Positions 1 to 64,000 of a stretch of DNA of 64,000 bases are shown here, piece by piece. Under the pieces are notes generated by a model. It did no database searches and was not told the origin of the DNA. It saw nothing but the letters and a program-made list of their open reading frames with translations. Numbering within the stretch: the first letter of the stretch is position 1; each line of letters starts with the position of its first letter. A program made the position numbers and the translations under genes. This DNA is from Tricharina praecox (taxonomy: Eukaryota), in contig NW_026250420.1 in the NCBI RefSeq assembly GCF_024521635.1, positions 558,001 to 622,000 of the forward strand. The letters are read 5' to 3'.

Positions 1-1441
1 GGGACATCTGGCGAATCGCCGGGATGTTCCGCCAATTCTCATGCGCCACAGTTGGAGCCTGTGCCACAAATTCACGCACGGAGATGGCGTGTGAAGTCGT
101 ACGACCACTAGTACCGCAGTAACTACAATAACAAGAACATAATAGTAATAACACCAAGGAGGACCGAGGGCTGCGGATTGAGGGGAAAGACCGACGCGTA
201 GCTGGATCGACACGAAGGTTCGGGCTTCGGGGACCTTGGGCTGATGGATTCCTTTCCGAGGTGACGAAGTGGCTCGCTAAAAAGTATGCAATGAAATCTT
301 CCTCTGCAACGAAAAGCAAATCTCCCGGCTCCCAGAATGACAAGGCTCCCAGATGGCGATTTGCTAGGATGACTTTGTCGGGAGCAATGCTACCATGTTC
401 AGCCTCGTAGTCGATGGTTCCTAGCGAAGACTTCGATTATGACAGCCATTACGCAATACTTATACCCCTCATACAATCTTCATGGCTCGGGCAGTCACGG
501 TTGATCGATGACTTTAGTACAAGGGCGTATGAATCATCCTTACGTTGCCTCTTGAAGGGCAGGCCGGATACCTGCCCGGAGAAATCGAGATAGCTGGGCT
601 TCTGCTAATTGTGTTGTGGTTTAACCACAAGTTCCACGGAACATGCACCCATAATTCCAGTCTTTACCACTCGATATATGCAAAGGAATGGTGGGATTTG
701 ACATGCTCGCTGTTGTGTAAGCATAGCTGCAGAAGAACTTGATAAGTACATACACACGGAAGAAGACGACCATTGAGGGGTTTGCTCATTACCTGCCTGG
801 TACAGTGGCGCCTACTAGATGACTGAAAAGGTGACCGGACATGTCGCAAACCCCCTAAGTTGCGGAGTGCAGCTCTGTGTCCAGCTAGCAAAACCTCTGT
901 AAACGCGATAGGCGCATTTCTCCTCGCTTAGTCATCTGTGATGTGGGGGAATAAAACCCGCAGAGCGGCTCCCCTTTTTCCGCCTTTCGGTAACTTCGGA
1001 AGCTGACCAGATTCTTCCTAGAGTACTGCTCGATCCCAGCAGGCATATGCACGCACAGCAGAGAGGGCGTCTCGATTGAATTTATCTGATTGCTCAACCT
1101 CTCATAACTCACCTCTTCTTGACTGCGCAATCCCCACACCACTTGATGGACTATTCATTGGGCACACCCGAGTCATCCTCCGTCTCCTCATCGCCGCTGT
1201 CCGCCGCTGCTACTCCGAGTTCCCGCCGTGGTTCACCTTTCCGATAACAACGACGCCAGCTCTACTGTGCCGCGGCTTGTTGACTCCACACGACGCCTCC
1301 CCTTTCCAAGTTCTTCCACGCCCGACCCACCATTCTACGCACGTAGGCCGGTTTACCTTTAACCGGCTCTTACTTGACGCTATCAACCGCGAAGCGACAT
1401 CTCGGGCTTCTGGTGGCCTTCTCGAATCCAACTTCTCCACA

Positions 1442-1484
1442 CACCACCATCACCACTACCACCATCACTACCACCACCACCACA
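1442..1484. repeat. Imperfect (CAC)n trinucleotide repeat in the SYP1 upstream/leader region
   Basis: caccaccatcaccactaccaccatcactaccaccaccaccac seen directly, ~90 nt before the SYP1 ATG. Confidence 0.85.
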
Positions 1485-1573
1485 CTCCTCGGTTCTTTTA
1501 GAACGTAAACATCGAAGTGCCGGCATAATTCGAACGCGAAAGGCGGCGTTCTGAGCGCGCGCAGATGACTGAG

Positions 1574-4433
1574 ATGGAGCTTTCACGATCTGAATACCCT
1601 GCCATTGTGGTCCGTTGATCTCACTCACTCCTTGCCCCTCCTGTATTCGATGGTGTCGCCTAGGTAAAATGGTGTTGACTGACAGTTGCGAACCGTCTCA
1701 TAGGCATCGGTACCAGCTTCTCCGGCTGTTAAAATCCTTCGCGACAGACTTCACAAGGGACAAACATTGAATACCGAGATCGCAGAATGGCTACAGGTAT
1801 TCACAGACGCCGCGCGGCCGCCCTAGTTGTGTATCCAGCTCGGAACGAAGCTCACGTTTGGAATCTACACAGGAAAGACGACGAGTCGAAGATGCTTATG
1901 CGCAGTCCCTCTCCAAACTGGCCAAGAGGCCACTCCCCGGCGACGGGTCGGATTTGGGAGTCTTCTCGGGGCCATGGGTGCGCATCATCGAGTCTACAGC
2001 GGCGTTGGCAGTCACACATCACCAGTTCTCGCAGAAGCTTGAAGGCGAGGCGGAGCGACCGATCCGCGACTTTGCGAGCAGGAATGCGGAGTGGTCGAGC
2101 ATGAAGATTATGGAGACCAATCTGAGCGCAGCGGCTAAGGCGATTGATGCAGCTGAGGATCGGGCAGAAAAGCTCAGGAGGCGAGGACAGAAGGCGAAGG
2201 CTCAGCAAGTGGCGGAAGCTGCTACAGCGTTAGCCAATGCAAACGCCGAGTGGGACAGCCAGGCACCATTTGTATTCGAGAAGCTACAAGCTGCAGACGA
2301 ATCGCGATGCAACAGTCTGCGCGATGCTCTAACGCGATTTCAAACCCTAGAACTAGACCACGCCCAGAGCACTATGCAGGGTGCCGAGGCTACCTTGACT
2401 GCGATCCTCGATATCAACACCAGCGATGAGATCAAGGGTTTCGCGAACAAGGCGACGCTCGGACAACACAAAATCGAGAGAAAACAGAGCCGGACAGCCA
2501 GTCACGGCCCATCATACCCCGCGACTCCTTCAATCGTGACTGATGACTCTATTAGCGTGCAGTCTTCAGGCTCGGGAGGAGGTGCCTCTGCCTCTGGTGG
2601 GTCTCCGAGGTCAATGAGTCCGACTTGTGTGCTATGCTAACCGTTTCAGCAGGAAACCATGGCGGCGGAGGTCTAGGCCTCAAGCGATTAGGCACAGTGC
2701 TCCGAAACCGATCTAATCGCAACAGCATGTTCCACAGATCTTCCTCCCCCGACAAGCGACCACGGCCGCCTCTACCAACATCTCCCCAGAGTAGAGGAAA
2801 CGATTCCATCAGGTCGGACGGAAGGTCTCTAGGCGTCCCAGGTTCACCTCTAAGCGATAGGGATGTGCCTACATTTGCCTCGCGGAGCAACGGCAATGGC
2901 GACCAGCGACCGATATCTGCAAACGAACTCGCATCACCGCCCCCTTCCTCGGGCGGCCCGCCATCTGTAATGGTGACTACATCGGAGGAGGTAAGGATAA
3001 CTTTCGGTCTGAGAAATGGCGAGCGGCTAATGATTTCAAGCCACGTACCGACTCGGAAGGATTCACAATACCCCCGCCAGTACATGATTTAGGCTCGCCC
3101 TTGGATATGGATGGGTCTGGAGAGTATGTTCAGGCAGCCGTTTCTCGAAAAAAGCCGGGCTAATTGATCGTAGGGATGCCCAGCCTCAGTTTAAGGTGGA
3201 GATCAAGAATGATGTCATCCGCGAGGAAGAGGAAGAGGCAGATGCCGCTCTGTCAAAAGTAGCTAATACTCTACGTGCTGTATGTGTCTCCAGTGTTCCG
3301 GTGACCTACTGTTTACTGACAGAACAAAGCAAAACACTGTGTCCCGAAAGACTCGCGGGCGCCGTGATGTACGGAATACCATGTTCTTCCCCAATCCCCC
3401 GGAACTAACTCCAGATCTCACCGGATCACCGCCACTCACACCCATGCGGATTACTTCGCGAACGCCTGGGGCTATGTCTGAAGAGGGTTCCGATACTCAT
3501 TCAATAAAATCGTCGAGATCGGTAAACAGCTTGGCTCAGGCGGCGGCCATTCGGCACCCCGACTTGACGGAACTTGGTCTGTGTGCCTCTCTCGTCGAGT
3601 CGGTCAGCATGACCTTTGAGGCTGGTCTAGTAACGCAAGCGGTCGTGGCGGGTGAAATTGCTCTTGCATACAACCCACCTGCAGGCGGCGAGGAACCATC
3701 ATCCATCATTCGCATGGACAACTTTTCCGTTCTGGAGAAGGTTGCCCCGAACCCTGCATTCATCTCCACCATCCCGGACCGGTCAGGAGAGTACACGGTG
3801 AATAACCAGAACATCCATAGGACTTCAGTTGCATTCCGATACAGGGTGCACGTAGATGAAACCAACCTCTCAACCTTCGCCCCCATCATCGTCTCCCCCG
3901 TATGGAGACTAGAGGCACACCAGAGCTCCGTAATCGTCAACTGGAAGCCGAACATGAACTATCACCGTCTGAACAGCAGCACCAAGCCGATCGTCCTGCG
4001 AAACGTCATCTTCATCGCCGGAATCGAGGGGGCACATGCATCCTCGTGCCAGAGCAAGCCGATGGGCACTTTCTCGCGGGAGAAGGGTCGATTGGCCTGG
4101 AAACTAGGCGATTTGACGCTCGATCCTTCGGGGGAGAACGCTGGAGGCAAGGTGCTCGCGCGGTTCGCCACAGATGCCCTAGCCCGCGCCATACCTGTCG
4201 AGGTGCGCTGGGAGATCTCAGCCGAGGACGCAGACACCGTCGGCAGTGGGCTGGCGTTGTCGTTGATGACGGCGACCAAGCCTGCGGTGGCGGAGGATGA
4301 GGAAGAAGCAGATCCGTTCGCGGATGCCGGTGCTGCCGAGGACAAGAGCACCAACGGCGCTGAGCCGGCGGTGACATGGAGCTCGGTGACCACTGTGCGG
4401 AAAATCGCGAGCGGGAAGTATGTGGCCAGTTAA
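1574..4433 (+). CDS. SYP1: Muniscin/FCHo endocytic adaptor (F-BAR N-terminus, Pro/Ser-rich linker, mu-homology C-terminus)
   Basis: Spliced model: exons 1574-1609, 1704-1796, 1873-2596, 2653-2990, 3041-3123, 3174-3279, 3330-4433, all GT-AG and phase-consistent. Gives MELSRSEYPAIV-ASVPASPAVKILRDRLHKGQTLNTEIAEWLQ-ERRRVEDAY (F-BAR) and LCASLVESVS..VAGEIALAY..LEKVAPNPAF..RKIASGKY (muHD). An in-frame ATG also exists at 1565. Confidence 0.9.
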
Positions 4434-5268
4434 GCAGTGGTGTAATGAATTGGTCGTTTGTGTTGTGTTGTGTCGTCGCTCTTTGCCTTCCCTTTGTTTA
4501 CGAGCTAAAAGCTCACCGTTTGCACTCGCATTTTCCTATGTTTGTCTTACCGTCTTGTCTGCATCGCTGGATATCTGGATTTCATTTGTACTACTGAAGA
4601 GATGGTGCTCGAGTGGAAGTGGAAGTAGCATCTGTACTATCTTTTGATATAAATATTGTTTCCTTTTTTTTCCTCCCCGACTGGCGGTTACTTGCTCTGT
4701 TGTGTTTTTCGTCTGTTTGTTTGACTTTGGAGGTGGTTGCCGGGAATATGTATTGTAACAGTAATGGATGTGGGGAGATTTATTCTAGAGTACTCTATGT
4801 ACAGATGAGGGAAGCGTTCATGGACGTCACCCGTCAGCGCGAAATGAATGTGAATAGCTTCTGACCAGTGACAGGTGCCTCACATCCAAGCAATTGCGAT
4901 TATCATAGCCCATGGCTTTTGTGCGAGTCATGCCAAAGATTTTAATGAATATGGGAGTTCCTAGCGGTTCTTGAAGACGGTAGGATTAGAGTAGGTAGTA
5001 TGCATATCTTCTGAGATGATTACTACCACCCGAGTCGCTTCCTCAAGCTTTCAGCGGGGCTGTCGTGCATGGGGACTCCCGCGCCCCATCCGTCGCCGCC
5101 GAATCAACGCGTCATACATAGCATGACCACTAGAGCTATACGCCTACGCCTAAAGCCTCAGGGGCAGACTGCTTCGATACACATGCACGAGAGACGTTAA
5201 CCCGGCCGCCACGCGCTTCGATTCCGATTCAAAAGCCACCCCGCGCTCCGAACTAGCTAGCAGAAACA

Positions 5269-6870
5269 ATGGGCGTGGATCACCAAGACGCCGCCTCTGA
5301 CTACGGTAGCGACATAGACCTCGACGACGAGCAGCTTCTCCTTCTGCTGGATCCTCCATCCGCATATACGCTCCCCACGACCGCAAATTTTGCAGACGAA
5401 GTCCGACTTCACGATGCGGGCAACGATGGCGATGCAGCGGTGGCAATCGTCTACCCAACTTTACCCCAGTGCATCTCCGTGTCCCCTCCTCCTCCCACGG
5501 ACAGCACACGCGCTTTCTCCCAGGAGTCCAATAGCACTGAAGACGCAGACTCGCAGTATTTCGAGTGCACAGAAGCAATCCGTGGGTAATCCCGGCAGCC
5601 TCCGTGAGCAGCACAATCTCATTAACCCAGCTCGCAGCCGTCGGCGCCGCCGCCACGCCTGAACCCAGCAGCCTATCGCTCTCCTCGCCATCCGCCGAAG
5701 ACACGCGCTCGCCCTACGATCGCTTCCGCTCGCGGCGAAAAGCACTGTCGGTAACAGACCTGGTCTCGAACATATGGTGCGAGCAGCAGTTCGAATACAC
5801 GCTGCTGCGGGGGTTCAAGCGGAAAACGCCACAGATGCGCCGCGGGACACAGGTGCACAAGGCCCTCGAGGAGCAGGTGCAGACCGCCGTGCCCGTCGAT
5901 GTCTCCTCAAAGAGGGAGGATGCCTGGGGGCTCAAGATGTTCAATATGTATCAGGGACTGGCAAGCCTCAAACATAACGGGCTGACCAGGGAGTTGCCCG
6001 TGTTTGGCTTCCTCGGCAATACTTTTGTCCAGGGCATCGTCGATGAGGTGTCGTTTGTGCCGCCGCATACGAGGGCGGAGGAGAGGAGGCGGACGGCGGC
6101 GACGGCGGCGACGGCGGCGGCGGCGGAGAGGGTAGCCGGGGAGGAAGATCCGGAGATTGTGCTTGGGGAGGAGGATACAACCGATGCGTTTGGTGTTCCA
6201 CCAATGGGTGAAAGAATTGCGTACCTCTCGGATACGAAAACGCGAGTATCGCGCTCCCTCCCGTCGTCCTCGCAGGTGCGCGCCACCGCGATCCAGCTGA
6301 TGCTGTACCACCGGTTGCTATCGCACATGCACTTGGGAACAGTAGATCTCGGGAAGGCGCTGGATCTGTTCAAGCTGGACGGCGGCGTGGAGTTCTCTGA
6401 CAGTTTTATCGCCCAGATGGCGGGGCTGGATAGTGGAATTTCGCTAGAAACATTGCTGGAGCATAATTCCATCTGGGGGATGTGGGAGCTGGTGCGGCGG
6501 CAGGCGGAGGAGAGCATGGACGGCATCGGGGCGGAGACGGGCGTCTCCTACCGCAGCCAGGCCGACGGGAGTATGATCGGCTTCATGCCGCTGAAGCATG
6601 ATGACAAGGCGCTAGATGCGCATCTGGTCGAGGTTATGAAGTGGTGGAATGGTGAGCGCAGCACGGTCGGTGTCGATATCGAGGATGCATGGAAATGTGA
6701 GCGGGATCACTTATCGTCAACGCAAGTACATTGGGCTAACATCCCTAGGTGGGTCATGTGAGTTTCAAGACACGTGCGAATGGAGACTGTCGAAGCTCCA
6801 GCTGGATCTGCAGGGGAGGAGCGCGAAGAAGCGGAAGTTTCCCGCGCGAAAGCGCTCGGTTGTGGTGTAG
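5269..6870 (+). CDS. EXO5: Exonuclease V (Dem1/EXO5), Fe-S cluster PD-(D/E)xK nuclease
   Basis: LSVTDLVSNIWCEQQFEY, GTQVHKALE, TRELPVFG..VQGIVDE, SDTKTR, QLMLY motifs. Introns 5582-5637 and 6697-6748; removing the latter restores the C-terminal WKCGSCEFQDTCEWR Cys cluster. Confidence 0.92.
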
Positions 6871-7030
6871 ATTTAGTTACATGTGGCACGCTTCGCACGG
6901 TGGTGGCGTTCTTTGTGTATTTTCGTGTAAATTACTACTTTGTATAATACGGATGTAAATATACAGAATAGAGCATCTTGCAGATACACACTCATTGGTC
7001 TTCTGATCATCGTTCGTTTCTTCCACCTCA

Positions 7031-7664
7031 TTACTCCAGCTTGTCCAAATGCTCCAGCCTCGTCAACACAACCTGCTTGCTTGTCTCCTCGATTTCCCCC
7101 GCTAAAAATACCTCGTCGAGGATAGCATAGACCTATCGGCACGCATCAGCCTTCCCCGGCCCATATTCGCCCTCAGCTCTATCCACTCACCTTGTAGAAA
7201 TTAAACACCAAATCCAGCTCGCAGACATTCCCGAAGAAGGCATCTAGCACCTCGACGAAGAAGTGTATCGCCTCCAAGTATGCCAACTCGTTATCGTTCG
7301 CGTCGACACAGACACAGAAGAACAGCCCCGCGTATCGCCGGTACACTATCTTGTTGTTCCGGAACTCGACGAAGTTGCTCTGGTACTTTTGGTCGCGGGG
7401 GGCGACCAGCCGGTGGACTTCGCCCTTGAGCTTCACTTTTTCCTCATCCTGTCGTGGTGGGCGCAGTTAGTGGGGGGGGGGAGCGTGGGGAAGCGTGTAT
7501 GATGGATTGGATGGGATGGAGGTCCGTACATACGTCGTATGGCGCGTACCACTTTGCGAGCCGCGTTTTCCCCCTGTGCGCTTGTCAGTTGCGATGGAAG
7601 CTACCTGGCTGGGGACCTCGGGGGCGCACTGGCGGTTCTGGATCAGGATGAAGGAGAGGACCAT
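7031..7664 (-). CDS. APS2: AP-2 adaptor complex sigma (small) subunit
   Basis: Four exons give [70 protein letters not shown]...[45 protein letters not shown]. Confidence 0.96.
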
Positions 7665-8085
7665 AGTTGATACGTCGGCGGCCGGCTGTGGGGAGTGCGA
7701 ATGTCGTTTGTGTGTGGCTGAGGGAGGGAATGCCCGTGGATATGAGGTATGTATCTGGAGAGCTCTGGCGTCCGTAGTTACGTGCTTTAGGAGATACCTA
7801 CTCTAATAGAAGCTGCGTGGCTATGTGTCACGGATCACTCGGGTGGATCGCCCCTGCGTCTCCGACAAGGATAGGTAAGCTGGGGGCATACAGCAAGCCA
7901 ATCTTCTGTCTCCGTATTTCTTTCGTTTCTTCTTCTTCTTCCCCGCCAACTGCCAACACAGCACACTCTCTCGTTCTCTCGTTCTTGGAAGCTGCACCTC
8001 TCCCCCTCCCAAGCTCAACCTCTCTCCCTCCGAAGCTCAACCCCTCGCCAGAAAAAACCACCTCAACACCCTCGCCGCCGCAACT

Positions 8086-8820
8086 ATGAAACTTCATTTC
8101 TTCCGCCCTCGGCTCCTCTTCCGGCAACCAGCAAGCTCCCCCCTGCGCACACGAGCTACCCACACCTCTCCACCGCCGCCCTCGCAAGCCCCACTGCGGC
8201 TCCTCCGCCGTGTCGCCGCGCCAATCACCAGCTTCTTCGTCTTCTACGGAGCCTCTCAGCGGGCGCACCCCTGGCTAACCCAAATCGCGACGTCGACGAC
8301 GATCAACACGCTCGGCGACCTGAACGCGCAGCTACTCTTTCCCACGTCGGCAGACGCCTCCTACGACTACGCGCGGACGGGGCGCATGGCGCTCACAGGC
8401 TCACTCCTCGCCATCCCCGTCAACGCCTGGTACACGCGTATCTCCTACCGCTTCCTGACGCTGCCGCGAAAGCTGGCGATATTCCTGCGCGTGGCACTGA
8501 GTCAGGCTGTGTTCACGCCCGTGTTCCTGGTCGCCTTCTTTGGTGTCCAGGGCTTGCTCGAGGCAAAGAGTCTCCATGATATCAGCGAGAAGATCTTGAC
8601 CACCGGCCCCCGCGCTTGGAGGGATGGCCTCGTCCTTTGGCCCGCTGTCAGCACGGTTAATTTTGCACTCGTGCCTATTGAGTATCGTGCCCTCGTCGGC
8701 GGCGTGGCGAGTCTAGGTTGGAATACGTGGTTGAGCTATCTCAACTCTAGGAGCAAGACTCCCGTGGAGGTGCAGGAGGTGGTCGCGGGTGCGCCAGTGG
8801 TCATGGAGGTGTCGGCGTAG
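8086..8820 (+). CDS. Mpv17/PMP22 family membrane protein (SYM1-like)
   Basis: Intronless ORF with LGDLNAQ, YDYARTGRM, SQAVFTP, WPAVSTVNFALVP..YR, WNTWLS family motifs and an Arg-rich presequence-like N-terminus; divergent from APS2. Confidence 0.88.
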   Translation: MKLHFFRPRLLFRQPASSPLRTRATHTSPPPPSQAPLRLLRRVAAPITSFFVFYGASQRAHPWLTQIATSTTINTLGDLNAQLLFPTSADASYDYARTGRMALTGSLLAIPVNAWYTRISYRFLTLPRKLAIFLRVALSQAVFTPVFLVAFFGVQGLLEAKSLHDISEKILTTGPRAWRDGLVLWPAVSTVNFALVPIEYRALVGGVASLGWNTWLSYLNSRSKTPVEVQEVVAGAPVVMEVSA

Positions 8821-10330
8821 GGGGGGAAGTTTGGTGGGCGGGTAACTTGATGTAATTGGGCGGGCGGGATAGATGGTAGATGGTAGATGTTGGATGGGTG
8901 GGTGGATTGATGGATGGATATCCTTACGGCGTTTGATTTTTCTCGTTTTTGTACGGTATAGATTTGTTCAAGTTCCTTTCCTTTCCTTCGGTTTCTTTTT
9001 TTCCCTTTTTTTCTGTGGGGTAACTACATAGAGGTATGAGTTTAGTGGTGCTTTAATTTGGGCGGTTGTTTGTTTGTATAGATATTTAGAAGATGGCTTC
9101 CTGGGGGGTTTGGAATGTTTAGATGTACTGGGTTTGCTTGATCGGTATATATGGAGATGTTGGGATGGTTCTGTCAAGTATAGATAGACTACTTGCTTGC
9201 TTGCTGCACAATTTTGTGGTTTTTGGGGGGCTTCGTCATTTAGAAGGTATGTATTCGACCGGGCTCGGCCATGCCATGTTAGATATATACACGATCCGTT
9301 TCCTGCTCCCACCAGTCGCCGGAAATCGCCCATCCCATCACGGCTGCGTGGTTTTTGGCTAGAAACACGAGATATCACTAGTTCCGTCGAGCGGAGTGGA
9401 TGGATCTCATTCAGCACATCTCACTCGGAAATTAAACAGGAAGATATCTCTCTCTCTCATCTCACTCGGAGTGTATGCATATTGCCATAATCATTGAACA
9501 AAGCTTCAGTTCAATTCAACCCCACAACTTGTTGCCGTTGAGGGCTGCCGGTACTATATGAGGTATGTACCGGGTCATGACATGGCATGACATGACGCTC
9601 GAGCTGGCCGTCTCCGTGGCATGACGCCCCACGACCGTGATTCCGGAGATGGAAACGGAGAAGGAAATGGAGATGGCACACGGGTCAGTGGTCGGATCTG
9701 TGTACGACTGAACCCTTGGTGAAGGGTACCGTATGTACTATGAACTCCCACGGGCCATCTTAGGAGCGGAACACTTCTAGGTGGCGGGCAGCGGCGGCGA
9801 GTTCCCATCACTGGGCTCTTTTCGGACTCGACGGCTGGTCTTCGCCGAGGTCTTCACTGGGGGAATTGTTTGTGAGAACTGAGCAGTAATCGGAGATATT
9901 GAGGGCCGTCTTGGGCAAGTGCAATTGTCCGCTGGGACCGGTGATGCTCTACTATCTACATAACGCCAAATGCAACAGATGATTCACGATGTATGGTATC
10001 CTCACGATGTAAAATTTCTGGGTGCCGTATATCCCGGGGACGGGCACGCAGAAAATGAGGATGAAAAGGTGGAGGTTCTAGCTATGTAGCTACAGCTCAG
10101 AGCGCCATCTCATGGCTGCTGAGACCCGACTCCCAAGAGCGGGATGAGATAAAAATAGAAGTGTGATGAATTATTCGGGTGGTCTATGATCAATGATGAT
10201 GTCTAATGGATTGAACAAGAGACAGGCCGACAAGACGAACATACAAGAACAGAAAAGCAACAACAGAAAAGCAATAACATAAAAGTAATAACCAAACCAT
10301 ACACACAAATTTCGCGTAACCTCCGAACCT

Positions 10331-11255
10331 TCAGATGATGAACCCCACCCCCACCCCCGTCGCGTCCGCCAGGCGGTCGCCGATAACGGTGTACTGACCG
10401 AGAGGGAACTTCCGAGTCAAAGTCTTGAGGCCGTCAACACTCCGGATATTCAAAGCTCTGGAAGCGGCCACCTCAATCCACCCGCCCGGCAGAATGGGCT
10501 TTCCCTTCAGCCCATCTTTGCGTCTATGCACCAACCAGGCTCTATGGCATTCTAGAGCTAGTCGTACCTCCAGAACAATCCTACGCGCCGAGTCGGCAGA
10601 TAATTTCGGAGCAGGGGGAACTTCTCCGACATCACCGAGGACATTGCCCGGTTCTACGAGCTCACATTGCGTATCCTGGAACGCCGTAGTCTCAGTTACC
10701 GGAAACCCGTTCCATATGTCGGGGTAATGGGAACGGGAAGCTCGGACATTACTTGGTGGCCTTCCCCTCTTACGCTTAGGGACTTCCGGCGCTGGTGGCT
10801 GGGTTGTCGCAGCCTGACCGTCCTCTATCGGAGACGTGACTGCCTGGCTGGCGTCAAACCCCGCGTCTGTCCCCTGGCTGGCGTCGAAACTGAAGCCGCT
10901 CTCGGAGTACTGCGAGTCTTCCTGGCTTTGTCGATTGCGAAGCCGCGTTGCGGCCCTTTGCGACTGGGTCTTTCGCAGCGACTCAGTCGGGGAGCAATAT
11001 ATCGTCTGATTCGCCGGTGACCGTGGGTTGCAGGTGGGCCCGTTGCAAAGCCTGCGGGTCGGTAGCCGCGGCCTGGGGAGCCATGATGGCGGGACGCGAA
11101 TATAAGTCGTCCTCGTCCTTTACCATGGGGGAGTGGCTACGACGCTTGGTAGCGAGGGGACGATCGGACATGCTTCCCGGTTCTCTCGGGCCTTCTCCTT
11201 TCGTTCGGCTACCGCCAAATCGTGGACTCGCAATTCGTCGTTCAACTGTCCGCAT
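10331..11255 (-). CDS. Orphan AT-hook protein, reading frame split (unresolved intron, frameshift or pseudogene)
   Basis: Manual translation shows a stop-free frame 11119-10331 with no ATG, containing PKRKRGRPP and many SQ/TQ dipeptides. An overlapping upstream ATG-initiated frame (ATG 11255 or 11171) ends at TGA 10983-10985, one base out of register. Confidence 0.45.
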
Positions 11256-11598
11256 GAATGCAATCGCCGGATTTGGAGCGAAGGAACTGGGGCTCTGGGG
11301 TGTAGGCCGATATCGATGGGTGACCACACGGGTCTGAGGGTTGAATGTTGGTGATTGATGTAAAGGCGACGAAGTGGAGGTGATGTGAAAGTGAGAAGGA
11401 GAAGGGATCGTGGTGACGAACTCGCGGGGAATTTCGAGGTGAGAAGTCGATGGTTGAATGTTTGAGGTAGAAGCAGAGGAGATGGAGCAGGTGGGAAGTT
11501 TGATGGTTGGATGTTCGAGGTAGAAGTAGAGATGATGTGAAGGGAAGAAGAAGAGGCGACGAGAAGGGGGGATGCCGGTGTTTAAATGGTTGGGATGG

Positions 11599-11631
11599 GA
11601 GTGTCGAGTGTCGAGTGTCGAGTGTCGAGTG
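11599..11631. repeat. 7-bp tandem repeat (GAGTGTC) x~4.5
   Basis: gagtgtcgagtgtcgagtgtcgagtgtcgagtg seen directly, next to TTTAAA (11581-11586), upstream of the minus-strand orphan gene. Confidence 0.85.
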
Positions 11632-14600
11632 ACCGTACGACCCAGCTGCAAACCGACATCAAAGCAAGCTCACCTCGTGTTTTTCGTTTTTTCATTTTTT
11701 CTTCTATTTTTTTGGTTTAATCATTAATTTCTTACGACCCACCTACGAGTAGATCATGGCAACACCTGCACCAGTATACACACTCCGATTCCCAACTCGA
11801 CTCCCATCGAGCGGTCCGATGTGGCTTCCCTTACCTACCCTCCACTGAGGTGCGCGAAGGAAGAGGCAACTTGGCGTCATTGATGAACACCGGAGAGAGC
11901 AGATCTTGTTGAGACCTGGTGGGACCGATGTGTTTTGAAGGTGGGACCCGATGTAGACCCGATGCCGGTCGTTGAACGTTGAACTGATTCCTGTTGTCAC
12001 TTTTTTTGTTTTTTTTTGTTTTTTTTGTTTAATCATTGAGCTCCTGTTGGCACTATTTCTGTTCTGCCTATCGTCGGTCGGCCCTAAACAGACAATCACC
12101 GTGTACTCTACATCATGGTCATCACCAGCATCGTCATCATCGTCATCATCGTCATCATTGACTGAGACTTCCAGTTCAATTGATTCCGGTTGTGTTCCTC
12201 ACTCGTTTTTGGATCTCTCACCAGTCACCCGTCGTCCAACCCACCGTCGCCCGAGTGACACCCAATGAATAGCCCTGGAATTAAATAATCCCAGCTGACA
12301 GTACTCTCCCACCGGTACTAGCACTTACCGCTAACCCTCGCGTCCTTACCGAGGTCCGACCCCCGAGATCTACACAGAGCTCGACGGAAAGAGCTCGGCT
12401 CGTGTATCCGATTCCGCTATCTCCCTCTCGCTCTCGCCGGAGATTTCATTACAGCTTACTTACATATGTGCGGCAGCGCATGGAGGCGGCGACCGGGCGA
12501 ACAAACAAACAAACAGCTCGTCTCCTCTGCCCTCTCGCCTCTGCCCTCCTCCCCCCAGACCGAAAGAAAATGTATGTAGGCCTCGGGCTAACTAACTACA
12601 TCTTGGTTACTATATAGGCATCCGCAACCGCCATGCCATCACACCGAACCATAGGTGCTCTACATTCATAGCCGGCATCAGCTAATCCTCCCCCTTTTTC
12701 TTCGACTGTCCCCAACGTCGGCCCAACCCAAGCCAATCCAGGCCAGGCCAAGAAAAGCGAAAACGAAATGATGACTTGGGAGGAGGCAAGATGCATTCGG
12801 GAGGTGCCAGCAGCCAGCGGACACTGGACAGAGACTTTTGCGAAGCGCCGCCTATGTGCTATGATAGGTGCTCTACATAGAGGTGCTCTAGAGAACAATC
12901 TATCCGGCGCATGCTAGAGTGCGGCGTGGTATTGTAGGTGGTATGCGGCAGAGATTTTCCCTCCACAGGGGGATCCACGGTGAGGCAGGGCAAAGGCGAG
13001 GAACGACGGCGATAGAGTACCTATCTATGAGTATATTATTGAGGGCGGCGGAGACGAGAGTTGCTGGACACGGGGGAGTCGACACCGTCATACTCTACAC
13101 CACACATCCTCCTGGCGTGCACGGCTCTGAGGCTGAGGGTGCAGATGGGGGGTGGGAACTCGAGTGGGCAGGTTCCGTCGAAATCAAGCCGTCCGCTCGC
13201 TCACTCACAGCACGGAGACGAAAAGGAAAAGGAACAAACCGAGAAGCCGATTCCGCACATCTCGGCTGCGGCTGCGGGAGCGGGCTGCCGTTGCTGATAC
13301 CGTTGCCGATGCCGTTGCGTCCCCGCAACTCAGATTCTCAGATTCTTAGTGCTAGGGTGCTGGACTGGCAGTGCGCCTGTCCCTTACATGATAGGTACTC
13401 TGCCTATAGTTAGGCGGGGGATGCGAAACGTCCGCCTGCGGCGACGAATCATAACTATGCCCGCACTTCTGTTCTTACTTAGAGGAGAGGCTTGAAAGGG
13501 TCCGACCAGCCTCCGGCGGCGTCGTTTGGTAGCGAGGCGGGGGCGGGTTGGCTCTAACTAAGCGGCGCGGGGAGTAGATCACTTTCTGCCTATCATGTAC
13601 TGTAGTACTATACTTACTACATGAACTGTTTCCCTCAAACAACTACGGACTTCGACATTCCAGTCCTCGCGGCACTGCGGCAGATTCCCATAGGACTGAG
13701 GAGACGCTGCGAGATGCCCGACTAGAGTGCTCTACCTACCGTCTGCCATGTCGTGTGAAGTCACCAGTACGATCGGATTTGAGGCCTCGAACGTTCCGGT
13801 ATTGAGAGAGAGAGAAATTCAATTTACATCCTACGTTCCGGCATCGCACGGTGCGTACGGACTCCGGAGGGCTGGACTTCGCTGGTGAGTGATCCTCCGT
13901 GAGAACGTCGTGCACAATGAATGTGTGGCTGACATGTTTCCAGGAGTCCAGGGTATGAATCCACTGTACAGGCACTGCATTTATCCTCCATGCATATTTC
14001 TCAATCACTTCCGCCCGTTGAAACCTGCGGACTTGCGGCATCGTGGTCAGGAACATGACGTGGGGCACTGGGCTGAGTGGCTTTCATTCGTTCGCCGTTC
14101 GTTCGGTAGCGCAGGGAAGCGTCTACCACGTACGGTACCGGTGTACGCACCTGAGCGGTGGGGCGGTGGGCGGTGGGGGATCTCGCCCGCCTCTTGGTAA
14201 CTTAGCGCGCAGGAACGGAAACGTTTTTACTGGTGGGATTTTTTCCTGGTTCGTTTCGTTCGTTTCGTTTCTTACATACCAAGTACCTACGGACTTTCGC
14301 GCGAGTCCAGTGTTTTGTTTTGTATCGCCAAATCGCAGGATATTCCATGAAGAAGCCCGACCTGAAATTTGGAATATCGTTGCACGAAGCGTGGAGTAAG
14401 CAGAGATGGAAGAAAGGAAGGAAGGAAGAATGGGATGGGATGGCCATCTCGGCAGTGTGCGACTCTGCGAGCGTTGTGCAGTGTGCATTTGGTGGTGTTC
14501 CTGTGGTGTTCCTGCATTAGCGCCCAGGGCATGGGCAGAGCACACCCATACACACGCAGGCATTTTCCTTCCTTCCTGCCTTTCTTCCCTCCCTCCACGA

Positions 14601-15635
14601 GTGCGAAACTGACGATAGGGGGGATTTGCCGAGTCGAATCAGGGCCTTTCATGTTCCGGGAGGAGGAGGATGGTGGGGAAGAATGATCGAAGAGCCATCA
14701 GCCACCAGAAATCAGTCACCAGCCACTTTGCTCGAGACATTCCTCCATCTTCAGCTGTGCTCCCTCTGTGCATATTCACATACAACTCATCCACCAGTAG
14801 TAGTTAGGCATGTACCGTTCGCTGTGTCGGCGTGACTTCCGCGGGCGGGTAGTGTTGTTGGTGTTGCCGTATGTGGTTATTTTTTTTCTTTTGGCGCTTT
14901 GCTTTTCGCGCTGGGGGGATCATCGTCAGCCAGCAGTAGCTAAGTCGGACCACCTTCTCTTTGTGTAAGGCACCACGGCGTCCGGTTTCCACAGCGCCGT
15001 GGTCGTGAAGCGTTCGGTCTCGTCTGCATGTACCAGTAGATACACATGTACCTGCGCCATCTCGACATCATCTGGAGTAGAGTATCCAGAGTAACTGAAT
15101 ATCCGCTCCACACCAGAATCCCCCTCCGAATGCTTCCCCGTGAATAATTTGGCGGATAGAGTGCGCTCAATAATTGCTATAACCGTGACGGCGAGGCGAG
15201 GTGTCGGGCGCATCTGGTCTTTCCCCAGGATAACTGCTAGTAACATACTAGTCTCTCCCACCATCTGGAATTCCTTACGACAGTGAACGAGATTAGCAGC
15301 TCGTCATTTTGGAAACAGGGCGAATCCTTGTACCTCAATCGCCCGGCCAGCCAATCGTAATCACTCGTGCGTTTCACCTAGCCAACACCCTGGCGGATGT
15401 CCTCTGCTCACCTCTCCGTCTAGCACCACCACCCACCCCCCTCCCCCAATCCCTTCCTCCCTTCCTCCCTCTCTCCCTCCTTTTCCTTCTTCCACCACCC
15501 CCATCCGCCCGCCCTCCGTCAACTCCTGCGTGGCTTCGCACTTTGTTTGCTCGCTTCAACATCACCAGTTTTGCTGCCCTTCTTTTATCAGCAAAACACA
15601 AATCGAAACGAACACATTCATTCCTTCAACTAAAC

Positions 15636-15727
15636 CAACGCACACACGCAAACACAAACACACGCAAACACAAACACAAACACACGCAAACACAAACACA
15701 CGCAAACACAAACACACGCACACACAA
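15636..15727. repeat. CA-rich compound repeat (CACAAA/CACGCAAA units) in the leader of the SH3 gene
   Basis: acacacgcaaacacaaacacacgcaaacacaaacacaaac... seen directly, ~50 nt before ATG 15780. Confidence 0.85.
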
Positions 15728-15779
15728 CCGTTAGCCGCTCTTTCTAACCGCTCACTACACCATAATAATAACGCCAAAA

Positions 15780-17949
15780 ATGGGGGGACATATTCGCTAC
15801 CGCGCACGGGACCTCAACGTCCACCGTCGCCGACATCTCGCCGTCCGGAATCCGGCCATCGTCACAAAGACAATCTTCTTCGACCCGGCACGGACCGAGA
15901 GGATCACTGGGTTTTCGACGCTGCCGCCGGCCGAGGAGGAGAATACTGCGACGCAGGTCGAGGAGGACACTGCGACGTCGGTTGAGGAGGAGCAGCCAAG
16001 GACTACACAGGAGGTGGTGGACGAGCTGACGAGCACCCGGACTTCCACGAAAGCAAAGGCTACGACGACATCGGCGAGTGATAGAGAGGAGATCACATCG
16101 GGTAAGTGGCTCGTGTGCGCACAGACGGCACGATAGGAAGTTTACTAACGCTATGGATGAAGCTTCGACAAGAAACAGCGCGAGTCCGAGCGCATCGCGC
16201 TCTGTTGGTGCTGCTAATCTGTACGCTTCGTCAAGTGCGACCGGCACGCACAGCGGTTCGGCCGCCTCGTCGACCGCTTCGCTTGCCGCTGCCAGCAACT
16301 CGGCAACAACAAGCGGAATGTCGACTGGCGCAACCGCTGGTCTGGCTGGTGCTGGTGTAGCAATCTTAGTCATCGTTGGCTTTGTCGCATTTTTCTTCTA
16401 CCGAAGAAAGTCGAAGCAGAAGAAACAGCTGGCGTATGGAAACATTGAGGATGAAAAGGCTGCTGCGGCTGGAGGTGCTGGCGGAGAGAAGAACTCCCCC
16501 TACGGAACTCCTGTCCCCTTCGTGGCCGTTTCACAGTACGACGAGAGGAGTATCGCACCTAGCATAACGTCCGAACGTGCGCCTCGTGTGTCCTTGCGCC
16601 CCGTTACTCAGTTCATGCCGAATCTCATGGGTGGTGCTGCTACTACAGCTGGTACTACTGCTGTCACTGGCGCAGGCACTCTCGGTGTTCCTGCTGCGAG
16701 TGCACCTAGTGCTACCACGGGCGTTACTGATACTGCCACTGGTGCCAACATGGGTGGTGCTCTCGGAGCTGCCGCTGCCACCGGTGTAGTTGCTGCTGCT
16801 GCTGGAGGAGCTTTTGTCGCCGCCAACCAGCAAGCAGACCAGTCCCAGCAAACCCGACAGACGCATCTGGTTCGCACACTGTCTCGCAAGGAGCCTCCCC
16901 CAGCGTTGGTACTCAACAACGAGCCCCTGCCCCAGGCCGAGGATTCCAACGGTGTGAGCCCGCTTCTCCCTCCTGGAGAACAGCGATCTTCTTCGCCGAC
17001 CCCGTCCGGATTCACTGACTCGTCTATCGGCGTTTCGCCTTTTGCTGGTTCGCCGGCTGGCTCTCCCTCTCCCAGCGCTGGAGGTAATCCATCGAACGGA
17101 CCTGTCCACCGAGTGCAGATGTCGTTTGCTCCCACTATGGGAGACGAGTTGGAGCTTCGTGAAGGTCAGCTCGTCCGTATCATTCACGAGTACGACGATG
17201 GATGGGCGCTGTGTAGCCGCCTGGACCGCAGCCAGCAGGGTGTTTGCCCCAGAACCTGTCTGTCCCAGAACCCCCTCAAGCCTCGCCCACCCCCAGGAAG
17301 TGCCGGCCCCCGTGGTCCTCCTCCTGCTCCTCGTGCTGGCCCCGGACCCCAGCAAGGCCCCGGACCCCAGCAAGGCCCCGGACCCCAGCAAGGCCCCGGA
17401 CCCCAGCAAGGCCCCGGACCCCATGGATTCCCTTCCCCTGGCGGACACAGCTCTCCAGGACCCGTCAACTTCCCGCCTCCTGCAGGAAGGCAGTCGCCGC
17501 GCCCTCAGAGTCCCGTCTCGCGCCCTCATAGCCCGGTTGTCTCGCGCCCTCATAGCCCGGTTGTCTCGCGTCCCCACAGCCCGGTTGTCTCGCGTCCCCA
17601 GAGCCCTGCCATCCGCTCGCAGCCCCAGAGCCCTGTCAGGACCGTCGGCTACCAGAAGCCCCAGTACGTTCCAGCCAGTGCCAGTCGCCCGCAGTCCCCG
17701 GTTACCTCGGTGCCCAGCTCTCCGACGACGCCAACCATCGTCATCTCTCCGTCGTTCTCGAGGCCCACGTCTCCGAGCAACCAGAGCCCCACGAGCCCCA
17801 CTGTCGCGCCCAGACCCGCGGTCGCGCCGATCCATCCATCGCCCCTGTCGATCCAGACGAGCACCAGCGATGTCGAGGGAGAGCCCCAGACTCAGCCACC
17901 AGTGACCTCCTCCTCCTCCTCCTCTCCTCCGGTGTTCCACGCCATGTGA
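15780..17949 (+). CDS. Single-pass membrane protein: Ser/Thr-rich ectodomain, TM helix, cytoplasmic SH3 domain, Pro-rich tail (Fus1-like architecture)
   Basis: Exons 15780-16101 and 16163-17949 (GTAAGT..TACTAAC..AAG intron). TM AGAGVAILVIVGFVAFFFY followed by RRKSK; SH3 VHRVQMSFAPTMGDELELREGQLVRIIHEYDDGWALCSRLDRSQQGVCPRTCL. Confidence 0.85.
17338..17423 (+). repeat. Coding minisatellite, 18-bp unit GGCCCCGGACCCCAGCAA x4.8 (GPGPQQ)
   Basis: Four perfect copies plus 14 nt, seen directly. Confidence 0.95.
17515..17606 (+). repeat. Coding minisatellite, 24-bp unit x~3.8 (VSRPHSPV)
   Basis: GTCTCGCGCCCTCATAGCCCGGTT and near-identical copies, seen directly. Confidence 0.92.
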
Positions 17950-19051
17950 GCCGAGCGAGCGAGTAGTCACGCTATGCGGATGAAATGAAATGTGCAACGA
18001 CAACAACCGAAAACCGAAAATAAAATAAAAATAAAAAATGAAATGTGGGGGGGGCGAAATGGGTTGGGTTTGGGATGAATGGAATGGAACGGAATGGAAT
18101 GTGTGCACCCTCGCTCTTGCTGGCTGGAAAGAGTGGTTTTTTAATGATCCGGATCATATCAAAATCATGGTTTTGGTTTTTGAATGGCCGGATCATCGAA
18201 ACCATCAAATCACGAACGAACCATCTATCTCTCTCGCCTGGTAGTTTGAGCATGAATGTGGCGGACCGCAAGGAATTTTCCTGTTACTTGTTTGCTTGCT
18301 TGCTTGTTTGTCAGCCGTTGTCGACGTTGCCATTGTCATTTTTACTTTCTTTTTCTTTTTTTTCTCTCGTTCGTGAAGTACCTAGGGGAGCGGGGGGAGT
18401 GGGAGTGGGGGAGTACCGTAGTTATGTGGGTGGTGTTCTGTGATTTTTTCCTCTTCTTTTCTTTCTTTGACGATACTCGACTGTTGATTCTGTGCCGATA
18501 CCCCCTTAACCTACCCTTCTATCTTCTACATACTTCGTCTGATGACGGACAGATCTTATATGCGCTTGTTTTTTTGAGAGGAGGGGGAGGTGGGGTGGGG
18601 TGAGGCAAAGGGAAGGATAGGAATGAAGGTGATGGGAATGGAGGGGATGGGAAGTAATTAATGGCTGGCCTTTGCGATTCCAATACCAATATCTGAGAGC
18701 TGAGATTTGAGAGACTGGGGCGTGAGTTGATGGGGTGGGATGTGATGTGACGGAAAGGACGAAAACGGATCTACTATATAGTAGGGCTATCACTCGTTGA
18801 TTGTATCCCCCAATGGCCATCTCAACTACTTCAACTACTCTATTCCTCGCCCGTCCGTACTGCGGAAATCAGAATCGCCATCATACGCCATCATCATAAA
18901 CCATCACCCAGCACCCATCACCCAACACCACCACCACCCATAAGCCTAGTTCTATATAAATTCAGTCTATAACAGTCTATATTCCCTTTACTTTTGCTTT
19001 CCTATTTCCGTTCACCGCCCACCGTCCCTCCTCCCCCAGCGCACCCAAACT

Positions 19052-22000
19052 CTACGAATAAAACGAAAAACTTGTCCGACCTATCGCATCCTCGCATTAG
19101 CCACCAACCAACCCATCAGAAAGAGAGCAACTTACAAAGCGGACAACTACTCGAATTGCTAGTCTTGAACCACTTGAGGAGACACGTGGAGTGGAATTTA
19201 TTCTTGCAGGTAGCGCAGGCGCGGTTCGGCAGGGAGCGGTCTGGGGTAACCGCTAGAATGCTGTAGCAGATGGCGCATTCGCTGACGCCCTGGAAGTGCA
19301 GCGACACGTTCTTGCGGAACAGTGTCAGGGCGTCGGTGATACTCCCGCTCTATTTTGTTGCGTGGGGGGTTAGTACTGGGGCGGGGGAAGGGGGGGGGAT
19401 GGGGATGGAGGGGGGGGAGGGCGTACTTGGAAGTTGACGACGGCCTGCGAGGCGAGGCGCATCTGCTTAAACTTGACCTCTGGCAATCCGACGCGGCGGA
19501 GTCCCTGGACCTCTACCTGGCGGAGGGGAAACAGTTTTGGCAGGCGGATGAGGATGTCCATCGCCTGGTCGTCGACGGGGTACGAGGCGACGACCTCGCG
19601 CGTGACTTTCGAGACCTTGACTTTCATGCCGTCTTCGTCGTCTTCGTCGCGGGTCGAGATCCACTCCGCGACCGAGGCGAGCTCTTGGTCGATCAGTAAA
19701 GGCGACATCCACTTCTCCGTGAACGCCTCGACTGCGAGAACAGTGCCGCGGTTGCGCGAGGTGTCGAGCCACCACGATTTGACGAGTGAGGGCGTACGGC
19801 TGAGCTGAAGGTAGTACAGGTGCGTGCAGAGCCAGCGGAGGTCGTGTAGAGGGTTTTCGGTCGTGTCGGCGGTGTAGGTTTGGATGGAGACTTTGGAGGC
19901 GTCGAAGGGGCGCGCGGGGGTGAAGATCGTGGTGGAGACGAAGTCCAGTAGTGGTGTCATGTATTGGCCTTCTTTGAGGGATTCCACGTAGATCGAGCGG
20001 ACCTTGAAGGATGCGTTCTCGAAGTGATCGAAGACGAGAATCCAGCTGAGCAGGTAACCGCGGATGGCGATCGGCATCTCGCGGGCGAACCCAATCTCCA
20101 TATCGTCTTCCAGTGACTCGGGGGCTTCAAGGATCATCGACAGGATCTCCGGTGGTAATTGTAGGCTCCCAGCCACATCGGCGGACAGCGCCGCGTCGAC
20201 GGACACTTGCTCCTGGGTGGTGGGAATATACCGATGGAGGATATCGAACGCCACTTTCTGAATCGGTCTGGACTGCGTGCCCAGCAGCGGGTACACCGCC
20301 CCAAAGTCGGGAACATGCGCAATATCCACATCTCTAAGCTGCCGTGCAATCTGCGTATTGACGATTCCCCTTGGCTGGTGCATCGCATCGGACCGTCCCG
20401 AGTTCTGCAGGAGAGTGATGAGCCGTGAATACAACCCAGCCTTATTCTCGGCCCACGCATCATCCAGATCATCGTTCTCGCCGACGAGTCCCTTAAGGAC
20501 TTGGAAAAGCCTCAATGTCGCAGACACCATCGGTAGATGCGGCTCCTCCAGGGGAACACAGATCTCCCAACACGACCCCACAAACTCCAGCGTGCTCTGC
20601 CAGTGCTCACCATACATGCTCTTGACGATGGGCAAGACGTGACACAGGACCTGCGCAATCTGACAGATGAGTCCCGGCGTAAGCTCAATGTCGTCATTCC
20701 CCTCGTCCAGCCACGAAAGCAGATGTCTGATCAGATTCATAGCCCTCGGTTGGGGGATATTCGGGGCTCCCTCGTCCGCGCTCGGCAGGGCAGCGTCAAG
20801 CATCACCAGCAGCTGCAATCCGCCCGTCGCAGCGTTCGCAGAGGAAACTCCCAGGAGCGTCCCGATAGTCCCCATGAACACGCGCTCCTTGCGCGCCGGC
20901 ATCAGGATCGTCGAGGAGCCCACTAGCATCGCTGTGGACAGGAAGACATCGCCATCCTTCCACACATCATTGCTGTCGACCCAGCTCACCGCCATCTCCC
21001 GGAACACCTGATCGCGCTCCGTTAGATCAGCCAGAACGATGGAAAGCGCACGGGCCGCGTAGAACGTGGCTGCATCGGCGCCGCGGCTGCGCTGCATCAA
21101 GCGCTCGACGAGTTTCTCGCGGGCCCCACCGGCCGCCAGAGCAGCCTGCGCCCAGTGCTGCGTCGCCGAGGTAAACACCAGCATTTCCGGCTCCATTTCG
21201 TGGTCCTTCCAAAGCTGATTTGCGCCGGCCACACTGAGGTTGTCCTTTGCCACCTCCTGGACCAGGAGGATGTAATACAGCAGTTGCGACTTCACCTCGT
21301 CGGCGATGACAAACCCCGCAAGCTCCTTGACCAGTTTCGTCGAAAACAGTGCCATCCGCAGAACCGTCGAGTAGCCCTCCGAATCCCAGAACGCCTCTCC
21401 GCCCTTCTCCGTAGCATCATCGCCCACGAGGAAAATAGCTCCACCCAGCGGATTTGAAATCGCCAGCGAAAGACTGTTCACCTTCCGAGGATGTGGTGCA
21501 ATAGCGCTCTCCCACTCCTCCTCCGAAAATAACAGCTTCGCTACGAGCATATCCGCCGTCTCCTTTGGCACACCCTTAACCAAGCTCGCAGCTTTAGCCG
21601 CAAGGTAGTCGATATCCAGATGCTCACTGGTCGGCTCCAGAACACTGTTGCAGATACTCCCCACCGTGATATCAGTCAGTCTCCCCACACCATCACTATC
21701 GACCGCGGCATCAATCGCACTGCGCAGTCGTGCCGCAGAGCTGCTTATAGCCCTATCCGGCGAGTTTGCCAGTACCAAAAGCTTCGATAACAGCTCCTTC
21801 CCGTGGTCGGAGTTGATGAACGGCATAAGTCTGTGAGGGTTTGTTCCGGCGACTGCGTCGAGCACCCGTGGTGCGTCGAGGTCCACGCCCTCCATGAGCT
21901 CGACCAATATCTTTGTCGTGGTGTCCTGCGTGATCACATTGCTAGTGGACCTCAACGTCTCCTTCACCAGTCTCCACGCGCCCGCAGCATGCTCCGGCAG

Positions 22001-24076
22001 CGCAGCCCGCATCTTGTTGACCACGTAACCGTCTAGCTCCTGCACCGGCCCGACTGAAGCAGCGGAGTTGAGCAACAGAACGATCGCATCCTCTTTCTTC
22101 TCCTTGGATAGCTCCGGCGACATCAAAACCGCTCGCACCGTCTTTTTCCACGCATCATCGAATCCATCTGGTGTTCCAGCACCGTAGGAAACGAATGCCG
22201 AGAGAAGCGACTCAATAGTATCGGGTGAAATTATCGCCACCAGCTTGTCCGAGAAGAAATCGTTGACGAGCTGCCGAGCAGAATCGTCAGACAGAATTTC
22301 CTTGCCGACTTTCGACAGCAGCGCTTCGAAAAACACCGCTGCACCTGTGGACTTGCCTAAAAAAACATGAGCGATGAACATCACGGTGGATGGATGGGAA
22401 AACCGGAAGATACCATTTGTAGCGACAAGAGACTTAATCAATTCACCAAGTATGACAACATTACTCTTCACCACCGTGGCGTAGACAGTGCCATCATTTG
22501 GCAGTGCCTTGAGCACGCCCACCACCAGCTTGACCCACGCCTCAGCACAGCGCTTGACCTTCACCTCCTGGTCCGCTCTGACGATGCCGACGACAAACAC
22601 CTCGACCTTCGCCCACATCTGGCCCAGCAGCATATCCGTGACGTCGGCGTTTGCGCGCTGCAGCCTGACGAGGCCACTTCCACACACGGCGGCGGCCACC
22701 GCGTCCTCCCTCGAGACGAAAGTGCGCTCGCCGTTATTCCCGCCGGCCAGGTACCCCGTATAAATCGGCAGTAGCAGCTCCTCGACAATATAAGTCTCGA
22801 GCTGCCGCATCTCGAGGAACCGCAAGCACACGTCCAAAAAGCAGCCCCACGCCGCCAAAATATGTGATCGCGGCTCCGGGCCAGCCTTGATCCCGGCGAG
22901 TACTGCGTTGGCCACGCTCTTCGCCGTCTTCTCACTGTCGGCCAGCACGTCCTCGGGGATGACCCTTACGACCGCCGTCAGCTGCTCCCAGTAACTCGGC
23001 GGGGCGGAATGGCTGCCGAGCTCGACGAACGCCAGGAGCTGCGCCAGCGGCGGCGACTTCTTCTTCGCCTTGGCGACGGTCCAGCACTCGGGAAAGTGTT
23101 TCGTCAGCGCCTCCAGCGCCTCCATGTAGACGCCCGCACTGCCGGCCTGGCTCTTCAGCGCCGCCGCCTTGACCACCACCGCCGTCGCGATCATGTCCAA
23201 ATTGTCTCGCACCAACTCAGGCCGCTTCTCCAGCGCCGCCAGGAGCAGCTGAAACACCGCCCTCCTCAAAAACGCATCAGTATGAAACGCGGCCATCCAA
23301 AGCCTTTTCTCCTTCAGAAACTCCGCAAACCCGTCCACCTCCCCCTCCCCCTCCCCCACCCCCTCCCCCTCACGCAGCATCCTCGCCACAGCCAAGATAC
23401 ACACAGCCGTAGTCCTAGCCCACTTCGCCTCCGCATCCTCGCTATTGCACCAGCGCTCATCACTCAGCGTCCACACCTCCTCCCTCGCCACCGTTTCTGT
23501 ACAAAACGCCAGCACCACTTTCCCAAAAACCGTCCACGCGCTTCTCACCTTCTCCGGTGTCCTAAACACGCTCTCTGCAGCATCGCTCGCCGCCCTCGCC
23601 GCAGCCCGATCATTATCGAACGTGCCGCACAGCCACGGCCCCACGAGTGCGGACATATGCCGTGCCAGCCGCCGTCCCGCCGCGCTGCCCACCGCTCCAA
23701 GCACCGAAAAACTCAGCCGGCGGACCCGCGGAGACGCGTCGATGCACAGCGGAGGGAAGAGCCGCGTCCATGCGCTCAGAACGCCCTCTTCGACGACCGC
23801 GGAGGAGGAGGAAGCGCTGAGCTTGTCGAGGAGCCCCTCGAGCGCTTTGACGCGCGTTACTTCCTCGCGCTTGCTGAGGGACTTGAAGAGCACTGTCAGC
23901 GTCGGGTCCGAGATCGCGGATAGGTCCGGCGGCGCGGTGATGGTGGAGAGCGCTGAGGGGGCGGTGGTGAACATTGCTGCGGTTGCTGCGGCTGCTGTGG
24001 TGGGTGTGCGTGTGCGTGTTGGTGGCGGGAATGGCGGCGGGAAGGTCGTTGTAGTTGATGGCTGCTTTTTGCTCAT
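19052..24076 (-). CDS. RKR1: Listerin E3 ubiquitin ligase of ribosome-associated quality control
   Basis: N-terminal PPDLSAISDPTLTVLFKSLSKREEVTRVKALE, HEAT-like body, RWD-like region, C-terminal RING HFQGVSECAICYSIL...[29 protein letters not shown]. Introns 22413-22357, 19426-19350, 19135-19081. Start taken as MSKK (24076); an upstream in-frame ATG is at 24151. Confidence 0.95.
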
Positions 24077-24747
24077 CGCCTCGCTGCTGCTGCGGGCGAG
24101 TGTGATGAAATCGATCGAAGATGGGTGATGGTGAGTCGAAGGTACATGCACACTCCAGTCGACTGTAGCAATGACGCAGAGTATTAAGTTGTCCGCCCCG
24201 CAACCCCACTACATGTAATTATAGCTCGGTGGACGCATCTACCCTAGTACGAGCTAGATACAGTCGCACGAAGCCGCTGTCGCCTAGCCTTTGTGTGTAT
24301 CCGGCCCCGACGTCCGCATTCAATGGCGTCAACGAGGACAGAAAGTACGGGCCACATATTCAATTCGACCATGATAGTTGCGACAGAGCGCATTTTGACA
24401 CGTAAAGATAGAGGAAATCCATTTTGAAAAAGTGTGAAGTGACAAGAGACAGAAAACACCACCGTGAGCACCGAATAAAGCCAAAGAAAAAAAGTAAACC
24501 AGGTACATCAGGTTACGGAGAAGTACGGATCAAAGAGGTTGTACAAGCTTTGCGCACAAAAGATAGAGAAATGGGAAAAAGAAACAGAAAATGGAGTGCA
24601 CCAGTACAGGAACACCCATATCAGAACCAGGAAGAATTAGATCCACCTGTCCCAACTGCAAATTCCTCCAATTCTTACCAGGTCAACTATCTTACGGACA
24701 TGCGTGCACCTTCACACCTGTGGCATAAACTCGTGAGAGAACGTCAC

Positions 24748-26175
24748 TTATGAGAGAAGGGGCTCGTTAACGTGCGGCTCATGAGAAGGAACGGCGGGGT
24801 AGTCGTGGACGACTTCGCTATCCTTGCTCAGATACTCGTGGGCGGAGGTGGTAGAGGGAGCCTCGGGCTTCTTGGAGGTCGATTTGGTGTAGGTCTGAAC
24901 CTTGGACTGGAGGTCGGCAGCAGTGGCCTTGGCGCGAACGGCAGCTTCCTCAGCGTACTTTCCGGTGAGCTTCTTGGTGGTCTCGACCTGGGAGTTGACC
25001 ATGTCGGAAACGCGCTGGATCTGCTCATCGATCAACTCCTTATTGTTGATGTAGATGAGCGGCGCAGTGAAGGCAGTAACGGTAGCTAGTAGAACCGTGG
25101 TTAGCAGCTATACCCACGCGTATACCACGAGGGCAACCTACCTAGAAGAAGCAGAGTCCAGAATGGAATGTACTTGATCAGGATGTAGCCGAAGAACGAA
25201 GAGACAAAGGCCTGACAGAATTAGCAATCTCGATGGCATTTCTAGCAGAAGAAGAGCGACATACAGCAATGGTAGTAAAAATGTTCTCGACGAACAGCAC
25301 GCGCTGGAACTCCAAGACGAAAAAGTTGGTCAAGTCATGAAGGTTCTCAAAGAACATCTCGAGCGACTCCCGCGGGACGGTATAGTAACGAGTCGGGCGC
25401 ATCGACGAGACGATTCCCTTAGCCCCAAGGGGCTTCCCGGCGAGCTCGAGCACGGAAGCAGCTACGACAGTCAGCATACACCGATCACAAAACGCAGCAA
25501 ACAGGGAAATCCTCACCCGCAAAGAGCATGTACGCAGCCTTGAAAACGTAGCGCAGGACATTAACATAGCGGAACGCGAAGATCAACGAAATGGTTGAGA
25601 AAAAGAAGAACCCGGTAGCCTTGGGGGATTTCCACTAGACGGTGGTGACATCATATCAGCATATTGTTACGTCGTTTACTCACGACCCTTATCTCTCGCC
25701 TCGGCAACCACAATCCACCAAAGACCAGACCGCACCATACGGAAAAAAAAAGAAAGAGAAGAGAAGAGAACACGAACCGTGAAGAGATCGTAAAACAAGC
25801 TGTGGAAGTGAGACATCGGCTGCTGCTGCTGCTGACCGTCCTGGTAATCTCCACGACCGGATCCCGCGAGTCCTTTGAAATCCGACTTCGTATCCTGGAT
25901 GACCGGGTGCGATCCTGGGGACATGTCAGTATTGAAGATTCTCCCTTGCACGTGCACAATCGGAGGAGCAGGTTGTTGTTCTCGTAGGGAAGTGGAGGGG
26001 TCTATCGACAGTCGACGTCAGTATACATTTTTTTATCGTGAGTCGCGGAGAGCACGGGTGTTGCAGCGACGGAGAAACACTTTCGACTCACCTCACCGTT
26101 CACGATCTGCTCAGCCGCGGAACCGTTGCCGTGGCTTGTCTCCTGGTTGCTGTAGTAGTGGGTGCTATCGGCCAT
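24748..26175 (-). CDS. RTN1: Reticulon-like ER-shaping protein
   Basis: Six exons give ...PMSHFHSLFYDLFT-WKSPKATG...RPTRYYTVPRESLE..NFFVLEFQRVLFVEN...AFTAPLIYINNKELIDEQI, a fungal reticulon domain with two long hydrophobic segments. Confidence 0.9.
25915..26096 (-). other. Donor-disrupted [D5,6] spliceosomal twin intron (stwintron), first intervening sequence of the reticulon gene
   Basis: Minus strand reads AACG|GTGAG[GTGAGT...TACTGAC...TAG]A...TACTGAC...CAG|GATCG: two donors 5 nt apart, two identical branch points, two acceptors; internal intron 90 nt, external 92 nt. Confidence 0.8.
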
Positions 26176-27286
26176 GGTGGGCAAAGTGCAGGGCGATAAG
26201 GAGAATGGGTTGTTGTGTTTGTGTATGTAGGAGGGTGATAGTAGAGGTAGGAAGGGGACGAAGCTGTTTGTAGAGGGTAGAAGTAGGAGTTCAGTTCAGT
26301 CTGGTGAAAAAGAAGAGAGAAGAGAAGAGAGGAAGAAGGAAAGAAGGAAGGAAGGGGGGGCGAAGTGATGTGATGTGAGTGTGTTATCGAGACCTGACTT
26401 GCTGGCCGGGATGGTGGGGGGGGGGGGGGCTTGCGTGTGAGTGTAACTCGCAAGTAAGTACAACTTTTCTAGTCCGCACTCTTGGAGAGAAGTGGCTTTG
26501 CTTTGCATTACTTTCGCACTCCCTCCGATCGATGATCGCACACACGGGTGACACAGTACTGCGCTACATACAACTCGCATCTCCAGCGGCTGGATTTCAA
26601 GGGAGCGAGGAGATATCCATCATTCTCCTGCATACGGCTAGTGCGGGTGCTGCTGAAACTGGACGTCACCTCGCCATCAGAGCGAGCAGATTGAAGAGAG
26701 AAAAAAAAACTCAGCACCCAACATGCAACATGCGACATGCGGCGGCATCATCATTACATGTGATAATATGCACTATCCCCCCATCACCCGTTTGGGTAAC
26801 TAGCTCCCAACGCGTCACCATGGGCAAGGCAAGGCAAGAGCAGAACCTCGCTGGAAAGGGAGGGACGGTAAGGCCTGGGTGGAAGCTGGGCTGATCGTGA
26901 CTACTTCTTATCGGAACCTGCGCTCTCGTCTGCAAAGACGAGGGCAAGGCACGGCAGGGCGGGCGAGCATCTCATCGCTGTCGCCTGCGAGCGAGCGAGC
27001 GAGCGCGCGGAACGGGTTCTCTTGCCTTAGCTCTGAAGAAACCCTGCACGTGCGTGTGCCAAGGCAGGCGTAGCGAGTGATGTCGCGTGACACGTGTGAC
27101 GGAACCGTCTTGGGTTTCACTGACCTCACCCTTGTGGATGGGCTGGCGAGCACTTTGGAAGATACGATGATTTGACTGCACTTCAATTGCCTAGCAAACA
27201 TCGATACAGGACGAGCAAGACAAGCACGAACGAAACCACAGCCCTCCATCCCATCCCACCCCGCCCCATTACCATCCTACTTCAGC

Positions 27287-28148
27287 TCAGTTAACAGCTC
27301 TATACTGCTGCAACTCAGCCTCCGTAATCTCCCTGAGCTTATTCGTGTTCGCGACGCTTCCGGTGACCGCTCCCTTCGCGATCTCAATGCCCCTCTTGAT
27401 AGCGGTTCCCTTCTGGAGGGCGTAAGTCGCCGTGATCGCACGGATCTTGATGATAGCGATCCTCGGATCCTCCGGGCCGCCGTCGTGGATGCCGTCGCCG
27501 AGATCCCCCACCCACGCCTTCAGGCTCGGCGAGTAGTGGCTGCGGATCTTCTCGCGGTCCGTCTCGATCGAGGCGGTGCCGGAGATGGACGCCCACTCGC
27601 CCTGTCATCACGCATCAGTCTCTCTCTCTCCCCCTTCCCATCCCCTACAAACAAAAGCAAGCACCCACCGTACTCGGCTTGATAAAGCTCATATTAACAT
27701 GCGGATCGCTATGTAGCTCATCGGTCTTGCCAGTCTCAGTGTTGGTATGAAAGATGAGGTCTACGCCGCCCTCCTTATCGGCAAGTGCCATGCAGCGGCT
27801 GACGAGCAGGCCGCTGCGGTCCTGCCGCGTCGTCATCATCCCGTACTTCGTGTCTGTCACGAACGTCATCAGGTCCTCGACTTTCTCCTTCAGTGACACG
27901 TTCATGTTGTCTGCGTTCGCGGTGGTGTATGGGTCCATTGGCTTGGAGGTGCTGCTGGGGGTGGTCGTGTTCGTGGTGAAGTGCTGCGATGTGTTGGAGG
28001 GGTGCGCGGAGGACATGCTGCGGTGTGTTGGAGGGGTTTTGCTGGTTGTTTGGTAGAGTAGTGGTCGTTGTTGTTGCAGTATGTTTGATCGTTGCAGTGT
28101 TCTTCTCGGAAGCCTTAAGCAGTGAAAGCGGCAGCGAAGACTATTCAT
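27287..28148 (-). CDS. bli-3: BLI-3-like protein (pyridoxamine 5'-phosphate oxidase-like FMN split barrel)
   Basis: DPYT..SLKEKVEDL..KYGMMTTR..GLLVSRCMALA..GVDLIFHTNTETGKTDEL..DPHVNMSF, then one intron, then GEWASISG..YSPSLKAWVGDLGDGIHDGGPEDPRI. A second ATG is at 28016. Confidence 0.92.
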
Positions 28149-28894
28149 TTTCAGCGCAATAGCAAGTGTGGCAGCTTATATCCTCGTGGCGAGAATCCTG
28201 CTCCCCCCGGCCAGCCAGTGACAAGCCAGTGATATACCTGTTGTTGTGCGCCGATGTCGTAAAGTGTACGAAGTTCATGTATGTACGAACAGATGCCCCC
28301 CCGCACCCGCCAATGGTCAGTGGTCACTGATGACGTAGGATTGTCGTTGCTTCCTTCCTTCCTTCCTTCCCGCATTGACCCAGCGTCGATCACTCAAGCC
28401 CAAGCCCTAGAGGCCCAAGCCTCGATCACGCTGGGCGTCGCTCATGCTGCCGGATCGGGGACCGCCACACTAATTACATAGTGCCGAATTATGTCGGCCC
28501 ACGGGTGTGATTCAGTTGACTTCATATACTGTACTCTACAGTGCGATACTCAAATGTGCGGCGCGCTCTCATCATGATTTAGTTAACGTCGGTATCCTCA
28601 ATACGCTCCTAGCAACGGCTGTGGTGACATAGCTCAGTTCACCCCGCCGCTTAGAACCCGTTCCAACTGCGTAGTATACTCTAGGTATGAAGCCGCTACT
28701 CACGAATGTGCGGGCGTGTACTCCACCATCGTGAGAACAGTACCGATACAGAGCAGAGCAGAGCATACGGTATATAGGAGTGAACAGCGCGCAAACACAA
28801 GTTATTCGCAAAAGGCCGATCGATATGATACAGTGCCCGAAACGCCAGCGGCAGTGCAGAAAACAAAAGAAAAAGCCGCCATCTATTATGTAGT

Positions 28895-31800
28895 TTAAAC
28901 CGTAGGAATGCCCTCGATGCAAGCCCTAGCACCGCGTCCCTTCTCCTCAAAAACAACAATCATCCTTTCCGCCCTCTCGTTCAACCGGCGTTCCGCGTTT
29001 GCCGCGTTCCACTTCACCCACTCTTCGACCGTCATGTCCCGCTCGGCAGCGGTCAAGCCGGCCTCGTCCACTTCCGCCCCGGGGTGCGACGCAAACACGA
29101 CATCCAGGTCGATGGGATTCCATGGGTGCGAAGTCTGCACTGTCCGCGATGGCTTCGCCTTCGGCGTGCTCTGGAGGGGCACCATCATCTGTCTGCGAAC
29201 CGGGGAGAGCGGTGCACGGGGCTGCTCGACCGGATCCGGTGAATTTGTCGGCTCGCGGTGCAGGGAGCTCGCAACAACAACCTCAGGTTCCTCCTCCTCC
29301 TCCTCCGCCGCCGGCAGTTCCCGCTCATCGCTTGGGTGGTCAATCTCCATCTCGTGAACCTCCGGAGACTCCGATCTAGGCGCAGTGTGCTCCACGAACG
29401 GCGAACTATGCGTCAGTGATGTGGCGTGTTCCTTAGCGTCACTTTCGCGTTCGTACTCGGATGGGGTAGAGTGGCGTAGATGCTTTTGCGGACTGGCCTT
29501 GCGTGGGCTGGCCTTCCGTGGGCTGTCCATTTGTGGAGTGACCTTCTGCGGACTGGCCTTGCGTGCACTCTTACGCACCGATTGTTGCGGCGGCGGCGGC
29601 GACGGCTCGGGCTCAGTCTCAAGCTCGGGCTCGGGCTCGGGCTCGGTGGCGTGCTCTTCGTCCTCAGTCGCATCAGGATCTCCCTCTACAAACAACGTAC
29701 CGGCGCCGAAGGACTCACGAACTTCGACAACGTGGCGGACCACGCTGCCAGATTCTGATAACTCTTCCTCCACAACAACCTCTTCCATTGGAACTTCCGG
29801 AACATGTTCCTCCTGGGTTTGATACCGCTGGTACGGGTGCTCATCGGGAACAGTTGACGCCGCGTCAGGAATGGTCGAAACTGGGGAGGCCATACTTTCG
29901 CGTTGCGGCTGCTGCGGCTGCTGCTTTGTGTTTACGCGTTTAGGCTTCTCGGCTTGTTTGGGCTCCGGCTTCGGGAAGACAGTTATCGCGACCTCTTCTT
30001 CATACTCCTCCACCTTCACTGGCGTCGGCACTGCCGGTTCAATGGGGTTGGCCTGGCTGTCGACGGTATTGCTTCTGCTCCTAACAGTGCCCTTCTTCTT
30101 GGAGACCTTCGTGCGCTTGGTGGGTTTGGGATCTTCATCGTCAGTGCCGGCTATCTTTTTAGACTTCGTCCGGCCCTTCCTCGGGACAGGCGGTGGGGAC
30201 GGCTCTGGTTCTGATTCGGCAGGCGTATCGTCATTTTGATCGAGGATTTCGACGTCCTGGTTGAGATGTCTCGGCACCGAGATTGGCATCGAGTAGTCTA
30301 GTCCTCCATCCCTAAAGAAAGACTTCATAGGGGTCTTCGTTGGCGCTGCACTGCCGCTTCGAGACCCCGCTTTGCTCTTTCCCCTGACTGCCGCAGGGAT
30401 GAGAATATCGCGGGGAGCATTCCTCATGGATTGTTCAACCGCAAGACTGGTTCTGGACCTGGTCACTTTCTTAGTGCTACGGACGAAGGGCTTTTGGTGC
30501 GCTGCATTGTCCTCGTCGTCCGTGAAGGGGTGTTCGTGGTCAAGCGCATCATTGAAGTCGTCACTTGGAGCTGCGTAGATCCTGTTCTTAGCAGGGGTTT
30601 TCGTTGGTTTCGAGACGACCCGGTGGTTCTTCTTTGGCTTGACCTCTACAGAGTCTTCCGCGTCCGTAAGCGATGTCTCGTTGCCGGGTGCGGGCTGCCG
30701 CGCGATGCTAGCACGGGTAGTTCGCTGCCTCTTCGGCGGGTCGGCAATGATATCGAGGACGGGCTGTTTGGCTATGCTGGCTCTGGTGGCTCTCTTCTTG
30801 GGCTGCACGACGATCTCTTCATCTGACCCCGATTCCGTGTCGATTCCGCCATCGAACATGATCACCGGCTCCTTAGACATGATGCTACTCGACCGCTTGC
30901 GTCCCCTTTTCGGAGCTTCATCCACATCCGATACTGAATTGGTAGATGTTGCGTATTCTGGGACAGCCTTCTTGCGCCCGCCTTTCTTCGCGGCGGCAGC
31001 CTTTGGCTTCACGGAACCGGCTCTCTTTCCCCTCGCTGGCTTCGTCTCCTCATCGTCCATGCTGTCGACCGAGTCTCGAAGCGAACGTCCACGTTCGACT
31101 GGAGGTTCCGGTGGTACAGCCGAGTTCGCCCGGGATGCGCGTCTTGTGGCCGGCTTCTTGGGTACGGTCGAAGTCCGTGGTGCGCGCTTCGCCGGCTTGA
31201 GCGATTCTGTCTCGAAGAAATAGCATTGGGGCTTGCGCCGGTAGTGCTCGTCTCTGCAACCAACTATGAGTCTCGGGACATGGCGATAATGTAGAGGCAT
31301 GCATACCTTGGAACATCTTCAGGTTCGAAATTGGCCAATGAAATACCGCAGAATGGGCAGATGCAGTTGTCGATTTCACCCTTCGTAGGAGCGTAGTGGA
31401 AACCGGCACCAGCCATCTAGTAGGAGCACCATCAGTCAGTACTAGCCCGGGCGCGGGTACAGAACAGTAAGGTATGCGTACATTCATCACGCTCAAATTG
31501 TCGGTATCGGGGTGAGGCCACATGCCTTCCCCGAACGTCTGCAGCCGGCCCAGCGCAAATTGATCACTGTGCGGATTGCACGTGAAGTCCTGCCCCTGGC
31601 TCTCCTGAATCTCGGCAGTGATCGCCCATCCACAGTCGGGGGAGTGGCGGTAATGCTCGGAGACGGGATTATCACCGGGCTCCCACCCATCCAGCGACTT
31701 CGAGCAGAGGAAGCAGGTCACATTGTCGTCATGGCCGGGCGTTGGATCGAAGTAGAATCCTGCGTCCGCATACTACCGCGGGTCAGCACGCAACGCACGG

Positions 31801-31953
31801 GGCAGTGCGGGTTCGCGAACGAGAGGGAGCCCATACACGCTTTGCATTTTTGTGTGGCCACTTGGGGATCTTGGCATTGCCTGCGGTCGATGTCCGACGG
31901 GGTGCCCGGAACGTTGCCTGTCGCACTGTCGCCAGGAAATAGTTCTTTGACAT
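28895..31953 (-). CDS. BIR1: Survivin/IAP-like chromosomal passenger protein with two BIR domains
   Basis: Three introns. BIR1: KWPH..YADAGFYF..DNVTCFLC..LDGWE..EHYRHSPDC. BIR2: WPH..MAGAGFHY..DNCICPFC..EHYRRKPQCYFF. Long disordered linker; C-terminal MTVEEWV..AE..L..AERMIVVFEEKG. Confidence 0.93.
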
Positions 31954-32812
31954 TACGGAGACAGCGATGGAACGCGACGACTGGGAGTGGGTGGTGCGCG
32001 CTGCTCGGCGAGGGGGAGGAGCGTGTTGTTACAGGAGGCTACCTAGGCACAGGACCCTACCGAGGGAGGCGAGCGGGAGGAGAGGGAGGAATTATGGTGG
32101 TGTTATGGGTTGTGGTGGGTATCGAGTGGTAGATGGTGATGAGGGCTTGGGGAGACGTGTAGACGTGTAGTGCTTTCCCCGACTGTGTTGTGTTGTGTTG
32201 TGTTTTTGTTTGGTGTCGGGTGTTGTTGGCTTGGGTGTCCTCCCTCCTTCTCCTTCCTCTCATGCACTCCACGATTGGCCCGAACCACGCTAACCCAACT
32301 GCGGCAGTGATGATCTCCCTCACACAAAACGCAGACGAAGCATGTCCGGCTTGCTTGCGGCTTGTCTGCTTGTGCACTGTGCAGGAGGATAGTTAGAGTG
32401 CCCTCATCTATTCCCAGATCACGGGAGCGGGATTCACCGCAATCAGTTCCATTATCACATCCGATTTGCCTTTGCCCGTCCGTTACCTGTATTTGAGTGA
32501 AAGTTCCCCCGCTCCACGTGCGGACCAAATCTCACAAAAGCCAAACCCAACTCCAGATAACCTGACCGCAACGTTAACTTTCTTGTCCCACATCTCGGCG
32601 GAGAGAGCCTAGAGCAAGTACCTCCTGCTAATACACATACACCTCTACTCTCCACACTCTCGCTCGCCATTAGCTATTGTCCGTCCGTTCGTTTTCCACG
32701 TTGCCGCTTGTTAGGCTCCCCCGCCAGTGTTGTCATCTCACTACCCTACCACCCACCCATCCATCCGGCCACAGACACTCCTCGAGCATCTGCATACCCC
32801 TCCAACCAAGCC

Positions 32813-34280
32813 ATGAGTTTCTCCATTTCGGTGCGTTAATGGACCTCTACATGTATCCCTTCTTCACCGTCGCCTCGTGGGTGGATCGTGTTGCTAAACC
32901 TCGACAAGCGCCGGGTACTGCAACCACCGCGGCCGATTCTCCTCGGTGTCACCACATACAAGTACCGCCGTCGTCGATGCAGCTATTCCACCAGCAGCAG
33001 CACGAGCACGGCCGCCGCCGCCACCGCCGCCGCGGACAATCCCAACACCACAGCCAAAGCGGCGGTAGACGTGGATGACCTCGACCCGGCGGCGGCCAGC
33101 ACACTCCCGAAAAACTTCGGCACGAACCAGCACATGTATGTCAACGACGAGATGAAGGAGCGGCTGCGCTCGGTGCTGTGGGAGTTCAAAGCGCCAGTGC
33201 GATATGCCGTCGCTTACGGGTCCGGCGTGTTCTCGCAGGGCACCACGAAGCCGAGCGGGCAGAAACCCATGATCGATCTGATCTTCGGCGTCACCTATAG
33301 TCAGCACTGGCATTCGCTGAATCTGCAGCAGCATCGCGACCATTACTCGTTCTTGGGGAACATGGGCAGTGGTGTCGTCTCCATGGTGCAGGATCGATTG
33401 GGCGCCGGAATGTATTTCAATCCGTACGTGGAGATAAATGGAGTCGTACGTGCTTTCACCTTCAGAGAAGAAATACACTGATTGCTGACCATCCAACCCG
33501 TAGATGGTGAAATACGGCGTCGTGAACATCGAGACCCTCTGCCGCGATCTCTCTGACTGGAACTCGCTCTACATCGCGGGGCGGATGCACAAGCCAGTCA
33601 AGATCCTTCGCAACGACCCACGGGTGCTCCTCTCGAACCACGTCAACCTCCTCTCAGCGGTGAGGGTAGCGCTGCTGCTGCTCCCCGAAACCTTCTCTGA
33701 GCACCAGCTATACACGACGATCGCGGGGCTCTCGTACATGGGCGACCCGCGGATGTCTTTGCCGGCCGAGAACCCGCACAAAGTCGCCAACATCGTCAAC
33801 AGCCAGCTAGCGAACTTCCGGCGCCTGTACCTGCCGCTGATCCAGCAGCTGCCCAACGTGCACTTCGTCAAGGAGAACCTGTCCTGGAACGACCAGGCGA
33901 CGCACACCATGCTACAGCAGGACATGGATCCCGTGCGCCGCGGGAACATGGTGCGGCGCCTGCCCACGAAGTTCCGCGAGCGACTGTACTTCCAGTACCA
34001 GCGCAAGTTTGCGATCCCACGTCTGGAGTTCAGGAAGATGATCGGCGTCTCGGAAGACGATGAGCGCGTCAGCAAGAAGCAGGGCGGCGTGTTTGAGCAG
34101 CGCATTGCCGCAGACCTGGCGAATCTCCGCGGTGAGGTCGGCGCCGTCATCACGAAAACGGTTAAGTGGCCCAGCACCGTGCAGAGCCTCAAGGGCATAC
34201 TGAGTGCTGGACCTATAAAGAGCTGGAAATACTTGGGCGAGAAGATCGCGAAGTGGAAGGAGTCGAAACGGAGCTCGTGA
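32813..34280 (+). CDS. TAM41: Mitochondrial phosphatidate cytidylyltransferase
   Basis: APVRYAVAYGSGVFSQ, MIDLIFGV..HWHSLNL, YFNPYV, VKYGVV, LYIAGRMHKPV, LSYMGDPRM motifs. Introns 32831-32908 (inferred) and 33446-33503. Confidence 0.93.
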
Positions 34281-34804
34281 GATGTGCGATGGATGTGTGC
34301 GATGTATGCGATGGATGTATGGATGTGGTCAGCGCTCATTAACTACCTACCTATCTACCTAGACTGCCGCGATGATTGGCGATTGGGAGATTTTCAGGCG
34401 TTTGCTTGTTTGCTTGCTTGCTTGGGCTGGATGGATGGTCAAACATGTATGTGTTGATGGTTGCGAGTGGATTCTCTCCGTTGAGAGCTGTTGTTGTATG
34501 TATATAAGATGGACGGATGGACGGATGGATGGATGACGTGTTCTTGTTCTTTGGAGGGTATTTGAGGATGATAGGATGTCTTTCGGTTGGTTGGTTGTGT
34601 ATATTCACCAGCCCGAGTTTGTTTCTGCTTCTGCTTCTGCTTCATCTTGATACCAAGCTTGTTCGTTCGTTTCAAACGATACAGGTATTTGATGAGTTGT
34701 ACAATGCAATAACAAGACCAAGACCAGACCAAGCCATGAATCCCATCCATAGCCAGTGCTCAAAACACGAAAACAGCGCCCACCCTTCAGTCAATCAGTG
34801 CTAG

Positions 34805-35812
34805 CTATGGCTTCTTCAGCGCGGCAAACCGTCTCGCCAGCTCATCGTCGGTGGACAAGTTCCTTGCCGTCTGCGGTTTCGGCGCGGGAGGCTTCGGCAG
34901 CGCCAGGCTCGGCATCTTGGGCGCATCGGGCATGCGGATCACCGGGTGCACGTTCTCGGTCGACGGCGACGGCGGCGCAATATTGATTGGCGAGCGCATC
35001 TGGCTCGGCGGGGTGACCTTTGCCAGCTCCGCCGCTTTGGGATCGTTTACTGCCAGTGCCAGCGGCGGTTCTTTCATCTTTCCACTCCCACTCCCGCCCT
35101 CTTGATCGTCATCGAATTCCGGCGGGGGCGGCGTTCCCGGCGGCGTGGCCCTGTAGCTGATTCCGTAGGTGCGCGCAATCTCTTTGAGGTACAGCGTGAC
35201 GAGCAGCTCGTCGGGCGGCTCGACGCGCAACTTCTTGATCACCCGCGGCGACACCTTCTGCTCGCTGTTCTCGATCGCGGCCACCGCGAATTCCTTCCCG
35301 TACTTCTCGACCAGCAGCTGCCGCACTGTCTGCAGCTCGCGGATCTCGGTGCGCGGCGCCGCGTAGATCAGTGATTTTATCGGTTCTTCGAGGCCGGGGT
35401 CGCATTCTCTGCGGGTGGGGGTGTCAGCCGCGGAAGGGGGAGGGGGAGGGGGAAGGGCGGGAGGAGGGGTACTTCGCATCCAACAGCCCGATCCTCGCCA
35501 GCAGCAGCTCGCAGTACAGCTCCAGGATCTCCATGAGCTCGACGGAAATGTCCTGGCGGATGATGTTCTCGACGCGGATGCGCGCGGAATCCTCCTTGCC
35601 CGCTTCGAGGAGCTGCGCCATCTGCCGCCGCGCAACCTTTGATAACGCTGTCTCTTTCTGCTGCGCCATTCGCAGACGAGAGATTGAGAGCTTCAGGGCT
35701 ACTTTAAGCTTGCTCTAGTTACACACGGGAGGGTTAGTGATGGGTGGTGGGGTATGTGGGGTAGGGGAGGGGGGGAGGGGGGACGGACGACGTGCGGGGA
35801 GGTGGGCGCCAT
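34805..35812 (-). CDS. IST1: ESCRT-III-associated Vps4 regulator Ist1
   Basis: Three exons: MAPTSPHV-SKLKVALKLSISRLRMAQQK...ARIRVENIIRQD..ELMEILELYCELLLARIGLL..YAAPRTEIREL..KYGKEF; C-terminal MIM1-like DDELARRFAALK. Confidence 0.94.
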
Positions 35813-36847
35813 GGTGGGGTGTAGGTGTAGGCGAGGTGGGTGGTCGATGGTGATGAGGACGATGAGCTGTGGTTCACGAAGGCGGGTGGAATGTTCTCTG
35901 GCCAAGGCGGGGCTCGCTAACTTTCCGTTTAAGATGTGATGGGGTATGTAGTCTGATGGGTTACATAAAGCTCGGTACATATAGCTGGACCATTTGATGT
36001 CATTCTGGGCCAGGGATGTTTGAGGAACGGTAGTTGTCATAGAAGAGTCGTCAGCCACATAGGTATAGTATGGCTCCCTTGCTCTCTTGAGAAGCAATAG
36101 GTATTGCGAGACTCTACCGGAGACAGCTGGCCGGCAACACTTCGAGCGGGAGCGGGAGGATGCGGACAGAACGGAAGCTCAGTGACGGTAACTCACTTGG
36201 TCCGCTACCGTAATGGGATCGTAGGTATTTCAAATACGACAATCCTATGGTGGATCTCGGAAGGGGTTCTTTCATAAGTTTGTTTGGATGTAGTACTTTC
36301 GTTTGAGATGACTCAATCACTAATTTTATTGAGTGGCCACTGGAAGTTTTATGACTACTTCGTCATTTTTCGGTGAGTTGTCACCACTGTGTTATTAGGG
36401 GACCCGTGAACCGAGTGAACGACTGCGATAGGCGAGCGACGAGCTGCCTGGAAGTGAGCACGGAAGCCACACCGAATGCAAGCGTCCCCGGAAGATCAAG
36501 GGATTGGAGTCTCAGGCCCAAAGCAAGATTCCCTCTTGATCCTCTGGACGCGGAACGGACTGGGCATGTACGTGTTTAAAATTCCGCACTAGGGCCTAAA
36601 CGACCGGCCACTGGGGCGGGCGGGTGCAGGCGGAAAAATCACTGGCGAGGAATTTTTTTAGCTGCAGGAAGAACGTCCATTCCCGGGACGAGCAGATGAG
36701 CAGGCAACCGGGCAACCGGGCAACGCAAAGAAACCTTGAAGCTTCCTTCTTCCTTCTACTTCCCACCTGCCCATGCACGACTCTCCACGTCCCAGTAATC
36801 GCCTATTCTAGGGCACTTGACGCTCACGCTGCGCACTGGAACGAGCA

Positions 36848-39800
36848 ATGGCGCTCCAAACGGGACGGCGGCTCGTGCTCTTGCGCGCGAGCTTCAACAA
36901 GGTGCTGGAAAACGCGTTGAAAGAGGTCACCAGAGGTACGTGTTCCATTTACGTCACTGCTTCCATGCCGCTTGGAGCTCGGCTGCTCACGTTTGTTTGC
37001 AGATAACCTTCCGAAACGAATCCTCAAATGTGTTTTGGCGACCACCATCACGGGTAATTATTCGCTGATCCGCTCGCCTTCTGTATGGACCGTGGCTGAT
37101 GCTTTCCAGTGGTGATCATGTTGCTGCCCAATATCAGCGGTATGCATTGGCCCTCCGTTCTTTATATTCCGATTCGGTGAAATAGGGTTTAACTCGGTTT
37201 TGTCTCACAATACACAGACGTCTACGGGAAGGCCGGCTATCTGGCCTGTATCACTTCAGTGTTTGTGTTTGTCCCAGCCCTATTTCTCCCCCTGTTATTT
37301 GAGGGACTAAGACACACCGCTAACGACGATGCTTCCCCGTGCGCCGACAGCTTCGGTATGTAGGCTCTCTCGACGGAACCAATGTATAGCGGTGCTCAGA
37401 TCCGTGTAGGACATCCCGGCCGGAGATTGGGCGGAATGGTGGAAGGTTTGCTCCTCTTGCGAGGCGAGAAGTGGCCGAACGCTGACGTTGTCTGCAGCAT
37501 TGATCATGGCATCTGTCGGCGCTAGTCTTGGCATCGGGTGGGCATCACTCGGAACATTCGTATCGGCTCTGGTATACGAGCGCAATCCTGACGCGGCAAT
37601 GGGGATCAAGGCTGTGTTCCTACTCATTGCCTCGTTCGTGCATGGCTACATTCGATTGTCCACGCCGAGACTTTTCCTAATGGTGCTGTTGATGATTTTG
37701 CCGGCGTTGATTGGATTGGTATAATACTCTCTGCTTTTATCGAGGTGTACTCGCTGTTGACCGTGTACCGGGGGATAGACTTCCGATTCGATTTATCTCA
37801 GCTCTATGTTTCCGGTGCAGTTCCTGTATCCGATACTCACGGCTGTCGCAGTCATGCTGCTGGTCAATGTTGCGGTATTTCCAGAATTTGGGAGTACACA
37901 GCTGTGTAAATCCCTATCCGGACTGAGACGAACGGACATGCACTGATTGTCCGCAGGCCTGACAACGATCGAGACGATCCACAAGACACAGAGCGTCCAA
38001 AAGGCGGCTGCCGAGCTCTTCATCGCCTTCTCCGTCGGCAAAGACCCTGACGAATGTGTCAGTAAGCTACGTGATCTCACCAAATCCAAAGCCGAGCTCC
38101 GCCAAAAAGTGACCGAGTGCAACGCCGTATACACGGAGTGTTCCTTCGAGCTGGCATACTCCGTCCTCGCACCCTGGGAGCTGAAGCCAATCTCCAGGAC
38201 GGGAATCAAGCACCTGGTACGGAAAACGCAGAGTCTTGTGGGGGCGTGCGAGAGCGCATTTGCTTTCTTGGGCATGGAGCCAGAGCCTGCCAGCGGGACC
38301 AAGACACCGCCGTTCAAAGCCCGAAGGGAGGAACATGGAGACGAGGAGCTGCTGAAACAGCTACTTAAGCGCGTGGAGGCGCCGTTAACGCAGCTGCAGA
38401 GTGCTACCAGTCGTGCGCTCGATATCGTGAGCGCATGCGTGGCTTTCGCATATGTCCGTTTCTCTTCCGTCCTCGTGGACTTGCTTTTCGGACTGCTGAC
38501 GGCAATTGCAGGATTCACCTAACATGCCCATCATTGGTACGGGCGCAAGCAGAGCTCGTATGCCGGATGGTATCCTCCTCCAGGAGATTGATATCCATAT
38601 CGACTGGCTGGCCGCGACGATCCACGAGTTCGGGGAGTCATCCAGTTCTGCACTCGAGTCCGCGGCGATTTCGGGCCCCCAGGAGGAAGATCCCAACGTC
38701 GACATCATGCCGAGAGAGGAGGTGTTTCTCATCAGCAGTTTTGTGATGAATCTACGGCATGGCGCAGCACACACGCTGGAAATGCTACGGCACGCACGCC
38801 ACCTCGTCGAAGAGCGCGCCGAACGCAAAGCTCGCAGATCACTGCACTTTCCGCGGATCAAACTGCGGAAATGGCTCTTCTCCGGCCAGGAAGAGGCTGG
38901 TACAACGCAGGCGTTCGACCGAGAGACGTTTGCACGTGAACTGGGTGACAGCTCGGAAGAAAACATCATCAGGGCCCACCAGAAAAGACGCTCGCGGGGC
39001 CGACGGGGCAGTTTTGCCGGATCGAGGCTCAGTTATGAGTGGCGCAGGTGCAGGAGGCTCCTTGGTAAGGTGCTCGACTGGGTCGCGAATTCGGACCCGT
39101 TCATCTATGCTTTCAAGTTCATGTTGGGTGTCATGCTGGTTGCGTGGCCAGCGTTCGTGCCCAGCTGGAATGAGTGGTATCTGCTGAATCGTGGAGGTAT
39201 GCATCTCCAAGCGATTGTCCAGCCTTTAGGCCATGCTAACCGTCACAGTTTGGGCACCGATGATCTTCGTTCTCGTTTTCGAGAACGCTGTAGGCTCCAC
39301 AATCTGGATCTTCTTCCAGCGAACGGTGGGCACAATCGTTGGGTCAACGTTGGGCTACGCAGCATACAAATCTCGGCACGGCAATGAATTCACAATCGCC
39401 GTGATACTCATGCTCGGATCGATTCCGAACTACTATATCCAACTTGGGACGAAATACCAAAAAGCCGGCATGGTCTGCACCATTTCCATGTGCGTAGTCG
39501 CACTGTCGACGCACTTGCAGACTGTTCCCGGCACGGTGGAGGAGAACTTCTACAAGCGGGTGATCACCATGATGATCGGAGGCACCGTGGCGACGCTCGT
39601 ACAGCTGGTATTATTCCCCGTCAAGGCTCGTGTCCACCTCAAGGGGTGTCTAGCGAGCGCGATAGTCCAGATAAACAAGATGGAGTCGTGTATTGCCTCC
39701 GGGGTTGACGACACCAGGAACGTCATCTCGTCCGCACACCTGTTTCGACGCTTCGAGCAAGCAGAGAAGAAAGCTACCGCCTCCCTTTCCGCCGCAGAGT

Positions 39801-40634
39801 CTTTCCTCGAGTCGACAAAGCAAGAGCCACGATTGAAAGGCAACTTTTCCCCGAGGGCAATAATTTACAAAGAAGTCCCTCCTCCCTCTGCGTCCCCCTA
39901 CTAGACATCACAACTAACCGGTCCAGATAATCTTCGTCCTCCGCCAAATCGTCGACAGAATGGAAAACATGGTTCAACTCCGACAAGCATACGGGTCCGC
40001 CGTGCTAGAACAATACAACAGCCGGGTATACAACTACCGGCGCAACGTCGCCGCCGCGATCACTCTAACGCTCTTTGTCGTGCACGAAGCGTTGACGACC
40101 AAGCTTCCACTCCCGCAATTCTTCCCCTCCGCACGCCTGGCGCACATGCGCATGGTCCTGCGGGTGCGCCAGATCCTGCTGGAGGATAACACCGCGCCGC
40201 CGTCGGAAGCGGGCGGCAACGCCATCGACGCGCGCATCGACCGCGCACTAACCCTACGCGTCAAGTTCCTATCGTGGAATGCCTCCTCCGCCGCGCTAGA
40301 AGAGTGCATCGAGTACCTCGAGGAGCTCGTAGACCTCACCAAAACACTCGTCGGCGCAAGTGAATTCCGCTCAGGCCTCCTCAACAGACCGAATTATAAA
40401 GAGTATGTGGACATGATCAAGTCCCGGAGGAATTTTACGGCGATCGTGGATGGTGAGCACCAGGCGGGCACGGATACTATAACGGTGGCCGCCGCGAGCG
40501 GGTACTCGGTCGGAAGGGTGTCGGAGCGTGCGCTGGAGGGAGTGCCGGACTCGCTGGCGAGGATACAGTCGAGACGCATGGAGGCGAGGCTTGAGAGACG
40601 GAGGACGAATCTTGGGAAGGCGGAGGAGGAGTAG
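36848..40634 (+). CDS. FUSC/aromatic-acid-exporter (ArAE)-like multi-pass membrane protein, 12 exons
   Basis: Exons 36848-36935, 37003-37053, 37110-37139, 37218-37260, 37351-37355, 37410-37445, 37498-37718, 37779-37905, 37957-38453, 38512-39196, 39249-39874, 39927-40634. Motifs VFGHPGRR, YAFKFMLGV..WPAF, W..FVLVFENAVGST..QRTVGTIVG, QEPRLKGNF, LPLPQFFPSARLAH. Confidence 0.85.
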
Positions 40635-40969
40635 GTACTTAGTTGCTTTTGCTTTTGCTTGGGAGTTCGGGTTGGTCACTGGTGATTGGGATGGGATATA
40701 GAAGCTTGTTTACAGTTTATTGGAGATATTGCGTAGATGGAATGGATCTGATTTTTGTTTTGTTTAATCATTGATTGTTTGTGGACTAGGTATCTAGAGG
40801 AGTGGATCAAGGTAACGCACGCACTCCGTTCCTTTGTCCACTACCCTACCCTCCGCCCTAGCCCTTTCCTCCAAAATACATGTAGAACGTAGCAAGAACA
40901 TAAAACTAGGAAAACATAAAGCCCACCCCTCACTCCGCCCCGTCCCCTGCTTCTCCGTCAGGAGCTTGT

Positions 40970-41205
40970 TAGTGTTCAACACAGTCCAGTCCGTCCGTCC
41001 TGGGCCTCAGACCGGACTAGGCTGTATCTTAGCAGTCTATTGAGTCTGTTAGGGAGTGGTGTTCGGACGGACTAGTCCAAAACTTTTTGAGGTCAGGACG
41101 GACTGCAGTCACCCTCGGTCCTCGAAATCCATGGACGGGACGAACTACTTTTAGGCAGTCCGTCCGGTCCGGACTGCAGTCCCGACCGAACTATGTCGAA
41201 CACCG
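40970..41205. mobile_element. Putative MITE / non-autonomous DNA transposon (hAT-like termini)
   Basis: 22-bp imperfect inverted termini (TAGTGTTCAACACAGTCCAGTC vs reverse complement CGGTGTTCGACATAGTTCGGTC, 16/22, all mismatches transitions); multiple internal GGACGGACT/AGTCCGTCC motifs; no coding capacity. Confidence 0.55.
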
Positions 41206-42872
41206 GAGTTGCCACGAAGGAACGAGTGGAGGGAACAATGGGTGGGAGACTCGTGCTCCTCGACCTCAGCGCCTGTCTTCCCGTCCCCTCAACTCCCACT
41301 TCGACATATTACCAACTGCGTCTTCCTTAGCAACCTTTAGTATTCGCATGTCGAAATTAGTAGTGACGATAGTTGAACTGGATAGGTGGAATGGATCTGC
41401 GTCGTTCCGTTGGATCGGGGAGTGATATCGCATCATAATCCCCCAAAAGCGATCGGAGCTTTATCGGTCCGAAAACCAGTCCACAAGAAGCTGGGCACAG
41501 GCCTCGCTAGGGAGTGCATCGTGAAGATATCATTAGGCTCCCGCCCCCCATTCCACGGTCATTGGTCAATGGTGATGTTGGTTGATAGTTAGCAGCACCC
41601 CCATCAGCGGTATCTGGCGTTTGAAACGCCTTCCACCTTCCACCACTCAAGACATGAGAGGCTCCGCACTGAATTCTTTGGTGGGAAGTCCGAAGAGAAT
41701 ACCGACTTCTGATTGTTGCGCCTGTGAGAGGTAAACTGCATCATCCAGACCCGCATTCAAGCTCCAGTTAGTTGTAAGGTTGTCCCTCGGCCTGTGTTGG
41801 TTGTATGGCGAAGGTGGTGTCCTATGTCCGTATAGGTATAAAAGCTTGAATCTAAAAGACGAGGTCGAGGTGGTGAAGATGCTTAAAGAAACCACGCAGG
41901 AATTGCCGGTTTCTTCGGTGTTCTTAATTAATACCTTTCTACTGCTTAAGTTTGCCCGTGGGAAAACAGAGTAAAGTAGAGTACATGACACCGAAACCGG
42001 AACATCTGATATTGTTGATGCTGATAATGTTGATCGTGGAATAAGTTGTAACAGAAGGGGAAGGATTTCGAAAGGCCAACTGTTACGTTGCGCTGCTGCC
42101 CCCAGAGTGTTTGTTTCCGCTATAACCGTTCAGTTCCCCGAAAGAATCCCGCAAGACCCAGGCGAGCAACCGTATTAGATAGAAGCCGTAGTTGGTTGGG
42201 AGAATCTCCACGCCCGTCCATCCCATCACCTTGAACCTGTCTAAAAGCCTGAAAGGGGAGTTTCGACTCCCTCCTCAAGCGAGCGAGACGCCCCCCCCAT
42301 GCTGTCCTGTGGCTACTAGAAATACATGAACTCACTCACACCAAAACGGTCCAACACTTGATCTACCCTCTGCCATGTAGTCAATCAATAGTAACACCCA
42401 GCGGTACCGTGTCAACCGCATCGCCCTAACCGATCCCCGCTTATTCTGCTCGGTATGACATCTGCAATAAGCCAAACAAAGCGACAGAGAAAGAACAAAA
42501 AAAAAAGACATGCCATAGCCGTGCGTGAATTATTCCGTCTGTTTTCCCACCCACCCACTCGGCCCTCCCTGAAACCAAGGTAGACACGGCAAGGTATGGT
42601 AAGGCTACAAGCGGATAAATCAATAACAAAATAGTATCAGTTTCTCCCTTCCTCCCCTCCTTTCCTTCACAGCTCCAGACAAAAACGGATCCCAATCGGA
42701 AATAGACAAACAAACGAAGACGCAAACACAACCCAGATCCTAAACGGAATAGAAAAAGGAAACATGTAGTATTACAAGAAAAAAATGAAATAGTCCCAAT
42801 TCCTGTCTCCCCATGCTTTCTCCCAATTTTTGGCTGTCTCTGGTGGGTGGGTGCATATCAACGAGCGACTTA

Positions 42873-45512
42873 CTACTGTGGCTGTTGCTGTTGTCCCTGC
42901 TTCAAAAGAGCCAGTGTCTGCTGCAACGCGCGGAAAGCATCTTCACTGGATGCCTGCTGGGGCTGGTAACTCGGCTGCTGCTGAATGAAGCCTTGCATCC
43001 AAGCTGGGACCTGAGCCGGCTGTTGCTGCTGCTGTTGCTGCTGCGGAACAGGCGCACCCTGGGGGTTACCAAAGAAAGAGGGGTTGACGTGCGCTCCGGC
43101 GTGCTGCTGCGGAGGCGGAGGGGGAATCGGGGGCATTCCGGGGAACTGGAAACCCATGGGAAACTGAGGGAATCCGGGGAAAACCGGCTGCTGCCATCCA
43201 CCTTGAATACCTGGAGACTGTGGCTGAGGGCCAGCAAATCCGGTAAACTGTGGCATAGCCTGAGGAAGCGGAGGAGGAGGGTATCCTTGCTGCAACGACT
43301 GGTCTTGCTGCTGCTGTTTCGGCTGCTGCTGACCTTGACGATCCCGCTGCTTGTGGTAATAGTCGTCCGTACGGTCATCGCGATGCGGTCCCTTGAACTG
43401 ATCCCGGTGCGCGCGAGGGCTGCGGTTCCTGGAGTCGTCGCGGTTACCTTGGTCGCGATCACGATCGTCGCGGTCACGGTTCCGTCCGCCTTGATCGCGG
43501 CCGCCTCGTCCGCCTCTGCCGCCTTCATGTCCACGATCATATCCTCCCCTAGCCCTGTCGCCCCTGTCGCCCCTATCGACGCCCCTATCACCACCACCTC
43601 TATTTTCATTTCGGTCGCCCCTGTCACCTCCTGGGCCGCGATCGTAGCCTCGTCCACGGCCGCTCCGGTCGTTGCCACCGCGTCCTCGTCCCTCATTCCC
43701 ACGTCCACGGCCGCCGCGACCACGGTCATTACCACGACCTCGGAACCCTCCCCGATCTCCCCGATCTCCCTTACCGCTGCGTCCTCTACCACGCAGGGAG
43801 CTCGGGAGAGGAGGCGGAGGCTGGGATGCCATCTCGTGAAGGTTTGCTGGACGCTGAAGGGGAACGTAGGGTTCATCGTAGTTCAGTGTCGCAGGTCCAA
43901 CAGGCGCAGGAGGCTCCTGGGGAACCCAAGGCTTCTTATTTCCCTTGAAGTTCTTATTCCGGTCGTTCTTGTCGGCGTTCTTGTCGCCGTTCGTCGACTT
44001 GCGTTCTTCCTTCTTGCGCCTCTTGTACAGAGCCTCTGCCTCGTCGTCCGAAAACTCCTGCTCGGATTCTGCAGGCTCTTCGTCGTAAAGGTTAGACGCA
44101 TCAGTGCCTTTCTGTGCCAACAGGGGTTTCGTGAACACGTATGTCGAGTGATCGGGTACGTAAAACACCTTCCCTCCCTCCGCTACCTTGAGATCCTTGA
44201 CCTCTCCCGCGCTGTTGAAGCGAACAGTGTATAGCGGCTCCTCGACACGTCCGAGCGTATCAGCGACAATGCCAACGACGGACCTGTCCTCGAGAACAAG
44301 AAGGGACCCTTCACTAAGAACCTGGTATTCCCCGGAGGTGATGGCTTTGATGAGGACCATGTTGTCGATTATAGTCTCCACTTTTCCAAGTTCCTCGATC
44401 TTCATTTCCGGTGTCACGATGATATTGGGTCTCTCGATCTTTTCCTCGTCTTCGGGCACCTCGTTCTTAGTGCGCAGAGGACCGGCTCCTGTAGAAGGAC
44501 CATCTTCATTGAAGTCTTCCTGCATGAGAACTTTCGCGATGTCTTCGGGTTTCATACCGGCATAGCCTTCCTCCTCAGAGTCGTCTTCCGAGTCGTCATC
44601 GGAATCGCTCGAATCGGAAGAGGACTCTGCGTCCGAAGTATCGTATTGCCATTCTGCATTCTTGTCGCCTTTCTGCGCAGCGGCAAGGGCAAGGAATTCA
44701 GGATCAGGTGGCGGTTTCGAAGTTTTCTCGGCAGGATCTTTGAATAATGAACTGAGCAGGCTAGCCGCCGTGTCTTGCGCATTGCCGGCAACATCAGCAA
44801 CGGCGTCACCCTCGCCACTCGATTTTGTCTCGACTTGCTTCTCGCCCTCCAACCGAGGACCCTCAGCATCATCCTCTTTTTTGACGACTGGGATGTCGGA
44901 ATTGTCATTCGTCTCAAGGACCTCACCCTCCTCCTTGTCGTCTTCTTCACCGCCCACCTCCTCTCGCGCGACTGCTTCCCTCGCGTCGCTGCAGTCTGCC
45001 ATGACGACATCATCGCTGGCAGGGGCTGCCTCTAGCTCGGCGGGTTTTGAGGATGGCGTTACAGTTGTCTCTGTCTGTAGCGATGGTGCACTATCGACTG
45101 TGTTCTGGATGTCATCATGAGTAGTATCATGTGCAGCAACGTGTTCCACCGCCAGCTGTCGCGATACCTCGTCATCCTCCTTCGAGTCCGACACGCTGCC
45201 GTCACCGCCAAGGTCACCACCAACATTGACACTCTGGTCCATCATCAATAATCCGGGAATGCCACCACCACCTGGCGCATCACCAGCGCGGTCGCCAGTC
45301 TGGGGCGAATCATCGCAGACGACGCCGTTCGCGATTGTCACGGCCTGGCGCGGAGCATCGTCGCCGTAGAAATCAGAATCGGCATCGTCACCATCCTGCT
45401 CAAGAACACCGACGATGGGCGAGTGGGCGATGGACATGGCCATATCACCGAGATCGAGGCGAGCACGTTTAGCGAGCGGCTCCAAGTCCGGAGCGGCGGG
45501 GTCGTGATCCAT
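42873..45512 (-). CDS. NAF1: H/ACA RNP assembly factor Naf1 (Gar1-like domain)
   Basis: Apparently intronless. LRTKNE, LGKVETIIDNMVLIKA..GEYQVLSEGSLL..DTLGRVEEPLYTVRF, KGTDASNLYDEE..EFSDDEAE; RGG-rich and Gln/Pro-rich tail. First ATG is 45512. Confidence 0.92.
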   Translation of the reverse strand: MDHDPAAPDLEPLAKRARLDLGDMAMSIAHSPIVGVLEQDGDDADSDFYGDDAPRQAVTIANGVVCDDSPQTGDRAGDAPGGGGIPGLLMMDQSVNVGGDLGGDGSVSDSKEDDEVSRQLAVEHVAAHDTTHDDIQNTVDSAPSLQTETTVTPSSKPAELEAAPASDDVVMADCSDAREAVAREEVGGEEDDKEEGEVLETNDNSDIPVVKKEDDAEGPRLEGEKQVETKSSGEGDAVADVAGNAQDTAASLLSSLFKDPAEKTSKPPPDPEFLALAAAQKGDKNAEWQYDTSDAESSSDSSDSDDDSEDDSEEEGYAGMKPEDIAKVLMQEDFNEDGPSTGAGPLRTKNEVPEDEEKIERPNIIVTPEMKIEELGKVETIIDNMVLIKAITSGEYQVLSEGSLLVLEDRSVVGIVADTLGRVEEPLYTVRFNSAGEVKDLKVAEGGKVFYVPDHSTYVFTKPLLAQKGTDASNLYDEEPAESEQEFSDDEAEALYKRRKKEERKSTNGDKNADKNDRNKNFKGNKKPWVPQEPPAPVGPATLNYDEPYVPLQRPANLHEMASQPPPPLPSSLRGRGRSGKGDRGDRGGFRGRGNDRGRGGRGRGNEGRGRGGNDRSGRGRGYDRGPGGDRGDRNENRGGGDRGVDRGDRGDRARGGYDRGHEGGRGGRGGRDQGGRNRDRDDRDRDQGNRDDSRNRSPRAHRDQFKGPHRDDRTDDYYHKQRDRQGQQQPKQQQQDQSLQQGYPPPPLPQAMPQFTGFAGPQPQSPGIQGGWQQPVFPGFPQFPMGFQFPGMPPIPPPPPQQHAGAHVNPSFFGNPQGAPVPQQQQQQQQPAQVPAWMQGFIQQQPSYQPQQASSEDAFRALQQTLALLKQGQQQQPQ

Positions 45513-46740
45513 CACAGCTTCAGGAAGCAAATGCGACGCGATGGGTATTAGGGGCTGTTGATAAAGTTGGTTGAGTTCGGCGGTGTGAATTATTTCGCGG
45601 TGGATGAGTGGTGGTGGCAGGTGTGGTGGTGGTGAAGGTGGGAGCTGGGGGGTTGAAATTTTATGTGGATCCGGGTTGGTGCTGGGATGAAGCGATCCTC
45701 TGCTGTTTTGTGGTGGCTGCAGTTGCGAGGAGCTATGACGCTAACGTAGCGGACCTTCTAGGGTTCTACTACGTCGAAGCCACACACACAAGCGTATCCC
45801 TTCTAATATTGCCACACCACATTCAAGCGATCCATCGGTGTGGAGCTCCATCCTCACCGGTGCCACGACAACCACATGATCCTTCCAGAGAGCAGTAATC
45901 GACTCTGCCATGACTTGTCGATTGACTTGTCTTCGCCGTTGATTTCAAGCGGAGACCATCAGGCATCTTGCAGAGGACCCGAGAGAAGGAGAGAGAAAGT
46001 TCAAGTACTCGGGAAGGTATCTGCAACCCAAAGGCAAATTATCTCTGTTGTGTTTGATTATGTTTGTCTGGTCAATGATGCATACCGCTGTGGCTTGTAT
46101 GTGGTCCCAGGGACTCCGAACTCAGAAGATTAAAGGTGAGACCCGGCGAAGATTTGTAGACCTCAAGATGTCCAATTCGTGAAAACCGACACTGGCCTCT
46201 GTATAGTAGTAATCTTCGAGAAGTTTATTGAAAACTCTCCATCTCCTCGGTTTCGGCTAGTCACTCGAAGTGAAAACTGGGCTTCGAGACTGGCTATTGG
46301 TTAAATCTCCGACGTGGCTTTTGTATTGCCGTTTACGGACACATCATGGTTTTTTTTAGACGACTATAGGAAGTAGAGCACACTACATATCATCCCGGAA
46401 TCCTCAGAGGACATGTGTCAGTACAGCGGAAACATAGCTATACTGGCAGCTGCATCCGACGAGCCCATCATTTTCCTCGTCCGTCTTGTCTGTCTGTCTG
46501 GCCAACAGCAGTCTGGCGGCTTTGCGACAGTGCCGGTTCCGTTCCCGCTCCCGTCCCTATGCTGTCATCCCTTCTCGAAACGATTGACTCCTGTCAACTC
46601 ACACTCTAGCTGCCCAACACCACTACTTATACTACTAGTATAAACTACACGTACTTATTGACTTGGCCACGCTCTTCCTCGTGCACTCACTCGTCGAACG
46701 CCCCCCCCGCGACCCCTACCTCCTACCCCGCGTAGCAGTC

Positions 46741-48933
46741 ATGGCACCTCGACCTCGACCCAAACTGAAGAGTGACAACCCCGCCACCGCCGCCTCAGTC
46801 ACCGAGGAGATTTCCGTGTCGGACAAGAATGTGGACGGCGACGTGTATGTAGACTTTCTTCGTGGTTCTCGGCGGCGACGTGTATGTGTGCGGCGTTGGA
46901 ACAAATTCTTTAGCTCACACGTGTATTGTTGTGCCCCTGTTTAGGTTCCGGAGGTCTCATCCCATCGTGTCGGCCACCACCGCGTTTTCTGCACTCCTCC
47001 TCGTCCGATCGCTTTCTGCTGTCTACGCGACAATCCCCGACTGCGATGAAGGTGCGGAAGCCAGTTGTCATATGCCCAAGCGGCGGCGGTGATTGACGGG
47101 TGTTCTGTTGTAGTCTTCAATTACTGGGAGCCCACGCACTATCTCGCGCATGGCTACGGCCTGCAGACGTGGGAGTACTCGCCCGTCTATGCCATCCGCA
47201 GCTGGGCCTATGTCGGCCTACACGCCGTGCTGAGTCGTTTCTTCTCCGAGATTCCAAATCTCAGCAAGGTACGGAAACTCGGCGATCCGGGGGTCGTAAC
47301 GAGAGACAGCGATTGACTGGGACTCTGTTGGCGCGCAAAGATTCACGAATTCTACGGTCTACGATGTCTGTTCGCCGTCTTCTGTGCACTCTGTGAGACG
47401 AGGCTGTATTCCGCCGTCTCGACGAACATCAATCGCCGCGTCGGAATGCTCTATCTCATCACGACTGTCGCCAGCGCCGGTATGTTCCACGCCGCCGCTA
47501 CGTTTCTACCGTCGACTTTCGCTATGTACACCTCCATGCTCGGGACCGCGGCGTTCATTAACCGTCGCCGAGGCTTCCGGACCGCTGAAGGAGTGTTTTG
47601 GTTTGCGCTGGGCGGATTGCTGGGCTGGCCTTTCAGCATGGCTATGTGCATTCCCCACGTTGCGGAGGAGCTGTTCATGGCCACCATATCATGGGGAGCC
47701 GTGCCGACGATCAAACGACTCGTCAAGGGCGGTATTGTGTCGATTTTGTTGCTGGTAGGCTACCGTCGGGATATCGTCTCACAACGGAACGGACCACAGG
47801 CTCACGGTTTTTTGTAGGCTGGGATTATCGGAGTTGATTATTACGCCTATCAGAAACTGGAGATCGTTCCGCTGAACATTGTGCTTTACAATGTCTTTAG
47901 CGGGCCAGGAAGGGGCCCGGATATTTATGGCACCGAGCCGTGGTGGTTTTATCTGGCGAATCTGACGCTCAACTTCAATATATTGCTACCTCTGGCGTTG
48001 ATCAGTGCACCTTGCCTGGTAAGAAGCCCTCTAGTATACCGCAGCTGGTCGAATGCTAACATATCCCAAAGATCTTGTACTATATTGTCTGCCGCACCAC
48101 TCTACCTCTAGGCTTCACACCGCGCATGATTTCCCTCTCGGCCCCCTTCTACCTCTGGTTTGCAATCTTCACCGCCCAGCCGCACAAAGAAGAGCGGTTT
48201 ATGTATGTAGCATATCCGGCGCTCTGTCTCAACGCAGCAATGACCTACCACGTTCTCATCAACGTCTGGAGCACCGTCTCAAGCCGCCTAACCAGCCGGG
48301 GCAAATCGCAAGACCTCCTAAACTGGCTAGTTCTCGCGCTGCCACTCGCAGTCGCCGCGTTAGCCTCCCTCTCCCGCGTGCTGGCCGTCGTCAGCGCATA
48401 CTCCGCGCCGCTCGAGGTGTACTCCGGACTACCGGCGAATGCCACAGGCAATCTGTGCATCGGAAAGGAGTGGTATCGGTTCCCGTCGTCGTACTTTTTG
48501 CCCGATGGAGTGAGGGTCAAGTTCGTCAAGAGCGCCTTTGATGGGCTACTACCGGGGGAGTTCCCCGAGAGTAAGGATTGGTCCCGTCCCGGGACCTGGA
48601 TGATCCCAAAGGGCATGAATGATGAGAATAAAGGTGACCCTTCGAAATATGTATGTGGAGCCTCACTCCCCGCCCGTCACCCTTGCTGATGAGGTTTAGA
48701 TCAACTTCGACCAATGCGATTACTTCGTCGAATCCTTCTTCAACCGTCACGGTGGGAAAGATGTCGAACAAGACCACCAGGTCGACATGAATCAATGGGA
48801 GGAATCGGTTTGTAAAGACTTCCTCGACGCCGCCGCGACGCCGAGCTTGGGGCGTATCCTGTGGGTGCCTCGGTGGATCCCGAGCTTCCGCGGCTGGGGC
48901 AAATACTGTCTCCTCACGAAGAAGCGCGGGTGA
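46741..48933 (+). CDS. ALG9: Dol-P-Man alpha-1,2-mannosyltransferase (GT22)
   Basis: Multi-exon. IPDCDEVFNYWEPTHYL..GLQTWEYSPVYAIRSW, FLPSTFAMY, GPDIYGTEPW, QPHKEERF, CIGKEWYRFPSSYFLP, GMNDEN; ends KKRG* (KKxx ER-retrieval type). Confidence 0.96.
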
Positions 48934-49323
48934 TCTTTGGGCGGGGAGACGGGGACTTTCTTGTTTGTACATTATATATGGGAGCCAGCTTTCTGCACTA
49001 GGATAGTTTTGCTACTTGTGGTTAACTGCATCTTCCCGTCGTGTGATGCATCATGCTCATGCACGGCGCGCGTATCATCGATAAGCTATCTAATATAATT
49101 CACCCGGCCCCGCGGTCATCGATAGTATGTGGTTCCGGGCGAGAAGGTCAATCGTGTACAGTGCAGCTACCAGCGCGGTGTCTTAGAAAAGTGCCCGATG
49201 GAATGGTTATGCTTCACTTATACATACCTACCCATACCGGGTGCTGTTCTATAGAAAGGATGAGGGGCCGCTTTTCTACTTCCTTTCTTTTATTTACTTG
49301 TCCAGCTGCGGTTGAGTCGAAAC

Positions 49324-50657
49324 ATGTCGTCTTTCATCATGATACTTCCGCTGTGGACGTACCTCCTAGCTATTGCCTCGGTGGCCTTCGCGCTTTCGCA
49401 TCGATACCTCCGTAAATCAAGAGCTCACTCGGCACCAGCAACGCAAGATAAGAAGCCTTCACAGTTCCAGAAAAGCGAACGAACACACGGAGGCACCTCA
49501 CCCCTCCAAATCACATTCCATGGCCTCGCACAGCTAACAATCACCAGTATGGCCGCCCTCAAGCTTCAAGACGCCCGTTCCCCCGGCGTATCCCGACTGG
49601 TCCCTCACCTCGACGAAACCACTATCCTACCGGCCCTTCCGCCACGGCCCCAAGTACTTCATCACCATGGGTCTGCGACGGATGGCCTTCGACGACTGGA
49701 TCGAGCTGGACAACGAATTCCTCTCGTTCCACGCACAAAAAGCTTCGCGCATCCTCACGCGCGGCGAGAAGTGCTGCCACACCACGCCCGAGGCGATGCC
49801 GGCCGCCTATGAGCTCCTCGAGGAGCTCGCGGCGTACCTTCCGGCGCGGTATCCCAGCTTGTATACGCGCACGGATGTGGGGATGGATAACCTCGCGACT
49901 GGCGAGTCGTTCGACATTGTGCGCCGCCCGTTGGTCGAGGACCCCATGGTGATGGCTGCGCGGTGGGTGCAGGACGACCTCGCGATCATGCTCGAAGGCC
50001 CCGACGGGATGTACTATCTCAAGGCCGGCTGCACGCTGCTCACGGGCTTCTGGCGCCTGCAGGATAAGCTCGGGATGAGTCTTGACAACATTCACCTCTC
50101 CGGCGACGTCCCCGGGTTTAGGCAGAAGCTGCAGAAGGGGATGAATAACTTCTTTACGCGCATACAGCCTGAGGCCCCCATGGTTAGGAATAATTACTTC
50201 ATCCAGGTGGATGGTGTGCTGCCCTGGAGCCCGAGTATTGGTAGCGAGGATGGGAGGGAGGGCGAGTTTGGTTGGTTCACTGCCGAGAAAGATAAACCGA
50301 TCGAGGAGATTTATTTTAGGAGTGAGAGGCAGAGCCTTAGGAGGCTTCCGAAGAGTGGCGGTGTGGTGAGTTTACTCTCTGGATAGGTATATGGCGGAGG
50401 GATTTGTGAGCTGATGGGAGAAGGTCTTCACCATCCGCACCTATTTTGCCCCAGTTCCGGAGATCGCGAAAGAACCGTATGTTCCCGGAAGACTTGCGAG
50501 TGGGATACGGAGCTGGGATGAGGATGTGGCAAAGTATAAGGGCCGTGATCGGTATGAGACTGTCCTGCTTGCGTACCTAGATAGCGAGCATCAGAAGCAG
50601 GTGGAGGCAGGATTACCGGTCGATAAGGAGGATGGGACGCTGGGTTATCCTTGGTAA
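49324..50657 (+). CDS. DUF3445 / haem-dependent oxidative N-demethylase alpha-subunit-like protein with N-terminal membrane anchor
   Basis: YRPFRHGPKYFITMGLR..DWIELDN, VQDDLAIM..DGMYYLKAG, GFWRLQDKLG..IH..VPGF, RNNYFIQ, FRSERQSLRRLPKSGGVVFTIRTY. Introns 49493-49547 (GC-AG, inferred) and about 50366-50423. Confidence 0.85.
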
Positions 50658-51062
50658 ATCTAGACGCAGGTTTCCTATTAAATAATACCCGAAATGCAAT
50701 TGGATCCTTCGTGTTGGAGGGGTCCGGATGTGTATCTGCAGTGTTGTCGAGCTACCTATGCAACATGTGGTGGCATGTGGTGGTGGTGGTTGTCCTAGAA
50801 ACCACCGCACTAGGACCCCTTGCTCCAAGTGAGAGGGTAAAAGTGACCATGGACCTCTCTGGGGGTTTGGCGTGAATCTCGTCACCATCAGTCGGTCGCG
50901 CCCACAACAAAGAGAAAGCGAGTCCTCCGCCCCCCGTTCGTTGGCGTCTGAGTGATCGCCGCCACGTCTGAATCCATCAGCTCGCTTGAAATAACAATCG
51001 TCTGAATTGGAGCATCATTCTCTACCTGTTTACGAGTACCCCATGTTGGGCGATAACCGTCC

Positions 51063-54031
51063 ATGCCTCCACCTCCTACACCGCCGCCGCCGCCACAAAC
51101 ACACAATGAGGAAACCCACGAGCAAGATCGGACCAGTCCCCTGCCGTCCTACTCCGATGGCGGTATATCCACCTCCTCCTTTCGTTAAACGAAAACGTAG
51201 CTCACGTCTTAGACCTTGAAATCCTGCACGAAATTGTCGCGCTGGCGACCACGATCCCCGGCGACGCCTTCCGCGGGTTGTGGAAAGCGTACGACTACGT
51301 TCTCGCCGCGCGCAAGATCGATCCCAAGGAGGACAGCCGATACTTCCGTGGGATCCTGGAGCTGCAACATGCTCCGGGCGAGGATCTCAGGGAGAAGTTT
51401 ATTTTCCTGCTCGACAAAATCGGCGCCGATATTGAAACCACCCGCTTTACCGACCTGAGTGTCCTGCCGGAGGAGGTCACGACGGAGTTTAATAGGTTGC
51501 GCCTGGAAGAGGCGAAGGAGCGACGGGATAGGGCGCGACAGGCGGCCTCCGGGGAGCCGGATGAGGGCGAGGAGTATTTGGCTGAAGATGAGGGGTCGGG
51601 AGACAACACCAACGCGCACAAACTCAGGGAGATGGGGGTCCGACGGTCCAGATTGCTCAAGTCGCCAGAGGATACCAGGAACGACGCCGTGAGGGTGGCC
51701 AATGCCGCCGCGCAAAAGCGACGGCTGGAGATGCGCGAGCGCCGCGTGGCCTCGTCCGGTTCGGAGGCCGAGCCACAACATCGGCACTCGGAGGCCGACG
51801 ACGATGACTACACGACCAGTGATAAGCTTATCAGTACTGCCAACAGAGCCTATGAGTGCGTCATGTTGCACAAATTCTTCCACCTCTGGAAGGAGCGTAC
51901 CGTGCAAAAAGTGGTACGTCGCAAATTCTTTGAACACCAGGCGGAGGTGTATAACCGTACTACTTTGTTGCAACAATCGTTTGACATGTGGAAGGAACAA
52001 CGGTGGTTTGCGAGGATTGGAGAACGAGCCACGCGACGCTATCGTCTCACCTTACTTTCCAAAACTTGGAACAATTGGGCGCACCGCACTGCCGCGATCG
52101 TTCAACGGACACACGAAGTGCAACAGCGGATACTGGCGAGAAAGTACTTCAACATCTGGAAGCGACGAGTGCAAGGGGACCGGGAGAAGGTGCGGCGCTT
52201 TCGGCTACAGTCGGTGCTGTATCGGTGGATGGATACCTGTCAGAAACAACGAGACTCGGAGCTGCAGGCCGTGGAGAAATACCAGGAGAATCTGGTGTCG
52301 CGCTTCTACTGGCAGTGGTATTTTGCGCATTTGAACGTTGCCGTGCCGCAGCGGTACGTGGAATGTCTAGCCCACACAGCATTGGAGGAATGGGCGGCGA
52401 AAGCGAACGGATTGATTGAGCTACGCTTGATGGCGACCGAATTCCGCCGACAAAAGGACCTACAGAATGCGTTCTCGCGCTGGGTTTACAAGACCGACCG
52501 CAACTTGGAGGACCAGGACCATGCGTTGAACCACCTAGACTTGTACCGACGGCAGACCGCCTTCGGTAGCTGGAGGCGTCAAGCAGCTTGTGCACCTCTT
52601 GTCAAAGGGATGTTGGAGGTTGTCACGGACCGCATTGTCTATGAGAAATTCATTGCCTGGAGGAAGCGCACAAAGAACGAAATCGCGGCAGCAGAGATGT
52701 ACAAGGAGAACCTCGCTCGAAGAGCGTTGCGCACCTGGCGACTGGCGCTACGGCTCGACATCATGACGGAGCACCACGACGTGGCGATCCGACGAAATAC
52801 GCTACAACAATGGGTGCGACAAGAACGGCTTCAGCTACTCGCGCGCACCCACAACCGTAAAATCGCCCGGAACGTCATCCAGATCTTTGCCCAGCGCTGC
52901 AGAGAGAGGAAGGAAATGCTACGACAAGCGTATCGACAAACTACGATCCGCCACCGCCGGACTATAGTGAGAGATATCCTCATTTTCTGGTACCACCGAC
53001 AGCAGTTCCTTCGCGAGAGGGAACAACACGCGGCAAACAGATACAACGCCACTTTGATGGAGAAAGCTTTGTTCATCTGGCGGGAGCGCATCGCAACCAT
53101 TAGATACCACGAGAAACTCGCCGACGATGCGTACTACTTCTTCAGGACCAAGCAGACGTTGACGCGTTGGAATGTGGCGGCCGCCGAATCCAAGAAGCAG
53201 CGGATTAGAGAGGCGTACCACGTAGTTTCGCGCAACAGAAAACGGCAAACCGCGCAGCGGTTTTTCCGCCGATGGCGGGCTAAAAGCGATCAGCTGTGGG
53301 ATCAGGAGCAACGGGCGACCGATTACGCACACGCCAAACTGCAAGAGCTGGGACGTAATATCCTGTTCAACTGGAACTCTCGTGTCGCTGTTGCCTTGGA
53401 CCACTGGGCGGAAGCCGAAGACCTCGATCATCGTCGGATCGTTGGACTGGCCTTCAACGCCTGGCTCGAAAACCGTCGCCGTCTCCAGGAGCAGGAATTG
53501 AGGGCGCAGGTGATGGTACACGAAAGCAATTTGCGGCTAGTACACAAGTACATCAAGCGATGGGACACACGGCAGGCGCGACTAGGCTGGCGTCACCAAG
53601 ATGCCATTCGACAATACGAGCGCACCCAGACAGCCAGAGGCCTCTCCTTCTTCCTAGAATGGCACGAGAAAGCCCTCCGGCGGCAACAACAGCACGATTC
53701 TTCGATGCAGCAGATGGATTCGTTCGAAGACGTCACGGTCATCCAGCCTGCAAAGGGCGGCGGCGGAACCGTTACGCCGCTCAGAGGCTTTAAAACCCCC
53801 GGATGGAAAACTACTGGTGGGTCGAGGAGGAGAGGTGTGCTGGGAAATCGCATTCTGGCTCCCAGTACACCGATCGGAAGTCCCGGAAGTCCGCTCAAAA
53901 GATTCGGTATGTTTGGAAGGAGTACATTGGGGAGGGTGGTGGAGCCCGATGATGATGAGGGCACCCTGGTAGGGTCGGGATCTGGGGCTCGCACCATTGC
54001 GAGCCGCAGTAGTGTGGCTGGTGGGCTGTGA
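51063..54031 (+). CDS. SFI1: Spindle-pole-body half-bridge centrin-binding protein Sfi1
   Basis: Exon 1 51063-51162 (..YSDG) splices to DLEILHEIV..WKAYDYVL. Long helical region with Trp-containing F/LxxW repeats every ~22-35 residues; SP/TP-rich C-terminus. Confidence 0.88.
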
Positions 54032-54793
54032 GGATCTGTTTTCTGTTTTGGTTCTTTACCCGGACTTTGGGGCGCCGGTTTTTGGTGACATTCTGCTTCT
54101 TTCTTTCTTCAGCGGGTGAGCGGGGCGTTTTGATTCTTCTGTTTCTGTTGATGATCTGTTGATGGGCGTTTTCGTCTCTGCAAGTTCTTGGATACCATGG
54201 GCCATGGCTGCTCGCTTCTGCTTCTTCCGAGTTCTTTTTCCGTTCGAATACCTAGCATACTTACTCACGGTTGTGATGTGAAAGTACTTTGTTTAGTTAC
54301 GTTACTGGAAATAATTGTATGCACTCAATGGGAGTAGGGACTCGGGAGGGATGCGAATCAAAGTAGTGTACAAAATAACCTGTGTTCATCAGCCCATGTG
54401 CGCCCATATCACACATTCCACTCATCTTGATATCGACCGGTAATAACCAGCGGGATCTCGGAGGTCATGTTCTCTCGCTCCGTCGTCGCCTGACGCGTGA
54501 AAGATATCTCACGTGGAGCGTCGTGTCGTTGTCAAGCATGTAGATCCTCGTCAAGGTGGGGTTAACATGGTAGGTGGCGCGAGCTTGGTGCTACGTAATT
54601 CCCCTGCAGAGGGAGCTGTTCAGGGAACACCAAACACGCTCTTCAAGCTCACTGCCGCAGCAGCACCGCCGCCTCCACACAACCGCCCTTCGGCCATCTT
54701 GCTGACCTCTTCCGATAAACCTTAAGGATATCTAACGAGTTGACATGCGCGTACCGCCCACAGCACTACGATAGTCCTAGATTCTCCACATCG

Positions 54794-57700
54794 ATGATCC
54801 ATCCCGGACGGCCACAGTCCAGGCCGCAGGCAACGTGCACAGGCGAGTGGCAGCGAAAACGCATCATCGCGTACATCTCCGGCGACAGCTTGGTTATTCT
54901 AGGCGCCGTTGATCAGCTCATACAGACGATCTACCCGGGCGCGGACGAGCACTTGAAGGCGGTCGCGATCGATGAGGTCACCGGAAAGCTCGCCGTGTGT
55001 GCTGGCGGGAAGGTGTGGGTTCTCAGACCGAACGGGAGGGGTGGGGACTATTTGAAGGTGAGCGTGAAGGGCAGGGCAATGGGGGTTTGGGGCTGATGTC
55101 ACGGTGGCAGTGGGAATCGCAAACTCGGATCTCGCTCGATGCCTCGGACGGCCCAGCAACGACGCTCTCTTGGGGCTCCAGCGAGGAGCTCCTAGTCGGC
55201 AGCAACTCCCTGACGCTATGGTCCACGGCCGCTACCAACGACACGGCGGATGTCCGGCTGCTCTGGCGGCGCCCTCTCGCCAACCCCGCCGCGCTCGCAG
55301 TCTTCAGCTGGGACGCATCTCTCGCCGCCTCGGTGGCCCACCATGACCGGCTCGTCAAGATCTGGTGGAAGATTTCGATTGGCAGCGACGACAACCAGCT
55401 CGACTTTGCGTATCTCCCGCATCCGCGCGCGGTTACGTGGATGCAGTGGCGCCCGCCCATGCAGCGCGGGGAGACGGTGGATAATGTGCTGTATACCATC
55501 ACGGCGGACCAAGTACTGCGGGTATGGGCGCCCGTGTATCCGCACGATGGGCATCTGCTGCAGCTGTGGGCAGTTTTGGATCTGCGCGAGAGTATTCCAC
55601 GCGCACCCGGAGCACCGCAGGATGAGAGGTACCATGCACTCATTGTGGATAGCAAAGTGTTCCGGCTTGGAGCGGAGCAGGCGGTGGCTACGGCGGGGGA
55701 GAGTAATAAGGAGCAGGAGATTCTTCAGCGGCTCGTTGAGGTCGCAAAAAGGAGCCCTGATGTCGTGGTAGTGTTTGATTCCCGGGGACGGCTGAGTGCA
55801 TGGGGCCTTGAGAACGTCTCGTGCAAGAGTCGGAAAACGACAAATACTTTCAGTATTGTGCATGCCGAGAACTCCGGCGTCAGGGTCGGGAGTGGTGAGA
55901 CGATATTTACGGCGTTCGCGGGCGGGATGGGGTTGGTGGTGTTGGCGCACTCGTTTGAGGGGCGGATATGCTGGCTGGAGTCGAGGCTGGATACGCTGCT
56001 TGATCTTTCGCCGAGTGGTGTCAGGTTCCAAGTCAAGGGGAAGTGGACTGGACATGATGCACCAATCCAGTCTGTGATGCGGAACGCAGACGGGAGGAGC
56101 TTGTTGAGTTCAACGGAGGCGAACCGGCACCTGATATGGACACGGGAAGAGCTCGGGGATTCAGTAGCATTGCAGAGGAAGAGTTCACTACAGCCACATG
56201 ATGTAGTCGAGCGGGCTGTGATTCTGGAAAACGGTAGATTGCAGCTTCTTCTCCCGTGGACGCGTTTTTCTGACATGATTTAGGGGACTACATCATGACC
56301 TTGCACGCCGACTACGTGGCATTATGGGATACTGAACCTGCCGTCTCGGTGGAAGTAGCACGTTGCAACTTCACTAATAACGGAAAGATGTTGTGTCTAC
56401 TACTGCTCCCGGAGATTGCCAACAGCCCGCCGATGTACCATGTTGTGGCAGTCGACGAGGAAATGACAGGCATTGCCTGGGAGGTCTCATTACCACTCCG
56501 GCCGTCAAAAGCAGCGCACGACGGGGCAAACGGAAATGTCCTCTACCTGAAAGAATTGGCAAGATTTGATCTGGGACCGCGGGATGGATTACTAGCCATT
56601 ATTCCCGTTGATCCGGTGGGCTGGAATGCAGTTCTCTCCGAGAGCCTGGACATGTTTTCCCGTGAGGTAGCCACAACGATATCCAAGTCCGGCCTACTTC
56701 GATCTTGGACAGTTAAGGTCTTCAAAGACGAGGCGAAACTAAAATGGCTAGCCACATCGACGGTCGAAACCGGTGTTCAAAACCCATCGCTGGCAAAGGG
56801 CAACTCCATACGCAAGATTGCGCTAGTCGATGAAGCCAGGACAGAATTGACTATCTGGGATTCGAAGTCGCCGCAGCTGGAGTTTAGGAAGCTGTCCGCA
56901 AATGGCGAAGTTATACGGGATTTGGACTGGACATCGACACCGCAGAGTCAGTCTATCCTCGCGGTGGGATTCCCGCATCGAGTGGTGTTGCTTTGTCAAC
57001 TGCGATACGACTACTTAAATGCCGGGCCCGCTTGGGCTCCATTCAGGGAAATCGGCATTGAAGCTATGACGCCACATCCGATCGGTGATTCCGTATGGCT
57101 CCAAGACGGTGCGCTAGTCATCGGTGCCGGAAACCAGCTATTCCTCTATCCTAAGAAGATAGAGGGTGAAGACAAAATCCTGGACTCGTTGCATCTGACT
57201 TCGCATAACAGCAAGTTTGACAACATCTTCGATATCGTCTCGCAGCTAAATGGACCGCTACCGGTGTATCATCCACAGTTCCTGCAGCAATGCATTCTGG
57301 CTGGAAAGTCGAAGCTTGTCGAGATGATACTTGTCAAGCTGTACAAGGAACTGAGAAATTATCATGAGGAAATTGGTCTGGATCCGTTTTTGGATTTGCC
57401 AATTGATACGTTACTCGCGAGAGATCAGGTATTTGTTGCACTGGTCTTTCTTGGAGGTAATCTGACGATATGCCTGTAGCCTCCGATGCTGAATAGACGG
57501 GCAAGTACATACTCGCCGTTCTTCGACTCCTTCCAGGAAGATGAGGATCTTTCCACCGTCGACGAAACACTAGCAGAAAAGCTCCGCGAACTCCTCACGA
57601 ATATTCCCATTCCGCACATGACCGGGCCAGAACAAATCAACCTCGCAGTGATCGCCGAATCGGTAGCGCAAGTCAACAAGCACCGACGTTCCATGGACGA

Positions 57701-58960
57701 GCACGGAGCGCAATACCTACTGTTCTTCCGCCAGAACAATTTCCGCCGCGAGCAAGCGGAGCACGAAATGTCATGGCGAGAGATCACTTGGGCGTTTCAT
57801 AGCGCCTCGCAGGAGATCCTCGTGGATCTTGTCAATGGGAATTGTCAGGGGCGAATGATGTGGCAACAAGCAAGACAATCGGGTATCTTTATGTGGCTGA
57901 AGGACTCTGAGGCAATCAAGAGGCAGTTTGAGGCAATCGCTAGGAATCACTATACCAGTACCGACGAGAAGAATCCTGTTGACTGCTCTCTCTACTACCT
58001 TGCGCTCAAGAAGAAGAATGTCCTGACGGGGCTGTGGAGGATGGCGAGTTGGCACAAGGAGCAGACGTCTACGTTGCGCTTCCTGTCGAACAATTTCAAC
58101 GAGCCAAAGTGGAAAACGGCGGCGCTGAAGAATGCGTACGCACTGCTAGGGAAGCACCGGTTTGGTAAGACCCATTCCTAACTTCAGATGTTTCCCGTGG
58201 CTGACGAAATCAAACAGAATACGCGGCCGCCTTTTTCCTTCTCGCCGACTCTCCCAAGGACGCTGTCTCCGTCATATTCTCCTCCCTTAAAGATCCCCAA
58301 CTTGCCATCACCATTGCCCGCGTCTACGAAGGCAACGATTCGGGTCCTGTCCTCCGCAACCTCCTCGAGAACAAGATCCTCCCCAACGCCGTGGCCGAAG
58401 GCAATCGCTGGCTAGCCTCATGGACCTTCTGGATGCTACAGCGCAGAGACATGGCCGTCCGCGCGCTTCTCTCCCCGCTCTCAACCATCCACGCTCCCAT
58501 CACGGCCCCTCAAAACCCCGACAGCCGCCTCTTCCTCCTCAACGACCCTGCGCTCATCATTTTCTACAAGCACATCCGCTCGCGCACCACCACAACCCTC
58601 AAAGGCGCACATGAAATCACCCCAGCGATGGAATGGGGCTTCGTCGTCGCCACAGCCTGCGTCTATGACCGCATGGGCTGTGACTTCCTCGCGCTGGATC
58701 TCGTCAAGAACTGGGAGTTCCTACATATCGAACGCAACGTCCTCACCACCAACCCGAACTCACGCTCCCACGCTAGGAATCTGCTGCGAAAGGCGAGGAG
58801 GAACTCGACCATTATTGCCGATGATATCCTGGAGTTCAGGGAGGAGAAGAAGGATACGGCGACGGCGGTGGTGACCGAGAAGGCCCCCGCATGGAAGGAG
58901 GGCCTGGTTAAGCCGCCCGCGGCGGTGTGGGAGGAGCCGGATATGAGCTGGGCTTTTTAG
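54794..58960 (+). CDS. RAV1: RAVE complex subunit Rav1 (regulator of V-ATPase assembly; WD40 + Rav1_C)
   Basis: HPGRP..AYISG..LIQTIY, DRLVKIW..FAYLPHPRAVT, DLDWTSTP..ILAVGF, HPIGDSVW, LPVYHPQFLQQC, KNPVDCSLYYLALKKK..WRMASWH..AALKNAYALLGKHRF; four introns; start codon uncertain. Confidence 0.95.
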
Positions 58961-59844
58961 GTAGATCATCTGCGCTGGAGGATGGCGTTGGAGCATGTTT
59001 TGCGTTTCGTTTGTATATGGTACGATGTTGGAGACTTTGTTCTTATAATACGACACAGTTGCTACGATATGGATAGGATCTGGTTGTGTTGATGATATCT
59101 GCGTGACTTTCGTACACATCAACACGTGATAGAATATGTGAGATGAGTTTCTGATAGTATCGTAACCATGTCACTCGCTCGACGAGGAATATACGGTGGG
59201 ATAATGACTGTCGAGGGCCTCCCGAGGAGCAACTAAGATTGTAGACTACGATGATACAGCTCGATATCCCCTTATGTTGCAAGATTTAGGTGAATGGTTA
59301 GTTGCAAAGCCCCGCGGACAGCGTTTCCAGGTCCTGCTTCTACTACAACCAGTCCACAACCAGTCCACAACTAATAAGACAAAGCCAGGGTTTGACATTC
59401 TCCACAGTGCACAGTGCACACCTAGGTACTCCAGGATATCTGGCTAGACATTCACACAGATCTCTTCGAAGTGGATGGTACATGATTACGATACACCGCA
59501 AAACCCCACTAACTCTGTAAGCACGGGATGTTATGTTATTTAAATTTCAATCGTGGCGTTGATGTCCTCTGCTAGTTACCTATCCCCTACATATAGTACC
59601 TACATGACCGGACGCTTGTAAAGTTTTTGCACTGCACTATTTGGACCGATGCAGAAATGTCAGAAACGAGTGATATCCAAAGCATTCAGCGAGTAGATTC
59701 CGCAGAGAGCAATTTGAGTAAGTTATGTTATGTATGAAGTAGAAATTCAGACTCTCTATCATTATGTATGATGTATGTATCTTGAAGCACAGAACCCGTT
59801 TCCATCTCCACTTCCTCTTCAAGCTTTCATAAACAAGTGACAGA

Positions 59845-59888
59845 AAAAATAAAACAAAAAACAAAAACAAAAACAAAAACAAAAAAAA
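59845..59888. repeat. (AAAAAC)n A-rich microsatellite
   Basis: Seen directly. Confidence 0.85.
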
Positions 59889-59999
59889 GGCCAACGGATG
59901 GTCTTTAGAGGCAGCCCGTGAGTCCTGAGATAGTTGATCTCAAAACCCATCCTACGGCGATGCCCTGGCTACAGTCGAGCAACAGGGCATCCAGCGGGA

Positions 60000-60053
60000 T
60001 GAGTGATTGATTGAGTGAGTGATTGAGTGAGTGATTGAGTGATTGAGTGAGTG
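60000..60053. repeat. Compound (TGAG/TGAT)n tetranucleotide repeat
   Basis: tgagtgattgattgagtgagtgattgagtgagtgattgagtgattgagtgagtg seen directly. Confidence 0.9.
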
Positions 60054-63000
60054 GCCCTCGGTGGCAGTCAGAGCAGCACCACACGGTTCGTCGGAGCCAT
60101 CGGCGATGTCGAGAGCCAACGCAAATTGCTTGCGCTGGTGTTTGCGCTCTTGAACGGCGCACCGTCAATCGTCGCAGGCTTCCGCACGGCAGACCTCCCC
60201 TGCGACTTGCGGGGCTCGGTTGCTTATTATGATCGGCTTATGAACTCCCCAATACGAGAAGCGTTGGTGTCTTCCTCGCACTTGTTCTCGTCATCGTCGC
60301 ACATGTTCTCGTCTTCTTCGCTGCGAACAAATGGTTCGCAGTGGCCCCGTTTAGGCAGTCAGCCCGCAGGCCCTTCCCCATCGTGGGAGGGAAAAGAAGA
60401 AGTGGTTGTGCCGTGACGGTGGACGCCACACCAGCGCAAGCCCAGTGGTTCTTCTTGACGACCGACTTGAGCTAAATCTTGCCGTGCTTTGCAGCAGGGC
60501 TCTTCCGCCAGCGGAGGAATTTCTCTCCAAACAAGTCAGTGACGGTCGACACACGAATAACTCTGATGTAGATGAAGAAAACCTACTCCTTGTCGGTTCC
60601 GAACTTTTTCGTGGGTGAAATACACCCACGAATGATTCGTTCAAATTCAAACTTGATGTCTTCGAAATGATCACGGCACTGAATCCCATTAAGTTAGAGA
60701 TGATTTTCATAACTGACCTGTGAAGACTTTACCTGAAGGAAACAAGGTTCGTTCTTGTCGTTCTTGTTGTTTTTGTTGTGATTGTAACATGAGTCGTGAC
60801 GCGGGAAGATACTTCCAACGCTCGACTAATGCTTTGCGGATCGCCTCTGGCAAATTTGTCTCCGTGAGCTGAGATTGATATTGTAGGTAGATTGTGTTGT
60901 AGAATGATTGTGTTGTAGGATGAAGGAAAGAAGAGGCAGTTGGTGTTGTTGTCGCTGTCTTTATACTTCTTGTGGGTCTTGGAATATTCGGCTAAAAACC
61001 GATAACGTAAACGCAGCTCCGATCGCATCTGATTAAAGTATGTAGAGTCTCCTCATCGTATAGTTCGAATACGAGTTGAACAACTCGCATCAATTGTACT
61101 TCTACTTCTCTTGGAGAGCCGTACGTTGTGCGCATGTATTTTTGATTGAAACCTTGTTGCATCATTGGTGCCTGTACGAGAATATGTGAGTGAGCATGGG
61201 TGACTGTGTTGCTGGCTGGCTGCCGTGTGTAGCCATCACCAAGCCCGACGGATTGATGCCGAGAAAGCGCACCTAATAGAGTAACAGCGACCTGAGGGAG
61301 ATTGTTCACTCCTTCGACTCGTGTCTCTCTCATACGTCTGTGGACAACGCAGCTCGACCCATCAGGTTTAAAAGTGGGCCTGAATTCGTTTCCAGCACAG
61401 CTTCCCAGGAGCTTCTCTATACTTTCATCTAGGGTTCGATCACCATGACTACGCTCGATCATCGCAGGACGTCTCTCTTCATGTGTGCGAGCGGGGGGGA
61501 GATTGGTCAGCACGGGGTTTACGCTCGTTACTCCCGTTGACCCCGGCCCTATGCATAAGCAGTCACTCGTGAGTCTCAACCCTCTTGCTTGCTGGACTTT
61601 TTCTCGACACAGGTCGGATTTCGAATGGGACCTGGAGCACGTAAGGCATCATCTACGGTAAATACACACGTCAAAGGATTATGACGAAGCAGATACAACG
61701 GAATCCAAGAGGGCCCGGCGGAGCTTAAATCCCGGGTGGCTGTATGAGCCCTTGGTACGTAGGTATATCGGATTCAGAAGGAGCGCGCCTACGCGGAGTA
61801 TATGGATGAGTTACGAATGCTATGTTCGCAGTAATAGATGACGAGGACCCACTACGGGCCATTATGCGAGTATGTAATAACCCTTTCCGGGCAGCTTACT
61901 CATCCGCAAAGCCACAGTGCTGACGCACCGCGACGACAACTTTGTGATCCACGAGTCCACGTCGACATCGCGACCATGACTCCGGCGGTACATAGCATGC
62001 GAAGTCCAGCGGTGTCCGAACTCGAGCGACGAGTGGCTGCCGTCCACGACGCCTCGGATCCTACGGGAATCAATGTCTCCATACGTGGCTCAGGGATGTG
62101 ACGAAGAGAGTGCCTGCCTACCAGTGCGAGTAATCACCACGAACGAATAGGCGCAATTCCACAGACGCCGTATATACACGTGGCCGCCTTCTGTACCGTG
62201 ACCAGCTACCTAGACCGCTGCTGCTACTCCTCATGGTGAAAATCGCTGAAGACATCGCTGAAGACGGGCCGACGGCGGGGCTCTACCCCGGGATTTTAAC
62301 TCCATGACTCCATCACATCCATGATGTGTTCCTGATGCTCCGCAGTATCTATTTCCGACGTCGAGTCACACTGCTCTCCGCGGGGTCCCTGGTAGTCGAC
62401 CGGAAGAGTCCACGCCGGCCCATCACTCGTCGAGTGACGAGTGACGAGCCATGGCGGTATGCATACCTACCTGACTTGACTGGGCAGGAAAGGAGTGCGA
62501 CGGTTCGCCATAGTCTAGATAGGCTGTATGTGAAATAAACTGAAGATCTCTCTTTCTCTACCTGACTTGAACTGGACCCACGGGCAGCGAGCCGTCGTGA
62601 CTCGTTCGCAGTCATCGTAGCTATAGTAGCCAGCAACTCCATTGTCTACCTACATCCTACCATAGTGCTCGATAACTACTTAGTTGTGGATGTCCGAGTC
62701 GAATGTAGGTAGGTAAATGACATGGTACATACACTCATGATCATATCAGATCGATGAGTCAGAGGAGGAGTCGGAGCGGCTAATATGCCCGCATTCCGGC
62801 GGCCTCGCTCGCATGCGCTTCGAACTTCCCGTCGTAACTACATTTCGAGCGAATCAAGACGGGCCGGAGGATGTTTACACGTCGACGCGCATTTGTTTTT
62901 TTGTTCTTAGGTATTGCCCGAGCGAATGTGAGAGAACACCAATTTGTTGTCGCATACCTACGGCCCGTCCAGACTGGCGACTAAACGCGCATGCCCAATC

Positions 63001-64000
63001 ACCCATGCCAACAACCCAGCTAGTAACAAAACAGCGAGTGCTCTACCGTGACCACTCCCGCCACGACCACCAGTCCACCACCACCACCACCACGACGCCG
63101 ACAAGACAGCAAATGCCACATCGCAGCTTCCGTTGACTCATAGCCCACCTTCTTCTTTTCTTTTCTCTTCTCTTCTTTGCTTGCGTACGCGTACGGTATT
63201 CCAACCACTGCAAGCTGTAGAGTAACTACCATTCCCATTACCAAACATCCCGACGCCTCAACAAACCCAGGGGCGCCACCAAAGCGCACGTGATCGCAGC
63301 CATCCGACGCCACAGCCACAGCACCCCTGGTCCCTGGACCGCACACGCACACACACACAACACCCAGGATCCACCACCCAACAGAATGGAAAACACATGT
63401 GATTGCGAACGCCGTGCTGTCCAGACTCACAATCCGGGGCTGGGGCTGTGCAGTTTGCGATCTTAATTAGTGCTGGGCCATGGTCTGGGGAGGGCGGGCA
63501 GGTCACAGGGCGAGTATACTAGGTGGGTACGGTCCCGGTATGGTATGTCTGTATGTATGTGGGTACCATCCATACTACTGTCGACACGCAAGCCACTCTC
63601 CGGGGCCAGCAGCAGCAGGCAGCCTACCTACCTGTCTACGTCTACCGCCCCGTGCAAAGCCCCCCGCAGGTATGTATAAGGTAGGTATGCACTCTCGATA
63701 GGGCGTAACAGCCAGCATCCTCACACGCACCATCCGAAAACGCATACGAATCCGGCCGGGGCGTCCCCCTCCCCCTCCCCCGGTTCCGGCCAGTACCTAG
63801 GTATATCGGTGATGAGCTGTCAGACATCGTTAACGTTCGCCCCCTCCGATCCTCCGATTCCCCTCCTCCTCCGATAGCCGTGTAGGGCAGCCCTCCCCCC
63901 TCGCCCGCAAAAGTGCCGCTTGCCGTGGTCGATCGTTCCTTTTCTCGTGCTGTTTGTTCCCTTCCTTTCCGGTTCCCCGTATGTGTGTGGGTGTGTGTGT

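Follow-up and report, generated by a model that had tools for sequence, protein, structure and literature searches.

What does the 182-nt first intervening sequence of a reticulon-like gene in Tricharina praecox (Pezizomycetes, Pezizales, Pyronemataceae) consist of: a single intron, or one intron nested within the donor of another? And if it is nested, in which order do the two units leave the transcript, and is the arrangement new? The gene lies on the minus strand of the DNA analysed here, a stretch of 64,000 nucleotides from contig NW_026250420.1 (the window). According to Kavalecz et al. (2019), a stwintron in the strict sense is an intervening sequence whose external intron is removable only after the internal one (PMC6616335). 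We hold with good, though not full, confidence that the element is the T. praecox orthologue of the rtnA [D5,6] stwintron, in which a 90-nt U2 intron sits inside a 92-nt U2 intron, and that its removal likely takes two steps.

The reticulon-like gene and its exon structure

The six-exon model of the gene encodes a protein of 312 amino acids. Matches to the Reticulon profile (PF02453) run collinearly over three exons, covering profile positions 7-46, 61-107 and 133-156 with 28.6, 27.7 and 17.5 bits, respectively. Each of these single-exon scores lies below the 31.8-bit cut-off, and the identical full-length protein P0001 carries PF02453 as a precomputed assignment. When exon 4 was searched against proteins, 15 of 36 candidates reached E <= 0.001, and each of the 15 had a precomputed PF02453 assignment. 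The best match was P0001, a 312-residue 'Reticulon-domain-containing protein [Tricharina praecox]' with 100% identity over the query, which equals the gene model residue for residue. The deposited model handles the 182 nt as one intron, and it gives the right protein.

Nine RNA runs contain parts of this gene, four of which (X1 to X4) were examined as contigs only, over positions 24500-26350. The features of the gene, from its 5' to its 3' end, are as follows.

26097..26175, minus strand: coding part of exon 1, from the ATG to AAC-G, ending in phase 1 (gene model; translation identical to P0001; RNA contigs reach 26304)
26092..26096, minus strand: donor stub GTGAG, the first 5 nt of the external intron (sequence; the mature joint removes from 26096)
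26002..26091, minus strand: predicted internal intron, 90 nt, with GTGAGT at 26091-26086, TACTGAC at 26023-26017 and TAG at 26004-26002 (sequence; same arrangement in relatives)
25915..26001, minus strand: 3' part of the external intron, 87 nt, whose initial A completes GTGAG/A, with TACTGAC at 25931-25925 and CAG at 25917-25915 (sequence; the mature joint ends at 25915)
25778..25914, minus strand: exon 2, 137 nt, N-terminal extension of the protein (gene model, RNA contigs)
25635..25777, minus strand: intron 2, 143 nt, phase 0, donor GTTCGT (gene model; in X1, X2 and X3, contig pieces pass from 25635 to 25781, separated by 2 record letters)
25517..25634, minus strand: exon 3, start of the reticulon domain (PF02453 profile positions 7-46, 28.6 bits)
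25462..25516, minus strand: intron 3, 55 nt, donor GTGAGG (gene model; 55-nt skip in X1 to X4)
25265..25461, minus strand: exon 4, reticulon domain (PF02453 profile positions 61-107, 27.7 bits)
25212..25264, minus strand: intron 4, 53 nt (gene model; joint in X1, X2 and X3)
25142..25211, minus strand: exon 5, 70 nt (gene model)
25086..25141, minus strand: intron 5, 56 nt (gene model; joint in X1 and X2, shifted by 2 in X4)
24748..25085, minus strand: exon 6 with the stop codon at 24750-24748 (gene model, PF02453, RNA contigs)

Intron 2, at 143 nt, far exceeds introns 3-5 (53-56 nt) and has the non-consensus donor GTTCGT; within it are a CT-rich stretch and, at 25683-25678, a GTGAGT. It was considered as a second nested intron and is not read as such, because one metagenome relative (L027) has a plain 60-nt intron at that place, with the same GTTCGT donor. 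Skipping of exon 2, as in A. niger and N. crassa, was rejected as well: loss of its 137 nt would shift the frame, and no such joint is listed in the RNA contigs.

Two further observations concern the flanks of the coding region. Upstream of the start codon, positions 26290-26420 (minus strand) hold a stretch of consecutive C and an extended CT-rich tract, and the reach of the RNA contigs gives a transcribed 5' leader of at least 129 nt. The downstream neighbour (19373-24208, minus strand) is a single long open frame of 1612 residues with the domains of the listerin (LTN1) E3 ligase (PF22958, PF22999, PF23009 and PF23280).

Architecture and net excision of the 182 nt

The first intervening sequence (26096-25915, minus strand) interrupts the reticulon-like gene in phase 1. 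Elements extracted by script give lengths of 90 nt for the inner unit, 92 nt for the outer unit (5 + 87) and 182 nt in total, and reading of the minus strand places the branch A of the internal unit at 26018 and that of the external unit at 25926. An internal U2 intron is inserted between nucleotides 5 and 6 of the external donor, each unit having its own donor, branch element and acceptor, which is the [D5,6] type of nesting. The two units separate coding sequences, and the frame is restored once both are removed. Translation of the gene model distinguishes the possible products. Removal of the inner unit joins the A at 26001 to GTGAG and yields the donor GTGAGA; if splicing stopped there, the product would carry a frameshift followed by a stop. 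A 177-nt excision, from the inner donor to the distal acceptor, would likewise lead to a frameshift and then a stop, and removal of all 182 nt restores the frame and reads ..IVNGSHPVIQD..

This structure had been proposed in a first-pass annotation made from the letters of the window. When the minus strand was re-read and the elements were re-extracted by script, all of its coordinates and lengths were correct. Translation bore out that removal of the inner unit alone is out of frame but rebuilds GTGAG+A, and that full removal is in frame. Its structural reading is right: the reticulon-like gene has, as its first intervening sequence, a nested intron of the [D5,6] type.

The same stretch might nevertheless leave in one step, with all 182 nt removed mainly from GTGAGG to the distal branch site and CAG, and with the inner signals little used or serving as an alternative; we regard this as distinctly unlikely. 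Before any splicing, the upstream donor reads GTGAGG, and the identical hexamer works as the RNA-confirmed donor of intron 3 in the same gene; the upstream donor is thus not visibly disabled, which leaves some doubt whether the strict definition of a stwintron applies here, and one-step removal also agrees with the deposited protein model, which treats the 182 nt as one intron. On the other side, the inner donor only 5 nt downstream fits the donor consensus better, with AG at -2/-1 and T at +6, the consensus being taken in part from pairing with U1. The first acceptor is 90 nt from the inner donor, near the size of the short introns of this gene (53-56 nt, three of four).

The RNA contigs bear on the net result of splicing. 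In X1 and X2, contigs join directly across the 182 nt (25913 to 26096, with the cut at +1; bases 25915-26096 removed); in X3 and X4 they break off at 26096, and their loose ends, 13 and 10 letters long, continue into exon 2. Contigs of all four runs thus support the mature junction predicted by the first-pass annotation. The 55-, 53- and 56-nt introns are also contig joints, and pieces of X1, X2 and X3 bridge the 143-nt intron. Net excision of the 182 nt and the gene model are therefore both supported.

That the mature junction alone is seen in the contigs would suit one-step removal. Among the X1 to X4 contigs, which drop rare forms, no 90-, 95- or 177-nt joint is listed, and neither an intermediate nor an unspliced form appears; because rare forms are dropped, the lack of an intermediate there does not count against the nested model either. 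A protein search with the frame that an intermediate would encode (25780-26001, minus strand) gave three candidates, none at E <= 0.001, and a retained outer intron after the Asn-Gly codon was found in none of the 11 transcript-like metagenome contigs described below.

The RNA contigs also bear on whether the 87 nt at 26001-25915 form an alternative coding extension of exon 2. In that case a 95-nt intron would run from GTGAGG to the TAG at 26002, and the protein would gain an in-frame insertion of 29 residues. The reticulon frame does stay open from 26017 to the end of exon 2 (ORF 25676-26017); however, 29 open codons are not unusual in GC-rich DNA, by our estimate. Contig depth is zero across bins 25926-26049 in all four runs, contigs being assemblies that drop rare forms, so the interior of the putative extension has no contig cover. 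In the closest relatives, the matching stretch is 88 nt (L013) and 85 nt (L025) long, and is therefore out of frame. A coding extension is accordingly the least probable of the readings considered here, close to negligible.

Recurrence of the tandem donor

The published search motif for [D5,6] stwintrons, GTRWGGTRWGH(25,120)DYTRAY(4,24)HAGH(25,120)DYTRAY(4,24)HAG (PMC6616335), was applied as a regular expression to both strands of the 64-kb window and matched once, at 26096 on the minus strand. A control with 200 size-matched Markov-1 random sequences gave a mean of 0.04 matches to the full motif, 4 in 100 having one match. The tandem-donor 11-mer alone occurs 6 times in the window vs 0.98 expected. 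The five other GTRWG-GTRWGH 11-mers are located at 31467(+), 50361(+), 63538(+), 52055(-) and 20615(-), the last of them within the listerin coding frame of the neighbouring gene; none of the five passes the full motif. When the tandem donor and the real outer 3' signals were held fixed and the interior was shuffled, 419 of 2000 shuffles still yielded a legal internal parse (branch element, acceptor and H). Taken alone in a single sequence, the internal 3' signals are therefore weak evidence, and at the level of sequence the weight of the case is borne by the tandem donor and its conservation in relatives.

To survey such relatives, 13 of the 15 homologues were aligned (P0009 and P0010, both about 250 aa, were left out) and used for one metagenome scan. 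It produced 309 pattern matches and 29 confirmed loci, 11 of which look like spliced transcripts (L001-L009, L012 and L021) and 18 of which are genomic. One genomic locus, L015, has too little upstream DNA, leaving 17 assessable loci. The first-pass annotation had proposed that orthologues be aligned in search of the double donor. In the metagenome comparison, 16 of the 17 loci carry a 5-nt GTNNG stub and a directly adjoining second GT donor, at the same AAY-G (Asn-Gly) codon. In each of these 16 loci, an internal branch element with its acceptor is followed by a second such pair. Parsing by script places A or T directly behind the internal acceptor in 15 of the 16; in the remaining locus, L023, the script picked an AAG acceptor followed by C, and by eye GGCTAAC..TTTAG/T is the better parse. 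Under the relaxed donor pattern, which is of our own making and uses lazy matching, the inner units span 48-90 nt and the outer units 61-93 nt across the relatives, and the other sequence differs.

Many of the 16 loci are near-duplicates, and they fall into about five sequence-distinct groups: the window with L013 and L025; L027 and L028; the Tuber-like L010, L011, L026 and L029; L014, L016-L020 and L022; and L023. Aligned with L013, L025 and L027, the window shares with them the tandem donor, the internal CTGAC/CTAAC, the [CT]AG-A and the outer signals. The strict published motif is passed by 3 of the 16 relatives only (L013, L027 and L028), the others needing relaxed donors. When the donors are unconstrained, the published 3' elements are matched by 7 of 10 distinct sequences, counting the window and 9 loci, and L016, L020 and L023 fail. 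In the one assessable locus of a different kind, L024 (positions 2500-2720), there is no intron at the Asn-Gly codon; the following intron, preceding W-K-Y-P, does occur there, with the donor GTAAGT. The transcript contigs L003-L005 resemble the L024 lineage.

These data weigh on two of the alternatives. The inner signals could be a chance look-alike in an ordinary long intron, with no role in splicing: about a fifth of shuffled interiors yield a legal internal parse, and the tandem-donor 11-mer stands at five other places in the window, although none of these passes the full motif. Yet the full motif, for which 0.04 matches per window are expected by chance, falls exactly at the published orthologous position, and about five sequence-distinct groups of relatives have the arrangement at this same codon, which makes coincidence very improbable. 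As for removal of all 182 nt in one step, 16 of the 17 relatives retain both the tandem donor and the internal 3' signals despite sequence divergence, and signals that went unused would be hard to reconcile with such retention.

Splicing order and the published reticulon stwintrons

The first-pass annotation stated that donor-disrupted stwintrons had been described in the first intron of Aspergillus reticulon-like genes, and this literature does exist (PMC6616335). In A. nidulans rtnA (AN5404), the [D5,6] stwintron is the first intervening sequence, with an internal intron of 75 nt and an external intron of 76 nt, and its splicing intermediate was cloned (PMC6616335). Kavalecz et al. mined 754 rtnA orthologues and report the stwintron in almost all genome-sequenced Pezizomycotina, naming Pezizomycetes and Orbiliomycetes among them, with the internal intron missing in <3% of species; they present it as the oldest known stwintron (PMC6616335). 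Splicing intermediates were detected by RT-PCR in five species of four classes, experimental confirmation being given for A. niger, Botrytis cinerea, Trichoderma reesei, Neurospora crassa and Helminthosporium solani (PMC6616335). In the Tuber melanosporum EST FP417649, the internal intron alone is absent, Tuber being a Pezizomycete (PMC6616335).

Given this published distribution, which includes Pezizomycetes, the T. praecox element is an orthologous copy of the rtnA stwintron and is not new, and as an instance it adds little to what has been published. The suggestion of the first-pass annotation that it would extend the structure to a distant lineage did not hold, T. praecox belonging to a class already covered with the Tuber EST (PMC6616335). 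A literature search of main texts found none that names Tricharina and stwintrons together.

The two-step splicing that the first-pass annotation put forward for this gene is probable in T. praecox, and would run from the inside out. By intron definition, the spliceosome would first pair the strong inner donor GAG/GTGAGT with the nearest TACTGAC..TAG, and excision of the inner unit would join GTGAG to A. The rebuilt GTGAGA would then pair with the second TACTGAC..CAG, joining AAC-G to GA-TCG in frame. We infer this order here because the orthologues tested elsewhere are homologous; intermediates were reported in every rtnA orthologue tested (PMC6616335), which also argues against removal of the 182 nt mainly in one step.

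For the Lipomyces starkeyi reticulon-like gene, by contrast, the complex intervening sequence is reported to leave by either a one-step or a two-step route (PMC7138796), a precedent that lends some support to one-step removal. It also suggests a variant of the nested reading, in which the upstream GTGAGG is already active before the inner unit is removed, so that the nested intron is optional and leaves in one or two steps as in L. starkeyi. We considered such early activity because intron 3 of the same gene uses GTGAGG, and we judge it unlikely. If it were true, the old rtnA stwintron of Pezizomycotina would be an optional rather than an obligatory nested intron in at least some lineages. Whether a [D5,6] donor with G at +6 is really disabled could be asked cleanly in this window, since an identical hexamer serves as a donor 580 nt further along the transcript.

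To return to the preferred reading, an orthologous stwintron likely spliced from the inside out, the T. praecox element resembles that of A. nidulans rtnA in its PF02453 family, its place as the first intervening sequence, its phase 1, the N-terminal extension of the protein and the nesting between donor nucleotides 5 and 6 (PMC6616335). The two differ in unit lengths (90 + 92 nt in T. praecox vs 75 + 76 nt in A. nidulans) and in the rebuilt donor, which ends in A in T. praecox and in U in A. nidulans; moreover, T. praecox is without the small exon II of A. nidulans, its next intron lying 137 nt downstream in phase 0. For Pezizomycetes and Orbiliomycetes, an additional intron is described 70 nt 3' of the sixth A. 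nidulans position, a spacing that the 70-nt exon 5 fits (PMC6616335). Tuber melanosporum, whose rtnA carries the stwintron, is of the same class as T. praecox, and the Tuber-like metagenome loci share the arrangement and the codon. However, their inner donor is GTTAGT and their rebuilt donor ends in T, compared to GTGAGT and A in the window. A more remote counterpart is the reticulon-like gene of Lipomyces, for which Ag et al. (2020) describe [D4,5], [D6,7] and [D7,8] stwintrons (PMC7138796). Like the T. praecox element, these nested introns occupy the most 5' intron position of a reticulon-like gene, in phase 1; Lipomyces nevertheless belongs to a different subphylum, and its stwintrons have other nesting points and are considered to have formed independently (PMC7138796).
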